Virus record (IMG/VR): IMGVR_UViG_3300037424_000564
Span: 96,001-160,000 of that record
DNA from: a virus
Lineage: Duplodnaviria > Caudoviricetes
DNA length: 64,000 nt
Strand: one strand, 5' to 3'
Shown: positions 1-64,000 of the stretch, piece after piece
Layout: every line of letters starts with the position of its first letter
Position numbering within the stretch: position 1 is the first letter of the stretch
Made by a program: the position numbers and the translations under genes
Notes under the pieces: model-generated
Seen by the model: the letters and a program-made list of their open reading frames with translations, nothing else
Databases searched by the model: none
Told to the model about the DNA's origin: nothing

Positions 1-372
1 TTCAAGAGTTAATAAACTGGCACACTTCGTTTTATCAATGATACTTATAAAGTTTCCATCAAAACCATAACTTTCAATTAATGCTGTTAGATTGTATTCA
101 TATACATGGTGATCAATCATTATAATCTTTTTTAGATTTAATTTAATATATACATCATGTAATGATTTAATATGTTCTTCTTTTAAATTTAGATCAGTAA
201 TCCATAATACATCTGCTGTTTCTTTTTCTAACTTCTTAATCTTTTTAGATAAAGAAGTATAACCGCCTAATAAGTATTGGAAGTCACGTTCTTTATTTTT
301 TATTGAGTTATAGATATTAATAACACAACCTATACCATCCAGATCATAATGGGAAAGTATTAAATGTTTCAT
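1..372 (-). CDS. DHH-family phosphoesterase (partial, runs off the window)
   Basis: Own translation from ATG 372 (ATGA overlap with pol stop): MKHLILSHYDLDG...ITDL...IDHH...KCAS, open to base 1; not in the ORF track. Confidence 0.85.
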   Translation of the reverse strand, partial: MKHLILSHYDLDGIGCVINIYNSIKNKERDFQYLLGGYTSLSKKIKKLEKETADVLWITDLNLKEEHIKSLHDVYIKLNLKKIIMIDHHVYEYNLTALIESYGFDGNFISIIDKTKCASLLTLE

Positions 373-2873
373 AAGAAAAAATCCTCCAGTGTTTCTTTAA
401 CCTCTGTTTGCCAATTAATACATTCTAGAATATTATTTAATGGATCGAGAAATGTTTTCTCAAATTGTGTTTCGTAATCGATTTCGAATTTTGTTTGTAA
501 TTCTTCTGGAAATTTAGTAACAAATCCAATAACATGAGAATGCATAATATTAGGTTCTTTGATATAACAAAACTTAATCTTATCACCATCAGCAATGAGT
601 TGTAGTTTATCTTCTAGGTTTTCTTTTTTAATAATTGAATTGTATGTCAATGCAGCTCTAGCACCAATAGGTAGTTTTGGAGAATTTAAAGTATAAGTTC
701 CAATAGTAACTGAACGAGGAAAAGCAACTATTTCAATAGGAGAATTAAAGAATTCTTTTTTGAATGTATTCACTAATTTAATTAGTTCCTCGTTGGAAGC
801 TGTTGTAAATATAATTTCAACAGCTTCTTTAAGCTTGTTTCTGACTATTTGTGGAGTTGATGATCTTACAATTTCAACTCCCCTAATTTTACGTTTTGGG
901 TTGTCAAGCATATAAGTACCTTCATCCCAAATTTTATTCATGATATATTTTTTCTTTGCAACGAATATTGATAAGTCAGCAACACATTCAAGTTCCATAT
1001 TGATTGTGTTTTCTCTGAAATTCATATATGATCCCATTTTTTTAAAGAATTCAGCAATAACAGGATCTAGACACTTATCATAGAATGAAAGAATAAAATC
1101 TAATTTAACTTTTTCAGTAGGTTCAATGTCACCAAATCTTTTCTTTATTACTTCTTCACAAGAAAGAAAGCATGAGTCAGTATCATTATATACATTTTTA
1201 ATTATTGGATATGCATCGATTGTTGCTTTTGTTGCGCCTCTAACAGAGACTTGTCCATTAGAAGTAATAGCTTCTGCAATTCTGATATCAAAGTAACGAC
1301 TATAAATGTTAGATAGGAATCCATACCCAGAGTTGAGAAGAATTTTTAGAGTATATTGATAACTATCTGCAATTTTATACTCTCTAGTTTTACCTTCTTT
1401 TTTATATTGTTTAGCTAATATTTTATACTCTTGTCTTTCAGCGAAAAACTTAGAGAATAATTCTGGAATTATACCTTTTTTATCTCTTCTAAAAAATTGA
1501 CCATTGCTAGTGAAAGAGTAATTATATTTACGCAAAATAGGAGCAATTTCAGCTAGATTGTCTATGTCTATACATTTCTTGATACTACCATATTCAGTTC
1601 TAATACGCAATAACTCAGGAGTTAGATCTATATCATTAACTATCGTTTCAGGTGACATATTTGCTGAAATATCTTGGTTAGGATAAGAACTCACAATATC
1701 ATTTACCAAAAGTGATTTATAAAATCCTTTAATTGGTTCGCCTACATAACCACCAATAAAGTCTACTTTGGTATGGTGAATTATAGGAGGACAAAGTATC
1801 TTACGATGAAGTAAATCATTATAAATGATACTATCCCAAGGTTTAACAGTTCCATATATATCTTCTGGTTGGCATTTAGCTTTCTGCATTAACGATAATG
1901 CAACGTTGATAAAATCAAGTTTATCATCTAGTTCATATATTAATGCTGTATCTTTAATATTATATTCTATAAATTTTTGTGGGTTTTGTTCATATAGCCC
2001 AACGAGTGAGCCATATTCTTTTTCATATTCTATTTTTTTCTTGTTAAGTTCGATAAAACATACATGGTCAAGAGTGTATGCTTCTAAGTTTTCTTTAGCA
2101 TATTTTATATACAGATCCATATAGTCCCATATAATGTGACCTTGTAGTTTATATGTTACATTTTCTTGACCTAATTTATTAGTAGATGTATGTTTTGTTA
2201 TATTTCTATCTATTGATAGTTGTTTGGTGAAAGAGGCCCCCATAACTTTAGTGATTCTATTTACTAGATACGGAATATCGAATGTGTCAATATTCCATCC
2301 GGTAATAATTTGGGGATTCATTTCATTCCAAAAAGCTAAAAATTTAACAATAAGATCAGATTCATCTTTACATTTGATATATGTTTCATTAGTGTTTTGA
2401 ACTATGTAATCTTTAATACCAAACGTAAAATAAGTATTTGTGATCATTTCATTTATGGTTATTGCGTTAATGGGATAAGCTGCTTTGTCGGGAAAACAGA
2501 AACCACCACCTTTAACATAAACTTCAATATCTAAGTTAGCTATCGACATTCCTGTTTTATCTAAAACAATATCATTCATGTATTGTGAAGCAATGAATTG
2601 GTTTACTGGTGAGATATCACCTAGAATTTGAAATACATCACGATTTTGTTTTTTCCAATAATTAAACGCATCAATATTGTCAAATACTTTAACAACTACT
2701 GGTTTGCCATAAATGTCATGCCATTTTGTTTTTTCTGTTGGATTTGCGTGATAACCAGCAAAAGGTTTGAAGTTTACTTTATCTGTATATACTTTACCAT
2801 TTTCTGTATATATATGCGTGATTACATTCCTATCAGACTGATAGGCATTAATGAGGGATTTTCCCATAAACAT
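369..2873 (-). CDS. gp43: Family B DNA polymerase (T4 gp43-like)
   Basis: ExoI DIE, ExoII GWNIDTFD, ExoIII YNIKD, pol motifs DIVSSYP, KILLNSGYG, YNDTDS, KKKY. Confidence 0.97.
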   Translation of the reverse strand: MFMGKSLINAYQSDRNVITHIYTENGKVYTDKVNFKPFAGYHANPTEKTKWHDIYGKPVVVKVFDNIDAFNYWKKQNRDVFQILGDISPVNQFIASQYMNDIVLDKTGMSIANLDIEVYVKGGGFCFPDKAAYPINAITINEMITNTYFTFGIKDYIVQNTNETYIKCKDESDLIVKFLAFWNEMNPQIITGWNIDTFDIPYLVNRITKVMGASFTKQLSIDRNITKHTSTNKLGQENVTYKLQGHIIWDYMDLYIKYAKENLEAYTLDHVCFIELNKKKIEYEKEYGSLVGLYEQNPQKFIEYNIKDTALIYELDDKLDFINVALSLMQKAKCQPEDIYGTVKPWDSIIYNDLLHRKILCPPIIHHTKVDFIGGYVGEPIKGFYKSLLVNDIVSSYPNQDISANMSPETIVNDIDLTPELLRIRTEYGSIKKCIDIDNLAEIAPILRKYNYSFTSNGQFFRRDKKGIIPELFSKFFAERQEYKILAKQYKKEGKTREYKIADSYQYTLKILLNSGYGFLSNIYSRYFDIRIAEAITSNGQVSVRGATKATIDAYPIIKNVYNDTDSCFLSCEEVIKKRFGDIEPTEKVKLDFILSFYDKCLDPVIAEFFKKMGSYMNFRENTINMELECVADLSIFVAKKKYIMNKIWDEGTYMLDNPKRKIRGVEIVRSSTPQIVRNKLKEAVEIIFTTASNEELIKLVNTFKKEFFNSPIEIVAFPRSVTIGTYTLNSPKLPIGARAALTYNSIIKKENLEDKLQLIADGDKIKFCYIKEPNIMHSHVIGFVTKFPEELQTKFEIDYETQFEKTFLDPLNNILECINWQTEVKETLEDFFL

Positions 2874-2900
2874 TCCTTAGTTAAATTAGTTATTTTACTT

Positions 2901-2929
2901 ATTATAATACGAAGTAATCAGATAAGCAA
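2901..2929 (-). promoter_or_regulatory. sigma70-type promoter of DNA polymerase
   Basis: TTGCTT-17-TATAAT upstream of the pol start. Confidence 0.7.
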
Positions 2930-2932
2930 ATT

Positions 2933-3172
2933 TTAATGGAAATCGTGATCTTCTTGGGAATCGATATGTTCTTCTGGGGTAGGTTGAGGCGCAGGTTCAC
3001 CTGACCATAATAGGAGGACAGGTTTAAATATAAACATAATACCAGTAATTCTAAAAAGAAACAATAGACAATTACCAAGTAGGAATGCTAATAATTTTAA
3101 TGTTTGAAAAATACCCAAACATAATGCAGGAATAGTCAAAGCGAGTTTTACAATATAAGATTTTTTATTCAT
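2933..3172 (-). CDS. Hypothetical membrane protein
   Basis: 79 aa, long hydrophobic stretch, in operon context. Confidence 0.6.
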   Translation of the reverse strand: MNKKSYIVKLALTIPALCLGIFQTLKLLAFLLGNCLLFLFRITGIMFIFKPVLLLWSGEPAPQPTPEEHIDSQEDHDFH

Positions 3173-3183
3173 TTGTTATTCTT

Positions 3184-3642
3184 TCATTTAGTATTGGTTA
3201 ATAACCGATGTAATTTACCGGGATGATAGTGATATGCTTTAAGATTTGGATATTTGCCTATTTGCTGTAAAGCAGCTAAACATACTTCAGAACAAAACCA
3301 TCTAGTTCTTGATTGAAAAGATAGAGGGATTATTTGAGTCAAAAATATACCTGACCAATCATATCCACATTTATCTTCAGAAAGACACCATTGGAAGATA
3401 ATACCATCTTCTTCTTCAGTTGTTGGGATATCAATAATATCCCAACAACTTAAATCAAAAGAATGTTTTGTAAATGCTGTTCTATTTTTTTCAGGATAAG
3501 CTGAAAATGAAATACCTGATTCAAAAATTATTTCAACGTGGAAGTAAGGGCTTGCAGTCCACCAGCAAATAGATTTTTCTATTAATGTTTCAGGATTCTT
3601 TTTAAATGCTATCTTCATAGTATAATAACTTTTCTTGTTCAA
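3184..3642 (-). CDS. Permuted papain-like amidase (NlpC/P60, YaeF/YiiX-like)
   Basis: YFHVEI...YDW...WFCSEVC, His-before-Cys arrangement. Confidence 0.7.
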   Translation of the reverse strand: MNKKSYYTMKIAFKKNPETLIEKSICWWTASPYFHVEIIFESGISFSAYPEKNRTAFTKHSFDLSCWDIIDIPTTEEEDGIIFQWCLSEDKCGYDWSGIFLTQIIPLSFQSRTRWFCSEVCLAALQQIGKYPNLKAYHYHPGKLHRLLTNTK

Positions 3643-3883
3643 TATCTATTTGTTCATGTTTCAACTCTTGTCGTGTTTTACCCTGTAATCTTCTTTGATT
3701 TCCACACATCCAACAAGAACAAGGAGTTGGTGTATTTACTACGCTAGATAATATTTTACTTTCTTGTGAAATATCATAACCAAAATGATATTTTCTTTTA
3801 TTTCTCAATCTATGATTGTGGTGTCTTCTAATCTCTCGTTTGGATTTTGGATACAGTCGTGGTAGAATTTCTTCTTCGAACAT
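3602..3883 (-). CDS. Hypothetical basic protein with CxCxxC
   Basis: PTPCSCWMCGNQRR; overlaps downstream gene. Confidence 0.6.
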   Translation of the reverse strand: MFEEEILPRLYPKSKREIRRHHNHRLRNKRKYHFGYDISQESKILSSVVNTPTPCSCWMCGNQRRLQGKTRQELKHEQIDIEQEKLLYYEDSI

Positions 3884-3901
3884 ATTTTACTCCAATCTTG
3901 G

Positions 3902-4378
3902 TTATCTGCTTCCTAATTCATTATCAATAATAAGAATGTTGTTTGCTGACATTAGTACACGTTTTTGGATATCTTCTACAGTTTTAACTTCTTCTACTTG
4001 TTCTTTTAGAAACCAAAGTAGCAATTCATAAGTCTGATCATCTTTTAGATCAACACAAATACGTGCTAATGTTTTAAGGTTTTCGAGAGTCTTGTTTTCT
4101 AACTGAACAGTTAGCATAAACATTTGTTCCAGAGAAAGAATTTGCGGTGCGATTTCAGCTAGAGGTTTTAAATGAGGGATATGTCCTTTGTCGCTAATAT
4201 AAGTAAAAAACTTATTAAAGTGAGTATACTCTTCTACTGATTGTTTATCAAACCAAGAAGTTGTCCCGATAAGAGAAAGATAATCTGCAATCCCAGAAAA
4301 TGATTTATACTGATATGAATTAGCTAATTCATTCCCCATTTGAATTTGTAATGCTTCTAAAATTTTTTCATTTAACAT
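3902..4378 (-). CDS. ftnA: Non-heme ferritin
   Basis: 158 aa; QMGNELANSYQY, QSVEEYTH, WFLKEQVEE ferroxidase-type motifs. Confidence 0.88.
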   Translation of the reverse strand: MLNEKILEALQIQMGNELANSYQYKSFSGIADYLSLIGTTSWFDKQSVEEYTHFNKFFTYISDKGHIPHLKPLAEIAPQILSLEQMFMLTVQLENKTLENLKTLARICVDLKDDQTYELLLWFLKEQVEEVKTVEDIQKRVLMSANNILIIDNELGSR

Positions 4379-4388
4379 AATAATATCC

Positions 4389-4637
4389 TTAAGTTACAAT
4401 TTTAACGTTAGGTCCAAGCATTTGATTCGCTTTTGTCTGCATCTTTGTATCAATTTTCTTCCAGCCTTTTTTAAGATCTTTTGAATCAACTGGTTCAATA
4501 TCATCGGTGTCAGCTAATTGTTTCTTAGCTAAAAGTTGTTTCTTAGCTAATTGTTTAGCGGCCTCGTATTCTTTTTGTTGTTGTGTTTGAATAACCTCAT
4601 TCATACGCATTTTTTCTAACACTTTATTAAAATCCAT
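4389..4637 (-). CDS. Hypothetical protein (probably late)
   Basis: AAGGAG RBS; follows a TATAAATA motif. Confidence 0.65.
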   Translation of the reverse strand: MDFNKVLEKMRMNEVIQTQQQKEYEAAKQLAKKQLLAKKQLADTDDIEPVDSKDLKKGWKKIDTKMQTKANQMLGPNVKIVT

Positions 4638-4669
4638 GATTTGCTCCTTTATCTATTTACTTTCAAAAG

Positions 4670-4677
4670 TATTTATA
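4670..4677 (-). promoter_or_regulatory. T4-type late promoter TATAAATA
   Basis: Exact consensus in an intergenic gap; gp55 is in the window. Confidence 0.65.
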
Positions 4678-4684
4678 TTATTTA

Positions 4685-5614
4685 TTAAATTTTGATTGGT
4701 AAATATTGTTCATAGATTTTAGCTGATTTGACTCTATTCTCTTCCCATGCGATAGATAATTGTCCACCTGAATCATGTAAAAGTTGAATTGTTTCTGTCA
4801 CTGCTATCTTTTTACCATGAATATGATTTTCAATACAAAAAGAAATGTCATAAAAATGGAATCCATCAAAATCTTCATCAAAATCGATACAAGTATCTGG
4901 ATTAAATGCAATAAATACTCCATCGATTACAGCTACAGGTTGTAATTTACCACAAACTTTGTCATTCGTAAAATCAGATTTCCATTGTTTTTTTCCATCA
5001 GTATGCCATACTTTACCCCATAGATTATTTTGATTTGGTGCGTTCTTTTCGTCTAACCACCAAACACAATGAGGATGTAACAAGTCAGTACCAGCCAAAC
5101 CTAAAATATCTACCTCATTATTGTTAAAGATATTAAGGATATTTTTCCCCCAACCTTGTGATTTGAAGTGGACATCATGGTGAATAAAAAGAACAACACA
5201 ATCAATGTATTTTGTTATGGTATCAGCCAGTATTTTATTATAAGATTGTGTTAGTGAAAATTCACCATTGTTAATAAATGGTATCATAATGATTTCGTCT
5301 TTCTTTTGTGAAAGACCAGATGATTTGATAATTTCTTTGTTGAATTTCTTGATGAATCGTTCGTCTCTATTGGTAGAATAGCCAACAATTAATTTAGTTT
5401 TAATTGGATCTTTGTAAAAATAATGATTTAATGATTCACCACATTTAGGACAAATATCAACAATATAATCAGGGTATTCCCAACCATCACTTTCAACTTC
5501 AGTAGTGCATTCATATAGAAATGGTTCATACCCACATCCGTCACAAATACCTGCATTTGGTTTCCCTATATTATATGCTTCTTCGCATTCCAGTTCTTTT
5601 AATACATCATTCAT
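4685..5614 (-). CDS. GT-A (GT2-like) glycosyltransferase with N-terminal zinc ribbon
   Basis: CDGC...CPKC N-terminus; SLTQSYN, FIHHDV, IDGVFIA, FHFYDISFC, LLHDSGG. Confidence 0.8.
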   Translation of the reverse strand: MNDVLKELECEEAYNIGKPNAGICDGCGYEPFLYECTTEVESDGWEYPDYIVDICPKCGESLNHYFYKDPIKTKLIVGYSTNRDERFIKKFNKEIIKSSGLSQKKDEIIMIPFINNGEFSLTQSYNKILADTITKYIDCVVLFIHHDVHFKSQGWGKNILNIFNNNEVDILGLAGTDLLHPHCVWWLDEKNAPNQNNLWGKVWHTDGKKQWKSDFTNDKVCGKLQPVAVIDGVFIAFNPDTCIDFDEDFDGFHFYDISFCIENHIHGKKIAVTETIQLLHDSGGQLSIAWEENRVKSAKIYEQYLPIKI

Positions 5615-5616
5615 TG

Positions 5617-5988
5617 TTAATCCTTTACTAGTTTACGTTCTTTTACACGTTCAACCCAAGCTAATAGTTGTTGTAGATCCCCACCGGGAACTTTTAAATC
5701 AGGAACAGCATAAATGAAAGTTAAGTCACTCTGTGTTAATCCATAAGTAGCTAATATTGCGGCATATTTCCATTGCCATAACATAGTTTTAATACGATGA
5801 TAAGCAACTAACGGTGCAATTATACCACTTACAAGTACGGTTACTATAGACGTACTAAGGATAATCCACCAAATAATTCTACCAGTCCATTCGAAAATTT
5901 CAATTCCCATTTTTCTTTGCCTTTCTGAAATTAGCAAGAACAGATCCAAATAGAGCAGAGTGAGATAGAATCCATTCAAACATTTCAT
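5617..5988 (-). CDS. Hypothetical membrane protein (likely start ~5910)
   Basis: TM segment; MGIEIFEW start fits overlap with upstream gene. Confidence 0.55.
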   Translation of the reverse strand: MKCLNGFYLTLLYLDLFLLISERQRKMGIEIFEWTGRIIWWIILSTSIVTVLVSGIIAPLVAYHRIKTMLWQWKYAAILATYGLTQSDLTFIYAVPDLKVPGGDLQQLLAWVERVKERKLVKD

Positions 5989-6181
5989 CGTCTTCTTTTT
6001 TATCTAGTTGGTATTTTGCTTGCATAGTTAAAAAATATCGATATTTTGTTTCTAGCCACCATTCAAATGATTCCATATCAACAACTTCTACTGCTGATAA
6101 CCATGCATCCAATTCAGTTCCAGCTAACATTTCATCAATTGTTGCCATTCCTGCTTGTTTCATTCGTTCATCTAAAGTCAT
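5900..6181 (-). CDS. Hypothetical protein
   Basis: 93-aa ORF in operon. Confidence 0.6.
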   Translation of the reverse strand: MTLDERMKQAGMATIDEMLAGTELDAWLSAVEVVDMESFEWWLETKYRYFLTMQAKYQLDKKEDDEMFEWILSHSALFGSVLANFRKAKKNGN

Positions 6182-6218
6182 TAGTATTCCCCATTATTCT
6201 AATAAAATCTGGCCACAT
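6168..6218 (-). CDS. 16-aa minigene MWPDFIRIMGNTNDFR
   Basis: AGGAGG RBS then ATG 6218; stop overlaps start region of next gene. Confidence 0.4.
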   Translation of the reverse strand: MWPDFIRIMGNTNDFR

Positions 6219-6223
6219 AATAC

Positions 6224-6270
6224 AAATCCTCCTTTCTAGAAGTATAACCCAGAAAGGAGGATTTTGTCAA
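6224..6270 (-). promoter_or_regulatory. sigma70 promoter inside a 14-bp RBS-occluding inverted repeat
   Basis: TTGACA-18-TATACT; arms 6224-6237 and 6251-6264, 3' arm contains AGGAGG. Confidence 0.75.
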
Positions 6271-6287
6271 GTGCAATTTTCCATTTT

Positions 6288-7670
6288 TTACTGAATACCT
6301 TTTTCAGTGTTTACTATGACTTCTTCAAAAGTGATAGTTCTAACAATAGGAATATTATTATAATCATCAAGTTTGAATACTTCTTTGAGAGCAATAACTT
6401 CATTACCTACTTCATCTAGTCTACAAGTAGTAAGACCTTCGTTAGTTTCAATGAGAGTTAATCTACCTTTTTTGCTATTTTTACCGGGAGCAATTTTGAA
6501 CACATCTTGCCATTCTCCATCAATAAGAATAGCACAACATTTCATTGCAAATCCAAAGGTATCACGGTTAGAATGTTGTAGTAGTGCGCCACCCATACCA
6601 AATCCAACATTATCAGCAGCAAATCCTTTCCATTTGAGAAGAGATAGGATTTCTTCAATAGAATCACGATTGATTCCATCGCCTTGAATAACTCTAACAC
6701 AACTAGGAAGAACTTTATATCCTTTGCTATTAATAGTGAAACCAAAATGTTTCATTAGGATTTCAACACAACGAGCAACGGTTTGTGCTGGATCACCAGA
6801 GTCAGGACGAATGACCAGAGTGCCGCCCATATTAATTACTTCTTCTTTTAGTTCAGTTCCCCACATTTCACAGGCATTGAAAATATTGTAACTATCAGAT
6901 ACACATGCTACAATATTCCCCGGCCCACCATATTGCTGAAGCATATTGCGATATGCTTCGACTTCTTTATCCTGACCCCAAGATGTGATTGTGCTGTGTT
7001 CAGATGCTGGAATGCTAAAACCAGCCATAGCACAATTATAGTATTCATTAGCATACAGAATACCTTCAACAGTATCACTTCCCATGAAGTTGACAAGGTG
7101 AGCAGATCCACCAATTCCAGCAGATTCACTAGAACTTACGCCCCTTGCACCAAAATCATGAAGTTTGAACATAACTTGATCTTGATCATCAGAAGTCAGT
7201 TCCAGATACTTCTTGATTGTTTGCTTACAATCATAGGAAATAGTGGCAACAGAAGAAGGATACCAAATAGCACGTAGTAGTGCAGTTTCAAGGAAACTAG
7301 CAATCCAGAAACATTTTGGATCTGTACATTCGATAGTAAGGAGGACATTACTATTACGAAGAACAGTACCTTCTGGTACAGCTTTGATAATTACTGGCAT
7401 AAAGCCATTATATGTTTTAAGAATATATTCCCATCCTTCACGATTGAAGGGTTCCCCATGACTAGCAAAAAAGATAGCGGCTTGATCAATATCTTTTTGC
7501 GTGATGGGGTTTAGAAGATGGTCTTTGATGAAAATCTGAAGACCATAAAATAGTAGATGACTTCCGGCTCTTGCCTCAATATAAGACATCATTCCTTGGG
7601 TCTTAGGAGGGTATTGTTTCCAGTGACTACTTTTATAGCTATCACTTTTGAGAATTAGATTGTTGACCAT
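6288..7670 (-). CDS. nadV: Nicotinamide phosphoribosyltransferase
   Basis: LKSDSYKSSH, LHDFGARG, PASEHS, CVSDSY, IRPDSGD, VIQGDGI, FGMGGALLQ. Confidence 0.96.
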   Translation of the reverse strand: MVNNLILKSDSYKSSHWKQYPPKTQGMMSYIEARAGSHLLFYGLQIFIKDHLLNPITQKDIDQAAIFFASHGEPFNREGWEYILKTYNGFMPVIIKAVPEGTVLRNSNVLLTIECTDPKCFWIASFLETALLRAIWYPSSVATISYDCKQTIKKYLELTSDDQDQVMFKLHDFGARGVSSSESAGIGGSAHLVNFMGSDTVEGILYANEYYNCAMAGFSIPASEHSTITSWGQDKEVEAYRNMLQQYGGPGNIVACVSDSYNIFNACEMWGTELKEEVINMGGTLVIRPDSGDPAQTVARCVEILMKHFGFTINSKGYKVLPSCVRVIQGDGINRDSIEEILSLLKWKGFAADNVGFGMGGALLQHSNRDTFGFAMKCCAILIDGEWQDVFKIAPGKNSKKGRLTLIETNEGLTTCRLDEVGNEVIALKEVFKLDDYNNIPIVRTITFEEVIVNTEKGIQ

Positions 7671-7814
7671 TTAAATGCACTCCTTTTTATTGTCTTCTTC
7701 AACAATTAGGCTAAGTTGGCCGCAAGCAGCACCTGCATTGATTTCAGCCTCAGTAGCAATAGCAGTAGCAAAATCGAAACCAGCTTCTTTGAGTTGTTCT
7801 TGTACAGTTTTCAT
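7671..7814 (-). CDS. 47-aa peptide corresponding to the RlmN/Cfr C-terminal segment with the catalytic cysteine
   Basis: Own translation: MKTVQEQLKEAGFDFATAIATEAEINAGAACGQLSLIVEEDNKKECI; AAAGGAAG RBS; stop abuts nadV ATG; absent from the ORF track. Confidence 0.85.
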   Translation of the reverse strand: MKTVQEQLKEAGFDFATAIATEAEINAGAACGQLSLIVEEDNKKECI

Positions 7815-7888
7815 AGTATCACTTCCTTTCTGTTATAGGATTATTCCCAATAGATTGTATATCTAAATATTTCCTTCTGATCTTTGCA

Positions 7889-8083
7889 TCAATTATGGTC
7901 TACTACCTTAATGAAGATAGTTTTAGTGAAGGACTGTTGACCGTTAGGATCAACATATCTTGGTTGATGAATCGCAGTAAACTCATATGTTCCATCAACC
8001 AAAGCAACGAATTCGACAATAAGATCCCGGTTATCAACCCTAAATTGATCACATACCATCTGAGCAACAACTGAGTTTTTCAT
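7889..8083 (-). CDS. Hypothetical protein
   Basis: AAGGAG RBS, directly under promoter 8102-8130. Confidence 0.65.
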   Translation of the reverse strand: MKNSVVAQMVCDQFRVDNRDLIVEFVALVDGTYEFTAIHQPRYVDPNGQQSFTKTIFIKVVDHN

Positions 8084-8101
8084 ATATCTCCTTGTTTAAA
8101 T

Positions 8102-8130
8102 AGAATACGATAATTTTAGTTTTATGTCAA
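8102..8130 (-). promoter_or_regulatory. sigma70-type early promoter
   Basis: TTGACA-17-TATTCT. Confidence 0.75.
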
Positions 8131-8149
8131 TTAAAAAATTCAATTCCAT

Positions 8150-9061
8150 TTATATGATAATTTCTCCACCAAATCCAGTTCGAAGGTAGGAACCATCAAA
8201 CACCAAGTTTGATTCATTTCCTTTAGCAAAATCACTATTATATCTAGCATAAATTTTAACTAAACTGTCACCATCTTTAGGATTGAAGACATAGTTTCTG
8301 CATTCACAACTACCTTTATTATTCCATGTTTGGTAGTGTAAGATATTTTCTTTATTGGATAAATCAATATCACGAAAGTCAATATGATTATCAGTACAAT
8401 AATCATTAACTTTCATTAGTGTAACAAATCCAACATCACGAACACCGACAGATGCAGACCATTCCAGATATTTACACATTTCTTCATAAGAGTCAATATA
8501 ACCTTTAACTAAATTACAAGAAAAATGAATTTTGTGTTTATTGTGAAGATTATTCAATTCATTATTTGTGGGAATATTAATGAACGAATTGATGCCAAAT
8601 ATTTCTGAATTTTTACGTTCATTATAATGATGTCGGGACAAAGCAACACTATCAATTTCATCCATATCCATTAATTCACTAATATTGTAACCATTAGTAT
8701 TAGCCACAATAAATGATTTTGGACTAACTTCTTTTGTTTTGATTAGGATAGATTTGAAGTTATCAATATCCAGAGAAAGTTCACCACCAGTAAAACTGAT
8801 TTTATTGATGATAATTTTTTTCTGTAATTCTGACATAACATAATAAAATTTATGCAAATCAAATTCTGTATTTTCCTGACTACAAAACTCACAGAATTTA
8901 CATTTCGCCTGACACTTTTCAGTTACTTTTACGTAGATATTTACATAAGGATCTTTGACATGCCATAGATCATTGCAAAGATTCTTCTGACAATGATAAT
9001 CCTTTGTCATGATTGTTTTATTAAAAATATCGATTTTCATAATAGTCCTCTTAATTAACAA
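8150..9061 (-). CDS. Radical SAM enzyme (likely start 9040)
   Basis: CQAKCKFC (CxxxCxxC), ISFTGGE, NTNG, ALSRHH. Confidence 0.9.
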   Translation of the reverse strand: MLIKRTIMKIDIFNKTIMTKDYHCQKNLCNDLWHVKDPYVNIYVKVTEKCQAKCKFCEFCSQENTEFDLHKFYYVMSELQKKIIINKISFTGGELSLDIDNFKSILIKTKEVSPKSFIVANTNGYNISELMDMDEIDSVALSRHHYNERKNSEIFGINSFINIPTNNELNNLHNKHKIHFSCNLVKGYIDSYEEMCKYLEWSASVGVRDVGFVTLMKVNDYCTDNHIDFRDIDLSNKENILHYQTWNNKGSCECRNYVFNPKDGDSLVKIYARYNSDFAKGNESNLVFDGSYLRTGFGGEIII

Positions 9062-9342
9062 CCACCAGTTCTACTTCCAGAATATCCTCTAGAACAAGGA
9101 TCTACGGTAGTAGGTTTGTTCTTGGTTTTTACATTTGATGCATCTTGCTCTACTTTGACGTGAAGAACAATATCAAACATAGCAAATACAATATTTAGAG
9201 CATCTTTAGAAATAATTGTAGACATTTCAGTAGATGTACAGATATCCATAAAAAGATCATTGATTTTTGTTGTCGGAACACCAGAGGCAACAATTTTCTT
9301 ACGCATACCGATTAGGAATAGAACTTCATCTTTAAGTGCCAT
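9055..9342 (-). CDS. Hypothetical protein with Cys/Gly/Ser-rich C-terminal tail
   Basis: Ends DPCSRGYSGSRTGGC; AAGGAG RBS; abuts the radical SAM gene. Confidence 0.65.
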   Translation of the reverse strand: MALKDEVLFLIGMRKKIVASGVPTTKINDLFMDICTSTEMSTIISKDALNIVFAMFDIVLHVKVEQDASNVKTKNKPTTVDPCSRGYSGSRTGGC

Positions 9343-9429
9343 GATTTGTCTCCTTTTGATTATAAAATTCTTCTCTATTAATTTTTTCAGACTTCCACAC
9401 TTTATTTGTTTCTCTAAGACCTTTTGGAA

Positions 9430-9711
9430 TCATAATAACTCTTCTTTCTTTTTAAAATATTGTTCCTTTGTAAGAATTATACAATTCCACCCTTTATAAG
9501 ATTCTCTTAATCCCTTTGCTACATTTTTTAAAAATTGTGGTGTTTTAATTCCTAATTCTTTACATTTTTTAACAAAATCACCACAAAAAATTATTTCTTC
9601 ACCAGTAGGAGTTATTATAATATAATAACCTACATTATTAGCACTTTCACCTATAATCCCTTTATGCGAATTGCTCATTTTTTTCTTTACATCATCTGAT
9701 AACTTTTTCAA
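9430..9711 (-). pseudogene. Homing endonuclease remnant (NUMOD3-type DNA-binding region only)
   Basis: LSDDVKKKMSNSHKG and YIIITPTGEEI motifs; no nuclease domain; TTG start. Confidence 0.6.
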
Positions 9712-9713
9712 TA

Positions 9714-10496
9714 TCAGACTAGATTATTACCTTTTATAATCCCTTCACCTAAGTTATTAGATTCACTAATAGAATTTAAATTTATAGGGCTAATTTTTAT
9801 GAAAAAATAATCAGGATCAAAATATTTACGAAGTTTATTTATATCGAAATCACAGTAATCAACGAGAGTTAAATTAACTGTAGTTTTGAGATTACTCTTA
9901 GTACGAATCTGGCCGAGTTCTTCAATACTCATGAGATTATTGATAGGAATCAATTCATGCCGCCGATCTTCATCAAGAGAGTGAAGACTGATTTGAAGGG
10001 TAATATTTCCTTCAATCCAAGAGAAGTCAGAATCACGAATACCAACAGTAGAAACGTAGTGGTGAACATTAGGATATGCTTCTGAAAGTTGATTAATAGC
10101 ATATTTTACATTTTCGATATTTAGAAATGGTTCACCCATTCGTGTCCAGTTAATTTTGAATTCTTCCGAATATGAAGGATGAATATGAGAGTTTTTATCA
10201 ACAACAAAAAAAACTTGATCAAACATTTCATTTGGAGTAAGATTTCTCCAACCTTTCATTTGACCAGTTGCACAGAATTTGCAGCCAACAGGACAACCAC
10301 TCATAGTCGAAACACCAACCATCCAACGTTCAGACCGACTTCCGATATCTTTGGAGTAAAGAGCATTAGTATTATTAGGGCAGTTCTTAGTATAGAATGG
10401 AAGAAATGTATCAGTAGTTTCAATCAACATCCCATCTTCAAGTTGAAGACAATGAACAGATCCATTAGTAAATTTACGATTACGAAGTTCTTTCAT
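9714..10496 (-). CDS. RlmN/Cfr-like radical SAM enzyme, C-terminally truncated
   Basis: IET, VSTMSGCPVGCKFCATG, RNL, MGEPFLN, LQISLHS; ends GIIKGNNLV without AACGQL. Confidence 0.9.
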   Translation of the reverse strand: MKELRNRKFTNGSVHCLQLEDGMLIETTDTFLPFYTKNCPNNTNALYSKDIGSRSERWMVGVSTMSGCPVGCKFCATGQMKGWRNLTPNEMFDQVFFVVDKNSHIHPSYSEEFKINWTRMGEPFLNIENVKYAINQLSEAYPNVHHYVSTVGIRDSDFSWIEGNITLQISLHSLDEDRRHELIPINNLMSIEELGQIRTKSNLKTTVNLTLVDYCDFDINKLRKYFDPDYFFIKISPINLNSISESNNLGEGIIKGNNLV

Positions 10497-10507
10497 TTGA
10501 TATACTC

Positions 10508-10792
10508 CTATTTAATAACCGAACAGTTGTCAATTCTCCAAGAGCAAACACCGTCAGTCACTCGAACTTTACTGTTTTTCTCACCAGAGGCATCAACACC
10601 AACAGAAGTGATCTTGACAACTTTATAATCGCAGTCACAATAGCTAAAAACGAGGACTAAATCACCTTTCTTTATGGTCATATCTTCCATAATGAATTCA
10701 CCAATTACGGAGAAATCTCTCTCGCTGTGATATTTCACGAAGTTATGATTAATTTTAGATGCTTCCTCTTTAGTGATAGTTCCGAGTTCCAT
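10508..10792 (-). CDS. Hypothetical protein
   Basis: AGGAGG RBS, dedicated promoter. Confidence 0.7.
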   Translation of the reverse strand: MELGTITKEEASKINHNFVKYHSERDFSVIGEFIMEDMTIKKGDLVLVFSYCDCDYKVVKITSVGVDASGEKNSKVRVTDGVCSWRIDNCSVIK

Positions 10793-10847
10793 AAATCCTC
10801 CTGTCGTTAGGTGAGTTAACTATACGACAGGAGGATTTAATTGTCAA
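10792..10847 (-). promoter_or_regulatory. sigma70 promoter inside a 16-bp RBS-occluding inverted repeat
   Basis: TTGACA-17-TATAGT; perfect arms 10792-10807 and 10824-10839. Confidence 0.8.
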
Positions 10848-10864
10848 TTTAAAAATATGAATAA

Positions 10865-11329
10865 TTATCTGGCGAGTGGTGCTGATTTGATTGTATGAAT
10901 TAGTTTGAATGTATCAGTATCCTCGCTATCCTTATTATAAATAATTTCTTTGCCATTTTCATTATCATATATATATGTTTCATTTAGTCTATCATACTTT
11001 ACATCATAAATCTCTTTTGGAAGAATAATACCAACAGCAGTCAATGCTCCATCAAGAGAATCATCATCTTCTCTAAAATAAGCCCAAGGATATTTTGCAG
11101 TAGAAAATAATAATCTTAGCTCACGTAGATCTTTATTATTACCACCATTACAAACAATCATAGTTTTATGATTTTCTAACCAATCAAAATACATCAAAAT
11201 AGGTTTCGAATATATGGCAGACTGAATATTTTTTCCATGTGAAATAGCAAGTTCACCAAGAACATGAGCAGATTGGATTCCTTGTTGGATAGATGAAAGA
11301 TAATAATTCACGAAAGTATATAGTCTCAT
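10865..11329 (-). CDS. Pth2-like peptidyl-tRNA hydrolase fold protein
   Basis: GIQSAHV, KTMIVCNGG, YFREDD...GALTAVGIILP. Confidence 0.6.
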   Translation of the reverse strand: MRLYTFVNYYLSSIQQGIQSAHVLGELAISHGKNIQSAIYSKPILMYFDWLENHKTMIVCNGGNNKDLRELRLLFSTAKYPWAYFREDDDSLDGALTAVGIILPKEIYDVKYDRLNETYIYDNENGKEIIYNKDSEDTDTFKLIHTIKSAPLAR

Positions 11330-11658
11330 TTTAATTCCTTTGCAATTAAGCGTAATAGTTCAGTAGATGCATCATCAGGATGCATTGTTTCACCTTGATA
11401 TGTTTCGCCATATTGCATCCAATGTGCATTATACAATTTTTTCATTTTATCTGGTGTTCGGTCCCAAATATCACGTTTTAATGCACTAGAGTCTGGTGTC
11501 CATAGAGAATACATGTTACGAATATATCTACCTACACTATGATGAAGCACATTTAGTCCTCTTTTTTCTTTTACCATTTGAAGATATTCTAACTCTTCTG
11601 GTTCTAATTCTTTGAAAAAATCTTCAATAACTTCTTGTACTTTAGTGTATTGTTTCAT
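11326..11658 (-). CDS. Hypothetical protein (DUF6794-like)
   Basis: HHSVGRYIRNMYSLW...HPDDAS. Confidence 0.5.
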   Translation of the reverse strand: MKQYTKVQEVIEDFFKELEPEELEYLQMVKEKRGLNVLHHSVGRYIRNMYSLWTPDSSALKRDIWDRTPDKMKKLYNAHWMQYGETYQGETMHPDDASTELLRLIAKELK

Positions 11659-11671
11659 GTGTATGTATCTC

Positions 11672-11773
11672 CTATATGTTATAACTGTTAATTAAAAATA
11701 CAATTTCATATATGCAAAATAAAACAATATATACCAAAAAAACAAGACTGACACCAAACATAAAATTGCTCAT
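11672..11773 (-). CDS. 33-aa single-TM microprotein MSNFMFGVSLV...
   Basis: Own translation; AAGGAG RBS; not in ORF track. Confidence 0.6.
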   Translation of the reverse strand: MSNFMFGVSLVFLVYIVLFCIYEIVFLINSYNI

Positions 11774-11783
11774 AATAATCTCC

Positions 11784-11933
11784 TTAATAAGTTGCTAATA
11801 TAACAAACATAAAGCATGTTAACAAAAAGCATATAATAGTATATAATATATATTTTACTCTAATAGAGCATAATAATAATAAAATACTACTTATCAAAAG
11901 ACCAAATCCGAAACCAAATATGAAATTGCTCAT
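11784..11933 (-). CDS. 49-aa two-TM microprotein MSNFIFGFGFG...
   Basis: Own translation; AGGA RBS; same MSNF start as the neighbour. Confidence 0.6.
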   Translation of the reverse strand: MSNFIFGFGFGLLISSILLLLCSIRVKYILYTIICFLLTCFMFVILATY

Positions 11934-11952
11934 AATAATATCCTATATGTAT

Positions 11953-12291
11953 CTACCATGTTTCAAGTTTTCCGGATTCATAGTCATCAAAGCACTTATC
12001 ACAAGCATCGAATCCGCCCCACTCTTTGTCCCAATCATGAGGCACTGGTATTCCTTCGTACATAGGGATACCTTTTTTACAGTTATACACTTTTTCGCTA
12101 CAGATACAGCATTCGCTTTCGTGAGGCCAAAAAGGTTCTGGTATAATAATGTAATTAATCGGTGCATCGTCAACTACAAATGTATATTCCAAATCATTAA
12201 TGTTCATTATATTATTATCACCATGTAAAGTTTTATAAACTTGTAATTGATATTGGAAACTTTCTTTTGTTGCTTTAATTGGTGTTTTCAT
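11953..12291 (-). CDS. Hypothetical Cys-motif protein
   Basis: CCIC...CDKC; abuts the nadM-like gene. Confidence 0.6.
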   Translation of the reverse strand: MKTPIKATKESFQYQLQVYKTLHGDNNIMNINDLEYTFVVDDAPINYIIIPEPFWPHESECCICSEKVYNCKKGIPMYEGIPVPHDWDKEWGGFDACDKCFDDYESGKLETW

Positions 12292-13332
12292 TTAAATACC
12301 CAACATATCCTTAATGATAAAATAATGGTCTTCAAACATATTTTCAGCAGTTAGTTCAGAAATAGGCAACCATACTGCTTTAGCCGCATCATCAGATCCT
12401 TTGATACGTGCTTTGATATTACTAGGAGGCAATTCAATTAAAAAAGCATGAGTTAGAATTCTTCCTCTTGTAGATCTATATGGATCGTCATACACACCTT
12501 TTTTTGTGATATATTTGCGAAGAATTGAAACTGGAATTTTGATCTTAGTTTCTTCATTCAATTCTCGAAGCATTCCATCTTCAAGTTGTTCATCTGTATC
12601 TAGAAATCCACCCGGCATTGCCCAAAGACCTTTTCCCGGTACATTCTTTCGTTGAATTAGAAGAATATGATCATTTTGAGTAACAATAGCATCAGTAGTT
12701 ATAAAATTACAAGGATATGGTGCAGATTCCCAAGCTTTCTTGTATTTTTTAATATAATCATGTTCTTCTTTGAGAATAAGCCAATTAGAATCAAGCATTC
12801 TAAATCTTCCCATAGTTTCTAACACATTTATTGGAACAACGCCATATAATTCAAAAAGTCTATCATGGGAATCAAAAAGAATTTCTCTGATATCAGTTGA
12901 GTGAATATGATTAATGGTTTCATCGAACCCAACTGGTTCAATATAATCCCAATCTTTGAAAAAATCAATATAAAAACTAGTTTTATCATTTTTGTTTCCA
13001 GTGATGCAAATAGAAACATCATCAGGATCATTACCATCTTGTTGAATCATAGAATCAACAATGCTTTGAGTATTCATTACCCAACGCGAATTCTCTTTAA
13101 TATCTATAAGAGATCCAAACATAATTCTATCGGAATTATATGTTTTACTAATCATTGCTTCACGATAATTAATATCGAATGGATTTTTTGAACTTAAAGG
13201 TCTATTTGCAGATCCAAATAGAACAATAACTTTATCTGCTACATTCAACAGATTATCAATGATTGCTTTGTGATTATTGTGAAACCCCTGAAATCGTCCG
13301 ATAATTATACCATATTGATATTTCTTTGACAT
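12292..13332 (-). CDS. nadM: Bifunctional NMN adenylyltransferase / Nudix ADP-ribose pyrophosphatase
   Basis: IGRFQGFHNNH, GSANR...NPF, STDIRE, Nudix box GGFLDTDEQLEDGMLRELNEET. Confidence 0.95.
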   Translation of the reverse strand: MSKKYQYGIIIGRFQGFHNNHKAIIDNLLNVADKVIVLFGSANRPLSSKNPFDINYREAMISKTYNSDRIMFGSLIDIKENSRWVMNTQSIVDSMIQQDGNDPDDVSICITGNKNDKTSFYIDFFKDWDYIEPVGFDETINHIHSTDIREILFDSHDRLFELYGVVPINVLETMGRFRMLDSNWLILKEEHDYIKKYKKAWESAPYPCNFITTDAIVTQNDHILLIQRKNVPGKGLWAMPGGFLDTDEQLEDGMLRELNEETKIKIPVSILRKYITKKGVYDDPYRSTRGRILTHAFLIELPPSNIKARIKGSDDAAKAVWLPISELTAENMFEDHYFIIKDMLGI

Positions 13333-13662
13333 TTAAATTTCCTTAAAAGTATATTTGTTAGATATTTGATCAATATTAAGTTTAACGAATTCTTTTGCTA
13401 GATCTTTAGTAGCAAAATTTACTTTCATTGTTATCCATTTCCAGTTACAGTTTGGATTATCATCTATCTCTGTTTTTAAAACACTAAACATAACTTTCCA
13501 ATATGAAGAGAAATGTTTAGGTGATGTGATAAGTCCGATAATTTGTTTGTTGAGTTTAATATCAACATCCGTATATGGATGGGCAACAGCTCTCAATCCT
13601 GTCTCTTTTTCATGATTTTTAAATGTAATTGATAATTTTTTATTAGAAATATTCTTCATCAT
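13333..13662 (-). CDS. Hypothetical protein
   Basis: 109-aa ORF, tight operon packing. Confidence 0.55.
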   Translation of the reverse strand: MMKNISNKKLSITFKNHEKETGLRAVAHPYTDVDIKLNKQIIGLITSPKHFSSYWKVMFSVLKTEIDDNPNCNWKWITMKVNFATKDLAKEFVKLNIDQISNKYTFKEI

Positions 13663-13906
13663 CAGAACCCTTTCCTCTTTTGATAAGATATGCTTGATAA
13701 TATTTTTCTTGATTAATTTTATTGATTGACAATGATCCTACCATAATCATTAGGTAAGGAATGCCAATAACAAATCCAATAACAAACCAAAACATGAAAT
13801 CATTATTCATCAATAACATACCAAAATCTTTTAGATGCAATGCTCCCCAAAAGTTAATGAAGAAAAATAGAACTCCGAAAATAATTCCATATTTATTATG
13901 AATCAT
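13643..13906 (-). CDS. Hypothetical two-TM membrane protein
   Basis: Two hydrophobic segments; AAGGA RBS. Confidence 0.55.
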   Translation of the reverse strand: MIHNKYGIIFGVLFFFINFWGALHLKDFGMLLMNNDFMFWFVIGFVIGIPYLMIMVGSLSINKINQEKYYQAYLIKRGKGSDDEEYF

Positions 13907-13933
13907 AAGTTATGTCCTTTACCATGTTTAGAT

Positions 13934-14170
13934 TCAATGATATTCATCTTGACACACCTTAAATTGTTTGTCAATAAGTAATCGTTGTTTATTGCAATAT
14001 GCTTTCAACTCGCAATATAGATCAAAATTACGGAACCAAACATCACTATCCTCGAACTTAGTTTTCAGGAAAAGTTCGATCATATTATTAATAGCTTCAA
14101 AGTGTTGTGGTTTATTATCTGGATGATTGATAACCCTAATAATTTTTTTATATACATCAAATGATTTCAT
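13934..14170 (-). CDS. Hypothetical protein
   Basis: AAGGAG RBS before ATG 14170. Confidence 0.55.
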   Translation of the reverse strand: MKSFDVYKKIIRVINHPDNKPQHFEAINNMIELFLKTKFEDSDVWFRNFDLYCELKAYCNKQRLLIDKQFKVCQDEYH

Positions 14171-14471
14171 TATTATTCTCCTTAGTTTTACCTTTAGCAA
14201 TAGAATAATGCATCCATAAGTCAACCTTGATTTTTTTAGCTTCAATAGCCTTTGGATCTATATAATTAAATTCTTTATAATCATTTAATTCATGTAGCAT
14301 TTCCATGACACCAAGGAGGTCATTAAATTCTCCAATCAGTAATTCGTAATTACTTTTACCAATAGTAGGATATATATCACTCAAACCAAAGATAGCACTC
14401 TTCAAAGCTATTTGAGCAATCTCACTTGCTTCCTCTGCTATCTTACATAATATATGTTGTTCTTTATTCAT
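14157..14471 (-). CDS. MazG-like NTP pyrophosphohydrolase
   Basis: AEEASEIAQ...GEFNDLL (EExxE...ExxD). Confidence 0.7.
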   Translation of the reverse strand: MNKEQHILCKIAEEASEIAQIALKSAIFGLSDIYPTIGKSNYELLIGEFNDLLGVMEMLHELNDYKEFNYIDPKAIEAKKIKVDLWMHYSIAKGKTKENNNEII

Positions 14472-14486
14472 AGTTATTCTTTCTAT

Positions 14487-14906
14487 TTAAGATTTCCATA
14501 CAACTTGTTTGGCTTTACGTTTTGCTTCGCTTATTCTATCTTTATCATTTTGAATAGCTCTATGTGCATTTAAAATATACATAGATTTATAATTCGATGC
14601 CCCAGTACAAAAATCATCAGTATAACTAAAATAAAGAGCAATCCAAATAAAACATACACGTTTTTGTGGATAATAATCATCTTTTGAAATAATTCTATAC
14701 TTATCTTTATTATCACCCAATAGAAAACGTACTCCAGATATACCAATCCCTACAATTCCTATAAAAACACAAGATATATAAACAAAAATACCGATTTCTT
14801 TATCAAGAGGATAGTATATAATGAGATACATAATAAGTATCAGATAAAATAGATAACAAAACATATGCACCAGATATTTTGGATTGTATTTATCTTCGTT
14901 ATTCAT
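14487..14906 (-). CDS. Hypothetical membrane protein
   Basis: Two TM segments. Confidence 0.55.
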   Translation of the reverse strand: MNNEDKYNPKYLVHMFCYLFYLILIMYLIIYYPLDKEIGIFVYISCVFIGIVGIGISGVRFLLGDNKDKYRIISKDDYYPQKRVCFIWIALYFSYTDDFCTGASNYKSMYILNAHRAIQNDKDRISEAKRKAKQVVWKS

Positions 14907-14914
14907 TACAGAGA

Positions 14915-16054
14915 CTACTTATCAAATTTTTTAAATGCAAAATCATATAGTTTGTTATGTTTAAGAACCAAGGAAGTCCAGATTAATCCACCTTCTTCAA
15001 TGATTCCAGTTTTTTTAGCAGTAAAAAATACATCACGGAATTCAAATTGGAAGGAGTTCAATTTGATAGCAAACTCTTTCTGGTCTTCGATGAAGACAAC
15101 ACCATCCCAAACTTTAACAAATCGTTCTCGTACTTCCGAAAGGATATTAACCATCTGGCTAATTTTTGGTTCAAGTTCAGGATAGTAAGTAAGAATTTCA
15201 TCAGTTTCACCATCAAGAATGAAAGGAAGAAGATTTTTCATGGTGAATCCAGACTCTCCACGCATCCTATGGAGAGATAGATATTTCTTATTTTTTACCT
15301 TAATTCTATTAAGGTTTTTGTCTACTAAAACTAGACCTTCGATGGTTGGATTATTCAATTCCAGATCTTCGATATGTTGAATGACTTCATCGATAGATTT
15401 GAAGTTATAATATTTTGGATGTCCTGCGCCATATACTCCATATTTTCGTTGTTCATTATTTGGTTTATCGTAATAATTCAGACAGAACAATCTTGGAATT
15501 TTATAATCAGTAACAATTTTATTATAAGGAGAACATAGTTCATATGTATATGAAAATTCTTTGCGTAGATTTTCTAGGACAAAATTATTTTCATCATCAT
15601 GGGAATAACTATCTTTAAAAAATTCTGCCATACAATCAAAAGTTTTCCAGAAAAGTTCTTTCCAAGAAAAATCACAGTTTTCCATCAGTTGATCACCGAA
15701 AGAACCTCTAGTTGCCATATGCCATTCACCTGCATAGAAGAACATATTACAAAGAGAACCATCAACCTTTTCAAGAGCATAAAAATTACTCCAATCAAAG
15801 TCTTTTTGGAGATTTTCAGCTTCACCAAGATTGAAGAAACGATCAAATGAACGAGCAACAATGTTCCATGTGTTTAATTCTAAAATTAAACCTCTACAAC
15901 ATATAGTAATTGGATTAATTTTTGGGCTATCAATTTGACAATAATTTAAAATAACTAATGGAAGTGTTGAATGATAGCATAGCTTAATTCCAAATTCTTT
16001 ATTTAAATCTTCAAGGGTTTTCCCATTGTGTAAATATTCTTGAACAGCTATCAT
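14915..16054 (-). CDS. RNA ligase, T4 Rnl1-like
   Basis: RSFDRFFN, EKVDGSL (KxDG), FSYTYEL, EGLVL, RIKVKN. Confidence 0.9.
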   Translation of the reverse strand: MIAVQEYLHNGKTLEDLNKEFGIKLCYHSTLPLVILNYCQIDSPKINPITICCRGLILELNTWNIVARSFDRFFNLGEAENLQKDFDWSNFYALEKVDGSLCNMFFYAGEWHMATRGSFGDQLMENCDFSWKELFWKTFDCMAEFFKDSYSHDDENNFVLENLRKEFSYTYELCSPYNKIVTDYKIPRLFCLNYYDKPNNEQRKYGVYGAGHPKYYNFKSIDEVIQHIEDLELNNPTIEGLVLVDKNLNRIKVKNKKYLSLHRMRGESGFTMKNLLPFILDGETDEILTYYPELEPKISQMVNILSEVRERFVKVWDGVVFIEDQKEFAIKLNSFQFEFRDVFFTAKKTGIIEEGGLIWTSLVLKHNKLYDFAFKKFDK

Positions 16055-16166
16055 TTTTTATTACCTTTCATAAATAAGTATAGTGAGTAATTCATAATGC
16101 TAGTAACATAATGAAAACAGTCAGGAGAACTGCTGTCCTCACTCAATTCTTTTCAGGAGCTAATCT

Positions 16167-16913
16167 ATGTATCATATCGTATATCAAACAACGAACCTTG
16201 TCAATTTAAAAATTTATATAGGAATTCATTCAACTAATAATTTAGATGATGGTTATATAGGCTCTGGTAAAACTATGATAAAAGCAATTAAAAAATATGG
16301 AAAAGAAAATTTTAAAAAAGAAATTTTACATTATTGTAAATCTAGAGAAGAAGCTTGTGATGTTGAGTTATATCTAGTTAATGAACAATTTGTTGAAAGA
16401 CCTGATGTTTATAATATTAGATTAGGCGGTGGAAATAAAGGAGTAATGTCTAAAGAATCTAAAATTAAATTATCAAATTCTTTAAAGAAAACATATTCAA
16501 ATAATAATTATATCAATAAACATATAGGAAGAAAAAGATCAGAAGAAACAAAAGAAAAAATGTTAATTAAAAATAAAAGATCATTTAAAGAAAAATATGG
16601 AGAAAGATATCTAGAAATGATTGATAAATGTTGCCGAAAATTTAAAGAAGAAAATGGATTTTATGGTAAAAATCATACGGAAAAAACTAAAAAAATATTA
16701 TCAGAAATTCGTTCTAAAAACTATATTATAAAATCTCCATTAAATGAAGTTATTAATTTTAAAGGTATATTAAGAGATTTTTGTAATAATAATGATCTTT
16801 CATTTTCATGTTTATATAGAAATATCAATAAAGGTATAATTCAAGAGACTTCATATACAAAACGCTCACAACTAACAACAAATTGTGTTGGGTGGGAGAT
16901 TAAATCAAACTAA
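16167..16913 (+). mobile_element. Free-standing GIY-YIG homing endonuclease (Seg-like)
   Basis: IVYQTTNLVNLKIYIG, GYIGSG, YNIRLGG, NUMOD3-like repeats; antisense to the operon; CATAAATA near 16069. Confidence 0.9.
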
Positions 16914-16918
16914 CATTA

Positions 16919-17329
16919 TTATTGTCTCCTATCGATGTTTAAATCGTCAAAGTATTTTCTTGCAATTTTTCTCGACAAACGATCTGCTTCTTGATGAACA
17001 TCACAAAAAGCATCATGACCTTTGATCCACTCAAAACAGATATTGTTAAACTTACTTTTAATTTTTCAATTTTTTTGGATTACTTTTCTTGCTTCGCCAT
17101 TAAGTTTTTCAACCTGACCAGAACAATCAGAAAAAATAGTAACGTTTGTATTAGCAGGAAGATTCTCAATTGCTAATTCAATGGCCTGACGCTCTGTTTT
17201 CGCTGACGTTCCAAATCTAGCACCTTTAGAATAAATGATCTTTTCACCTGTATCGACATTTATACAGATGGCAACTCCAACCCCATATCCACGAACACCT
17301 TTTGGCGTTATACCTACCCCAAATAGATT
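16919..17329 (-). pseudogene. RNase HI-like pseudogene
   Basis: Own translation: ...TERQAIELAI...VTIFSDC...EWIKGH...EADRLSR; no start codon, first catalytic Asp missing, in-frame TGA 17066-17068. Confidence 0.7.
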
Positions 17330-17502
17330 TTATTTTTACACTCTGGACAAATTAACATTTTGTAGATGTCCGACCCACCAGTGTAATCAGTTCTCGTTTC
17401 TCTTTGGGTATCCGCGTCAGTGTAAACCAGCACACTCGCGCAATTTCGACAGGTTGTTTTCTTCTTTGCACTCTCGTCTTTCCCAATTACCTCGATTGCC
17501 AT
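17314..17502 (-). CDS. Small zinc-ribbon protein
   Basis: CRNC...CPEC. Confidence 0.65.
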   Translation of the reverse strand: MAIEVIGKDESAKKKTTCRNCASVLVYTDADTQRETRTDYTGGSDIYKMLICPECKNKIYLG

Positions 17503-17535
17503 TTTATATCCTTTCCGCCCAGAAGGGCATAACTA

Positions 17536-17564
17536 ACAATAATATACCATTCTTTTGTTGTCAA
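17536..17564 (-). promoter_or_regulatory. sigma70-type early promoter
   Basis: TTGACA-17-TATTGT. Confidence 0.7.
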
Positions 17565-17571
17565 ATTATTT

Positions 17572-18204
17572 TTACATAATCCCCATCAAAAGAATTACTA
17601 TTCCAGCTAGTGAGTACACGCAAGTCAGGACAACTATAGTTGATTTTTCCTCACTATCATAATTACTATATTTTTCATCATGTGTTACATATTTTTTCTC
17701 TTTTGTTTTTTTCCCTTTATCATCATAAACAGGGCAAACTTCAGTCCACCCATACATGATTCTAGTATTCCAACGCCACGTTAAGAATAAAATAACAATA
17801 CCACAAGGAGAAAGTAAAAATAGTTCTTTAAAGTAAGTAATGATAGCTCCTGAATCTACATCAAGAACCTTATAAAGAACAATACCAGTAGTAATCATAC
17901 CAACAGGAGTTTTAATAAATTCATTCACTTCAATAGAAAGAACACTACACACTTCTTTTAAACCAACTGCAAATGTGTTCATATATTTTGTTACATTTTC
18001 AGTATCTACCAACACCTTTTCAATAACATCAGCAGTGTTAGTTTTTGTATTCATTTCAGCAATAACCTGATTTCTGAGATTATCTGGAAGCTTGCTTAAA
18101 TCAACATTAACAATAAGGGGTTCTTGATCAGTTCCTGCGTGTGCAGTTGTGTAAGTAATTCCAATTAGAACACAAAGCACTAGTACAACCATAAATCGTT
18201 TCAT
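17572..18204 (-). CDS. Hypothetical exported/membrane protein
   Basis: Signal peptide ending AHA; internal TM segments. Confidence 0.65.
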   Translation of the reverse strand: MKRFMVVLVLCVLIGITYTTAHAGTDQEPLIVNVDLSKLPDNLRNQVIAEMNTKTNTADVIEKVLVDTENVTKYMNTFAVGLKEVCSVLSIEVNEFIKTPVGMITTGIVLYKVLDVDSGAIITYFKELFLLSPCGIVILFLTWRWNTRIMYGWTEVCPVYDDKGKKTKEKKYVTHDEKYSNYDSEEKSTIVVLTCVYSLAGIVILLMGIM

Positions 18205-18237
18205 TTTATTTCTCCTTAGTTGAAATGAATATATTAA

Positions 18238-18645
18238 TTATTTGATGATTTTTATTTCATAACCTAGAAGTTCTGAAATCTGTTTGACTGAAAGTTCTTT
18301 GACTGGATTGATTTTCTTATTAAATTCTTCTTCAGTATATTTTTTACCTTCAATATACCAGAACTTAGCTCCATCAGGGTATTCGATAGCTGGCCCATCT
18401 AGTCTATGGGGTTTCCCATTCTGATACCATGCCTTAAATCCATTTGCCCATTCAACAGCAGGACCATCAACACGATGATAGACACCATTTTGATACCAGA
18501 ACTTAGATCCACTAACATATTCAAAAGCAGGACCATCTAGTCGATGTAGTTGACCATTCTGATACCACAGAATAGATCCATCATTTTCAACAGTGACTTC
18601 ATAAGTTTCCATTTTAGTTTTCTCCTTAGTTAAGCTTAATTCCAT
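18238..18645 (-). CDS. MORN-variant (YwqK-like) repeat protein, copy 1
   Basis: Three 22-aa repeats WYQNGxxHRLDGPA; C-tail KELSVKQISELLGYEIKIIK. Confidence 0.75.
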   Translation of the reverse strand: MELSLTKEKTKMETYEVTVENDGSILWYQNGQLHRLDGPAFEYVSGSKFWYQNGVYHRVDGPAVEWANGFKAWYQNGKPHRLDGPAIEYPDGAKFWYIEGKKYTEEEFNKKINPVKELSVKQISELLGYEIKIIK

Positions 18646-19180
18646 TTTCTACGCCACTATCGAATGCTTCATTTGAGTATCCTGACTTAACAATCTTGAT
18701 TTCCTTGACTTTATTTGTAGGGAAACCAAACATTTTAAGTAGAAGACCTTTAGGAACGGTTCCGATCATATCTTGATATACACGTTGACGATCAATCAGT
18801 TTCTTTTGTTCATTTTCAAATTTATCTCTACCAATTACCATAGCATCTTGAATTTTTCCATATAGAGAGGAATCAAAGTTAATTTCGTGTTCTTTAAGAA
18901 ACTGAAACATTGCCTGTGAACCATCTTTACCATATCGCCCTTGAAGTGCGCCAGTAATTACTTCTTTGTAATCATTTTTGTACATTGTTGGAATTTGAAC
19001 CATTTCCCCAATTTTGTTTGAGTATTGAGAAAGGTTGTTTTGATTTTGTTCATACTGTGCAACTAGAGAATTTTCAGTTTTGATAGCTCCGTTGTATGCA
19101 GATACACCATACATAACAAAAGATCCAACACAAACCAGCATAGCTACGAATACTGCCCCTACGATCATCCACGTTTTCAT
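18626..19180 (-). CDS. LemA-like membrane-anchored coiled-coil protein
   Basis: N-terminal TM, YNGAIKTENSLVAQYEQ, coiled coil. Confidence 0.5.
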   Translation of the reverse strand: MKTWMIVGAVFVAMLVCVGSFVMYGVSAYNGAIKTENSLVAQYEQNQNNLSQYSNKIGEMVQIPTMYKNDYKEVITGALQGRYGKDGSQAMFQFLKEHEINFDSSLYGKIQDAMVIGRDKFENEQKKLIDRQRVYQDMIGTVPKGLLLKMFGFPTNKVKEIKIVKSGYSNEAFDSGVENGIKLN

Positions 19181-20283
19181 TTAAATCTCCTTCTTGAGTT
19201 ATAGTTTCTTTGATTTTCATCACCAAACACATCTTCGGTGTGAAAGAAATAAGTTAGTCCAATACTAATTACCAATGATAACACAAATGCTAGAATGATA
19301 ACCCATAATGGAGGTTCAATTTGATCTTTGAGATATGCATAATCTTCCATCTTCATTAGTTTATAATGAAGAATAATATTATCACTAATTGTACTAAGCG
19401 CATATTCTCGATATTCATCATTCAACGTATTGAATAGCTCTAATTGAGCCTTCAGATAATGTTTTATTGATTCATTTTCCCAACCTACAACTCTAACAAA
19501 ATCAATAGTCGGATATTTACTGACACCAAAAACAATAATAACATCGTTCTTTTTACCATTCAACCATTTTCGTTCTAGCGCAAATTGATAGGTAGGATCT
19601 GCAACATTTACAAATTGAATAATTGGATTGACTTTATATTTACTACCAAGTTTTTTTGCAATCTCTGCCAAACCATCATTCCACTGTTTCTTATCGTTCA
19701 ATGATACACCTACTACCTGAACTCTGTCAATTTTATAATAATCATAAACAGTAGGATAATTTGGAACCTTTTTGACCATTTCATCGTCTTGTGAATATTG
19801 CTCACCAAAAATAGATTCAGGTACGGCTTTGACGTAGTTTGTATATCCTTTTTCTGTTGCATATGGTTCGCCTACTACAACTTGCGCCCATCGTTTAGGA
19901 GTAATTAGTCCTTGCCTATCTTCTCTATGGATATTAAAACTACCATCAATGTTAGTATCAACCCGCCAATTGTTATCATAATCATGGTCATAACATGTTT
20001 GGCAGACTTGTGTAGTACAATCTTTTCCACAAGAAACTGTCACACAAAAACAATCATAAGAATGAGAACAACTAACCCTAACCTTTTCTTTATTTGTGAT
20101 TTGACCATTCCAAACTTCAGTATCTGATGTTTGTGAAAACAAACCACATCCAATTACAATAGCTACGATAACCACTGAAATAAGAATCTGAATTAGCATT
20201 TCTTTCCATGTGATTGTATGATGAAGTTTGAACTTTGCACCCCATGCAATTAGAAGGGGAATTAGTAGGATGAACCAATACAT
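19177..20283 (-). CDS. Membrane protein with Cys-rich extracytoplasmic and TPM-like region
   Basis: TM helices at both ends, CSHSYDCFC...CQTC, WLNGKKNDVIIV. Confidence 0.55.
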   Translation of the reverse strand: MYWFILLIPLLIAWGAKFKLHHTITWKEMLIQILISVVIVAIVIGCGLFSQTSDTEVWNGQITNKEKVRVSCSHSYDCFCVTVSCGKDCTTQVCQTCYDHDYDNNWRVDTNIDGSFNIHREDRQGLITPKRWAQVVVGEPYATEKGYTNYVKAVPESIFGEQYSQDDEMVKKVPNYPTVYDYYKIDRVQVVGVSLNDKKQWNDGLAEIAKKLGSKYKVNPIIQFVNVADPTYQFALERKWLNGKKNDVIIVFGVSKYPTIDFVRVVGWENESIKHYLKAQLELFNTLNDEYREYALSTISDNIILHYKLMKMEDYAYLKDQIEPPLWVIILAFVLSLVISIGLTYFFHTEDVFGDENQRNYNSRRRFK

Positions 20284-20294
20284 ATCTATTCCTT

Positions 20295-20849
20295 TCAGGA
20301 GTTAAGAGATTTTCTCAACATGTTAGTTATATTTTCAAATACTTCATCTTTTTCCATAGTGACAATAATCGTATGAAATTCCGACAATTTATGATAAAGA
20401 GATTCAATAAAAAGATTTTTATCGGAATGCCCCATTTCATCAAGATATCTCATATTCAAAATAATATCAGAAATTGACATTTTTTTAAAATCAAATTTTT
20501 TAAAATCAAATTTCATATATTGTTCAGCCATATCAGTATCTTCGCAATATGCAGAACATTTATAATTTAGTTTATCATATGACTTTGTTTCATAGATAGC
20601 AAGAGTAGGTTGACCATTATCATCATAATAATCATGCTTCCAAAATTGTTTATTATATTCTTCATGGTCCCTGAAGTCAAAAATAACTTCAATTGACTCT
20701 GCACTAACATTATCTTCAATTCGAATAATTTTTGCTTTACAACCAGCATCCAGTTCAAATTCATCCCAAAGAGGTTGTTTAATCGTAACTTCAATAGGAA
20801 GAACAATCTCACCGCTAAAACATTTTTCATATAGTTCACGATAGTTCAT
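20295..20849 (-). CDS. Hypothetical protein
   Basis: AAGGAG RBS, promoter 20873-20901. Confidence 0.65.
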   Translation of the reverse strand: MNYRELYEKCFSGEIVLPIEVTIKQPLWDEFELDAGCKAKIIRIEDNVSAESIEVIFDFRDHEEYNKQFWKHDYYDDNGQPTLAIYETKSYDKLNYKCSAYCEDTDMAEQYMKFDFKKFDFKKMSISDIILNMRYLDEMGHSDKNLFIESLYHKLSEFHTIIVTMEKDEVFENITNMLRKSLNS

Positions 20850-20872
20850 AGTGTTTCTCCTTGGTTGAAATA

Positions 20873-20901
20873 AATATACTAGATATTGATTTAATTGTCA
20901 A
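20873..20901 (-). promoter_or_regulatory. sigma70-type early promoter
   Basis: TTGACA-17-TATATT. Confidence 0.75.
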
Positions 20902-20906
20902 TTTAA

Positions 20907-21280
20907 TTATTTGATGATTTTTACTTCATACCCTAGAAGTTCTGAAATCTGTTTGACTGAAAGTTCTTTGACTGGATTGATTTTCTTATTAAATTCTTCT
21001 TCAGTATATTTTTACCTTCAATATACCATGATTTATATCCATCTGCCCTCACAATAGCAGGACCATCTAGTCGATGCCTTTGTCCATTCTGAAACCAGTA
21101 CTTAGATCCATCTGCACGTTCCACAGCAGGACCATCTAGTCGATGTAGTTTCCCATTCTGAAACCATTCCTTATATCCATCTGCACGTTCCACAGCAGGA
21201 CCATCTAGTCGATGTAGTTTCCCATTTTGACTCCAACAAATAGTTCCATCATCATCAATAGTGACTTTATAAGTTTCCAT
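20907..21280 (-). pseudogene. MORN-variant repeat protein, copy 2, frameshifted
   Basis: Paralog of 18238-18645; A5 (21009-21013) versus A6 in copy 1 shifts the conserved C-tail out of frame; internal 66-nt repeats. Confidence 0.7.
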
Positions 21281-21318
21281 TTTGTTTTCTCCTTTAAGTA
21301 TTTTATTTTTGTCAATGA

Positions 21319-22053
21319 TTAAATATATTTCTCTTCTTTTACTGAAATAGTTCCAAAATTGGTTTTAATTAATGTATCATACTTTTCTTTATATTCATTA
21401 AGGATATAAAGAAAATTAAATTTAGAACCATTTAAGAAATGGCGGTATTGATATGCCCATTCCTTCCTGTATAAGAAAGATCCCATGTTATAGTCATATT
21501 CGTAACAATCTTTTTTGGTGAATAATTCCAATCCTTCTGTCAACGCAACTGTCTGAGTAAGTTGAAAAGCGAAAAATTTATAAATATCTGCAATTGATCC
21601 TTTCCCTGAAAAATCATATTCTTTAGTAAAATCAATCTTATCTAGAACATTGATTTTGTCTTGGAGACTTTCTGATCGAAGGGCATGTTTGATTTCAGTT
21701 CTCATTTCAGTTTTTGAAAACATTGACAAAATACCGCGAGTTGTACGCAGAACTTTCATTTCTACATGCCGTGGTACGCGATAAATAACGGGTAATTGAT
21801 ACACCTGATCATGCAGATGATAAGTAGATAACATACCGTTATTTACTTCATCAATAGTTCCTTTATATGCTTTAACCACAACTCCATCTAGAACTGATAC
21901 AATATTTCCATTAGCCTGATGTTTTGTTGAAAGATTCTCACAAAGAATTTTACAATCTTGAATTGATGTGGGGGAATTATAAGGCGGAACGATAAAGAAA
22001 ATATCCTTATCAAGTGAATCATGTGACCCATGAATAATATATGGAGTTTGCAT
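21319..22053 (-). CDS. Putative Pol-beta-superfamily nucleotidyltransferase
   Basis: N-terminal HGSHDSLDKD (GS...DxD). Confidence 0.5.
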   Translation of the reverse strand: MQTPYIIHGSHDSLDKDIFFIVPPYNSPTSIQDCKILCENLSTKHQANGNIVSVLDGVVVKAYKGTIDEVNNGMLSTYHLHDQVYQLPVIYRVPRHVEMKVLRTTRGILSMFSKTEMRTEIKHALRSESLQDKINVLDKIDFTKEYDFSGKGSIADIYKFFAFQLTQTVALTEGLELFTKKDCYEYDYNMGSFLYRKEWAYQYRHFLNGSKFNFLYILNEYKEKYDTLIKTNFGTISVKEEKYI

Positions 22054-22055
22054 AT

Positions 22056-22427
22056 TTAAAGTCCTAATTCGCGTTTAATATAAGTATCATATTTTCTAAT
22101 TTTTTCATGTTCAGAGTTGATATTATTATAAATTTCCTTACAATTTGAATATACAAGATCACCCTCAAGATCACCCTCAAGTAAAACAATATTACGACGA
22201 TGAACGTCAATTAGATTATATAGATTAGCAATTCGCTCAATTTTCTTAGTGAACTTCTTATTTTTAATTTCGGATTTCTTTTGTTGTTGTTTGTTAATAA
22301 ATCCAATAATACGATTTACCGCTACTTTAATACCACAAATTTCTTTACAATCTTGATAATAATCATAACCAATATAAACGTTATCATCTATAATTCGAAA
22401 TAGTTTGTCTGCATATTTGTCAGCCAT
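22056..22427 (-). CDS. Hypothetical protein
   Basis: AAGGGAG RBS, own promoter. Confidence 0.65.
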   Translation of the reverse strand: MADKYADKLFRIIDDNVYIGYDYYQDCKEICGIKVAVNRIIGFINKQQQKKSEIKNKKFTKKIERIANLYNLIDVHRRNIVLLEGDLEGDLVYSNCKEIYNNINSEHEKIRKYDTYIKRELGL

Positions 22428-22431
22428 AAAA

Positions 22432-22488
22432 ATACTCCCTTCAAGTTTATTATGAAGGGAGTATATCGTACATATATATTATTGTCAA
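22432..22488 (-). promoter_or_regulatory. sigma70 promoter overlapping a 12-bp RBS-occluding inverted repeat
   Basis: TTGACA-17-TATACT; arms 22432-22443 and 22453-22464. Confidence 0.75.
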
Positions 22489-22494
22489 TTTATT

Positions 22495-24798
22495 TTATGC
22501 ACATTTTGTCCAAGAACAGTCCAAAGAAGAACATTTTATACATCCTTCAGTATATAGTAAATCAGAATTACATACAGGACATTTTTCTTTTTGATTTACC
22601 TGCTTGCAGTACTTATTAATTGATCTAATGATTGCTTTATCAAAATCAACAATACTTCCGTTTGATTTCTGAAGTACAGATTTCAAGTATTCGATACTAG
22701 CTCCATGACGTAGAGCTAATGACATTAAACGAGTTACGTATTCACGTAGATCATTTACATAAGCACTAGAGATATCATCTACTAATACCTCACCATTATG
22801 AACAAATTGATATACTTTCTTTCCATCTTTTTTACTCTTAACCATTTCACCTTCAGTAATACTAGTGTCAAAATCAACAGCTTCTATCTTACCTGCGATA
22901 ATCTCATATGGATCATCATTTAGCAATCCAATGAATACAATCCATTTCTCACCAGCATTAGTATGTCTATTGATAATAGAAACTCTAAACACATTACAAG
23001 GTAAAGATTTTGGTCTTTTAGGTGCATTAGTTTTAATTATACTATCACCTTTATCTTTTGTATTACTGTGAACTAAAATACCATCACGACAACCATCACG
23101 ATATACAGTAACACCAATAACTCCTAGATCATGCGCTTTAAGATATACATCACTGATTTCTTCTCTAGTTGCTGTAGAAGGAAGATTAATTGTTTTAGAT
23201 ACACTTAAAGAAGTATTTCTAGCAACAATACCTAGTGAGTTCAAATGTTCCATTGGAGTTAAATCAGAAGCGACAACAAATATCGCTCTATCTTTTTCTG
23301 ACATTTCCAAAACATTTTGACAAGATCCTTTGTTGTCTGAAACTTGTTTGAGAATTTTTACTTTAGTTTTTTCATCAAAAGTATCAGTTAAATACTTATC
23401 GAAGATAGGATCACTAATATAAACAGTTTCATATTCACGATTGAGTTTTTCAATTTTTCTAGCATAAGTCAATGCAAAAACTGGCTCAATACCACCTGTT
23501 GTGTTCGCTAGATAAGAAATACTCCCATTTGGAGCAATTGAGGTAAAACAAGAGTTAGCAATTCCATATTTTTTGATTTTTTCTTTTAGAACATTGGTCA
23601 ATGACATTCTAGAATCATTAAAAAATCTTGAATTTGCTTTCATAAAAAGATCGTAATCATATGCAGGATAAGATTTACCTTCTTCTTTAGCAATTTCACA
23701 TGATTCATCCATACTAATTAGTGTTAATTTATTGAAAATTACATCAGTAATGGAATCTGCTTCAGGAGAATTAAAAGGAATACCAAGTAGATATAACATA
23801 TGAGCATATCCCATCGCACCTAAACCAATAGGACGAACTTGTTTGGTTACTTCTTCAATTTTAAGCAAAGGGTAATTATTAATATCAATTACATTATTAA
23901 GAAATCTAGTTGCAGTTCTAATAGCCTTTTCATATGCATCAAAATCAAATTCGCCATTAATAACAAAATTAACTAGATTGAGAGATCCTAAATTACATGA
24001 ACTATATGGAATAGATACATATTCTGCACAAGGATTTGATAGAACATATTCTCCAATGTTGGTTACAGTACATTGACGGGTTGCAATATCAATATTAAAA
24101 ATACCGGGTTCAGCACAAAGCCAAGCATATTCGATAATTTCATCCCAAAGCATTTGTGTTGTTACTGGTTTCCCATTATCAAGTAATGGAAACCATTCAC
24201 CTTTTTGTGTACATACCATATGAGGAGAATCTGGAGAATTTTTTAACTTAAAGTAGAATTCATCAGTCATACGAACAGAGAAATTCAATCTCTCCATTAC
24301 ACCTTTTTTAGATTTTTCTCTGATAAAATCGAGAATATTAGGATGATTGACATTAAATTGAGCCATTCCAGCACCACGACGAACACCACCTTGTTGTATC
24401 CCATCCAGCATTGTATTAAATGATGCTGCAAAAGGTAAAGGACCAGAAGATTGACGTTCTAATGATTTAATATTTTCATATGAAGATCTAAGTCTAGAAA
24501 ATACATATCCAACACCGCCAGATGCTTTAGTAACTAAAGCACCTTCTTTAAGAGCATCAAATATTCCTTCAATAGAATCTTCAATTCCCATAGTAAAACA
24601 AGAAGATAATGTACCTTTACGTTTACCACCAGTATTTGCATTCATAAGAGTTGGGGATGAAGGAATAAAGGTTTTGTTATTAATATCATCATATGATGGG
24701 GGAAAGATAGCAGAAATTCTTTTTGCTAATTGTGACCATGATCTTTCTTCTGGGAGGTAATATCGCTCATTAAGAAGATTTTGTATGTTTTGTTCCAT
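22495..24798 (-). CDS. nrdJ: Class II (B12-dependent) ribonucleotide reductase
   Basis: PSSPTLMNA, LSSCF, RRGAGM, NPCAE, CNLGSLNL, IAPNGSIS, TVYRDG; C-terminal extension with CPVC...CIKC; no nrdB nearby. Confidence 0.9.
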   Translation of the reverse strand: MEQNIQNLLNERYYLPEERSWSQLAKRISAIFPPSYDDINNKTFIPSSPTLMNANTGGKRKGTLSSCFTMGIEDSIEGIFDALKEGALVTKASGGVGYVFSRLRSSYENIKSLERQSSGPLPFAASFNTMLDGIQQGGVRRGAGMAQFNVNHPNILDFIREKSKKGVMERLNFSVRMTDEFYFKLKNSPDSPHMVCTQKGEWFPLLDNGKPVTTQMLWDEIIEYAWLCAEPGIFNIDIATRQCTVTNIGEYVLSNPCAEYVSIPYSSCNLGSLNLVNFVINGEFDFDAYEKAIRTATRFLNNVIDINNYPLLKIEEVTKQVRPIGLGAMGYAHMLYLLGIPFNSPEADSITDVIFNKLTLISMDESCEIAKEEGKSYPAYDYDLFMKANSRFFNDSRMSLTNVLKEKIKKYGIANSCFTSIAPNGSISYLANTTGGIEPVFALTYARKIEKLNREYETVYISDPIFDKYLTDTFDEKTKVKILKQVSDNKGSCQNVLEMSEKDRAIFVVASDLTPMEHLNSLGIVARNTSLSVSKTINLPSTATREEISDVYLKAHDLGVIGVTVYRDGCRDGILVHSNTKDKGDSIIKTNAPKRPKSLPCNVFRVSIINRHTNAGEKWIVFIGLLNDDPYEIIAGKIEAVDFDTSITEGEMVKSKKDGKKVYQFVHNGEVLVDDISSAYVNDLREYVTRLMSLALRHGASIEYLKSVLQKSNGSIVDFDKAIIRSINKYCKQVNQKEKCPVCNSDLLYTEGCIKCSSLDCSWTKCA

Positions 24799-25495
24799 TA
24801 AATAATATCCTTATTTTGTAGTCGATTAAAAGTTCTAATTCTATGACATATAGCGCAAACAACTTCACATTTTTCTATTTCACTAATTGCAGATTTTATA
24901 CTAGAAGAATTACATACATTAAATTTTTTATCTCCAATAACATGATCAAATTCCAATGCGGCATGATGTTTGTTATATCCACATTCAATACATCCCTTTT
25001 CTAATTTATATTGTCGTAAAAAATCTTGAATTTTTATTCTTCTTTTATTTGATATTTTATTTACTCTAATTTTATATGATGGGTCTTTTTCTATTTTTTC
25101 TTTATACCATTGTCTTCTTTTTTTGAATCATATGGTCTAACTGTACCTAATCTTTTAATATTATTATCATATTGATATTTTTTTATCTTGTCTTGATTAT
25201 TTGAATCCCAAAAAATTCGTTTGCATTTATTTGAACAAAAAGTTGATTTTGAGTTTGTTGGTATAAATTCTAACGCACAATTTTTACATATCAAAATTTT
25301 ATTTTTAAAAAATATTCCACACCCACATGATTTTACTTTATTATGTGTTAAATCTGAACTTCTAATTTTTACTTCTTTCCCACAATCACAGACACATAAT
25401 AAATTTTTTCTTCCATCATATTCATGCAATTCCAAACTTCTCAATACTAATAAATTATTAAATTTAATACCAATATATTTTTTTGTTGTCTTCAT
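24798..25495 (-). mobile_element. Free-standing HNH homing endonuclease interrupted by a -1 frameshift
   Basis: 5' ORF (CVCDCG...KSCGC) joins via an A7 run near 25114-25120 to a -1 frame encoding GCIECG...LEFDH...EIEKCEVVCAICHRIRT, ending at the nrdJ ATG. Confidence 0.8.
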
Positions 25496-25504
25496 AACAT
25501 TAAC

Positions 25505-25537
25505 CTTTCATAAATAGTTTATATGTATTTATGAAAG
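25505..25537 (-). promoter_or_regulatory. Late-type promoter CATAAATA in a 12-bp hairpin that hides the HNH RBS
   Basis: Perfect arms 25505-25516 and 25526-25537; GAAAGG RBS at the end of the 3' arm. Confidence 0.7.
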
Positions 25538-25819
25538 TTTTTCTTTACACTTTTTTTCTTTTATTTTTTCATAATTTTTTAGAAATATTGCTTCTTTTAT
25601 TGCCCAAACATCATTACAATTCCCATGTACGATGTAATCACCTTCCATAACATAATGACAAGATTCTTCGGTATCTTCAAGAGTTCTTATTTTACCAACA
25701 AAAATCATATCACCAACAACATGTTCTTTTTCTAATAAAGTTACATCTGTAAAATTGTTTGATTCTTTGAACCATTGATAAGCTTCTACCGCTATCGGTT
25801 TCTTTCTCCATTTAGCCAT
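25529..25819 (-). CDS. Conserved phage hypothetical (PGDYG-like)
   Basis: WRKKPIAVEAYQW...EGDYIV. Confidence 0.6.
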   Translation of the reverse strand: MAKWRKKPIAVEAYQWFKESNNFTDVTLLEKEHVVGDMIFVGKIRTLEDTEESCHYVMEGDYIVHGNCNDVWAIKEAIFLKNYEKIKEKKCKEKLS

Positions 25820-25843
25820 CGTTACTCCATTTCATATAAATTG

Positions 25844-26149
25844 TTATTCGTCTTTATCTTGATAATTATTAGCGATATCTTCAACTCTTTTTTCTAAATC
25901 GAGATTACCATCTAATTCTCGTTGTGTTATTGCATATGGATGTTCAATAGCATCTGAACATTTACCAAACCAACCTTCCCCCATCATTCTAAAATTAGGT
26001 TTAGATACTGTTTGATATGCAGGTTTGCCACACTCACAAACCATTTTATTTTTCTTTTCTTCATGTTCAGTAAAGGATAATTTTACTTCCCATCTAACTT
26101 TACATTCATCACAAGCAAACTGATATTGAGGACTCATTTTTTTCTCCAA
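25844..26149 (-). CDS. FmdB-family zinc ribbon protein
   Basis: PQYQFACDEC...CECG...GEGWF. Confidence 0.75.
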   Translation of the reverse strand: MEKKMSPQYQFACDECKVRWEVKLSFTEHEEKKNKMVCECGKPAYQTVSKPNFRMMGEGWFGKCSDAIEHPYAITQRELDGNLDLEKRVEDIANNYQDKDE

Positions 26150-26175
26150 ACGTTAAGGGGTGATGATATTTAGAT

Positions 26176-27150
26176 TTAAAATTTTCTACTTCTTTTGATT
26201 AGCTTTAATTTGACTACCGCTTGGAATCCTTCAAAAATATTAGAATCAACCATATCTTTTAGTTCTTTTTTTGGCATACCAGCACAAACTGCTTCATTAA
26301 AATCTTTATATTTGAAAGAATTGGGGTATATAAATATTTTTTTATTCTCTTCTGCATATTTAATAGATGTATCTATTCCACGTTTATCATTATCAAGAAT
26401 AAATATTTGATCTTTAATTTTATTGGATACTGCTTCACTTATAGTAACACCTAACATTGCAATAGAATTTTCCAACATTAATGAATCAATGATAGATTCA
26501 AAAATATAAACAGGATCATCTAATTCAACATTGAATAGATTAAATATTTTAGCGGAATCATTTTTTGAATGAGTATGAAATTTTTTTGTTGTTGTATGTC
26601 TTCCTTGAAATCCATACAGACTTTCATCACCAGTTTGAAAGGGAAAGATAATCATCCCAGAAAGCACATGATTAGGATGAATATTATAATAAAATCTATC
26701 TATATGTTCAATTATATTACGTTTTTTGCAAAAATCAAAACAAGCAGAATATTCCCTAGCAGGTTTGAAATATGTTTTATTAAGATTAAAAATATATTTA
26801 AAATCTAATTCTTTACAAACACCATTATCAATTTCTTTAGCTTTTTTCTGTAAGGTGCCATTTCTCAAATCTGCTAGTAATTCTATTCGTTCCTCTTTTT
26901 TATAATCCTCAAAAAGGTAAGGATTGATCTGTTTAATAAAACTTTTTAGATTGGTATCATATCCACAGTTTTGACAGAACACGGTAATAAATGATTTATT
27001 CTGTGTTAGAATGAATAGTCTGGTTTTCCAAGGGGATCTACCTTCATGACAAATAGGACAAGAACAAACATATCCAGATGAAATTTGTTTTAATTTAGGC
27101 AATCCCAACATTGGAATATATTTTATTTCATTATATTTTTCCATAATCAC
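26176..27150 (-). CDS. gp61: DNA primase (T4 gp61-like)
   Basis: CPIC...CQNCG Zn finger; YIFESIIDS, LDNDKRG, KDFNE TOPRIM motifs. Confidence 0.93.
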   Translation of the reverse strand: MIMEKYNEIKYIPMLGLPKLKQISSGYVCSCPICHEGRSPWKTRLFILTQNKSFITVFCQNCGYDTNLKSFIKQINPYLFEDYKKEERIELLADLRNGTLQKKAKEIDNGVCKELDFKYIFNLNKTYFKPAREYSACFDFCKKRNIIEHIDRFYYNIHPNHVLSGMIIFPFQTGDESLYGFQGRHTTTKKFHTHSKNDSAKIFNLFNVELDDPVYIFESIIDSLMLENSIAMLGVTISEAVSNKIKDQIFILDNDKRGIDTSIKYAEENKKIFIYPNSFKYKDFNEAVCAGMPKKELKDMVDSNIFEGFQAVVKLKLIKRSRKF

Positions 27151-27159
27151 TTCGGTATA

Positions 27160-27546
27160 TTAATAGTTTATTTTTCCTAGTCTATCATAGTTAGACTTGC
27201 CTTTAATCTTAGCATCTATATAAACAACTCGTTTACTTTTATATCTTTTTTGTTTTATATCATCAATACAAACAAATTCGTTGTCTTCCCAATTAATGTA
27301 TTTTTTATAGTCATTACGAAGTTTATCAATTTCAGACTGTGTAAGTTGATAATCCCAATTATTATTATCTCGTTGCCGTTCAAATTGTATCATTTGGCAG
27401 TAATGATCAAAAGTTTCCTTTATTAAATTTCCTTCGATTAATGTTGGTGATATATCAACCCAATCACAAACTAACCCATTCCAGAGAATGATATCAGGAT
27501 CACCATCTAATTCTTGTAAAAGTGAAATTAGTTTTGATTTTTTCAT
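27160..27546 (-). CDS. Hypothetical protein
   Basis: 128-aa ORF in replication operon. Confidence 0.6.
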   Translation of the reverse strand: MKKSKLISLLQELDGDPDIILWNGLVCDWVDISPTLIEGNLIKETFDHYCQMIQFERQRDNNNWDYQLTQSEIDKLRNDYKKYINWEDNEFVCIDDIKQKRYKSKRVVYIDAKIKGKSNYDRLGKINY

Positions 27547-27761
27547 TATACAGAGAATTCACAATACTCGTCTAGTCCGATATCAGATACTACACAAGGT
27601 TTAATTTTACTCTTATTTTTCTTAATACATTCTTCGGTTTTATCACAATATAGGCAACAAATGTTATTGTTTGTTTTATGTGATTTAGCTTTTAGACAAT
27701 CTGGACGCATTTTAGCGTTACAAAAATAATTATTACCAGTAAATTTGAGTTTTTCTTTCAT
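27546..27761 (-). CDS. Small Cys-rich hypothetical protein
   Basis: Multiple Cys; overlaps the next start. Confidence 0.55.
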   Translation of the reverse strand: MKEKLKFTGNNYFCNAKMRPDCLKAKSHKTNNNICCLYCDKTEECIKKNKSKIKPCVVSDIGLDEYCEFSV

Positions 27762-27772
27762 ATGATTTCCTT

Positions 27773-28714
27773 TCAGGAGAAAAAATCTTCTAGATTAGAT
27801 TCTGATTTTTCTGAGTCATTTTTAATTTCATCAAAAAACTTTGTGGTTTTTGTTTTACTTGCAGTTTCTGATAGTTTGAATGAATATATATCTTCAGCAT
27901 GTTTTGACAACCCATATTTCATGAATGTCTTCATTAGATTCATATTATTAAAACTAAAAGTTTGATTGTTGAATTCAGTTAGGATAATAGTCTTAATTTC
28001 AGAAGGGATATTCTCAAATAGGATCAAATCAGCATTGAATTTATATCTGGCTCTTAAGATAGGATCACTTGCTAATAATTCATCTAAATCTTTTACAATT
28101 TTTAAAGCAGTTTTCTCTCCTAAACGACTTCTGATAGCTGGAATATTATCAGTCTTATCTCCAATCATTGTGTGGATCTTTTTGAATAAATCAATATTTT
28201 GTTCTGGTTTGAAAGTTTGCTTCAATGGATCAAATATTTTGACATTTTCTGTTTGAAGTTGAACAAAGTCTTTGTCAGAAGATACAACCCAAACATCTGA
28301 ATCCCCAAACTTTTCTGCTAGTACTGCAATTATATCATCTGCCTCACATTTGTCAATTTTTAATACATAGAAATCCGAATATGCTTGAAGTGCCATGCAA
28401 ATTTCTGTTGAGATTTGTTTAATCTTATCCCAAGGTAACACATCGTCTGTCTTACGATTACCTTTGTATTTCATTTCTTTTAGATCATCGAATTGACTAC
28501 AATTTTTAATATAATAATCATGTCTCCATGATGGGGAAGAATCCATACAAATAACGAATGGATTTTGTTTTGATACTGCTAATTTTCTAGAATAAGATAC
28601 TACTTGCGTAAGAATCAAATGAGCTACAAAATTTGGATTGATAATTACTTCTTCTTGGTTCATATGCACAGTACGATGAAGTGCATGGGATAGATCAAAA
28701 AGTATAATAAACAC
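27773..28714 (-). CDS. rnh: T4-type RNase H / 5'-3' exonuclease (FEN-like)
   Basis: YKGNR, EADDIIAVL, SSDKDFVQL, GDKTDNIP. Confidence 0.92.
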   Translation of the reverse strand: MFIILFDLSHALHRTVHMNQEEVIINPNFVAHLILTQVVSYSRKLAVSKQNPFVICMDSSPSWRHDYYIKNCSQFDDLKEMKYKGNRKTDDVLPWDKIKQISTEICMALQAYSDFYVLKIDKCEADDIIAVLAEKFGDSDVWVVSSDKDFVQLQTENVKIFDPLKQTFKPEQNIDLFKKIHTMIGDKTDNIPAIRSRLGEKTALKIVKDLDELLASDPILRARYKFNADLILFENIPSEIKTIILTEFNNQTFSFNNMNLMKTFMKYGLSKHAEDIYSFKLSETASKTKTTKFFDEIKNDSEKSESNLEDFFS

Positions 28715-28746
28715 CTACCATTTCTTCATATATTTATTCATAAAAA

Positions 28747-28754
28747 TATAAATA
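28747..28754 (+). promoter_or_regulatory. T4-type late promoter TATAAATA
   Basis: Exact consensus immediately before the homing endonuclease ORF. Confidence 0.7.
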
Positions 28755-28759
28755 AACAT

Positions 28760-29863
28760 ATGATGTTAAAAATTAAAATTAAGGATACTAAAATGAATAA
28801 TACCATAATAGAACCAACAAGTCAAATATATTATAATTATCTTTACACAGACCCTAGAAAATCAGGTCGTTATACATATGAAGGATTGAATTTTAGTTTA
28901 TTATATGAACCATTTTATATTGGGAAAGGATATGGTTATAGATATAAAAAACATTTAGAACCATATCAATTAAATAAAAAGTCACATAAGAATAATAAAA
29001 TTAATAAAATTAAGCAAACACATAATATGTTAGATTATATTATTATATTTAATAAAAATTCAACAAATAATGAAGCTATACATAATGAAATTAAAATAAT
29101 AAAATCAATCGGTAGAATTGATCTTAACACTGGAACATTAACTAATTTAACTGATGGTGGTGAAGGATCTTGTGTTTATTCTTCAAAATACATACAAAAA
29201 TTATCACTAAGAATGTCAGGTAATAATAATCCAATGTCAAAATTCTATTTAATGAACTCTGGAATGGATGAAGAGCAAGCAATTGTATATTTAAAAGCAA
29301 AAGGAAAAAAATCAGGAGATTCAAAACGTGGCATACCATTAACAAAGATTCATAAAAAAAATATTAGTTTATCAACAAAAGGCAAATCATATGAAGAACG
29401 ATATGGCAAACTCAAAACTATAAAATTAAAAAAAGAACGATCTATACAAACAAAAAGCAAATCATATGAAGAAATGTATGGAAAAAACAAATCTACACAG
29501 CTAAAAAATAATTTAAAAATTAAAATGGCTGGTCGAATAAAAACAACCAACGAAAAAGAAAAACGAAAAAATACATTAAAGAAAAATGGTTCATTAAATG
29601 GAATAAAAAATCCTATGGCAAAAACGTATATAGTGAAAAATCATACAACTGGTATTGAAACTATTTTTTATGGATCATTCACTAAATATTGTGAAAACGA
29701 CAAATTTCGAATATCAGATATTAAAAATTTCTATTTAAATGAAGGAAAAATTACTGAAGATATGATTCGAGAAAAATTATCGTATTTACGTCCTCAAAAC
29801 TTCTCATTAAAATGTAAATTTCATATTAAAAAATACTTAATGTTGGAGTTCATTTGTAATTAA
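28760..29863 (+). mobile_element. Free-standing GIY-YIG homing endonuclease
   Basis: YNYLYTDPRK...PFYIGKG, NLTDGGEG, repeated KSYEExYG module; antisense insertion next to rnh. Confidence 0.85.
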
Positions 29864-29876
29864 GTGAACTCAAACA

Positions 29877-30911
29877 TTAAATTGCTAAGAAATCAAAAAT
29901 TTCCATATATTTTGCTTCAATGTTTTTAGAATCACCTTCATAGGTCCAGTTAGTCTTAACATTTTCATACGCATTATTTGCTATTGTTTTTCGAAGAGTA
30001 TCATCTTCAATTAACTTATAAAGGTATTCCCCCCAATCTTTCTTTTCATTCTCCACTAAAAGTCCATCAACTCCATGAGTGATAGTAGTTGAATATGGGT
30101 ATACTGCATGACCAACTGGAGCGCATTTAGTAGAACCATATTCTAAAAACTTAAGATTACTTTTACATCGGTTAAACATATTATCTTTTGCTACCATGAT
30201 ACCAATATCCCAATTTTGTTGTGCAAAAGTTTTATGAAAATCTTTTGTTTCAGCCCAAGGAATAGAGGTAGCGAACGATTTAGCAAAAGTTGGTGTGTAT
30301 CCCATCATATATAAATCAACTTTATCATGAGGTAAATTACGTAACACATCAGCTAGATAGTGTCCAAAATCTCCCTTATGAGTATAACTTCCAGCCCAAC
30401 CAATTTTCAATCTTTCATTTTCAATTTTTCCATCAAATGAAAGTTCATTCATCCATAATTTATTAGGAACAATAAATGTTGGTTTGTTGAATTTTTTGCG
30501 GAGGAAGTCGCCCAAAGGAACAGTTGAAGTAGTAATACAATCTACTAATTTCATTACCTTTTCTACTCGTTTGAGTTCTTTTGGTGGATAATGATTATGT
30601 GCTAAATTAGATGCTGGAATATCCCATAAAGTATCATCTAGATCATAGATAATCTTTTTACCATTGGCTTGCATATGAGGAATCCAGTCTAGAAAATATT
30701 CATGTAATGCTCGTTGAATAACAATGACATCTGCTTCAAAAATACGTTTATCATTAGCAGGGAATCCAGAATTATATTCACACCACTCAAAACTATCTTT
30801 AAGAAACATATAAGGAGAATAAATTCTATGATAACCACAGCCGGTATTATCGGATGAAGTTAACATAATTTTTTTATGGCCGTATTTTGTTTTTAAGTTT
30901 TCTAATACCAT
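29877..30911 (-). CDS. GT-B (GT4-like) glycosyltransferase
   Basis: GCGYHRI, YDLDD, IGWAGS, KSNLKFLEY, THGVDGLLV. Confidence 0.85.
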   Translation of the reverse strand: MVLENLKTKYGHKKIMLTSSDNTGCGYHRIYSPYMFLKDSFEWCEYNSGFPANDKRIFEADVIVIQRALHEYFLDWIPHMQANGKKIIYDLDDTLWDIPASNLAHNHYPPKELKRVEKVMKLVDCITTSTVPLGDFLRKKFNKPTFIVPNKLWMNELSFDGKIENERLKIGWAGSYTHKGDFGHYLADVLRNLPHDKVDLYMMGYTPTFAKSFATSIPWAETKDFHKTFAQQNWDIGIMVAKDNMFNRCKSNLKFLEYGSTKCAPVGHAVYPYSTTITHGVDGLLVENEKKDWGEYLYKLIEDDTLRKTIANNAYENVKTNWTYEGDSKNIEAKYMEIFDFLAI

Positions 30912-30914
30912 AGC

Positions 30915-31091
30915 TCAACCTAACAGTAGATTTGTTTGAGAATCGTACATTGCTCGTTCATAACAATCTTGGCAAATCAATAGAGGAACGCCAGTTGGTG
31001 ATGATTCAGTTTGTAATGTAACAAGTTGAAATGATTCGCTTTGTTCTTCAGTATATAATTTTCTACATTTACCACATGCAATTAATAACAT
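30915..31091 (-). CDS. Small zinc-binding protein
   Basis: AAGGAG RBS, CGKC...CQDC. Confidence 0.55.
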   Translation of the reverse strand: MLLIACGKCRKLYTEEQSESFQLVTLQTESSPTGVPLLICQDCYERAMYDSQTNLLLG

Positions 31092-31101
31092 ATTTACTCC
31101 T

Positions 31102-32499
31102 TTACGGTGTGAAATCAAAACCACTAGAAAGTTCAGTTTCAGTTTGACTTTGATTAAATTTAGATTCCTCATATCTTAATTTATCTTTAATATGAGCAGG
31201 AATTTCTTGTTCGGATTCGTCCAGATTTAATAGTTTCATTTTAGCATATTCTACGCCAATTGTACATATATCGTTCGAATTTTCATCCCATCTGGTTAAA
31301 ACGGTCTTCAGTAGGAATTTTCTAGCTTCTCTTAATTCATCTGTTTGAATAATAGTTCCGCCCCAATCGACATTCATAGCAATTGAGAAAGCATCTGCTA
31401 AATCATCCATACCAGTATCAGTAGTTTTCTTGACAGATCCTCTATTATTCTGAACAGCAGAAAGCATAGCAATATTAAATTCTTGCGATATTGCTCTCAT
31501 TTCAATTACAATTTTACCAACATATAAATTGGTATTACTGGCATGTGAACTGTTTAATGAAGAAGAAGCACAAATATTCAAATAGTCAATAATAATTACA
31601 TCAGGAATGAAATTTTTCTTTCCTTTTAATTCCCTCAACAAAGATCTAATGTGAGTTGATGTAAGTGAACCAGTTGGGTATTCTTTTATAATTAATTCGC
31701 CGTGAGCCTTGCTTACTAAAGCCTTAAAATTATTCTTAAATGTTGTTTTGTTAAGAGTGGTATTTAACTCACTCATTGGAATATCTAATAAGTTGGCATC
31801 AATCCTTTTACCAACCATTTTTTCAGACAATTCACATGTCAAATATAATACATTATTACCATTACGAATAAGAGAAGCAGCACAATGACTTAGAAATAAA
31901 GATTTACCACGTTTAGGTGGTGCCATGAATACAGCTAAACCTTTTCTTCTAATTCCTCCACCCATTGCAGTATTCAAAACTTCAATATCAAATGGAATAA
32001 CTTCTTGATCTTCTAGATACCATTTTAATCGTTCCATTGTATCCACAAAGTAATCATGGCCTACACGGATATCAAAACAGACAGCAAGAGCGTCTTTAAT
32101 CTTTTCTTCGATCTTTCCTGCATTATCAGTTTTTTTCTGTAAAATTTCAACAGAATCAATGATAGCATTTTCTAATGCTCTATTTTTGAAGAATACTTCT
32201 ACTTCATTAATGAGTAATTCTTCATCACGCACTAAGTCAACTGTTTTTAGTGAATCAATAAAAGACAACACACTGATAGTATCAATTTCTGAAATATCAG
32301 TATCTGTATTGATTAGGAGTTTGATATCTGTAATAGAGGGTTGTTTTGTGTATCTCTCGTAATATTCCTTTATTTTTTTAAATACAATTTCATGCTCTCG
32401 ATCAACTAAGTATCGTATATCCATATGAGGATATACGATAGCAAAGAAAGCTTCACTCTTAAATAAAGAGGAAAATAAATTTTCAATTAACATAGGCAA
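31102..32499 (-). CDS. gp41: Replicative DnaB-like helicase (T4 gp41-like)
   Basis: APPKRGKS, YLTCELSE, IKEYPT, IIIDYLNI, SAVQNNR. Confidence 0.95.
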   Translation of the reverse strand: MPMLIENLFSSLFKSEAFFAIVYPHMDIRYLVDREHEIVFKKIKEYYERYTKQPSITDIKLLINTDTDISEIDTISVLSFIDSLKTVDLVRDEELLINEVEVFFKNRALENAIIDSVEILQKKTDNAGKIEEKIKDALAVCFDIRVGHDYFVDTMERLKWYLEDQEVIPFDIEVLNTAMGGGIRRKGLAVFMAPPKRGKSLFLSHCAASLIRNGNNVLYLTCELSEKMVGKRIDANLLDIPMSELNTTLNKTTFKNNFKALVSKAHGELIIKEYPTGSLTSTHIRSLLRELKGKKNFIPDVIIIDYLNICASSSLNSSHASNTNLYVGKIVIEMRAISQEFNIAMLSAVQNNRGSVKKTTDTGMDDLADAFSIAMNVDWGGTIIQTDELREARKFLLKTVLTRWDENSNDICTIGVEYAKMKLLNLDESEQEIPAHIKDKLRYEESKFNQSQTETELSSGFDFTP

Positions 32500-32507
32500 A
32501 TCGTTTC

Positions 32508-32657
32508 TTATGCACTTGCGTCAATCTTTTGACTCAATTCATATTTTAGCTGTTTAATTTCTTCTTGTAATGTAGTAATTTCAATCAATACATTATAAGC
32601 TTCGAGTTGACTTAATGCTTGATATTTAGAATGTTCTAGATTCAGACTTTCATTCAT
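32508..32657 (-). CDS. 49-aa coiled-coil microprotein
   Basis: Own translation MNESLNLEHS...; fills the gap between genes. Confidence 0.45.
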   Translation of the reverse strand: MNESLNLEHSKYQALSQLEAYNVLIEITTLQEEIKQLKYELSQKIDASA

Positions 32658-33315
32658 CTGAACCATCCATTAATTTATGTACAGCATGTACTGCACATTG
32701 TTGATTATTAATCTTATCTTCAATATCAGAAGTAGCTTCGGTAATTTCAACAGCTTTGATTTTTGATTTGATAATAATTGAATCAATCATTTTGATAACA
32801 TCATGACTATATTCAGATTGTGATGCAGTGATATCATTAAGTGAATCTTTAACTTCTTCATTTTCGAGAGTGAACTGTTGAGTTAATGCTTTGATAGCTG
32901 AAAGAATCTTATGAAGAGCATCAGTTGCTTTGAATGGTTTTTCTTCAAGAAAATAACTATTGTACATATCAGCAAATTTACCAGCTTTTTTACCTTTGGT
33001 TACATAACTGATAGGAACTTCATTTGAAGGATAAGATACAACGATGCCGTGAGTGACCATCATGTAGTCTGCAAATTTTTCAAAGTTACCAGTGATATGA
33101 AGGCCATTGATAGAACTGGCGAGGGAATCATAAAATTTCTTGATTTTTTCTTCATCATTAGAAGCAAATACTTTAGAAACCTTTTCCATTCCTACTGGTT
33201 TGGATTCAAATCCAATTTTGATCATACGAGATAGTTGACCAATTTCTTGCTTAAGTTCATGATTTTCTACTTGTTTTAGAGCTAGTTCTTCGATTTTTTT
33301 CATTAGTTCGTTCAT
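32650..33315 (-). CDS. Hypothetical protein
   Basis: 221-aa ORF with phage-like codon usage. Confidence 0.7.
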   Translation of the reverse strand: MNELMKKIEELALKQVENHELKQEIGQLSRMIKIGFESKPVGMEKVSKVFASNDEEKIKKFYDSLASSINGLHITGNFEKFADYMMVTHGIVVSYPSNEVPISYVTKGKKAGKFADMYNSYFLEEKPFKATDALHKILSAIKALTQQFTLENEEVKDSLNDITASQSEYSHDVIKMIDSIIIKSKIKAVEITEATSDIEDKINNQQCAVHAVHKLMDGSDE

Positions 33316-33524
33316 AGGGATTCCTTAGATAAGTTAGTTTTATTGCATCGTTCATATAATTGACAGAATGCAGATAGGGTTATTTTAGGGGGATTGTTGT
33401 AGGTAATGTCCATATCTCTACGATTTCGTTCTACTATCGCAGGGCAATCGCAATTCGAGATATGGACATTAAACAGAATGCAGAATCTATCTTTCTTGTT
33501 TTCTAATGATAATTTCATTGTCAT
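33312..33524 (-). CDS. Hypothetical protein
   Basis: Overlaps both neighbours. Confidence 0.45.
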   Translation of the reverse strand: MTMKLSLENKKDRFCILFNVHISNCDCPAIVERNRRDMDITYNNPPKITLSAFCQLYERCNKTNLSKESL

Positions 33525-33891
33525 AATCTTGAAACCTATTTTTCATTCGGTCGAGTGTAACTTGAGGAACAATATGAATGGACCCAAAATCATCCATACA
33601 TCGGAGTACAGTTACAGTATAGCCCATAGTGTTTGCCATGTCAATTAATCCAGAAAAATGACTTACCTTCGTGTATACATTAGAAACCACAATATCAATA
33701 CCACTATTCATAGCTGATTTAATCGTATTATAGCACCAGTGGTGTGAAGGTGTTACCTTCTCTTGAGTCCATTCATAAATTCCGTCTCTCATATAATACA
33801 TATCAGTTTCAACAAAAAAGCACCCTAGCGACTTAGCATGAGTACTTTTGCCACTTCCCGGCAGACCACGAATAATTGTTAATTTTGGCAT
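33487..33891 (-). CDS. AAA_33 / Pnk-like P-loop kinase
   Basis: IIRGLPGSGKST, DIVVSN, HIVPQVTLDRM. Confidence 0.85.
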   Translation of the reverse strand: MPKLTIIRGLPGSGKSTHAKSLGCFFVETDMYYMRDGIYEWTQEKVTPSHHWCYNTIKSAMNSGIDIVVSNVYTKVSHFSGLIDMANTMGYTVTVLRCMDDFGSIHIVPQVTLDRMKNRFQDYDNEIIIRKQER

Positions 33892-33909
33892 TTACCTTAC
33901 TCCCAATTT

Positions 33910-34236
33910 TTTAATTTGATAGGAAGATACAGATTCACTGGCGAACTTATTAAGTAAGCCTCCACCATATCTTCAACCCTACTATCATCGGGGCATGACT
34001 TAGGCTGTCGCACTGCCCTTTTTAATGGGTAGTTACCCACTTCTCTTCATTAGGTTTAGTCCTAACTATTCGCCTACTAAAGCGACACGTCTCTTATTCT
34101 TGGCTACAGTGATGGTGGTTTTCTGTTCCACTCTATCCAACTATCAAGAAGGATTCACTATCCCAAGGTACATTTTTATGGATTCTCCCCACTTCTATCA
34201 TCGGTTGCGTTCCGACTAGCCAGTTACAATTGGCAT
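33910..34236 (-). ncRNA. Putative structured ncRNA (~330 nt), class not identified
   Basis: Gene-free gap, ~43% GC (103/240 over 33961-34200) in an AT-rich genome; several hairpins and long-range complementarities. Confidence 0.65.
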
Positions 34237-34527
34237 CTATTTAATTTCGAATTTGGTTCCCATAACGGTCAGGTTGATAACAGAATCAACATTGAAAGAA
34301 CGGTAAGCATTTGCTTGTGCATCAAATACACGAACGATATCTTTAGGGCATTCAGTAGCTTCCCGCTTGCGATTTTCATCAGAAACCAGATGACAAGTGA
34401 CGCCAGTACGACCATTCAGCCTACGAAGTTCACCATTTTTCTTGGTGAAAAGAACCGAGAAAAAAGAACCATTGGTCATTCCAAGGACAGTTTTGACATC
34501 AGCGGCATTGAGAGTTTGAGTTTTCAT
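34237..34527 (-). CDS. SH3-fold WYL-like (WYL_2/DUF2693-like) protein
   Basis: FFSVLFTKKNGELRRLNG...VRVFDAQANAYRSFNVDSV. Confidence 0.65.
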   Translation of the reverse strand: MKTQTLNAADVKTVLGMTNGSFFSVLFTKKNGELRRLNGRTGVTCHLVSDENRKREATECPKDIVRVFDAQANAYRSFNVDSVINLTVMGTKFEIK

Positions 34528-34561
34528 GGTGTATCTCCTTTTGGTTGTTGGTTATGTACTA

Positions 34562-34590
34562 ACTATAAACTATCTTTTATTTCTTGTCTA
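34562..34590 (-). promoter_or_regulatory. sigma70-type early promoter
   Basis: TAGACA-17-TATAGT. Confidence 0.7.
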
Positions 34591-34595
34591 TTTAA

Positions 34596-34778
34596 CTATT
34601 TGTTATAATCGAAAACAAAGATATCTGTTTTGTTTTCGTAAGGAACACCCAGTTGACGATAATGGTTACAGAGAAAAAGTGCCTGTTTCAGAGTATAGTT
34701 TTCAGTGAGATTGTTTTCTCCATCTGAGAAATAAAAAGGCTTCGATTTCATGCTGTTGTCAAGTTTGAGGATCGTCAT
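34596..34778 (-). CDS. Hypothetical protein
   Basis: AAGGAG RBS, promoter 34805-34833. Confidence 0.6.
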   Translation of the reverse strand: MTILKLDNSMKSKPFYFSDGENNLTENYTLKQALFLCNHYRQLGVPYENKTDIFVFDYNK

Positions 34779-34804
34779 GAGTTATCTCCTTGGTTAGTTA
34801 TTCA

Positions 34805-34833
34805 AAGATAATCTATTCCGAATTATTTGTCAA
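34805..34833 (-). promoter_or_regulatory. sigma70-type early promoter
   Basis: TTGACA-17-TATCTT. Confidence 0.7.
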
Positions 34834-34890
34834 TTAAAAAGTTACTAAAACGAGAATAATTAAAAATACAGCAAAAAATATAAAGAACAT
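34834..34890 (-). CDS. 18-aa hydrophobic micropeptide MFFIFFAVFLIILVLVTF
   Basis: AGGAGG RBS; own translation. Confidence 0.5.
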   Translation of the reverse strand: MFFIFFAVFLIILVLVTF

Positions 34891-34941
34891 TAGAACCTCC
34901 TATTATTTGACAATTAAAAATAACTATTACTTTTAAACTCC

Positions 34942-35079
34942 TTAAGTTAAAAATAAAATTAGTAAACCAATAATACCAACTAATGTGATCAGGTAATATT
35001 TCGAATTCTTTGTTTCCATTACCAAAATAATACCGACTACCTCAAGTATCGCAAAAAATAATCCAAGTAAGTTTTTCAT
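34942..35079 (-). CDS. 45-aa two-TM microprotein
   Basis: Own translation MKNLLGLFF...; start overlaps upstream stop. Confidence 0.55.
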   Translation of the reverse strand: MKNLLGLFFAILEVVGIILVMETKNSKYYLITLVGIIGLLILFLT

Positions 35080-35393
35080 ATTTTCTCTCTTTCAGGTGGT
35101 TCTGGTAGATACATCCAATGGGTAACTTCATCAAGAATTGGTCCCCATGATGTATTTCCATTTTCAATATACATCATAAGAAAATCTTCTTCAATATCAT
35201 ATCCATCATACATTTCAAACTTTTCCCCATGTTTATTTCTGGTATAACCATAATTAGTTTCATATACCGATGATCCCTTACCGGGACTTATTTCTTCAAA
35301 AGTATGATCAAATTCAACAACCAATACTGAAACTCCATATTTTCCTTCAGGAATTTTTGGTAGTCTATCCTTTACTGAAATCCATTCATTCAT
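35076..35393 (-). CDS. DUF551-like protein
   Basis: EWISVKDRLP...VTHWMYLPEPP. Confidence 0.85.
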   Translation of the reverse strand: MNEWISVKDRLPKIPEGKYGVSVLVVEFDHTFEEISPGKGSSVYETNYGYTRNKHGEKFEMYDGYDIEEDFLMMYIENGNTSWGPILDEVTHWMYLPEPPEREKI

Positions 35394-35701
35394 TTTTTAT
35401 CCTTAAAGTTATACTGAATATCGTTGAGTCGAAAAAAGTATGGAACATCAATGATTGGATAAATTTCTCTATCCAGTAGATTTGAAAACACTATACGATC
35501 ACCTTTTCTTTTATTACAAGCAATACAGGTAACTACATAGTTTTCTTGATTATACTCATTCACTTCCATTGCATTCAAAGGAATTATGTGATCAAGACTT
35601 GGTTTGCCTTTGATTAGTCGCTTACAATATGCACAAACTCCATTTTGTGATTTATAGAGTTTTGCTCTCATGGCAATTCGAAAAGATCCTGATTCCCTCA
35701 T
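35390..35701 (-). CDS. Small HNH endonuclease
   Basis: CAYC...SLDHIIP...NYVVTCIACNKRKG. Confidence 0.85.
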   Translation of the reverse strand: MRESGSFRIAMRAKLYKSQNGVCAYCKRLIKGKPSLDHIIPLNAMEVNEYNQENYVVTCIACNKRKGDRIVFSNLLDREIYPIIDVPYFFRLNDIQYNFKDKK

Positions 35702-35721
35702 AACGTTCTCCTTATAAAATA

Positions 35722-35750
35722 AGGATACAATATAGAAATTAAATTGTCAA
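35722..35750 (-). promoter_or_regulatory. sigma70-type early promoter
   Basis: TTGACA-17-TATCCT. Confidence 0.7.
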
Positions 35751-35751
35751 T

Positions 35752-36099
35752 TTAATTATTCGAAGAGTTAGACCAAGCTACTACCATATTCTGAAATGAT
35801 TTGCCATCAGTCATTGTCGGAAGAGATATAGGAATTATTTGTTTTCTCAAAGCAAATGCCATTCCTAGATCAAATAAACTACCTTGGCTTTGCCCATCCC
35901 AAACAATATGAATAACATCAGCAGTTTCTATTGCTTTTCTATTATCAGAACAGATACGCAATCCAGTTGTATCATTTTGATTAGTATCTCTATGCGGCCA
36001 ATGAACATCATAACCTTCTGATTCTAATTGTTTAACGACATCAAATGTATCTTCTGGTGATTTTCCACGAACCGGACAAATTAAAAATGTTTTCTTCAT
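35752..36099 (-). CDS. Nucleoside 2-deoxyribosyltransferase-like protein
   Basis: VHWPHRD...AIETADVI...SQGSLFDLGMAFALRKQI. Confidence 0.7.
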   Translation of the reverse strand: MKKTFLICPVRGKSPEDTFDVVKQLESEGYDVHWPHRDTNQNDTTGLRICSDNRKAIETADVIHIVWDGQSQGSLFDLGMAFALRKQIIPISLPTMTDGKSFQNMVVAWSNSSNN

Positions 36100-36305
36100 G
36101 ATAATTTAATTCCACAAAAAGGACAGAAATTAAAAGGCAAAAATGTATGTTCTTCATCTTCAATGTAAATTTCATCGATTGAAATTCCGTATTGATTTAC
36201 TTCAAACATATCAATTGTACCATTCCAATTATCTTTTTTGTACTTATAATCATATTTGTAAAATTCACAACCATCTGCATGTTTTGCTAGTTCTTCGTTT
36301 GTCAT
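36096..36305 (-). CDS. Small hypothetical protein
   Basis: C-terminal FCPFCG. Confidence 0.55.
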   Translation of the reverse strand: MTNEELAKHADGCEFYKYDYKYKKDNWNGTIDMFEVNQYGISIDEIYIEDEEHTFLPFNFCPFCGIKLS

Positions 36306-37285
36306 TTAAAGTCTCCTTTAGATGCGAACCATTCTTGGTTCAGTTTTACCAACATATCATTAATAGTATTATATTGTGGTTTATCTGGAAGTTCAGTTTC
36401 TGTTGCTACGGTATTGATATCATTTTCAATATCATCAGCCATTTCTGAAACTTCAGCTAATGAGTATTCACCATTGCGAATTTTCATTAGTAGTGGTTTG
36501 TCTACCAACGGAAAGATCAAATTTCCTGTTTCAAGAAGTTCTTTTCCTTCGAGTAGAAGTCTAATAAGATGCATTGCAAATTTGGTATCATAACCATATT
36601 CATCCACCATTTCTTTTCTACCAGAGAATTTTGATTTTCTGATTTCTAGTTGTTCTAATGCTTTTTCAATAGTAATATTTTTCTGAATATTAATATCTCC
36701 ACATTTCATATGGATACTATTAATAGGAAACTCAAAAATATGCTTGCCATCATCATTAAGAAAAAAACAAAGATCTGTAATATTTTCGGCTACATATGTT
36801 TTAGGTTGCAATTTACGGAGAATATTGATCGCTTCCTCAATATTGAACATATTATTTCGTTTAACAAACATGTTTTTCTTCTGACCAATAGCGTAACCAA
36901 TAAATCTATTCTTGAGTCCTTTATGTAAAAAATTGAATCTATTTTCAAGAAGTTGATCGCCATACCAGTTTTTATAGATAATATTTTCAGGTGTCACGAA
37001 CAATTGTTCAATGATATTTGGATTATTATCTAATGCTAGTTTCACGAATTTACGAACTTCATAAAATTTACGATCAATAGCATCAGAAGCATTCCTGCCA
37101 TTTTCAAGCTTTGATACTGTAGATAGATCTACTTCTTCGACTTTATCCAAACCAAAGAAATAATTAATAGGAGGAACAAAGATACCAGAATAATCTTCAT
37201 CAGATTCAGGACGATTCAACCCATAAAGATGTGAACCAACTTTAATTTCCAGAACTTTATTTTTTAATACGATTTGTTTAATCAT
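36302..37285 (-). CDS. Pol-beta-family nucleotidyltransferase (RlaP-like)
   Basis: VGSHLYGLNRPESDED, NNPNIIEQLF, YDTKFAMHLIRLL. Confidence 0.85.
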   Translation of the reverse strand: MIKQIVLKNKVLEIKVGSHLYGLNRPESDEDYSGIFVPPINYFFGLDKVEEVDLSTVSKLENGRNASDAIDRKFYEVRKFVKLALDNNPNIIEQLFVTPENIIYKNWYGDQLLENRFNFLHKGLKNRFIGYAIGQKKNMFVKRNNMFNIEEAINILRKLQPKTYVAENITDLCFFLNDDGKHIFEFPINSIHMKCGDINIQKNITIEKALEQLEIRKSKFSGRKEMVDEYGYDTKFAMHLIRLLLEGKELLETGNLIFPLVDKPLLMKIRNGEYSLAEVSEMADDIENDINTVATETELPDKPQYNTINDMLVKLNQEWFASKGDFK

Positions 37286-37598
37286 TGTTAGCTCCTAGTT
37301 CTAGACAAATATTCATATATGTCTTAATGGTTTCCATATCATGTTGACCCATAATAGTTCTGGTTGATTCTGCTAAAGATGGAATACATTTCACAGAAAA
37401 ACAAATACCATCTTTAGAAATCATATCAACAGAAATCAGCCCATCCATTTTTTCTTTAGCAGATTTCATCATAATTCCCTTTTTTATTGATTTGAGGTTA
37501 TTTGGTGCAGGACAACTACCACAATTACATCTAAAAAATTGAGTTGATTTATCAGTGAAGTATCCACATTCATAACATTCTGGTTTGATATTTCTCAT
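37278..37598 (-). CDS. Hypothetical protein
   Basis: CYECG...CNCGSCP; overlaps neighbours. Confidence 0.55.
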   Translation of the reverse strand: MRNIKPECYECGYFTDKSTQFFRCNCGSCPAPNNLKSIKKGIMMKSAKEKMDGLISVDMISKDGICFSVKCIPSLAESTRTIMGQHDMETIKTYMNICLELGANND

Positions 37599-38401
37599 AA
37601 TGAATCCTTTAATTTATGTGATTCTTCATATTGATACCAAGCATTGAAAATTTTACTAACATCATTATCATAAAATCCTGATGAATTGATGCAATTAAAT
37701 TCTATAACTTTGAGTTCATCATCAACCAGAGCCAAATCCATACAAACACAAGGACTTGGCAACCATTTATCAGCAAACTTCTGGGCTTCTGCTAATACAT
37801 CAGGATCTGTTTCTCTTTTAGAGAATAAATTACCACGATACCGATACATACTTCCATCAATAACTTTATGATCAATTATAAAATATCGCCATTCTGCTTG
37901 GATTACTTTTGGTTCAGCAAGCACGATGATCATATCTTCTTCCATTTTATACGTACCAGAAGAACCACAAACCATTGCATCAGTCAACCATAACCAAAGT
38001 TCTTTGGATTCCATCACTGTGCCAGTAAAATGTTTCAAGTCTTTATCAGGTCTTACAAACCACAATTTATCATCTGGACTTGATTGTAGAAACTTTATAG
38101 CATCTTCGACTTGTAGGATATGTTCAGCATTCATCATATCATCACGATTTGATGCCGCAGTTTTGTAACTGAAATTGGTCATATCAAAGTGTAATCCTTT
38201 ATATCCTCTTTGATATGATATAGTAGTTAACGAAGTTGAACCATATGGAATATAATCTACTCCTACCAATTCTTCATTAGCAGTTATTTCATCACTGAAA
38301 GGAATAACACCAACATATAGATTTGGCTTATCCGCAATAGCATAGCTAATTTCGAGTAATGATTGTACATTAATTAGATTGTGCTGAATTAGAAACTTCA
38401 T
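37595..38401 (-). CDS. ATP-grasp protein (DUF4343/R2K-like)
   Basis: YGST, WFVRP..DLKHFTG, EWRYFI, MDLA, VIEFNCINSSGFY. Confidence 0.8.
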   Translation of the reverse strand: MKFLIQHNLINVQSLLEISYAIADKPNLYVGVIPFSDEITANEELVGVDYIPYGSTSLTTISYQRGYKGLHFDMTNFSYKTAASNRDDMMNAEHILQVEDAIKFLQSSPDDKLWFVRPDKDLKHFTGTVMESKELWLWLTDAMVCGSSGTYKMEEDMIIVLAEPKVIQAEWRYFIIDHKVIDGSMYRYRGNLFSKRETDPDVLAEAQKFADKWLPSPCVCMDLALVDDELKVIEFNCINSSGFYDNDVSKIFNAWYQYEESHKLKDSL

Positions 38402-38406
38402 AATGA

Positions 38407-38553
38407 TTAACAGTTACTGTCGTAACTTGATTTTGATTTGGTTACATCTTTAATCAAATTAGCGACTAGTTTGCGAAATGCCGCATCACTTAAATTTGTT
38501 TTAATGACTGTTTCCAGAACTTCATAAAATTCATCAGTTGTAATTTTGCTCAT
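38407..38553 (-). CDS. 48-aa hypothetical protein
   Basis: Own translation MSKITTDEF...; GGAGG RBS. Confidence 0.5.
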   Translation of the reverse strand: MSKITTDEFYEVLETVIKTNLSDAAFRKLVANLIKDVTKSKSSYDSNC

Positions 38554-38555
38554 TT

Positions 38556-39047
38556 TTAAACCTCCATCAATTTATCTAATTCAGCCCACATTTTTGCATG
38601 AATATCATTATTTTTATAAAGAGTTTCCTTAAAATACGCATATTCTTTTTTATACATTTTGTAGATATCTTTTCCTATACTTCTTCGCACATTGGAAATT
38701 CTATCAGCCAATTTTAAAGATATAGCATTTATATCATAAGCTAACTCTGGATATGTATTTCGATGACGCTCTGCTCTATTTTTCCCATGTTTATCTGTAA
38801 CAGCCCATACAATATCTGCGATTGTTCGGTTAAACATAAACCAAATATCTTTATAGGTATATTTTGTATCTTCAATAATATCATGCAAATATGCTGCAAT
38901 CAAAGTATTTTTATTAGTGATATTAAATTCAACTAATACATTATAAACATCATCTAAATGAGTCACATACGGCAATTCCCCATAAAGTAAGGTGTGCGCT
39001 TTGACTGCTAATTCTCTAGCTTTTGGTAACATGATATTCTCCTTCAC
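38556..39047 (-). CDS. RelA/SpoT-type HD hydrolase (small alarmone hydrolase / Mesh1-like)
   Basis: YGELPYVTH, AAYLHDIIEDT, VWAVTD, LKLADRISN. Confidence 0.85.
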   Translation of the reverse strand: MKENIMLPKARELAVKAHTLLYGELPYVTHLDDVYNVLVEFNITNKNTLIAAYLHDIIEDTKYTYKDIWFMFNRTIADIVWAVTDKHGKNRAERHRNTYPELAYDINAISLKLADRISNVRRSIGKDIYKMYKKEYAYFKETLYKNNDIHAKMWAELDKLMEV

Positions 39048-39054
39048 TACAAAT

Positions 39055-39083
39055 ATGATACTCTATTTTCTTAATTATGTCAA
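39055..39083 (-). promoter_or_regulatory. sigma70-type early promoter
   Basis: TTGACA-17-TATCAT. Confidence 0.75.
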
Positions 39084-39475
39084 TTAAGAAATAACCATCC
39101 CCAATACATTAGAATCAAATGCATCGTATTATCTTGAGCAATATACACGAAAGCTGCAAATGAAGATTTAAGTTCATTTAGATTTGTATTTTTATCAGGT
39201 GTTTTATTGCAATATTCTTTTAAAGTTGAGTTACCTTTTAATTTTGATACCAGATTACCCAGACTATAATGATCAATAAAATAATGACTTAAAAATACAA
39301 GACAAAACCACTCTATATTCATTTCAGTGAATAAACACACAACCAGAGAATAAATAACACAATGAGTAGTACAAGCCAACCAACCACTCCAATCTCGTTT
39401 TGATTTATTTAACGCCATCCAATCATTCTGAAACAAATAATCACCGGCTAAATGTCCTAACAAAAGTGCAAACAT
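39080..39475 (-). CDS. DUF3307 membrane protein
   Basis: GHLAGDYLFQ, HCVIY, SHYFID, QDNTMH. Confidence 0.85.
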   Translation of the reverse strand: MFALLLGHLAGDYLFQNDWMALNKSKRDWSGWLACTTHCVIYSLVVCLFTEMNIEWFCLVFLSHYFIDHYSLGNLVSKLKGNSTLKEYCNKTPDKNTNLNELKSSFAAFVYIAQDNTMHLILMYWGWLFLN

Positions 39476-39510
39476 AATTTTATACCTTTATATGTAAATG
39501 GTTAAAATTG

Positions 39511-39960
39511 TTAAATCAACCCATTTCCTCTCATTTTCCAAATCATCCAAAGCAGATCTAAACACCATTCATTAGGAATAATATGTGAGTTCATTGCTAG
39601 AAATTCGATATCATCACAATCACACACAACTCGAATGAAATCAGCAACTGCTCCTGATCGACAAATACCGGCAGTGCAATGTACGATGATCAGTTCAATA
39701 TCAGTGGACAATCCTTTAATAAAGGAAATAATATTCATAGCATCATTTACATCCATAGCTTTAAAATCCATACAACTAACAAGTGTCATAGTTGTTTTAG
39801 GATGAATATCATCAAACCACACAGTAATAGCTTTATCTGTATCTTTAAAAATACGTTCATCATTTGTACTAAGAATACTAATTATTGCAGTCTTAGTAGA
39901 ATTTGTAATAATAGCTTCATTATGGATTGCTACAATTTTTGGAACTGCTTGAACTTTCAT
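39511..39960 (-). CDS. Protein-tyrosine/dual-specificity phosphatase-like protein
   Basis: WFDDI...VHCTAGICRS (CX5R)...PN. Confidence 0.85.
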   Translation of the reverse strand: MKVQAVPKIVAIHNEAIITNSTKTAIISILSTNDERIFKDTDKAITVWFDDIHPKTTMTLVSCMDFKAMDVNDAMNIISFIKGLSTDIELIIVHCTAGICRSGAVADFIRVVCDCDDIEFLAMNSHIIPNEWCLDLLWMIWKMRGNGLI

Positions 39961-40061
39961 CAGTATTCTCCTTTATATAGTATAGGATATATGCTATATG
40001 GTATTTTTTAATTTTTTATGTAAAATATCTAAATAATAGAGTAGTTATTAACTTTTAATCC

Positions 40062-40529
40062 TTGGAGTATTATATGTCAGACTTAGATCAAATAAAAAAT
40101 GTTATAGGTGATTTGAAAACTGACGTTGCTGTTGTAAAAACCGAAGTCAAAGAAATGAAAAATAGTATTACTACAGCAGTAGAAAAAATATCAGATTCTA
40201 TGATCACCTTAGCATTAGTAACAGAAAAACTAAATAATAATTTAGATGAACATAAATATATAAATCATAAATTAGAAATAATTGAAACAGAACAAGAAGA
40301 ACAAAGAGATACACTGCTCAATCTTAAAAATAGTCATGATGTATGTAATGATCGTAGAAAAACTGATGAAGATCGTCGGGCAAATTCACCGTTAGCCAAA
40401 GCAAGAGTTAAAGTAGTAGAATGGTCATTTATATTTTTAGTCGCTTTGGCTATATTTACGATTTTTAATCATCTTCCTGATTTTTTTAAGTTTGCCGCAG
40501 ATTCCAACATTGGTATACAATTACCATAA
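40062..40529 (+). CDS. Coiled-coil protein with C-terminal TM (holin/XhlA-like candidate)
   Basis: Long coiled coil plus one TM; GGAG RBS; opposite strand to neighbours. Confidence 0.45.
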   Translation: MEYYMSDLDQIKNVIGDLKTDVAVVKTEVKEMKNSITTAVEKISDSMITLALVTEKLNNNLDEHKYINHKLEIIETEQEEQRDTLLNLKNSHDVCNDRRKTDEDRRANSPLAKARVKVVEWSFIFLVALAIFTIFNHLPDFFKFAADSNIGIQLP

Positions 40530-40537
40530 CGGTACTT

Positions 40538-40816
40538 ATGAAAAAAGCGTGGAGTAACTTCTGTACATGTTTTATGTCGTTAGTTTTATTGGTGTCATTA
40601 ATCTATATACCAATTCGTATGCATTACTCTGACTTTTTTGAATATACGTGCTCTTTGTTTAGTTTTGGGAATTTAAACTGTATAGATTTACTATTTTTAA
40701 TATACGCTATTTATATTTCAAAACAATTTTTAAACTTACATATATATTTTGAAAAACGTAACAGATTACATTTTATAAAAAAGTTTAATTTTAGAAATAA
40801 TCATTATCTTGTATAA
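40538..40816 (+). CDS. Hypothetical two-TM protein
   Basis: Follows the holin candidate on the + strand. Confidence 0.4.
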   Translation: MKKAWSNFCTCFMSLVLLVSLIYIPIRMHYSDFFEYTCSLFSFGNLNCIDLLFLIYAIYISKQFLNLHIYFEKRNRLHFIKKFNFRNNHYLV

Positions 40817-40818
40817 GG

Positions 40819-41154
40819 TCAATCAATAAATTTATTGATTGGACCTATAGAGGCAGAACTTTCAGTCAAACTAAATCCGATATCCATTTCAAGTTCACCA
40901 TCCCAATTCCAAATATTAATATAAAAACCTCCAGACATACACCGATTACTTTCGTTGAAATTATCACTTTCTAGTATAGATCGAAATAATTCATTTAAAT
41001 GTTCTTTCATTTCATTAATATTTGGAACTCTGGGATTTAAAAATCCCCAACACCAATTAGATTCTGTCATAAATTTCAAAATTTCTTCATAATTAATGGC
41101 ATTTTCAGCAATACGAAAACATTCAATAAGACGGAGTTTCAGTGATTCAGTCAT
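40819..41154 (-). CDS. Hypothetical protein
   Basis: AAGGAG RBS. Confidence 0.65.
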   Translation of the reverse strand: MTESLKLRLIECFRIAENAINYEEILKFMTESNWCWGFLNPRVPNINEMKEHLNELFRSILESDNFNESNRCMSGGFYINIWNWDGELEMDIGFSLTESSASIGPINKFID

Positions 41155-41199
41155 TTTTGTGATCTCCTTGTTAGTTTATTAAGTTTATATTACGACAGC

Positions 41200-41661
41200 C
41201 TAGAAATTATAATCGTAAAATTTAATAGGGGCAGTTGATACATCGTACCGATTCCCATATATATCTTTCCATTGACCATTTTTGTGCATTCTAATTTCAC
41301 GAACAGTACCATTTTCATCAGAAGAGTAGGTATACTGCTGGTCATGATTATTAATGGTATTCCCTAGAAATCCACCAATGATAGTTTCCGGTTTCCAATC
41401 AGCAGAAAGTTCAGCATTCATACTGCGGATAGTGAATTTCTTAGCAGTATTTTTCTTGATAATTTCATTCGGATTGACATCAGTATAACCACATCGATTT
41501 GCAAACTTATATTTTTCTTGAGCATAAAGTTCAGAAACATCATATCCAGAACGTACCAGACAACCAATAGTACCGTACACTTGAATACCTTTATCAATCA
41601 GATCGAATCGATTTTCATTGGTTTCGATAATGCTTCCATGCTCGTCAATGTAGTAATTCAT
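41200..41661 (-). CDS. Hypothetical protein
   Basis: AAGGAG RBS before ATG 41661; ends KFYDYNF. Confidence 0.65.
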   Translation of the reverse strand: MNYYIDEHGSIIETNENRFDLIDKGIQVYGTIGCLVRSGYDVSELYAQEKYKFANRCGYTDVNPNEIIKKNTAKKFTIRSMNAELSADWKPETIIGGFLGNTINNHDQQYTYSSDENGTVREIRMHKNGQWKDIYGNRYDVSTAPIKFYDYNF

Positions 41662-41681
41662 AGTAATCTCCTTTGGTTGAA

Positions 41682-42110
41682 GTTGTATGCTGTCCAGTGA
41701 TTTAAATATACAACAGGAAGATTTAATTGTCAATTAAAAGTTACGAGTATATTATAAATCCACGCAAGACCAAAACACATTCCAACAAATATAACTCTTG
41801 AGATTATATTTTTAAACACAACAGATGCTTTAAATTTTTGTTTTACTGGTTTAAACATCCAAATACTTCTGAATAAAAGAACACCCAAAACAAACATAAT
41901 ATCTAGTTTTACATTGGTAATTTGATACATAGTCATGTAATAAATTACCAGTATTACAGGTGCGACAATATAAACTTCAACAAAAATGGCGGTAATAAAA
42001 AGTGCAATACCCTTAACAAATTGTTCCCACTTATTTTCTTCGGTTTCCGTTTCCATTTTTTATCTCCTTTAATGTGATTTAAATATACAACAGGAAGATT
42101 TATTTGTCTA
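41682..42110 (-). repeat. Duplicated promoter cassette (gtgatttaaatatacaacaggaagattta at ~41697 and ~42074)
   Basis: TTGACA/TAGACA-17-TATATT at 41705-41733 and 42082-42110 with near-identical spacers. Confidence 0.75.
41730..42056 (-). CDS. Hypothetical multi-TM membrane protein
   Basis: Three hydrophobic segments; AAGGAG RBS. Confidence 0.65.
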   Translation of the reverse strand: METETEENKWEQFVKGIALFITAIFVEVYIVAPVILVIYYMTMYQITNVKLDIMFVLGVLLFRSIWMFKPVKQKFKASVVFKNIISRVIFVGMCFGLAWIYNILVTFN

Positions 42111-42111
42111 T

Positions 42112-42522
42112 TTAATTATCTACTTTATTTTCAAAAAAAGCAATTGGATAAGGATCACCCAACAGTACTCTCATTGCATTCAATCCTTCACGGATAGGAT
42201 CTGATTGGAGATAATATTGAAGAGTGATACGTTCCCATACATCCATTTTTCTAGGGAATGTAAGAGTTACGTGACGTTTAGGTAACCCAGATTTAGAAGG
42301 ATGAATTTCTTCTTTTTCTGTATAATAACCAACATCATTCCCAAGTTTTTCTAGATTCTTTTTAAATTGTGTAAATTGTTCATCAGTATCGATATCAAGT
42401 TGTAATTGATATTCAGTAGGGAGTACTACTACCATATTTAATTCTTCTGCTACTACATATGGATCACGATTAATTCCATATATAAATTCTGCTTTATTTG
42501 CAAGTTCTTCCAATAAATCCAT
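42112..42522 (-). CDS. Hypothetical protein
   Basis: 136-aa ORF directly downstream of PARP. Confidence 0.65.
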   Translation of the reverse strand: MDLLEELANKAEFIYGINRDPYVVAEELNMVVVLPTEYQLQLDIDTDEQFTQFKKNLEKLGNDVGYYTEKEEIHPSKSGLPKRHVTLTFPRKMDVWERITLQYYLQSDPIREGLNAMRVLLGDPYPIAFFENKVDN

Positions 42523-42525
42523 AAA

Positions 42526-43725
42526 TTAACCTTTCATTTGAATGAGATATTTAACAGTGGTTTGTGCTTCATTATAAACAATATATTCGTTATTACGAAG
42601 ATCAGCACCACCTTCCGCAAAGACAGAATCATACTGTCCTTTGTTTTTGAGTTTTGATTCATCCAGACTCGACATCCACGATTCATGACGTTTCAAATGA
42701 AATTTATTACCAACATGAACATCAAAAAGTGCCATATATGCCTCGTCAGCACCACCTTTAGCCCAATAAGAGCCTCTTGCAGACGTATAACCCCATGATT
42801 TCTGTGCTTTATCCGCAAAATAAGTTCCATAGCCAAACATCTTACCAGTAATAACTGCATTAGTAGGGCGAAGAACTAGACCAGTTTGAAGAATAGGCAA
42901 CCAGTTTTCATTTCGAGAACCATGAAAAAATAGATCAGTCGCTTTGTTTTTAGAGTTATTCACATAAGAATCAAACCGTTTCTTGGTATTTTTATTTTCA
43001 ATCATATAACCACGAACATAGTTTGAGCTAAGGTTAGCAAGCTTAGATTTAATTATTTTTTCTTCATCAGATTTGATATTGAAAATATTAATTCCCATAG
43101 CATCAAGAATGGTCAAGTTATCGTTTTTGTTTTCTTTAACAAGAACAGTTTGATTGACCTGTTGTGACATGGTATCAAGAAGATCCTGTTCTTTCGCTAC
43201 AGTTTCTTCAATGTTTCCATAAACAAAATCATCACTTTCTTCAAAAAGATGATCTGCAACTTTCTTCATTTTACGAGGAATAACAGTGAATAGTTCAATG
43301 AGAACTTTATTCATTTCACGATTCGATTTAACTTGCATCAAAGCATTCAGAAGATTCTGTGCTTCTTTGATTTGTTTTTCAGTTACAGTATCAGCGGTGA
43401 CATTGTAGTTATTTGCTACTTTATGTTTGGTGTATTGTTCTAGTTTACGAATCAGATTTGAAATATATGTGTCAGAGATATCAAGAAAACTAACTGCATC
43501 TTTTTTATCTTCAGTGACAAAAAGTTCAGTTACATCTTTATATCCTTTTTTAATTTTGGATGCATGGAGAGAACTCCACTTTGAAGAAGGATATGAAGCA
43601 GTTTGGCCTGATGTACCTACTCGACCAAATTCGATAGAAATAGTAGAACCATTATCTACCATATTATAAAATTTGTTGTTATTCTCTGGGGTAATCATGA
43701 GTAGTTTAGCTGTGCGAGTCGCCAT
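42526..43725 (-). CDS. Poly(ADP-ribose) polymerase-like ADP-ribosyltransferase with WGR-like and helical domains
   Basis: NNKFY...EFGRVG; FTVIPRKM; FFHGS, GKMFGYGTYFAD, KS.GY, NNEYIVY (H-Y-E triad). Confidence 0.92.
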   Translation of the reverse strand: MATRTAKLLMITPENNNKFYNMVDNGSTISIEFGRVGTSGQTASYPSSKWSSLHASKIKKGYKDVTELFVTEDKKDAVSFLDISDTYISNLIRKLEQYTKHKVANNYNVTADTVTEKQIKEAQNLLNALMQVKSNREMNKVLIELFTVIPRKMKKVADHLFEESDDFVYGNIEETVAKEQDLLDTMSQQVNQTVLVKENKNDNLTILDAMGINIFNIKSDEEKIIKSKLANLSSNYVRGYMIENKNTKKRFDSYVNNSKNKATDLFFHGSRNENWLPILQTGLVLRPTNAVITGKMFGYGTYFADKAQKSWGYTSARGSYWAKGGADEAYMALFDVHVGNKFHLKRHESWMSSLDESKLKNKGQYDSVFAEGGADLRNNEYIVYNEAQTTVKYLIQMKG

Positions 43726-43750
43726 TTATTTTCTCCTTTGATATAATCTG

Positions 43751-43779
43751 ATATTAAATCAAAAATATTTGTATGTCAA
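43751..43779 (-). promoter_or_regulatory. sigma70-type early promoter of PARP
   Basis: TTGACA-17-TAATAT. Confidence 0.75.
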
Positions 43780-44021
43780 TTATAATCTTCCATTTTATCC
43801 CAATCAAAAGGATCAGTATAACTTTCATAAAAATAATCAACTTCTGCTGTACGATCATTACGTTCAGTACTACACAGATCTTCATATTGATCATAAGAAA
43901 TACATTGGTTGGTTTATTTATGTCTATAATAACCTTCATCATAACTTTCAGATTTAGATCCAGTTCCATCAACAAATTCCCAATCAGTGATAGATCCCAA
44001 TTTAGAGTTGATAAATGCCAT
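43776..44021 (-). pseudogene. Acidic hypothetical gene with in-frame TAA
   Basis: AAGGAG RBS, MAFINSKLG...YYRHK*TNQCISY...EDYN; TAA at 43914-43916. Confidence 0.55.
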
Positions 44022-44032
44022 TTCTATTCTCC

Positions 44033-44350
44033 TTAAGGTTGGGTAGTAATACCGTTAAAAGTAACAACATAACAAGCAACTTCTTTGTCTGAATAATGAC
44101 CAACAACTTTAGCAATCCCAATATCTCCTTCAGAAACCCCTTCAGGAAATAATCTACCTTTTCCATATACCCAAGTCATATGCTTTCCATTTTTAAAGAA
44201 GAGTGCAGTATAGTTATGTTTAAATGCCCATACTCCTGTAACAAATCCGATATCTTCTTTAATATATCCTTTTGCAGTAGCTCTACGTCCAGATTCTACC
44301 GGACTTGCTCCATTTGCTCTGGTTGTGATGTGAAGAAGAGTTTTATTCAT
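44033..44350 (-). CDS. Circularly permuted 2H phosphoesterase
   Basis: Two HxT motifs (LHITT, KHMTW) with halves in swapped order; GAAAGGA RBS; promoter 44376-44404. Confidence 0.7.
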   Translation of the reverse strand: MNKTLLHITTRANGASPVESGRRATAKGYIKEDIGFVTGVWAFKHNYTALFFKNGKHMTWVYGKGRLFPEGVSEGDIGIAKVVGHYSDKEVACYVVTFNGITTQP

Positions 44351-44375
44351 GATAGTTCCTTTCGATTGATAACTA

Positions 44376-44404
44376 ATATTACCATTAGTTATTTTATCTG
44401 TCAA
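44376..44404 (-). promoter_or_regulatory. sigma70-type early promoter
   Basis: TTGACA-17-TAATAT. Confidence 0.75.
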
Positions 44405-44560
44405 TTAAATTATCAATGTGTTGTTTGGCATTTTTTACATTACCTAAAAATTGATCAACCAACACATCGTTTTTAAATAGACGATACGCATTAGGCGAAA
44501 CAGTAAGAATAATATAATCTTTATATTTTATTGTTCTTGTTCTAAACATGGTGTATCTCC

Positions 44561-44866
44561 TTAAAGTTTAACAGATTCACCTGTGATGATGTTTACGACA
44601 ATCTCACCTTCACCGAAAACAGACCTCATTTCAAATAGTTCTTCTTCGGTGGGTTTATGCATCTTCATAAATTCTTTATATTCAAAAATAAAATTAGAGG
44701 TATCAATACCACGTTGTCGCTCACTGTTCATATATTGTTTAGTGGTGATCAACCCATCTGTTAAGAATTCTAATAACATATCCTGAAATGGCACATGATT
44801 ATTACTCTTCCAACGAACTACATTATCTCTATCAATTATGAATTTATCCGAGTATGTATGTTTCAT
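44561..44866 (-). CDS. Hypothetical protein
   Basis: GGAGG RBS before ATG 44866. Confidence 0.65.
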   Translation of the reverse strand: MKHTYSDKFIIDRDNVVRWKSNNHVPFQDMLLEFLTDGLITTKQYMNSERQRGIDTSNFIFEYKEFMKMHKPTEEELFEMRSVFGEGEIVVNIITGESVKL

Positions 44867-44906
44867 TGTTATACCTCCGTTAGAGTTGTTTCTGCTCACT
44901 GAAACA

Positions 44907-44935
44907 ATATTAATTTATCACGAATTTATTGTCAA
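44907..44935 (-). promoter_or_regulatory. sigma70-type early promoter
   Basis: TTGACA-17-TAATAT. Confidence 0.75.
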
Positions 44936-44937
44936 TT

Positions 44938-44970
44938 AAAAAAGCCCATCTATAATTTAGATGGGCTTTT
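44938..44970 (-). terminator. Intrinsic terminator after uvsX
   Basis: AAAAGCCCATCTA / TAGATGGGCTTTT stem followed by a U-tract on the minus strand. Confidence 0.85.
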
Positions 44971-44992
44971 ATGTTTAATTATTTTAATTAAA

Positions 44993-46189
44993 TTATACTT
45001 CTTCTGTTTCCTCTTCATCATCGTCTAGATTGAGTTCATCTTTGACCGACATGTACTTGAATTTACTACGAAGAAAGTCACCTAACCACAGAGTAAGAAA
45101 TTCTTTCCAGAATTCATCAGTTAATTTTGATTTAGAAAATACTTCATCTTTCATGAAATCCACAGATACTTTTTTAGGATTCATTTTGAATGATTGTTTT
45201 TCTTTGGTAAATACACCTTCATCTAGACAGAATTGAAGCAATCCAGAATACATAGTCAAACCAGCTTCGAAGTCAATTGTGAATTTGACTTTTGTTTTTT
45301 CTTTAGCAGTTCTACATTTAGTAGTGGTAGAAGTAATCAAACCACCAGTAGTACTACCGTTACTAGCTTTCTCTTGTGCTTTGGTAAATTCATTGATGAT
45401 GGATGCATTGTATAAACTACCAGAACCACCACCAATTACTTTACCACCAAATCCACCAATTTGATCATATACGTGATTAATAGCAATGATAGGTACGTTT
45501 TTAATACCTGCTCTCATTGTGCAAGTTCTGAAGAAAGCTTTGAGTTTGGATGCTCTAGTCATATCTTTTGTTTCTGAACCAGATTGTGTATCGTCGATTT
45601 CTTTGTTGGTAGAAATATTACCAATAGAGTCAATTCCGATAATGACTTTATCTTCTGGACCAACTTCATCAAGAATATTCAATACAGAAGTCATTAGGGA
45701 TTCTACTGTGTCTACAGGGATATAAAGTAGTTTGTTAAGGTCGATGCCTCTTTGTTTCAAATCTTCTTTATTATTATTAGCCATTTCTGTATCATAAAGT
45801 ACAGCAAAGTATCCCATTGCTTGTGCGACTTTGATTGTTTCTAGCATTAGGAAAGTTTTACCACAAGAGTTAATACCAGCTAATTGCCAGATACGACCAG
45901 AAGGTAAACCACCATCATATCTAGATGAAATTTGAGCATTTAGAAGAACGTTGCCAGTTGAAATCCAATCTCGAATGGGATACTTATCAATTTCATCCTC
46001 TCCCATAAGTTGAGCATAATCAGAAGCAGATGAAGACATTAGACGTTCGCCAAAACTCATTTTCTTTTTCTTTTCTTGTGCTTCTTTATCGTTGTCCTTT
46101 AGAATTTTCTTTTCTTCTCTGCTTAATTTAATACCATTTTCTTGTTTGAATCTTAATTCCATTAGTTCTTTTTCAGTTACTTTTGCCAT
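44993..46189 (-). CDS. uvsX: RecA-like recombinase (UvsX)
   Basis: ISTGNVLLN, AGINSCGKT, YDTE, IDSIGN, INHVY, GGGSG. Confidence 0.93.
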   Translation of the reverse strand: MAKVTEKELMELRFKQENGIKLSREEKKILKDNDKEAQEKKKKMSFGERLMSSSASDYAQLMGEDEIDKYPIRDWISTGNVLLNAQISSRYDGGLPSGRIWQLAGINSCGKTFLMLETIKVAQAMGYFAVLYDTEMANNNKEDLKQRGIDLNKLLYIPVDTVESLMTSVLNILDEVGPEDKVIIGIDSIGNISTNKEIDDTQSGSETKDMTRASKLKAFFRTCTMRAGIKNVPIIAINHVYDQIGGFGGKVIGGGSGSLYNASIINEFTKAQEKASNGSTTGGLITSTTTKCRTAKEKTKVKFTIDFEAGLTMYSGLLQFCLDEGVFTKEKQSFKMNPKKVSVDFMKDEVFSKSKLTDEFWKEFLTLWLGDFLRSKFKYMSVKDELNLDDDEEETEEV

Positions 46190-46408
46190 TTAGTTCTCCT
46201 TAAAAAAGTTTTTGAATGTTTTATATACAGGGGATTCTTGAATCTTGAGACGTTTTCTAGCTCTTCTTATTAGATATTGTAAAAATCTAGGATCGCAACG
46301 CTCTAATCCTTCTCTAATAAGATTACCTGAAATATCTTCAAATAATAAAGAAATTGAACGTTCAGATTTTTTTGATTCAAATGCTAACTTCTTTATTATT
46401 TTATCCAT
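46190..46408 (-). CDS. Hypothetical protein
   Basis: Abuts the uvsX start. Confidence 0.55.
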   Translation of the reverse strand: MDKIIKKLAFESKKSERSISLLFEDISGNLIREGLERCDPRFLQYLIRRARKRLKIQESPVYKTFKNFFKEN

Positions 46409-46411
46409 ATA

Positions 46412-46882
46412 TTAATTCCAAGTTATTTTATGTTTTATGCTGTCACAATCTGAACAATATCCGTTTACATTAATCTCTGCTGTTTTGTATGTATAATTAC
46501 ATATATGACATTCTTTAATACCTTGATTTTCCATTTCAACATTTTTCATAATTTTATATGCATCATCGCCATATACAAATGTTTGATTAACTGAGTCGTA
46601 ATAGTTTTCATCTTTAATTATAATATCTAACTTATTTATATGATCCAGCATTATTATAGTATTCAATGCCGCTATTTGTGGGGAAATATTGATAGTAAAA
46701 CTTAAATTAAAACAAACATCTTCATGTACATATAACATAATGAAATCTTCTGTTTGTAGTATTAAATTCAAATCATTGTAAATTAAATTGGTAAAAAATT
46801 CAGATCCAAATACTGTTTTAATATCATTTTCTATATTTGATAATTTACTATATGCATCTTGAGTTTGTTCTAAACTACTCAT
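46412..46882 (-). CDS. Hypothetical protein with C-terminal Zn ribbon
   Basis: CHIC...CSDC; directly after gp46. Confidence 0.6.
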   Translation of the reverse strand: MSSLEQTQDAYSKLSNIENDIKTVFGSEFFTNLIYNDLNLILQTEDFIMLYVHEDVCFNLSFTINISPQIAALNTIIMLDHINKLDIIIKDENYYDSVNQTFVYGDDAYKIMKNVEMENQGIKECHICNYTYKTAEINVNGYCSDCDSIKHKITWN

Positions 46883-48592
46883 TTATTCTATCTCCAATAT
46901 CTTAGAAAATCCTTTTTCCATTATAACGTTATATGTCTTGTCAAAATAGCCAGAATCAAGATCATTGTTGTGATTTATAGTTAATATACATTTATTCTGA
47001 TAATCTGTATGTTCTTTGAGAATATCAAATAAAGAAACTGTTCCGGTTGCATCAAGACCTGACATAACTTCATCAAAAATTAATAGATTAGTATTAGATT
47101 TTTTATTTTTATGCATTGCGAATTTTATAAAAGTAAATAGAATTGCAAGATCAATACGTTTTTTCTCACCTTCACTGAAATTATGATAACTATAATCTTC
47201 TTTGTGTCTTGTATTTATAACCTCATTAAAGTTGGAATCAAAGTTAAAAATAGTATTTGCATTGAATTTAGTTAGATATGTATTAAGTAGGCGATTAATA
47301 GATGGTAAATATTTATTAATAATGAGTGGTTTCATTCCATCATCAGAAAATAAACTTCGTAACACAAGAAGATGTTCTTTTTTATTACATAGCTTATTAT
47401 ATGTATCAGTAAGATCTATCTTTCTATTATTATACTCGTTAAATTTACTTTCGTCAATTGTAATTACTTTCTCTCTAATGATAGAAATTTGTGATTGTAA
47501 CTTATTAATTCTGTTTGTATTTTCGATAAGCCCATTATTGACAAAATTTTCATTATTTATAATTCTATTCGCCTTATCAATGGAATCAAGAATAGATTTC
47601 AAAATTAATTTATATTCATCTAACTCAACTTGATAATTCTCTAATAATACTTTATTTTGATTATTATTTTCGTCATTATTTAAATTTATTATATTAGGGC
47701 AACTACCGCAGGTATTCTTGAGGAATAATATCTTCTCTTCATGTACACCAATAGCTATTTCTAATTCAATTTTTTTGTTTTCGATTATATCTATTTTACT
47801 TTGGATATCAGTACGACTTTTGATAAGATTTGCTTTATCAATTTTCTTTTTATTAATTATTTCTATTCCAGTTTTAAATTTAATATTTTTATCTTGTAAT
47901 TCTTTAATTTCTTCTTGATATGATGAAATTAAAATGTCTGCTTCTAATTTTAATTTAGTTTGAAGATTTTTCATTTTTTCGAGATTAGCAAGTTCTTGTT
48001 CAATTAATAAATTAATATTATCAATATCTTTTTTTGTATCTCTAATTGTTTGGTCTGTTTGGTCTGTTTTAATTTTAAGATTCTTAGATATTGTAGTAAA
48101 TAATTCAATGTCAAATAAATTTTCAATAATTGATCTTTTTTCTGCTTTATCTAATGTCATAAACGATGCAGATTTAGTAAGACTTTTAAATATAACTTGA
48201 TTAGATAAATTCTCATTGAACCCAAGGATATCATCATCTAGAATTTGTTGATATCCTCGTTTGTTACTAGATACAGGAATTATCTCATTATTCTTATATA
48301 TTTTAAATGTATCTGGTTTTAGAGTACGAGATATAATATATTCATCATCTTGTTTCTTAAATTTAAGATGTACTTCCAAACCTTTTTTATTTTTAGAATT
48401 TATTAGTTGTTTAATTTTTATTTTTCTATACGGTTTGCCATATAACGCAAAATAGATAGCATCAATAATGGAACTTTTACCCATACCATTACTTGCTTGT
48501 ATTTTACAAACTCCCGTAGTAAAGTCAAAAGTAGTCATATTATTACCATATGATAATAAATTTTTCCATTTGACTGTTTTAAATTCTATCAT
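46883..48592 (-). CDS. gp46: Recombination endonuclease ATPase subunit (gp46, SbcC/Rad50-like)
   Basis: WKNLLSYGN, NGMGKS, CGSCP hook, FSEGE, LIFDE. Confidence 0.95.
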   Translation of the reverse strand: MIEFKTVKWKNLLSYGNNMTTFDFTTGVCKIQASNGMGKSSIIDAIYFALYGKPYRKIKIKQLINSKNKKGLEVHLKFKKQDDEYIISRTLKPDTFKIYKNNEIIPVSSNKRGYQQILDDDILGFNENLSNQVIFKSLTKSASFMTLDKAEKRSIIENLFDIELFTTISKNLKIKTDQTDQTIRDTKKDIDNINLLIEQELANLEKMKNLQTKLKLEADILISSYQEEIKELQDKNIKFKTGIEIINKKKIDKANLIKSRTDIQSKIDIIENKKIELEIAIGVHEEKILFLKNTCGSCPNIINLNNDENNNQNKVLLENYQVELDEYKLILKSILDSIDKANRIINNENFVNNGLIENTNRINKLQSQISIIREKVITIDESKFNEYNNRKIDLTDTYNKLCNKKEHLLVLRSLFSDDGMKPLIINKYLPSINRLLNTYLTKFNANTIFNFDSNFNEVINTRHKEDYSYHNFSEGEKKRIDLAILFTFIKFAMHKNKKSNTNLLIFDEVMSGLDATGTVSLFDILKEHTDYQNKCILTINHNNDLDSGYFDKTYNVIMEKGFSKILEIE

Positions 48593-49749
48593 TCATCCTC
48601 CATATTAAACGCTTCATCATTTGCGTTTTTATATTCTTCAATAGCACAATCAACCAATAATGTTTTATCTATTCCCGGCTCAAATGTCATACCTTGAATA
48701 CACGCTATTATCAATTCAAGAGTAGATTCTTCTTCTATAAATTTTTCATCAAATGAACTAGAATCAAAGTCTTCAACAACATCTTGAGTCTGAACAACGC
48801 TAATTTTATAATCATTACATGATATGGATGATATACTAGCTTGATATGTTTCGAGTGCTAAAGGATTATCACTTTTTTTAACATATATTCTGACATAGTT
48901 ATGTTTAGCTATATCTAGGGATTCTTCTTTTGATATAGGTTTTGATTCAGATAACCCATCAACTGTTAAATCACCGTTGTCATACCATATCTTTATAAAT
49001 TTGGGATTTGTGTTATTTTCAATAAATCTCTTTCCAAAATTATCATCTAATACATAGAAACCTTTCTGTGTATTAAAATCATTCCAAGTTAATTGATATG
49101 GTGTGCCTATCATAATAACATTATCACGCTGAAAATTTATATGATAGTGTCCAGAGAATACATATTTATATTCCTTAAATTTAGTATGAGAGTATCCAGT
49201 TTTCCCTGTGATACCTTTTATCATAGGGAAATCTTTTAATTCAAGATGACCTATCAAAATATCACATTTTTTAGGAAATACCTCTTTATTGGTATCTACG
49301 ATCCAAGGAACAAATCCTATAGTATATTTTTCTATAATCTTTACTTCTTGTTTGTCATAAACGATTATATTTCTATATTCTCTTGTAGTTTTTGTTAAAG
49401 AATTTTGTGATATTTTATCTTTATAATAGGTATCATGGTTGCCTACCAGCATATGCAAAAATACATCATTAGAATCAAACCAAGCAAAAAATCTATCTTT
49501 AATTTCATCTAATATAAGCCAATCAATTTTTTCTCTGGAATGAAAAAAGTCGCCAGAGAAAATAACATTTTTGATTTCATTTTGGATGATATAGGGAAAG
49601 AATTGTTGTTCGAAAAAATTCATTTGTTCTTCAAACATTGAAACTGAAAAATTTGATATTCCAAAATGTATATCCGACACTAAAGCTATTTTGGGATTAA
49701 AATCCATCGTTTTGTTCCTGTTTACACTCTTCTGCTGCATCTTCATCAT
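48589..49749 (-). CDS. gp47: Recombination endonuclease nuclease subunit (gp47, SbcD/Mre11-like)
   Basis: SDIHFG, GDFF, VGNHD, GHLEL, FSGHYH. Confidence 0.95.
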   Translation of the reverse strand: MMKMQQKSVNRNKTMDFNPKIALVSDIHFGISNFSVSMFEEQMNFFEQQFFPYIIQNEIKNVIFSGDFFHSREKIDWLILDEIKDRFFAWFDSNDVFLHMLVGNHDTYYKDKISQNSLTKTTREYRNIIVYDKQEVKIIEKYTIGFVPWIVDTNKEVFPKKCDILIGHLELKDFPMIKGITGKTGYSHTKFKEYKYVFSGHYHINFQRDNVIMIGTPYQLTWNDFNTQKGFYVLDDNFGKRFIENNTNPKFIKIWYDNGDLTVDGLSESKPISKEESLDIAKHNYVRIYVKKSDNPLALETYQASISSISCNDYKISVVQTQDVVEDFDSSSFDEKFIEEESTLELIIACIQGMTFEPGIDKTLLVDCAIEEYKNANDEAFNMEDE

Positions 49750-50197
49750 AAAGATTTATTTTATCTAATGAATACATACTCTGTTCATTAATAGTATCAA
49801 ATTTTATTTTGGATTGAGTATCTTCGTTGTTCCAGATTTGACGAAAGGAAAATTCAGTGATTTGAGTGAAATATGAAAAGGCATTATTAGATTTTTCAAC
49901 ATTAAAATTATGGGCATATTTGACACAGGTTAAAATAGCTTCAGATCGCATTTCATCGATATAAGTATATCCCCTCCATCTTGGTTTCAATGCATAATGA
50001 TTTACTATTTTCATAATACAAATAGCAATATATTCTGTCATTGGTGTCCATTCTGTTCTATTCTTATCTCTATCATTTTCTGAATTCTCTGCTATCCATG
50101 CGGCTACTGCCTCTGTAAACTCTTTGTTGTTTACATAATGTGGATTTTCTGTAGCTCTTTTTGATAATTTTCTTTTTGGTTTTACTTTATCGACCAT
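49697..50197 (-). CDS. gp55: Late-transcription sigma factor (T4 gp55-like)
   Basis: HYVNNKEF, GYTYIDEM, NFNVEKSNNAFSYFTQI. Confidence 0.92.
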   Translation of the reverse strand: MVDKVKPKRKLSKRATENPHYVNNKEFTEAVAAWIAENSENDRDKNRTEWTPMTEYIAICIMKIVNHYALKPRWRGYTYIDEMRSEAILTCVKYAHNFNVEKSNNAFSYFTQITEFSFRQIWNNEDTQSKIKFDTINEQSMYSLDKINLYDEDAAEECKQEQNDGF

Positions 50198-50431
50198 TTA
50201 TTTCTCCTTCTTATTATCAAAATATTTTTTAATTACTGGAAAAATCAATTCATTGTAACATCTGTTACATAAATCAATCACATCTGTTCTTCCTGATATT
50301 GAATTAAGATCTGAGTCAACGTATCCGTTCATTATTCTACCTTGTGCCATATCTGTTAAATGACATTTATATTGGAATTTATTAACAGATCCTTCTTTCC
50401 CACAATGATCACAAAATTGTTTTGTTGCCAT
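50198..50431 (-). CDS. Small Zn-finger protein
   Basis: CDHCG...LCNRC. Confidence 0.6.
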   Translation of the reverse strand: MATKQFCDHCGKEGSVNKFQYKCHLTDMAQGRIMNGYVDSDLNSISGRTDVIDLCNRCYNELIFPVIKKYFDNKKEK

Positions 50432-50439
50432 AAATAAAA

Positions 50440-50492
50440 ATCCCCTTTGTTAGTATATAGACATTATATACCAACAAAGGGGATAGAGTCAA
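50440..50492 (-). promoter_or_regulatory. sigma70 promoter inside a 20-bp RBS-occluding inverted repeat
   Basis: TTGACT-18-TATAAT; arms 50440-50459 and 50465-50484, one G-U pair. Confidence 0.75.
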
Positions 50493-50512
50493 ATTTTAAT
50501 CAAACTACCAAT

Positions 50513-50812
50513 TCACGGTAGTTCTGGTTGCATTCCTTCAATAATAGTTTTTAAACTTTCAGAATCAAAACCTGCTTTTTTTAGATCCTCGATTAATTTT
50601 TCAGATGTTACTGTTAAAAAATATTCATCAACCTTTGTTTGAAGGTCAATTGTCCATTTAATATCTTCTGCAATGATTCTACAAATATCACATGTAGTTT
50701 CAATAACATTATCACCACAATTAAAACATCTACATGTAGCTAATACTTTATGGCAAATTTTACAGACTACTCGACCATGACCATTTAGTAATTTTTCATA
50801 ATTAATTTTCAT
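50513..50812 (-). CDS. Hypothetical Zn-binding protein
   Basis: CKIC...CRCFNC...CDIC. Confidence 0.6.
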   Translation of the reverse strand: MKINYEKLLNGHGRVVCKICHKVLATCRCFNCGDNVIETTCDICRIIAEDIKWTIDLQTKVDEYFLTVTSEKLIEDLKKAGFDSESLKTIIEGMQPELP

Positions 50813-50814
50813 TT

Positions 50815-52446
50815 TTATTTCCTTTTCGTATATTTACGTTTTGCTGGTTTAGCAGGGTTGAAATTAAGACAACCATCTTCAGGAAGATATTTAAAGGCAT
50901 CTGGATCGCTACCACCAAGAACTTCACGAATTAGATCAGTAGTAGCATTTTCATATACTTCAATTTCTACTTTAGAAGGAGTCTCTTCTGTATTGTGAAC
51001 CAGAAAGAGATTTTGTTTTGCTCTGGTACAAGCAACATATTTGAGATTGATTTCCTGCACCTTCTCCCAATCCATTCTGGCCCATTTGTTTTCAGCAGAC
51101 TGCAACCAGAATACGTTGTTCCACTCACGACCTTTACTTTTATGAATGGTGGAAAGGATAACACAACCTTTCAGATCATCACCAAAGATATTGTCAATTT
51201 CCTCACAAACACTATCAATAGGAGTAGTGCATTTGGGGTTGATTTCCTGAACCCGTTTTATAATAACTTTGATACAAGCAACTTTATCTTCAATAGCAAT
51301 TGCCTGTGATTCTTTTTCTTTGATACGATATTTCGCGGATTCACGATCACGGTAAGTATCAAGACGATCAATCAAAACGCTAAAGTTTTTGCATTTGTAA
51401 CGGCGAACCAAAGTTTTGATAGAAGTTCCAATTTCACGACCTTCTACTTTAGCAGGAATCCCTTTGGCGATGAACTGGTATACCAGAGAGATAATAGGAC
51501 GAGTGAAGCGACAAAGAATAGCATCACCTTCTTTTGCAGTTTCTGTGATGTTGGTTTTAAGAACTTCTACTTTACCAACAGGAGAAGAGGGGTGAGCAAC
51601 AATATGTTTCACAAACTGGTTTGCGTAAGTAACGATGCTTGAAGGGCAACGATATGTAACAGTGAGAGGCATCTGAATAGCATCAACTGCGTTACCAATA
51701 AGGTCAAGAGCATCAGAATCAGCGCCAGTGAAACCGTAAATTGCTTGGTGGCGATCACCAACAGCAACCAGTCGCCCCCCTCGTTTAAGCATTAGAAGGG
51801 CAAGAGCGCGTCGAGAAGCATTAGTATCCTGTGCTTCATCAATAAGAACCCAATCATGTTCATATGCTTTAGCATGATGAATCAGGGGAGCAAGAATCAT
51901 ATCATCAAAATCAATAACATCAGTATCTTGTGCTACTGATTTAGTAAATACTTTTTTGGCGCGATTAAGGATAAGTTCATCGTTATCCATACAATCGATA
52001 TTAAAGTGTTCGATAAGATTATACCATGCAGTGTCTTCATTTGGCACAACAGCACCAATAGCTGCTTGTTTTGCATAAGAAACGAGATTCACAGTAACAG
52101 TTTCAAATTTACGATCTTCATATTCAGTGAACATAGAACGATAAATGTTACGACATTTAAAATTATCAACTTTAACATTACCAGCAACACGCCTCCAAAT
52201 ACCAAATCCAGCAGAGTGCATTGTTCCGATGTTTAGGCCAGTTTTATTGGGTGCTTTTGACTTGATTTCGTCGGCAATCTTCTTATTATAAGAACCAAAG
52301 AAGATATCACCTTCCATGAGTTTAAGAGCTTCAATCAGAGTAGTAGTTTTACCAGCACCAGCTACTGCTTCGAGAACGCAAGAACCTTTACCAGTAGTGA
52401 TCCAGTTGAAAAAGTTGCTCTGTTGCTCGGAAGGAATGAAAGTCAT
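50815..52446 (-). CDS. Superfamily I (UvrD/Rep-like) helicase
   Basis: AGAGKTT, DEAQD, VGDRHQAIYGF, TYRCP, STIHKSKGREW, YVACTRAK. Confidence 0.92.
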   Translation of the reverse strand: MTFIPSEQQSNFFNWITTGKGSCVLEAVAGAGKTTTLIEALKLMEGDIFFGSYNKKIADEIKSKAPNKTGLNIGTMHSAGFGIWRRVAGNVKVDNFKCRNIYRSMFTEYEDRKFETVTVNLVSYAKQAAIGAVVPNEDTAWYNLIEHFNIDCMDNDELILNRAKKVFTKSVAQDTDVIDFDDMILAPLIHHAKAYEHDWVLIDEAQDTNASRRALALLMLKRGGRLVAVGDRHQAIYGFTGADSDALDLIGNAVDAIQMPLTVTYRCPSSIVTYANQFVKHIVAHPSSPVGKVEVLKTNITETAKEGDAILCRFTRPIISLVYQFIAKGIPAKVEGREIGTSIKTLVRRYKCKNFSVLIDRLDTYRDRESAKYRIKEKESQAIAIEDKVACIKVIIKRVQEINPKCTTPIDSVCEEIDNIFGDDLKGCVILSTIHKSKGREWNNVFWLQSAENKWARMDWEKVQEINLKYVACTRAKQNLFLVHNTEETPSKVEIEVYENATTDLIREVLGGSDPDAFKYLPEDGCLNFNPAKPAKRKYTKRK

Positions 52447-52476
52447 GGTTTGCTCCTTTGGGGTTGATGTAAGAAG

Positions 52477-52505
52477 ATCATACCCTTTATTGATTTAGTT
52501 GTCAA
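52477..52505 (-). promoter_or_regulatory. sigma70-type early promoter
   Basis: TTGACA-17-TATGAT. Confidence 0.75.
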
Positions 52506-52527
52506 TTATTTTCTAAAATATAATAAT

Positions 52528-52800
52528 TTACATCATTTCATTAATTCTACTTTTATATTCCTTTTCACGAAGGTCGCAAATAAGTTTATATTTTGGATTT
52601 TTCTTCATATTTTTGAGTTGTTGAATTTCTTTATCAAGGTAAGATTGTATGGATTGAATTGTGTGCCATTGGCCGGGACCAGCATCCCCATATGCTGAAA
52701 TTTCACTACGATATTGTGATTCATTTTCAGCAAGAGCTTCCATACCATGCTGAATACTTTCTTCGAGTTCTTCCAGTTTAGTACGAAAAAAATCTAACAT
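52528..52800 (-). CDS. Hypothetical protein
   Basis: AAGGAG RBS; promoter 52825-52853. Confidence 0.65.
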   Translation of the reverse strand: MLDFFRTKLEELEESIQHGMEALAENESQYRSEISAYGDAGPGQWHTIQSIQSYLDKEIQQLKNMKKNPKYKLICDLREKEYKSRINEMM

Positions 52801-52824
52801 AATAATTCTCCTTGATTTTGAGAT

Positions 52825-52853
52825 ATATTATAATTAGATTTTTTATTTGTCAA
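52825..52853 (-). promoter_or_regulatory. sigma70-type early promoter
   Basis: TTGACA-17-TAATAT. Confidence 0.75.
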
Positions 52854-54383
52854 TTAAATTTTGAATATTTCTTCTTTTACATCCCAATTCTCTTTATCGT
52901 AATATTTCTTTCTGACTATATAATGGTCAAGTGCATAATTTATAAACCTAGTTTTGGTTTCAGGTATAATAAAACTTGCATTATCAATGATATCGAAAAG
53001 TCTAGCACAATCCTTATCTTTATGTTTTCTCAAGGATCTACCTATAGATTGAAGAACTTTAATACGACTTTTGTATCCAGAAGCAAGAACCAAATTATTC
53101 AAATTTTTAACATTCCAACCAGCAGCTAAAGTTCCATAAGTAGCTAGAAGTATTACATTTGTGTTATTTTCTAAAAATGTTCTAACATCTTCTCTATCTT
53201 CTAATGGTGTATCACCATCTACATATAATACTTTTTCTGTTCCGAAATGATTTTCAAAATATTCTTTTAATAAATATCCATGTTTTGATTTTTTAGTAAA
53301 TAAAACTAATGTATTACCTTTTAAATTATCTACCAATTTCAGAATGAATTTATTTCGTTCTTCATTGCTATACATTAGATTATTTTGTATCTGATATCGT
53401 TCTGCTGGTTTCGTTGCCTCTTCAGTAGCATCATAAATTTTACGTTTAAATTCAGAACTATAATTTAATACAACTGAATATATTTTTAATTTAGCTATAT
53501 AATCATTTTCTTGGAGATATTTGTATGTTGCTATTTCCACGATTTTACCAAAAGCACCAACAATAGAATACCATTCTGCTGTGACTGATTCTGGATAAGT
53601 ACCTGAAAACCCATATCTATATTCTGCATTGACACAATATCTAGCTAATGATTGTATAGATCCTGCATCAGATGCTGCCTCATGCACTTCGTCACAAATA
53701 AGACAGTCAAAATCATTATATGGATTATCTTGTTTTACTTTTGGTGTTATTAATGATTGCCATGTTGCTATAATTATAGGGCTATCATAAAACTTTCTCT
53801 GTCCACCATAAATACGATGACAGTATTTTTCTGCATTAAATCCATAATCAATAAAATCTTTATACATTTGTTCTACCAATCCTGTTTTAGAACAAATCAA
53901 AATTACTTTCTTTTTCAAAAGCATCATGAATCTACATATAATATATATACATAAAGATTTACCACCAGCAGTACTAATAAGTGTATTCATATTTTTATAA
54001 CATAATGATTTATATATAGCTTCAAATTGATATGGTCTTACTGTAAGAGGTAGATTTAAAGATTCTATAAATCGTTGTAATTCTTTTCTATCAATTTTAT
54101 TAGATAGAGGATAATTACAATCAATACTATATCCACCTTTTTCTGCAAATTCATACACCTTATAAACTAATCCGATAGGAAGTTCATTTGTTGAAATTTT
54201 AAAGAATCTAATTTTCCCATCCCACATTTTAGCCTTGTATTTTGGGGAGAATCTATAATTAGTTGCAAAAGATGAAAAATAGTTATATAATTCTCTTGCA
54301 ATGAATTCTTCACATCGGATGGTGACTGTGGAATGATCTTTTTTTAAAATTGAAATTTGAGTTTTATTTAACATAGGAATCAC
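52854..54383 (-). CDS. uvsW: SF2 DNA helicase UvsW
   Basis: WDGKIRF, VRPYQ, STAGGKS, TWQSL, CDEVH, LQSIGRSLR. Confidence 0.95.
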   Translation of the reverse strand: MIPMLNKTQISILKKDHSTVTIRCEEFIARELYNYFSSFATNYRFSPKYKAKMWDGKIRFFKISTNELPIGLVYKVYEFAEKGGYSIDCNYPLSNKIDRKELQRFIESLNLPLTVRPYQFEAIYKSLCYKNMNTLISTAGGKSLCIYIICRFMMLLKKKVILICSKTGLVEQMYKDFIDYGFNAEKYCHRIYGGQRKFYDSPIIIATWQSLITPKVKQDNPYNDFDCLICDEVHEAASDAGSIQSLARYCVNAEYRYGFSGTYPESVTAEWYSIVGAFGKIVEIATYKYLQENDYIAKLKIYSVVLNYSSEFKRKIYDATEEATKPAERYQIQNNLMYSNEERNKFILKLVDNLKGNTLVLFTKKSKHGYLLKEYFENHFGTEKVLYVDGDTPLEDREDVRTFLENNTNVILLATYGTLAAGWNVKNLNNLVLASGYKSRIKVLQSIGRSLRKHKDKDCARLFDIIDNASFIIPETKTRFINYALDHYIVRKKYYDKENWDVKEEIFKI

Positions 54384-54396
54384 TTTTGAATTAAAT

Positions 54397-54425
54397 TTGA
54401 CAGATTAGAAATCTGATGTTATAAT
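54397..54425 (+). promoter_or_regulatory. Consensus sigma70 promoter of uvsY
   Basis: TTGACA-17-TATAAT, perfect consensus. Confidence 0.85.
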
Positions 54426-54501
54426 GAACCTTAGGTGCCGCTGGAGTGGATAGATATAAGGTAAATTAGCTAGTTGTATACTATTATTTAGGAGAGATAA
54501 A

Positions 54502-54936
54502 ATGAGTGAAACGGAGTTATCAAGGCAGGATAAAATTTATAAAAAGTTTAAGGAATTAAAAATTGAAGCAGAAAATGTTGTTAAGCTTGACACCTATAAG
54601 ATGTCAAATGCATTCAATAATAGTTCAGACATTGTTCGATGGATCACAAAAAAAACTGAATGGTCAAGAGTTTTGAGAGACTTAGAGGTTAAACGTAAAA
54701 AAGCATATAGAATAGCATATGAATATTATCAAACTGAATTTGCTTTGAAACTCACCACTAAGGATGAATATATTTTATTCATCGAGAGTGATGAGAATTA
54801 TGTAAATCATATGCAACTTTCATTGTTAGTAAAAGAAGTCATTCAATTTATTGATTCAACAATTGATGCATTGAAAACAAAAGGTTATGATATTAAAAAT
54901 TTAATTGAATGGAGGAAATTCACCAACGGGCAGTAA
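54502..54936 (+). CDS. uvsY: Recombination mediator UvsY
   Basis: Size, position next to uvsW, YEYY...DENY...KGYDIKNLIEWRKFTNG. Confidence 0.85.
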   Translation: MSETELSRQDKIYKKFKELKIEAENVVKLDTYKMSNAFNNSSDIVRWITKKTEWSRVLRDLEVKRKKAYRIAYEYYQTEFALKLTTKDEYILFIESDENYVNHMQLSLLVKEVIQFIDSTIDALKTKGYDIKNLIEWRKFTNGQ

Positions 54937-55707
54937 CTAACTGTAATAAATTTCAATATTAGATAAGATATTGTGAATTTTTGATATCTTATCTGTATCT
55001 GAACTCAATCTATTTACTTTTAATTTACCTTGATTATTTATCATATACTGTTCCATATAATATTTTGAATATAATAAACCGCTTGTATGCATAAAATTTC
55101 TAGGTGATGAATATTTTGGAATTAAAAAATATTCAATATTAGCCAATTTATCAATTAAAAATTTAATATTATTAGAATCAATATAAGATTGATATTCTAT
55201 GAATGGGAAGATAACTGTATCATACAGACTTCCCATTAAATTTTTTATGGCATTGTCTTTTGCTACTTTAGAATTATTTTCGATTGATACTCCCATTGCT
55301 GAAGGCATATCTACTGGGTCAGTTGGATTATTGAGTTTCATATAATTAATTAAATTAAAAACTGATTCCGGTATAGCTCCTAAGAATCTAGCCTGTTCAG
55401 TAACCGTCATCGTAGTAGTAATATCAATAGACGAATCTACTTTATATTCAAATTTTTTAGCTTTAGATATAATAGCGTTTAAATCATTTAGATTTTTGAT
55501 TATTATATTATAATTTTCTGAAGTTAATAGATCAACAGCAAGCAATATATCAGATTTTATTAATGTTGATGTACGATATACAGTATCTAAAGTTTTTTTA
55601 TTTATATTATATTCATTTATTACTACTGACGTTATAATATTAGGATCATTACTAGTAATAGGAAATGATTTCATATCTTCTTTTAATTTGTCTAAAAATT
55701 CACTCAT
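54937..55707 (-). CDS. Hypothetical protein in the baseplate cluster
   Basis: 256 aa, overlaps the gp5-C stop. Confidence 0.6.
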   Translation of the reverse strand: MSEFLDKLKEDMKSFPITSNDPNIITSVVINEYNINKKTLDTVYRTSTLIKSDILLAVDLLTSENYNIIIKNLNDLNAIISKAKKFEYKVDSSIDITTTMTVTEQARFLGAIPESVFNLINYMKLNNPTDPVDMPSAMGVSIENNSKVAKDNAIKNLMGSLYDTVIFPFIEYQSYIDSNNIKFLIDKLANIEYFLIPKYSSPRNFMHTSGLLYSKYYMEQYMINNQGKLKVNRLSSDTDKISKIHNILSNIEIYYS

Positions 55708-57353
55708 CCTATATTAACCTTTGGTGCTGATATTCTAACTAATGCAGTTGAAGAAATAGTTGCTGGTCCAGTACTATTGATAGTTGTTTGCCCACTACTA
55801 TTTATATTGACGTTTCCTGTGACTGTTATAGTTAAATTACCTTTAGTTGTATTATTATAATCACCAGATATAGTTTCTACGTGATTCCCATCAGTTTTAT
55901 CAGTTTTATCACCAGCAATGGATGTTGTATTATTTCCACCTATTTTTTCTATTTTATTTAATTTAATATCTTCTGTAGAAGATCCACCGATTAATGTATC
56001 AATATCACCACCTATATCGATGTTATCATTTCCAGAAATAGTTCTGAATTCACTTTTTCTTACTTCTATTTTTGAATCCCCAATTATAATTTCGACTTTA
56101 TCTTTTGAAGTTGTTACTTTCCATTCTCCGTCTGTAATTTCTTGTCTATCTTTAGTTATTTTTCTATGAACAGACCCATCATTTACCATTGCTTCATATG
56201 TTCCAGATGGATGTTGATTTATTTTACGTTTATTACCGGGAGTTTCATCTGTTATTTCGACAAATCCAGCTTTATTTTCTTTTACTACAATTTTCCCATA
56301 TTCTGCTTTTTCAGGAGTTGGTGCTGGTTCGTTAATTGGTGTAATAGATTTAGATGGTATTAAAGGTGGAGTAAATCCTAAAGTTTCACCAATAGAAGCA
56401 AAAGAAGCCATATCATTAAGTTGACTTGTTGAAGGAGTATTTGGAACACTTGGTTTTGGTGGCATTGCTGTTAATAAAGATTTAACAGAACCACGAATAG
56501 AACTAAGAGAAACAGTTTTAGCACTATTAAATATATTTGTCTTAGGAATCAAAGACGATAATGATGGTAGTGATGGTAATTTAGGTAATGTTAATTGTTT
56601 ATATTGACTAACTGCACTTTCAAACATAGAAAGTTTAGGTTTTAATATTACAGCATCTGGTGTCCCTTTTAAAGCATCTGGATTAGATGTTAATTTACCA
56701 GCTTTATTTGGAACATTTCCTTGAATATAATTTGAACAAGAAGATCTTCCTTTATCACGTTTAAAGAAATTATTTTTAATACCATTATCATTGGAATTAT
56801 TAATATTAAAAGATCCAATTGGATCTGTTAATTTACTTTTGAGTGAATTTAAAGCAGCAGTTTGATCATTTAATTGCTTTATATCTTCACCAGTATACTT
56901 TGTTATAGATGCGCCAACACTATCATTTATAGCACCAGCTATATCTAAAATTTGTGAATTAGCTACATCGGTTAATTCAACTGGTATTTCAGCGATAGTA
57001 TCAAACTTACTTTGTAAGTTTAAATTTATACTATTAGAAACATCTTGTACAAGACTTGCTCCAAATGTTGAAATAATATCAATATAACTACTTCTAGTAT
57101 CTAAATGGAATGATGACAATTCACCTACAGCATCATCTATAATAACTTGACCAGCTTCAGCGGATGGATTGCTTTGTTTTTTACGCAGAGTTGACATTTT
57201 TCTGGAAGTTCTAGAAGTAAGTTTAGCAGCTTTTCCACTATTTCTAGTGGTATACTCTCTAGATTTATTATCAGAATAATTAGCAAAAACTTCTAAACTT
57301 GACTTTTTTTTCTTAGCAGAATAGTTAATTATTTCATTTTCATATGTACTCAT
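55704..57353 (-). CDS. Baseplate spike, gp5 C-terminal part
   Basis: EITDETPGNKR...HPSGTYE, then 8-residue beta-helix repeats; no lysozyme domain recognised. Confidence 0.8.
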   Translation of the reverse strand: MSTYENEIINYSAKKKKSSLEVFANYSDNKSREYTTRNSGKAAKLTSRTSRKMSTLRKKQSNPSAEAGQVIIDDAVGELSSFHLDTRSSYIDIISTFGASLVQDVSNSINLNLQSKFDTIAEIPVELTDVANSQILDIAGAINDSVGASITKYTGEDIKQLNDQTAALNSLKSKLTDPIGSFNINNSNDNGIKNNFFKRDKGRSSCSNYIQGNVPNKAGKLTSNPDALKGTPDAVILKPKLSMFESAVSQYKQLTLPKLPSLPSLSSLIPKTNIFNSAKTVSLSSIRGSVKSLLTAMPPKPSVPNTPSTSQLNDMASFASIGETLGFTPPLIPSKSITPINEPAPTPEKAEYGKIVVKENKAGFVEITDETPGNKRKINQHPSGTYEAMVNDGSVHRKITKDRQEITDGEWKVTTSKDKVEIIIGDSKIEVRKSEFRTISGNDNIDIGGDIDTLIGGSSTEDIKLNKIEKIGGNNTTSIAGDKTDKTDGNHVETISGDYNNTTKGNLTITVTGNVNINSSGQTTINSTGPATISSTALVRISAPKVNIG

Positions 57354-57362
57354 ATTATTTCC

Positions 57363-57659
57363 TTATCCTGATAAACCTCTTACCCATCCAATCCAACAAG
57401 GTGCCATGGGAGATTTTTGCATGAACATAATGTAAAGATAATCTCCTACATCAGGTATTTCACCTGAATTTTGTTTACTAGGAGCTATGTGATTGGCCCA
57501 AATAGAATTTTCAGGAACATCATTAGACATATCATGAATACCTAAAACTCTAACTCTAACACGTTCAAGAGCTTTAGGATCTTCATTACTTACAACAAGA
57601 CCAAAAAATAATCCACCTAGATCTATTTCATTATTTATATCGAATTCATACCCCAACAT
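57363..57659 (-). CDS. Stand-alone gp5 N-terminal OB-fold domain
   Basis: GLVVSNEDP...RVRVRVLGIH...WA...IPDVGD. Confidence 0.85.
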   Translation of the reverse strand: MLGYEFDINNEIDLGGLFFGLVVSNEDPKALERVRVRVLGIHDMSNDVPENSIWANHIAPSKQNSGEIPDVGDYLYIMFMQKSPMAPCWIGWVRGLSG

Positions 57660-57667
57660 ATATTATC

Positions 57668-58924
57668 TCACTTTTCCCATTTGATAATATCAGATTCAAA
57701 TTCCTTATATCCATCTGATACTAACGTTATATATTGTTTATAATCTTCATATAATGAAAATACATGTTTTATTTCACGAATAAGATACATGCCTTTAAAT
57801 AATTTATTATCAGTAACATCAGGATTGGAAGTATTTTTACCATCTTGTGATGGATATTCTAATAATGTCAACCATCCTGCTCTACGTGTAGTTTCACCTA
57901 AACATGATATATTTATTTTAAAAGCATCAGTAGTTAAAAAGGAATATTTATTATTCAAATGACCTTCTATAAAATCTTTTAAAGTTTGTGTATTATTACT
58001 TTCTGCTGTTTGAGGAAACAACGGAACAAAACTAGAAGATGTATATTTTGGTTCCAAGAAAGCTGTAGGTAATGGAAACTTATTAGCTAATCTAGTTTGT
58101 GTTGTTTTATTAATTCCAATATCTGTTATAGTAAATTTACTATTATTATAATCAAAAGCATATATATCAGTTTTAGGTAAACCATTATTTACCATTCGAA
58201 CTGTATCATAACAGCTTTCAATATTCATTTCCATTACTCTACCTTGATATCTAATATTGGTTGGATTAACTATAAAGGATTCATATTTACCTAAACTACC
58301 TTTTGTTAAATAGTCTAAAGATGTTACATTTACTTTATCTGTTTTAAAATCAGTCCAACATAAAAATCCACCATTTGATTCTTCATTTGTAGAAAATCCT
58401 AATAGATATTTAATGGAATGATATGGTGTCCATAATGGAGTGACGAAGTTTTCAAGTGATTGTTTTGTTTTTTCTACTAATCCTATTTCTGCACCACATT
58501 CTTTTAATAAATCAACTACAATTTCACTAGTGGTAACTTCTTTATCAACTTTTCCATATGGTTTAGATACAAGTCTAGTAAATGCATCAATTAACCAAGA
58601 TGAACAAAATCCTAATTGCAACGCATCATATGTATTATGAGGAAGAAAGATTGAACCTTCATTTGTATAAATTTTATATTTTAATGTCAGTTCATTTTCT
58701 TCAGAACCATCAACAGCAAAACTCAATATAATTTCGTCATTAGCAAAAATATTACCTATTTCTTGAAGACCTTCATAATCTCTTATGTTAATAACACCAA
58801 CAATACCCGGTTGTGTTATAGATTCATATATCTCAACAACAGTAATATTGGCTAGATTTATCTCATGTTCTTTTATTGTTACTTTACGTAACTTTAAAAT
58901 TTCAAATGTTTCGTTATTATCCAT
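57668..58924 (-). CDS. Baseplate hub protein (gp27-like by position)
   Basis: IYESITQPGIVG, GMYLIREIKH; sits between gp53 and gp5. Confidence 0.6.
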   Translation of the reverse strand: MDNNETFEILKLRKVTIKEHEINLANITVVEIYESITQPGIVGVINIRDYEGLQEIGNIFANDEIILSFAVDGSEENELTLKYKIYTNEGSIFLPHNTYDALQLGFCSSWLIDAFTRLVSKPYGKVDKEVTTSEIVVDLLKECGAEIGLVEKTKQSLENFVTPLWTPYHSIKYLLGFSTNEESNGGFLCWTDFKTDKVNVTSLDYLTKGSLGKYESFIVNPTNIRYQGRVMEMNIESCYDTVRMVNNGLPKTDIYAFDYNNSKFTITDIGINKTTQTRLANKFPLPTAFLEPKYTSSSFVPLFPQTAESNNTQTLKDFIEGHLNNKYSFLTTDAFKINISCLGETTRRAGWLTLLEYPSQDGKNTSNPDVTDNKLFKGMYLIREIKHVFSLYEDYKQYITLVSDGYKEFESDIIKWEK

Positions 58925-59432
58925 TTAAGATTGCTTCCCTATATTTCCAAATAATATCTTTTACAGTTTGTTTTTTTGGTACAATTATATTACGTTTATC
59001 TTCATTCGTTGCATTAATTAATCTAGCATATGTATTGTATGAAAATTTATGTTCAGTATTATATATTCTATTTGTGACTTCTATTATTTGGCTTTGAGTT
59101 AAAGGCCAATCATTATATGGATCTTTAATATCATTAAAAATAGCAATAATCCACCATAAATTTACATCACCATATAAATCGTATGCTATTGTCTGCATAG
59201 TATCATTATCTTTTATTTCATAATTAATAATAACTTCAATATTATCTTTATAATTAAAAACAACATCAAACTTATCAAAAAGATTTTTAACTGTGGTTTT
59301 TATTGGTTGTTTATTTGTAAAAGTATATTTATCATCAATTGATATATTATTAACTTTATTTAAAGTATTTAAATATCCACTTAGATCATAATCAATATCT
59401 ACAAATTGATCAAAATATGAAAATTCAGCCAT
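58917..59432 (-). CDS. gp53: Baseplate wedge protein gp53
   Basis: IAYDLYGDVNLWWIIAIFNDIKDPYNDWPL. Confidence 0.9.
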   Translation of the reverse strand: MAEFSYFDQFVDIDYDLSGYLNTLNKVNNISIDDKYTFTNKQPIKTTVKNLFDKFDVVFNYKDNIEVIINYEIKDNDTMQTIAYDLYGDVNLWWIIAIFNDIKDPYNDWPLTQSQIIEVTNRIYNTEHKFSYNTYARLINATNEDKRNIIVPKKQTVKDIIWKYREAILNG

Positions 59433-59436
59433 ATCT

Positions 59437-60171
59437 TTACTCCTCGTTAAGAATCCAATGTTTTTTGATATGTTGAAATGATAATGATAAATTTATTTGT
59501 ACTGGATTTTTATCATGGTATATAGCTGCACTTTCTTGTTCGGAAGTATATGAGACACTGCAATTAGTAAGTGCCATAAATTCATAACCTTCAATATCAT
59601 TAGATATACCTATACCATTTATACCGATAAATTTAATATCCCATAATGGAGGAAATTTTAATAATATACCAGTACTATTGTCATCATTAATAAGACTTGG
59701 CATAATATTTTTTTTAAAAGTTTTTGCTATCTTTACTATTGTATTTCCTTCATCTTGATCATATGGAACCAATTTAAAATTAAACGTTACTGACATAGGA
59801 TCTACATTTTGAAATATCAATATATCTGTTGGTAATGGTGCTACACCACCAACAGCTTTAGCTGAATTAATAATTTTACCACCATCAGCACCACTAAATC
59901 TTTCTGTTATATTAGAAACTAAAGCAGCACCCCAACTATTAGTACCTTGATAAATTGATTCTAAACCCCAAGTAGCATTTATATTTTCAGAAAAGTCTCC
60001 CGGCATATATAACGAAATATCAGGTATGCTATTTGGTTTCTTTTCTGCTTTAGCAGTTCCATTAAATGATTCTTTAGATGATGGTGTAGTATAATTATAT
60101 GATTGAAATAAAACAGATGGTATATTTTTATCATATTTTGTTGGATATCTATATGTTGCTTTATTTGCCAT
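59437..60171 (-). CDS. gp48: Baseplate tail-tube cap (gp48-like)
   Basis: LYMP, FNFKLVP, KFPPLW, ALTNCSVSY, NLSLSF. Confidence 0.8.
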   Translation of the reverse strand: MANKATYRYPTKYDKNIPSVLFQSYNYTTPSSKESFNGTAKAEKKPNSIPDISLYMPGDFSENINATWGLESIYQGTNSWGAALVSNITERFSGADGGKIINSAKAVGGVAPLPTDILIFQNVDPMSVTFNFKLVPYDQDEGNTIVKIAKTFKKNIMPSLINDDNSTGILLKFPPLWDIKFIGINGIGISNDIEGYEFMALTNCSVSYTSEQESAAIYHDKNPVQINLSLSFQHIKKHWILNEE

Positions 60172-62687
60172 TAATATGACCTCGCCAATCTACCAATATA
60201 TGATTGTGTATCACCAGTTACGATAATTGATGGAGGAATAACAGGACTACTACCTCCACCTGAACTAATACTTATATTATTTATCGCTTCTCTTGTTGTG
60301 TTAAATAATTTTTGTTGATTTCTCATATCAGTTATAGTTTCAGTATTTTTTAAAGTTGATCCTTCTGACACTTGATTTCGTCCATTTGTATTATTAATAA
60401 TATTATTAACGCCACCCTCATTAGTTAATCTAACAATAGGAGATTTCACTGTTGGTAGATTTCCAATGCTTGCAGGAGTAACGTTTGAAATAACCAAACC
60501 ACCGTCTGTTTTTGTTATATTTTCTTGATTGTTTATATTAGAACTATTGACTAATGACCCCATGCTAGGAACTGTTTGTGCTGATGAAGGAGCTGTATCT
60601 GTTTTCATTCTATTTAACGTATCAACACGATCTTTTTTGGCTACTGCTTTTTCTTTTTTGTCATCCCCGAAAAATTTATTGAATCCTTTACCTAATAATC
60701 CAACAGGGCTAAATTCAACCATTGCTGATAAACCTTTATATATTGTTTCAGGTTTAACTAGTCCTAATGATAGTGAAGATAAGGCACCAGCCGCAGTAGC
60801 CCCTGTTTTTTGTAATACTGATGCTTTTTCGCCTTTTTTAAGACCAGCTATTTGATCCGCATTTTTGAACCCCTTAAATCCACCGTGTATTGCCTGTCCA
60901 GCAGTTATAGCTAGTCCAATAGGACCAGCAAATTTAGCTAAACCACCTAGAAGAGGACCAGCTTTGCTAAGTAAACCAGCACCCTTAGATAGCAAACCAC
61001 CACCTGCTGCACTAGATAACAAACCACCACCTTTAGATAGTAAACCACCACCAGCTTTAGATACTTTAGTTAACAGTTTTCCTATTGTTGATGTTCCCTT
61101 TGGTCCTTTTGGTCCTTTTGAAGTAATTAAATCAGGGAAACCTCCATTTAATCCACCACGCATTTCATGCCAGTTAGTTATATATACTGGTGATCCTTCT
61201 CTACCAACAGCTTTAACTACAGTACTCAAACCGGGAATTTTTTTAATAAATTTATTTTTAGATAATGCACCAGTTAATTTACTGAATATAGATGATGATA
61301 TATTACTTAGAAATCCACTTTTCTCTGGTTGAGCTTCACCTTCAGTGCCTTCTTCTATTGTACCTTTACCTCCAAATAATGACCTAGCAGAAAGAATATT
61401 TTTAGGTTTAGATAATAAACTACCTCTAGCAACAGCATCTCTAGAATCTTCAAGAGCTTCTTCTGCGGTATGTTCTAATTTTTTTAAAGGTATTAATCTA
61501 TCAGCAATTAATTTTAATAATTGAGTAGTATTATCTTTAGCAGGAGTTACAGTTACTGTTTCTCCTTTATGAACTCTGAGATTATCTATTAATCCACCAG
61601 CACCAGATTCCTGTCCACCTTTAACACCAAATCGACCGCCTGTTTTAGCAGAGAAAGAAGACGATAAACCACCTGATCGTTTAAGTGATTTTATTAGTTT
61701 ACGCATTTCATCATTTGGTTCTGATGCTGCGAATGAAAGACCTTCGACACCTTTTTTTGATGTCGAAGCGGTGTGTCTTAATGATTTTCTGAAATTATAT
61801 ATTTCACTTTTTATGTTATTTTCTTTTTGCATTCTCTCATTTCTTTTTTGTGAAAGAGAAGTTGATAGCATCATTAATCCAGCAGAACCACCTAATAAAC
61901 CAGCCGCTTTTAATCCAAGAAGACCTGCTGATTTTAATTTTTCTTTACCTGATTCTTTTTTGAATTCGCCTGCTCTTTTTATAAGAGCATTTATTCCTTC
62001 AGGTATAGCCAACGGCAAACCACTACCCAAAGCAAGAGAAGCAGCTATAGCTGTTGCATTAACTCCTACTTTAGCATATTTTTTTACTTTACTAGTAACA
62101 ATTAATGTTTTTATTACATCAGATTCACCCTTAGCGAATGTACTGATTTCATTTAAAATAGCATTTGCTATAGTTATACTGTTTATTGTTGCCTTATGAA
62201 TCTTTACATCTTTTTTAATTTCTTCATTTATTTTACGTAATTCTTTGGATTTTTCGGTTATTTGAAGTTTAAGAGTATTTGAATTAGATATATCTAATTT
62301 AGATTTTCTTTTTTTACCCGCACCAATGTGTTTTAATTGTAATTTTAAATATGAAATATCATTTTCTAATAATTTTTTATTTACTTCTTTAATATATTTT
62401 TCTTTTTTATATTCTTTATTAGTAGTAACTTTTAATTCAGTAGAAAACTTTTTAAATTCGGTGAATGATTCATTAAGAGCCTTCTTTTGAGAATCGACAA
62501 AACTTTTTTTACCTATTAATTTTTGGCTTTCGTCAAAAGTATTTTTTAAATTAAGACTAACAAAAGACATGATTGAATATAACATAGTTCTTAACGATGT
62601 TACTTGCACCATATCATTTTTTCTTTGAATTTTAGCTTCAAAGATACGTAATGCTTGTTCGAATTTATCTAATGTTGTTTTTGCCAT
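60171..62687 (-). CDS. Tape-measure-like / gp29-like tail protein
   Basis: Helical N-terminus, Gly/Ala/Leu-rich GGGLLSK repeats, position after the chaperone-like pair. Confidence 0.65.
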   Translation of the reverse strand: MAKTTLDKFEQALRIFEAKIQRKNDMVQVTSLRTMLYSIMSFVSLNLKNTFDESQKLIGKKSFVDSQKKALNESFTEFKKFSTELKVTTNKEYKKEKYIKEVNKKLLENDISYLKLQLKHIGAGKKRKSKLDISNSNTLKLQITEKSKELRKINEEIKKDVKIHKATINSITIANAILNEISTFAKGESDVIKTLIVTSKVKKYAKVGVNATAIAASLALGSGLPLAIPEGINALIKRAGEFKKESGKEKLKSAGLLGLKAAGLLGGSAGLMMLSTSLSQKRNERMQKENNIKSEIYNFRKSLRHTASTSKKGVEGLSFAASEPNDEMRKLIKSLKRSGGLSSSFSAKTGGRFGVKGGQESGAGGLIDNLRVHKGETVTVTPAKDNTTQLLKLIADRLIPLKKLEHTAEEALEDSRDAVARGSLLSKPKNILSARSLFGGKGTIEEGTEGEAQPEKSGFLSNISSSIFSKLTGALSKNKFIKKIPGLSTVVKAVGREGSPVYITNWHEMRGGLNGGFPDLITSKGPKGPKGTSTIGKLLTKVSKAGGGLLSKGGGLLSSAAGGGLLSKGAGLLSKAGPLLGGLAKFAGPIGLAITAGQAIHGGFKGFKNADQIAGLKKGEKASVLQKTGATAAGALSSLSLGLVKPETIYKGLSAMVEFSPVGLLGKGFNKFFGDDKKEKAVAKKDRVDTLNRMKTDTAPSSAQTVPSMGSLVNSSNINNQENITKTDGGLVISNVTPASIGNLPTVKSPIVRLTNEGGVNNIINNTNGRNQVSEGSTLKNTETITDMRNQQKLFNTTREAINNISISSGGGSSPVIPPSIIVTGDTQSYIGRLARSY

Positions 62688-62689
62688 AT

Positions 62690-62881
62690 TTATCTACCAA
62701 TAGTTGATTTAGCTGCTACTCTATCTTTTATATCTTTAATACACATCGCATGATATATTTCCAATTCAAAAGGATACATATCAAATATTTCAAATGTACT
62801 ATATCCACTTTCTTTTTTCATAGCATACATCATAGTATAAAGTTCAGATATAGATATATCAAAGATTATAAAACTAAAAAA
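62690..62881 (-). CDS. gp51-like segment, probably the -1 frameshift extension of the upstream gene
   Basis: Own translation FFSFIIFDISISELYTMMYAMKKESGYSTFEIFDMYPFELEIYHAMC...; open from T-TTT-TTA at 62875-62881; no clear RBS. Confidence 0.7.
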   Translation of the reverse strand, partial: FFSFIIFDISISELYTMMYAMKKESGYSTFEIFDMYPFELEIYHAMCIKDIKDRVAAKSTIGR

Positions 62882-63582
62882 CTTAACAAATCACCAAAGT
62901 CAATTTTAATATCTTCTTTACATTTAATACACTTAATTGTTCTACTTAGAGATACATCTGAAATTTTAGAATTAAAACTTTTATAAATTTTTTCCATATC
63001 AAGAGGATCAAGAGGATCAAGGAATGTAATAACTTCATCTTCAGTAAATGAAGTATATGTTGTATCTTTATATGTAATACCTACTATTGAATTAATAATA
63101 TAATAGTAAGTATATTTTGCATCAGAAGATCCATACTTTTTCATTAAATCCATAGATTTATTATAAGAAAGATCGCCAAATGTAATAATTAAATCATTAT
63201 TTACAGGAACAGGTGACATATCAAATTTTTTAACCACTAGATTATCAGTAAGATTTACTTCATCCTGCAAAGACATATTACATTTAGGACATTTGTAGTT
63301 ATATTCAATCGTTTCACCTTTAGAAAGTTTTCTAATTTCAACACAAACTTTTTTGATATCTTGTTCTGATAATACATTAAATTTAGCTGTATCATCAACA
63401 CAATTTTTTAAAAACGAGATTATATATTTAATTTTATTTGCTTCTGCATCTTCTTCAGATTCTAATGCAAATAATAGTTCCTTTTCATCTTTAACTTTCC
63501 AACCTCGCGCACCGATTGCTTTACCTGATGGTAAATTGTTTTTAACAAAATTCACTTCTTCGTTCATTTTTGGTAGTGCCAT
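62866..63582 (-). CDS. gp26: gp26-like baseplate hub / tail assembly chaperone
   Basis: WKVKDEKELL, EIRKLSKGE, CPKC...CIKC, DLLSFLVL. Confidence 0.8.
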   Translation of the reverse strand: MALPKMNEEVNFVKNNLPSGKAIGARGWKVKDEKELLFALESEEDAEANKIKYIISFLKNCVDDTAKFNVLSEQDIKKVCVEIRKLSKGETIEYNYKCPKCNMSLQDEVNLTDNLVVKKFDMSPVPVNNDLIITFGDLSYNKSMDLMKKYGSSDAKYTYYYIINSIVGITYKDTTYTSFTEDEVITFLDPLDPLDMEKIYKSFNSKISDVSLSRTIKCIKCKEDIKIDFGDLLSFLVL

Positions 63583-63595
63583 GATTTATCTCCTT

Positions 63596-64000
63596 TTATT
63601 TGTTCCATTCTTGTCTGGAATCTCTATTGCCATTTGTTGAAATATGATAGTTATCGCTGTTATCTAACGGAGTTATATTATGAAACATGTATTTAAATTT
63701 TACAGTTGTTTGAATTACTTCACCACCTCTAGAATAGTTATAAGTAATACCAGATACATCATATGGAAATACATTAACAAATCTATCACAATAATAAGCA
63801 TCACCATGATAGTTCAATGGAAATATTAAAAATTCTGATGGACTTGGCATATAATCTGCCATATAATTACGAACAACCCCATTCTCAGATACATTCACTG
63901 CTTCTGACATCCAAGAGAAAAAGAATCGTCTTAATAACAAGTCAGGAGTTTCATAGAATGTTATTGAAAGATCAGAGTCTGTTCTGCCTTTGAAGTAAAA
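63596..64000 (-). CDS. gp54/gp19-like tail tube family protein (partial)
   Basis: Frame open to the window end: LSITFYETPD...FFFSWM...VKFKY. Confidence 0.7.
   Translation of the reverse strand, partial: FYFKGRTDSDLSITFYETPDLLLRRFFFSWMSEAVNVSENGVVRNYMADYMPSPSEFLIFPLNYHGDAYYCDRFVNVFPYDVSGITYNYSRGGEVIQTTVKFKYMFHNITPLDNSDNYHISTNGNRDSRQEWNK

Follow-up and report, generated by a model that had tools for sequence, protein, structure and literature searches.

How might a phage enzyme of the RlmN/Cfr type work when its methyl-carrier cysteine is encoded by a separate gene? The question is raised by a 64,000-nucleotide stretch of viral DNA (the window), in which a 260-residue radical SAM protein (L) and a 47-residue peptide (S) are encoded 1.9 kb apart. 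RlmN is the C2-methyltransferase of A2503 in 23S rRNA and of A37 in tRNA, and both RlmN and Cfr are class A radical SAM methylases, a group defined by two cysteines in one chain. The 205-kb T4-like phage analysed here carries a two-gene RlmN/Cfr-type enzyme, a widespread and undescribed version; a literature search for phage or split RlmN/Cfr, for radical SAM enzymes of crAss or Kehishuvirus phages and for methylcysteine returned nothing relevant. The locus comes from a sediment metagenome, and no RNA-seq run was found to contain it.

A radical SAM core without the methyl-carrier loop

The ORF list, family and PDB searches, alignment and Foldseek all identify L (9714..10496, minus strand) as an RlmN/Cfr-like radical SAM core. 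Its motifs are LIETTD, CPVGCKFC, WRNLT, RMGEPF and QISLHS, its C-terminal end is GIIKGNNLV, and its cluster cysteines (C68, C72 and C75, in a CX3CX2C arrangement) are invariant in 40 homologues. L matched PF04055 at 31.2 bits (cut-off, 29.5 bits) and NCBIfam TIGR00048 at E 1e-20. A phmmer search of the PDB returned RlmN (E 4e-11) and Cfr (E 5e-9), the solved RlmN/Cfr enzymes ranging from E 4e-11 to 5e-9, and in a Foldseek search of the PDB with a structure model of L (pLDDT 87.8) the best 11 matches were all RlmN or Cfr (E 3e-13 to 8e-7, TM 0.57–0.66). RlmN (PDB 3RFA, 5HR7, 6FZ6) and Cfr (PDB 9P0P) are the best matches of L in both sequence and structure, with the CX3CX2C cluster, the MGEP and SLH motifs and the overall fold in common. 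The curated cut-offs were missed, at 73.8 versus 290 bits for TIGR00048 (RlmN) and 54–59 versus 468–550 bits for the Cfr models.

The RlmN_N domain (PF21016, HhH-like) was not found in L, the start of which aligns with about residue 85 of RlmN, and the loop bearing the methyl-carrier cysteine (C355 in RlmN, C338 in Cfr) is absent from the chain. The site of the resolving cysteine (C118 in RlmN, C105 in Cfr), seven residues ahead of the first cluster cysteine, is occupied by Gly61 (ERWMVGVSTMSGC in L versus DRTTVCVSCQVGC in RlmN), as a preliminary description of this DNA had reported. Homologue alignments of both chains contained no conserved non-cluster cysteine in L, and in S only Cys31. Isoelectric point and net charge were uninformative as indicators of RNA binding (pI 6.5 for L versus 6.6 for E. 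coli RlmN).

The C-terminal segment encoded by a separate gene

S (7671..7814, minus strand) has the sequence MKTVQEQLKEAGFDFATAIATEAEINAGAACGQLSLIVEEDNKKECI. A Shine-Dalgarno-like AAAGGAAGTG (7820..7829, minus strand), read from the sequence, lies 5 nt ahead of its ATG, and its TAA stop abuts the ATG of nadV (TAAATG), which encodes a nicotinamide phosphoribosyltransferase (6288..7670, minus strand). Coordinates and sequence confirmed both reading frames, their motifs, the ribosome-binding site of S and its coupling to nadV as first described.

Searched alone or as a profile, S gave no significant match in the PDB, Pfam, NCBIfam or PHROGs, and its homology was therefore shown via single-chain relatives of L. 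BLASTP aligned it with residues 283–315 of one such relative of 347 residues (P0223; E 7e-8), and hhalign placed it at positions 267–305 of a 323-aa single-chain family (probability 91.6%, E 8e-7). In a MAFFT alignment L and S are colinear with E. coli RlmN (residues ~85–365), with the break falling just ahead of RlmN '...DRFSKVLMSYGF..DIDAACGQL'. These alignments agree with the earlier proposal that S is the missing C-terminus of RlmN, including the Cys355 equivalent: S is homologous to the last helix, the strand and the Cys355 loop of RlmN-like enzymes, and the xACGQL methyl-carrier loop is kept on it as AACGQL, that is, in trans. Unlike in RlmN and Cfr, this loop and the helix and strand preceding it are on a separate polypeptide, the Cys118 site is an invariant Gly, the RlmN_N domain is missing, and the genes are phage-encoded and form a distinct clade.

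Ten alignment columns of S are invariant (G12, A18, A20, T21, E24, A30, C31, G32, Q33 and L34). Substitution patterns indicate that S is under purifying selection, with a median pS of 0.83 (saturated) versus a pN of 0.24, and a dN/dS of ~0.2 in the 4 unsaturated pairs. The S gene is single-copy in the 205-kb genome.

Conservation of the split across phages

Searches with L yielded 2163 homologues at E<1e-5. The best 120 of these 2163 are 257–283 aa long; position 118 is Gly in all 120, and an in-chain CGQ is present in none. A further 86 phage loci were compared. They represent 21 lineages at 90% L identity, with crAss-like, Moorella and FelixO1-like phages among them; L and S are fused in none, Gly occupies the Cys118 position in all 86, and S lies downstream on the same strand in 84. 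The separately called S peptides (n=44) testify to the same arrangement, and the length of S across phages is 38–79 aa. In 14 of the 21 lineages there is nothing between the two genes except a gap of 2–59 nt; these gaps are in varying frames, which excludes fusion by read-through or frameshifting.

Judged by these comparisons, the split is conserved and not a product of decay. The preliminary description had envisaged a two-chain enzyme, and the split in the 86 other loci and all 120 closest homologues, the selection on S and a model of the complex that passes its controls (below) agree with it; it had also allowed that homologues might be single-chain, the peptide a decaying remnant or the parts unable to form a complex, and conservation, selection and the model went against each of these in turn. 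Although the two genes can be as little as a stop codon and 2–20 nt apart, none of the 86 loci or 120 homologues has them fused, a hint that a free S matters.

Inserted DNA between L and S

The 1.9 kb that separates the two genes in the window is secondary, inserted DNA. Directly after L lies a remnant (the C-terminal third) of a GIY-YIG/NUMOD3 homing endonuclease (9430..9711, minus strand), an insertion outside the enzyme; it is 41% identical (E 2e-17) to residues 192–267 of a full 280-aa endonuclease found at the same place in another locus (L011). This is followed by an independent inserted cassette (8150..9342, minus strand), consisting of a 95-aa protein ending DPCSRGYSGSRTGGC (9055–9342) and a 303-aa radical SAM enzyme (8150–9061), both also on the minus strand. 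This cassette recurs at the L–S junction of three further loci (L005, L007 and L059) and occurs in megaphages without L/S, for which reason its radical SAM enzyme was not counted in the system. The 303-aa enzyme was considered as a paralogue of L and rejected, the similarity being that of the generic core only (22% identity, E 1e-5). Between the cassette and S is a 64-aa ORF (7889..8083, minus strand), taken from the ORF list, with no match in family searches.

Among phages with L proteins at least 90% identical, cassettes between L and S are variably present; the L–S junction is a site of repeated insertion. Repeated hairpins of the attC type at the cassette boundaries were looked for in this window and not found.

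Homing endonucleases are known to produce phage 'genes in pieces'; one case, with mobE, is NrdA of Aeromonas phage Aeh1, which is split. As in Aeh1, the enzyme gene is in two separately translated parts that need reassembly, and a GIY-YIG endonuclease or its remnant is found at the junction (L011 and the window, respectively). Unlike the Aeh1 case, the L/S split is ancient and has become fixed in phages of unrelated groups, mostly with no endonuclease left, and the small piece has only ~40 residues yet bears a catalytic residue. The split probably arose in this way, through a mobile element at the L–S junction: a full endonuclease gene follows L in L011 and a remnant does so in the window, although 14 of 21 lineages have nothing between the genes. 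A purely neutral history of this kind does not explain the absence of fusions.

A sister clade without the resolving cysteine

Phylogenetic analysis parted C118-bearing from C118-less sequences with 100/99 branch support, the latter making up 57 of the 92 rows. On the C118-less side lie L and single-chain enzymes that have GSNCGQ or AACGQ in cis, and most members are single-chain (xCGQ). The tree thus places L in a large clade that lacks Cys118 and is sister to the class A methylases RlmN and Cfr. Since this clade also contains cellular enzymes in which one chain without Cys118 bears the Cys loop in cis, the loss of Cys118 predates the split.

Hundreds of such cellular relatives (588 genome matches) keep the cis Cys loop. 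In one family (e.g. P0258 and L096), found in anaerobic bacteria and archaea, the operon consists of an isochorismatase-like hydrolase, a TrxR-like flavoprotein and the radical SAM enzyme. The phage proteins are like this family in clade, in their short N-terminus and in keeping the CGQ Cys loop, and S aligns with the C-terminus of the family (hhalign 91.6%); they are unlike it in that the cellular enzymes are single-chain, have Ile, Asn, Val or Thr in place of the phage Gly at position 118, and are accompanied by two conserved partner genes that the phage lacks. An isochorismatase-family gene (PF00857) was not found in the phage genome. A CxxC motif was absent from 68 of 68 TrxR-like partners of the cellular relatives, so these are unlikely suppliers of a resolving thiol in trans.

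These relatives weaken the earlier link between the split and the Cys-to-Gly change. Gly is present in all 86 split loci, and the Gly-type proteins all lack an in-chain CGQ; however, a specific link between the loss of Cys118 and the split was rejected, as the whole clade, single-chain members included, is without this cysteine.

Predicted structure of the L–S complex

A model of L with S gave an ipSAE of 0.79 (best control, 0.00), a score obtained with author-built alignments and with ligands included that may partly reflect memory of single-chain RlmN structures. Of 80 solved complexes, 58 attained the ipSAE mark, as did 2 of 110 mismatched pairs. Model runs had at least 84% of contacts in common, with a partner pLDDT of at least 68. 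In the model, a strand of S (residues 13–17) pairs with strand 231–236 of L, and the Cys31 loop is set against the cluster motif.

Proposed reaction and alternative explanations

Taken together, these data support the idea that L and S are probably two subunits of one conserved phage enzyme within the Cys118-less sister clade of RlmN/Cfr. In the reaction that we propose, S would complete the barrel of L by strand addition and its Cys31 would be methylated by one SAM. A second SAM would be cleaved, and the resulting 5'-dA radical would take a hydrogen from the S-methyl group. The methylene radical would then add to an RNA or nucleotide substrate, at an sp2 carbon in a heteroaromatic ring, adenine-like or other. 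As there is no second conserved non-cluster cysteine in either chain, the adduct would have to be resolved by something other than Cys118, as would also be required in the single-chain cellular relatives, which is why we favour a two-piece enzyme that transfers methyl or methylene catalytically. Its chemistry may differ from that of class A, because L is without the N-terminal domain and scores far under the family cut-offs.

The alternative that survives best, though we consider it unlikely, is that S is not a subunit but a stoichiometric co-substrate, consumed as L welds it through the S-CH2 of Cys31 to RNA, DNA or a nucleotide. The acceptor might be an adenine-like ring in an RNA or nucleotide of host or phage, such as a tRNA or a molecule of the NAD or ADPR type. 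The adduct would then be the product for want of a resolving residue, and placing the Cys loop on a separate peptide would let L release it and turn over. Consistent with such a role, L has no conserved non-cluster cysteine and S has Cys31 alone, position 118 is always Gly in the phage clade, and, although the genes lie only a trivial distance apart, a fusion is seen at none of the 86 loci and in none of the 120 homologues. Moreover, RlmN C118A and the equivalent Cfr mutant remain covalently bound to RNA (PMC9692996, PMC5130265, which also provide mechanistic background on the two cysteines of RlmN/Cfr), and because such mutants stay cross-linked (PMC9692996) a persistent adduct is a real possibility. 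By contrast, Cys118 is also lacking in hundreds of single-chain cellular relatives whose Cys loop is in cis. It is implausible that these perform a suicide reaction, and the clade therefore probably finishes the reaction in another way. For the same reason, the permanent adduct that the preliminary description had considered possible without the resolving cysteine does not follow from the loss of this residue alone, most of the Cys118-less clade being single-chain with xCGQ in cis. It also counts against a consumed peptide that there is one S gene per locus and genome, downstream of L, with no sign of an amplified supply, and that nearly all conserved residues of S map to structural elements of the enzyme fold and not to a free tag.

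It is improbable that L and S form a conventional RlmN or Cfr in two pieces that methylates C2 or C8 of A2503 in host 23S rRNA or of A37 in tRNA. RlmN and Cfr are indeed the closest solved and curated relatives, and several phages have RtcB and RNA ligase genes close to L/S; against this, Cys118 is absent, Cys355 comes from a second chain, L has no N-terminal RNA-binding domain and falls far below the family cut-offs, and its clade stands apart from all C118-bearing sequences (support 100/99).

Slightly harder still to credit is a RiPP-like role for S as the end substrate, on which L would install an S-methyl group, a methylene bridge or another modification, the modified peptide being the product (e.g. 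an anti-host effector). The pairing of a gene for a small peptide with one for a radical SAM enzyme would fit this, as would the nesting of other small-protein/radical SAM cassettes between L and S, but those cassettes occur independently of L/S in megaphages. Over all of its conserved length, S has homology to the C-terminal part of single-chain enzymes; it shows no division into leader and variable core, and in the predicted complex it docks as a barrel strand that would complete the fold of L.

A decaying pseudogene, in which an insertion broke a single-chain gene and left the 47-aa ORF as a remnant, is suggested by the 1.9 kb of foreign genes in this window alone and can be dismissed, given that the split is universal in the clade, that S has its own ribosome-binding site and a signature of purifying selection, and that the genes are adjacent in most lineages.

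The resolving cysteine is missing from phage genes in their thousands and from a sister clade of cellular enzymes that is larger still, and the phage branch has moved the carrier cysteine onto a free peptide of ~40 residues. These enzymes may finish the class A reaction in a way not previously described, or may leave a peptide covalently on their target. Were the latter true, L would catalyse peptide–nucleic acid conjugation, for which we know of no enzymatic precedent, and the split would exist so that L can turn over.

Genomic context of the L/S module

A promoter-like site with 11 of 12 matches (10819..10847, minus strand) lies upstream of a 94-aa ORF and L, and another with 10 of 12 matches (8102..8130, minus strand) lies upstream of the 64-aa ORF, S and nadV; the latter has a 15-nt repeat in common with a site at 10842–10856. 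A terminator-like 17-bp hairpin follows nadV (6224..6264, minus strand), and none was found between L and S on the same strand. The operon structure is uncertain, as the counts from the promoter and terminator scans were not above those of shuffled sequence.

The module is small (260 + 47 aa) and is found in crAss-like gut, T4-like and FelixO1-like phages. Among its cultivable carriers are a Kehishuvirus that grows on Bacteroides cellulosilyticus, Pectobacterium phage Wc4 and Moorella phage MTATph1. The neighbouring genes give weak hints of its role: in 6 of 22 lineages they include genes for NAD salvage, and in several they include RtcB or RNA ligases. As L/S often lies among NAD-salvage and RNA-repair genes, it may act in phage–host conflict.

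An RlmN/Cfr-like enzyme encoded in two pieces

The 260-aa radical SAM core L (9714–10496, minus strand) and the 47-aa peptide S, which carries a Cys355-type loop at Cys31 (7671–7814, minus strand), were compared with known enzymes. All motifs listed in the preliminary description (IET, CxxxCxxC, RNL, MGEP, ISLH) are present in L, which stops, as described there, at GIIKGNNLV. The solved structures matched by L were RlmN and Cfr only (phmmer, E 4e-11 to 5e-9), as were the eleven best PDB matches of its AlphaFold model (pLDDT 87.8). L lacks the N-terminal domain of RlmN and scored 73.8 bits against the NCBIfam RlmN model, far under the 290-bit cut-off. Judged by these matches, L is a relative of RlmN/Cfr that lies outside the family proper. 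Class A methylases are defined by two conserved cysteines, and mutants in the resolving Cys remain cross-linked to RNA (PMC9692996, PMC5130265). Alignments place Gly61 of L at the position of that residue, Cys118 in E. coli RlmN, as had been reported. In a 601-aa metagenomic homologue of L (P0170), a LAGLIDADG-type intein lies exactly before the third cluster Cys (CPVRCAF/C...VHN/C).

By itself, S gave no significant database match because it is too short. Concatenated L and S were, however, colinear with E. coli RlmN, with the break falling just before '...DRFSKVLMSYGF..DIDAACGQL', and S matched the C-terminal segment of single-chain relatives, both in P0223 (residues 283–315; BLASTP, E 7e-8) and in a 323-aa family (hhalign, probability 91.6%, E 8e-7). 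These alignments identify S as the C-terminus missing from L, in agreement with the earlier proposal. The S gene occurs once in the virus record to which the window belongs, a complete sequence of 205,056 bp assembled from sediment metagenome data. It has its own ribosome-binding site, as claimed: a Shine-Dalgarno-like AAAGGAAGTG lies 5 nt before its ATG, while its stop codon TAA abuts the ATG of nadV (6288–7670, minus strand), to which it is coupled.

When the suggested heterodimer was modelled (L with 4Fe-4S, SAM and S), the ipSAE was 0.79 against 0.00 for the best control; 58 of 80 solved complexes and 2 of 110 mismatched pairs attained the mark used for this score. Runs had at least 84% of contacts in common, with partner pLDDT of at least 68. 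In the predicted complex, strand 231–236 of L pairs with S residues 13–17, and the Cys31 segment of S contacts residues 74–77 (cluster motif) and 119–120 of L. Part of this score may come from RlmN structures that the model has memorised.

Conservation of the split

The split recurs in other genomes. Across 86 other phage or viral loci, representing 21 lineages when grouped at 90% L identity, L and S were never fused, Gly occupied the Cys118 position in every case, and S lay downstream of L on the same strand in 84. Moorella phage MTATph1, the crAss-like Kehishuvirus 'tikkala' and Pectobacterium phage Wc4, for example, encode L (35–64% identity) and, after it, a small S gene. The spacing between the two genes was 2–59 nt, in varying frames, in 14 lineages, which rules out a read-through or frameshift fusion. 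A 5.8-billion-protein collection yielded 2163 L homologues (E<1e-5), of which the top 120 were 257–283 aa long; all 120 had Gly and none CGQ in the chain. S peptides were called as genes of their own in 44 cases. S is under purifying selection: ten of its columns are invariant, and pS was 0.83 (synonymous differences being saturated) versus a pN of 0.24, with a dN/dS of ~0.2 for the 4 unsaturated pairs. The original observation is confirmed, and a real and conserved two-chain L/S enzyme is well supported. Literature searches turned up no account of an RlmN/Cfr-like enzyme that is split or encoded by a phage.

A recurrent insertion site between L and S

In the window, L and S are separated by 1.9 kb holding four minus-strand ORFs: a 93-aa ORF (9430–9711) corresponding to the C-terminal third of a GIY-YIG/NUMOD3 homing endonuclease, which is full-length at the same place in locus L011; a 95-aa ORF (9055–9342) with the C-terminal end DPCSRGYSGSRTGGC; a 303-aa radical SAM protein (8150–9061), which resembles L only at the generic radical SAM level; and a 64-aa ORF (7889–8083). 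L005, L007 and L059 have the 95-aa/303-aa pair between L and S as well, and megaphages carry it without L/S. The gap is an insertion. A second cassette, comprising a 255–260-aa radical SAM enzyme and a 148-aa class I methyltransferase, also occurs between L and S (L015:7780–8968; L005:7208–9096), and phages sharing at least 90% L identity differ in whether they carry it. Together, the endonuclease remnant and the variable cassettes mark the junction as a site of repeated insertion. A plausible origin of the split itself is a 'gene in pieces' created by a mobile element.

The first cassette type combines a ~300-aa radical SAM enzyme with a ~95–130-aa protein whose C-terminal tail is rich in Cys, Gly and Ser (window 8150–9342, minus strand; L177:5596–6882; L007:6801–7966). 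In T4-like phages it sits between L and S, and in 640–735-kb megaphages it stands alone; its make-up resembles that of a RiPP-like or protein-modifying pair.

Loss of Cys118 and the fate of the peptide

A tree of 92 of the 3533 representatives (50% identity, E<1e-3) set all Cys118-bearing proteins, including E. coli RlmN, apart from a Cys118-less clade (support 100/99). Besides the phage split proteins, this clade holds single-chain proteins that have Thr at position 118 and AACGQ in cis (in the chain of the core), a large cellular family in which GSNCGQ is in cis and position 118 is Ile, Asn, Val or Thr, a branch with a fused isochorismatase domain, and a cellular Gly-type branch without any Cys loop. 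Since Cys118 is absent clade-wide, even from single-chain enzymes with the Cys loop in cis, its loss predates the split.

This weakens the argument, made in the preliminary description, from the Gly to an adduct: with single-chain relatives lacking Cys118, a permanent adduct is not implied by the Gly alone. The related idea that S is a consumable peptide left covalently bound to its target is kept alive, as neither L nor S has another conserved cysteine and no fusion has arisen even though the distances between the genes are trivial; against it, Cys118 is also missing from single-chain enzymes that presumably turn over, with which its loss is compatible. The product may be either a methylated target or a peptide adduct.

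The cellular GSNCGQ family has at least 588 confirmed matches across many anaerobic bacterial and archaeal phyla, and no NCBIfam model matched it at its cut-off. Its gene is the last of a conserved three-gene operon in 50–66 of 74 loci (L096:3450–5972, L097–L175; P0258), following genes for an isochorismatase-like Cys hydrolase and a TrxR-like flavoprotein without CxxC. In L095:6001–7587, a 528-aa protein (P0237) consists of an RlmN-like core fused to a C-terminal isochorismatase domain; the core has Met in place of Cys118 and carries SCGQ in cis. Its gene is preceded by a NifU-like gene and followed by one for an aldehyde dehydrogenase. The Gly-type branch (RKIGVSL..SGC), represented by P0212 (L088:2132–2971, between pyruvate kinase and greA) and 11 related representatives, retains the C-terminal helix and strand on the same chain yet stops short of the Cys loop, and so has neither mechanistic Cys.

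Genomic neighbours

Of 22 lineage representatives, 6 encode NMN adenylyltransferase and 4 encode NadV no more than 8 kb from L/S. Such NAD genes recur in three or more unrelated phage groups; they are directly adjacent to L/S in L018 and, in the window, translationally coupled to it. RtcB lay within the same distance in 3 of the 22, and RNA ligases are found near L/S in L007 and L010. Cellular relatives have an isochorismatase-family hydrolase as partner or fused domain; this family includes nicotinamidases, although the match is not specific. As weak hints, these neighbours are compatible with a substrate that is a nucleotide, an RNA or NAD-related, and with L/S belonging to an accessory or counter-defence gene island.

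In the window, the L/S region is flanked by an NAD salvage pair, NadV and a 346-aa NMN adenylyltransferase-Nudix protein (12292–13332, minus strand). Several unrelated phages carry, within a few kb downstream of L/S, genes of the RtcB type (400–427 aa; L012, L037 and L059) or for ATP-dependent RNA ligases (L007:8519–10512; L010). A 154-aa 'hydrolase' (phrog_3668; 10865–11329) precedes L here and in L005. Between it and L lies a 94-aa ORF (10508–10792, minus strand). An inverted repeat at 10792–10839, with perfect 16-bp arms and a loop of 16 nt, overlaps both a promoter-like site (10847–10819, minus strand) and the AGGAGG ribosome-binding site of this ORF, and may form a regulatory hairpin.
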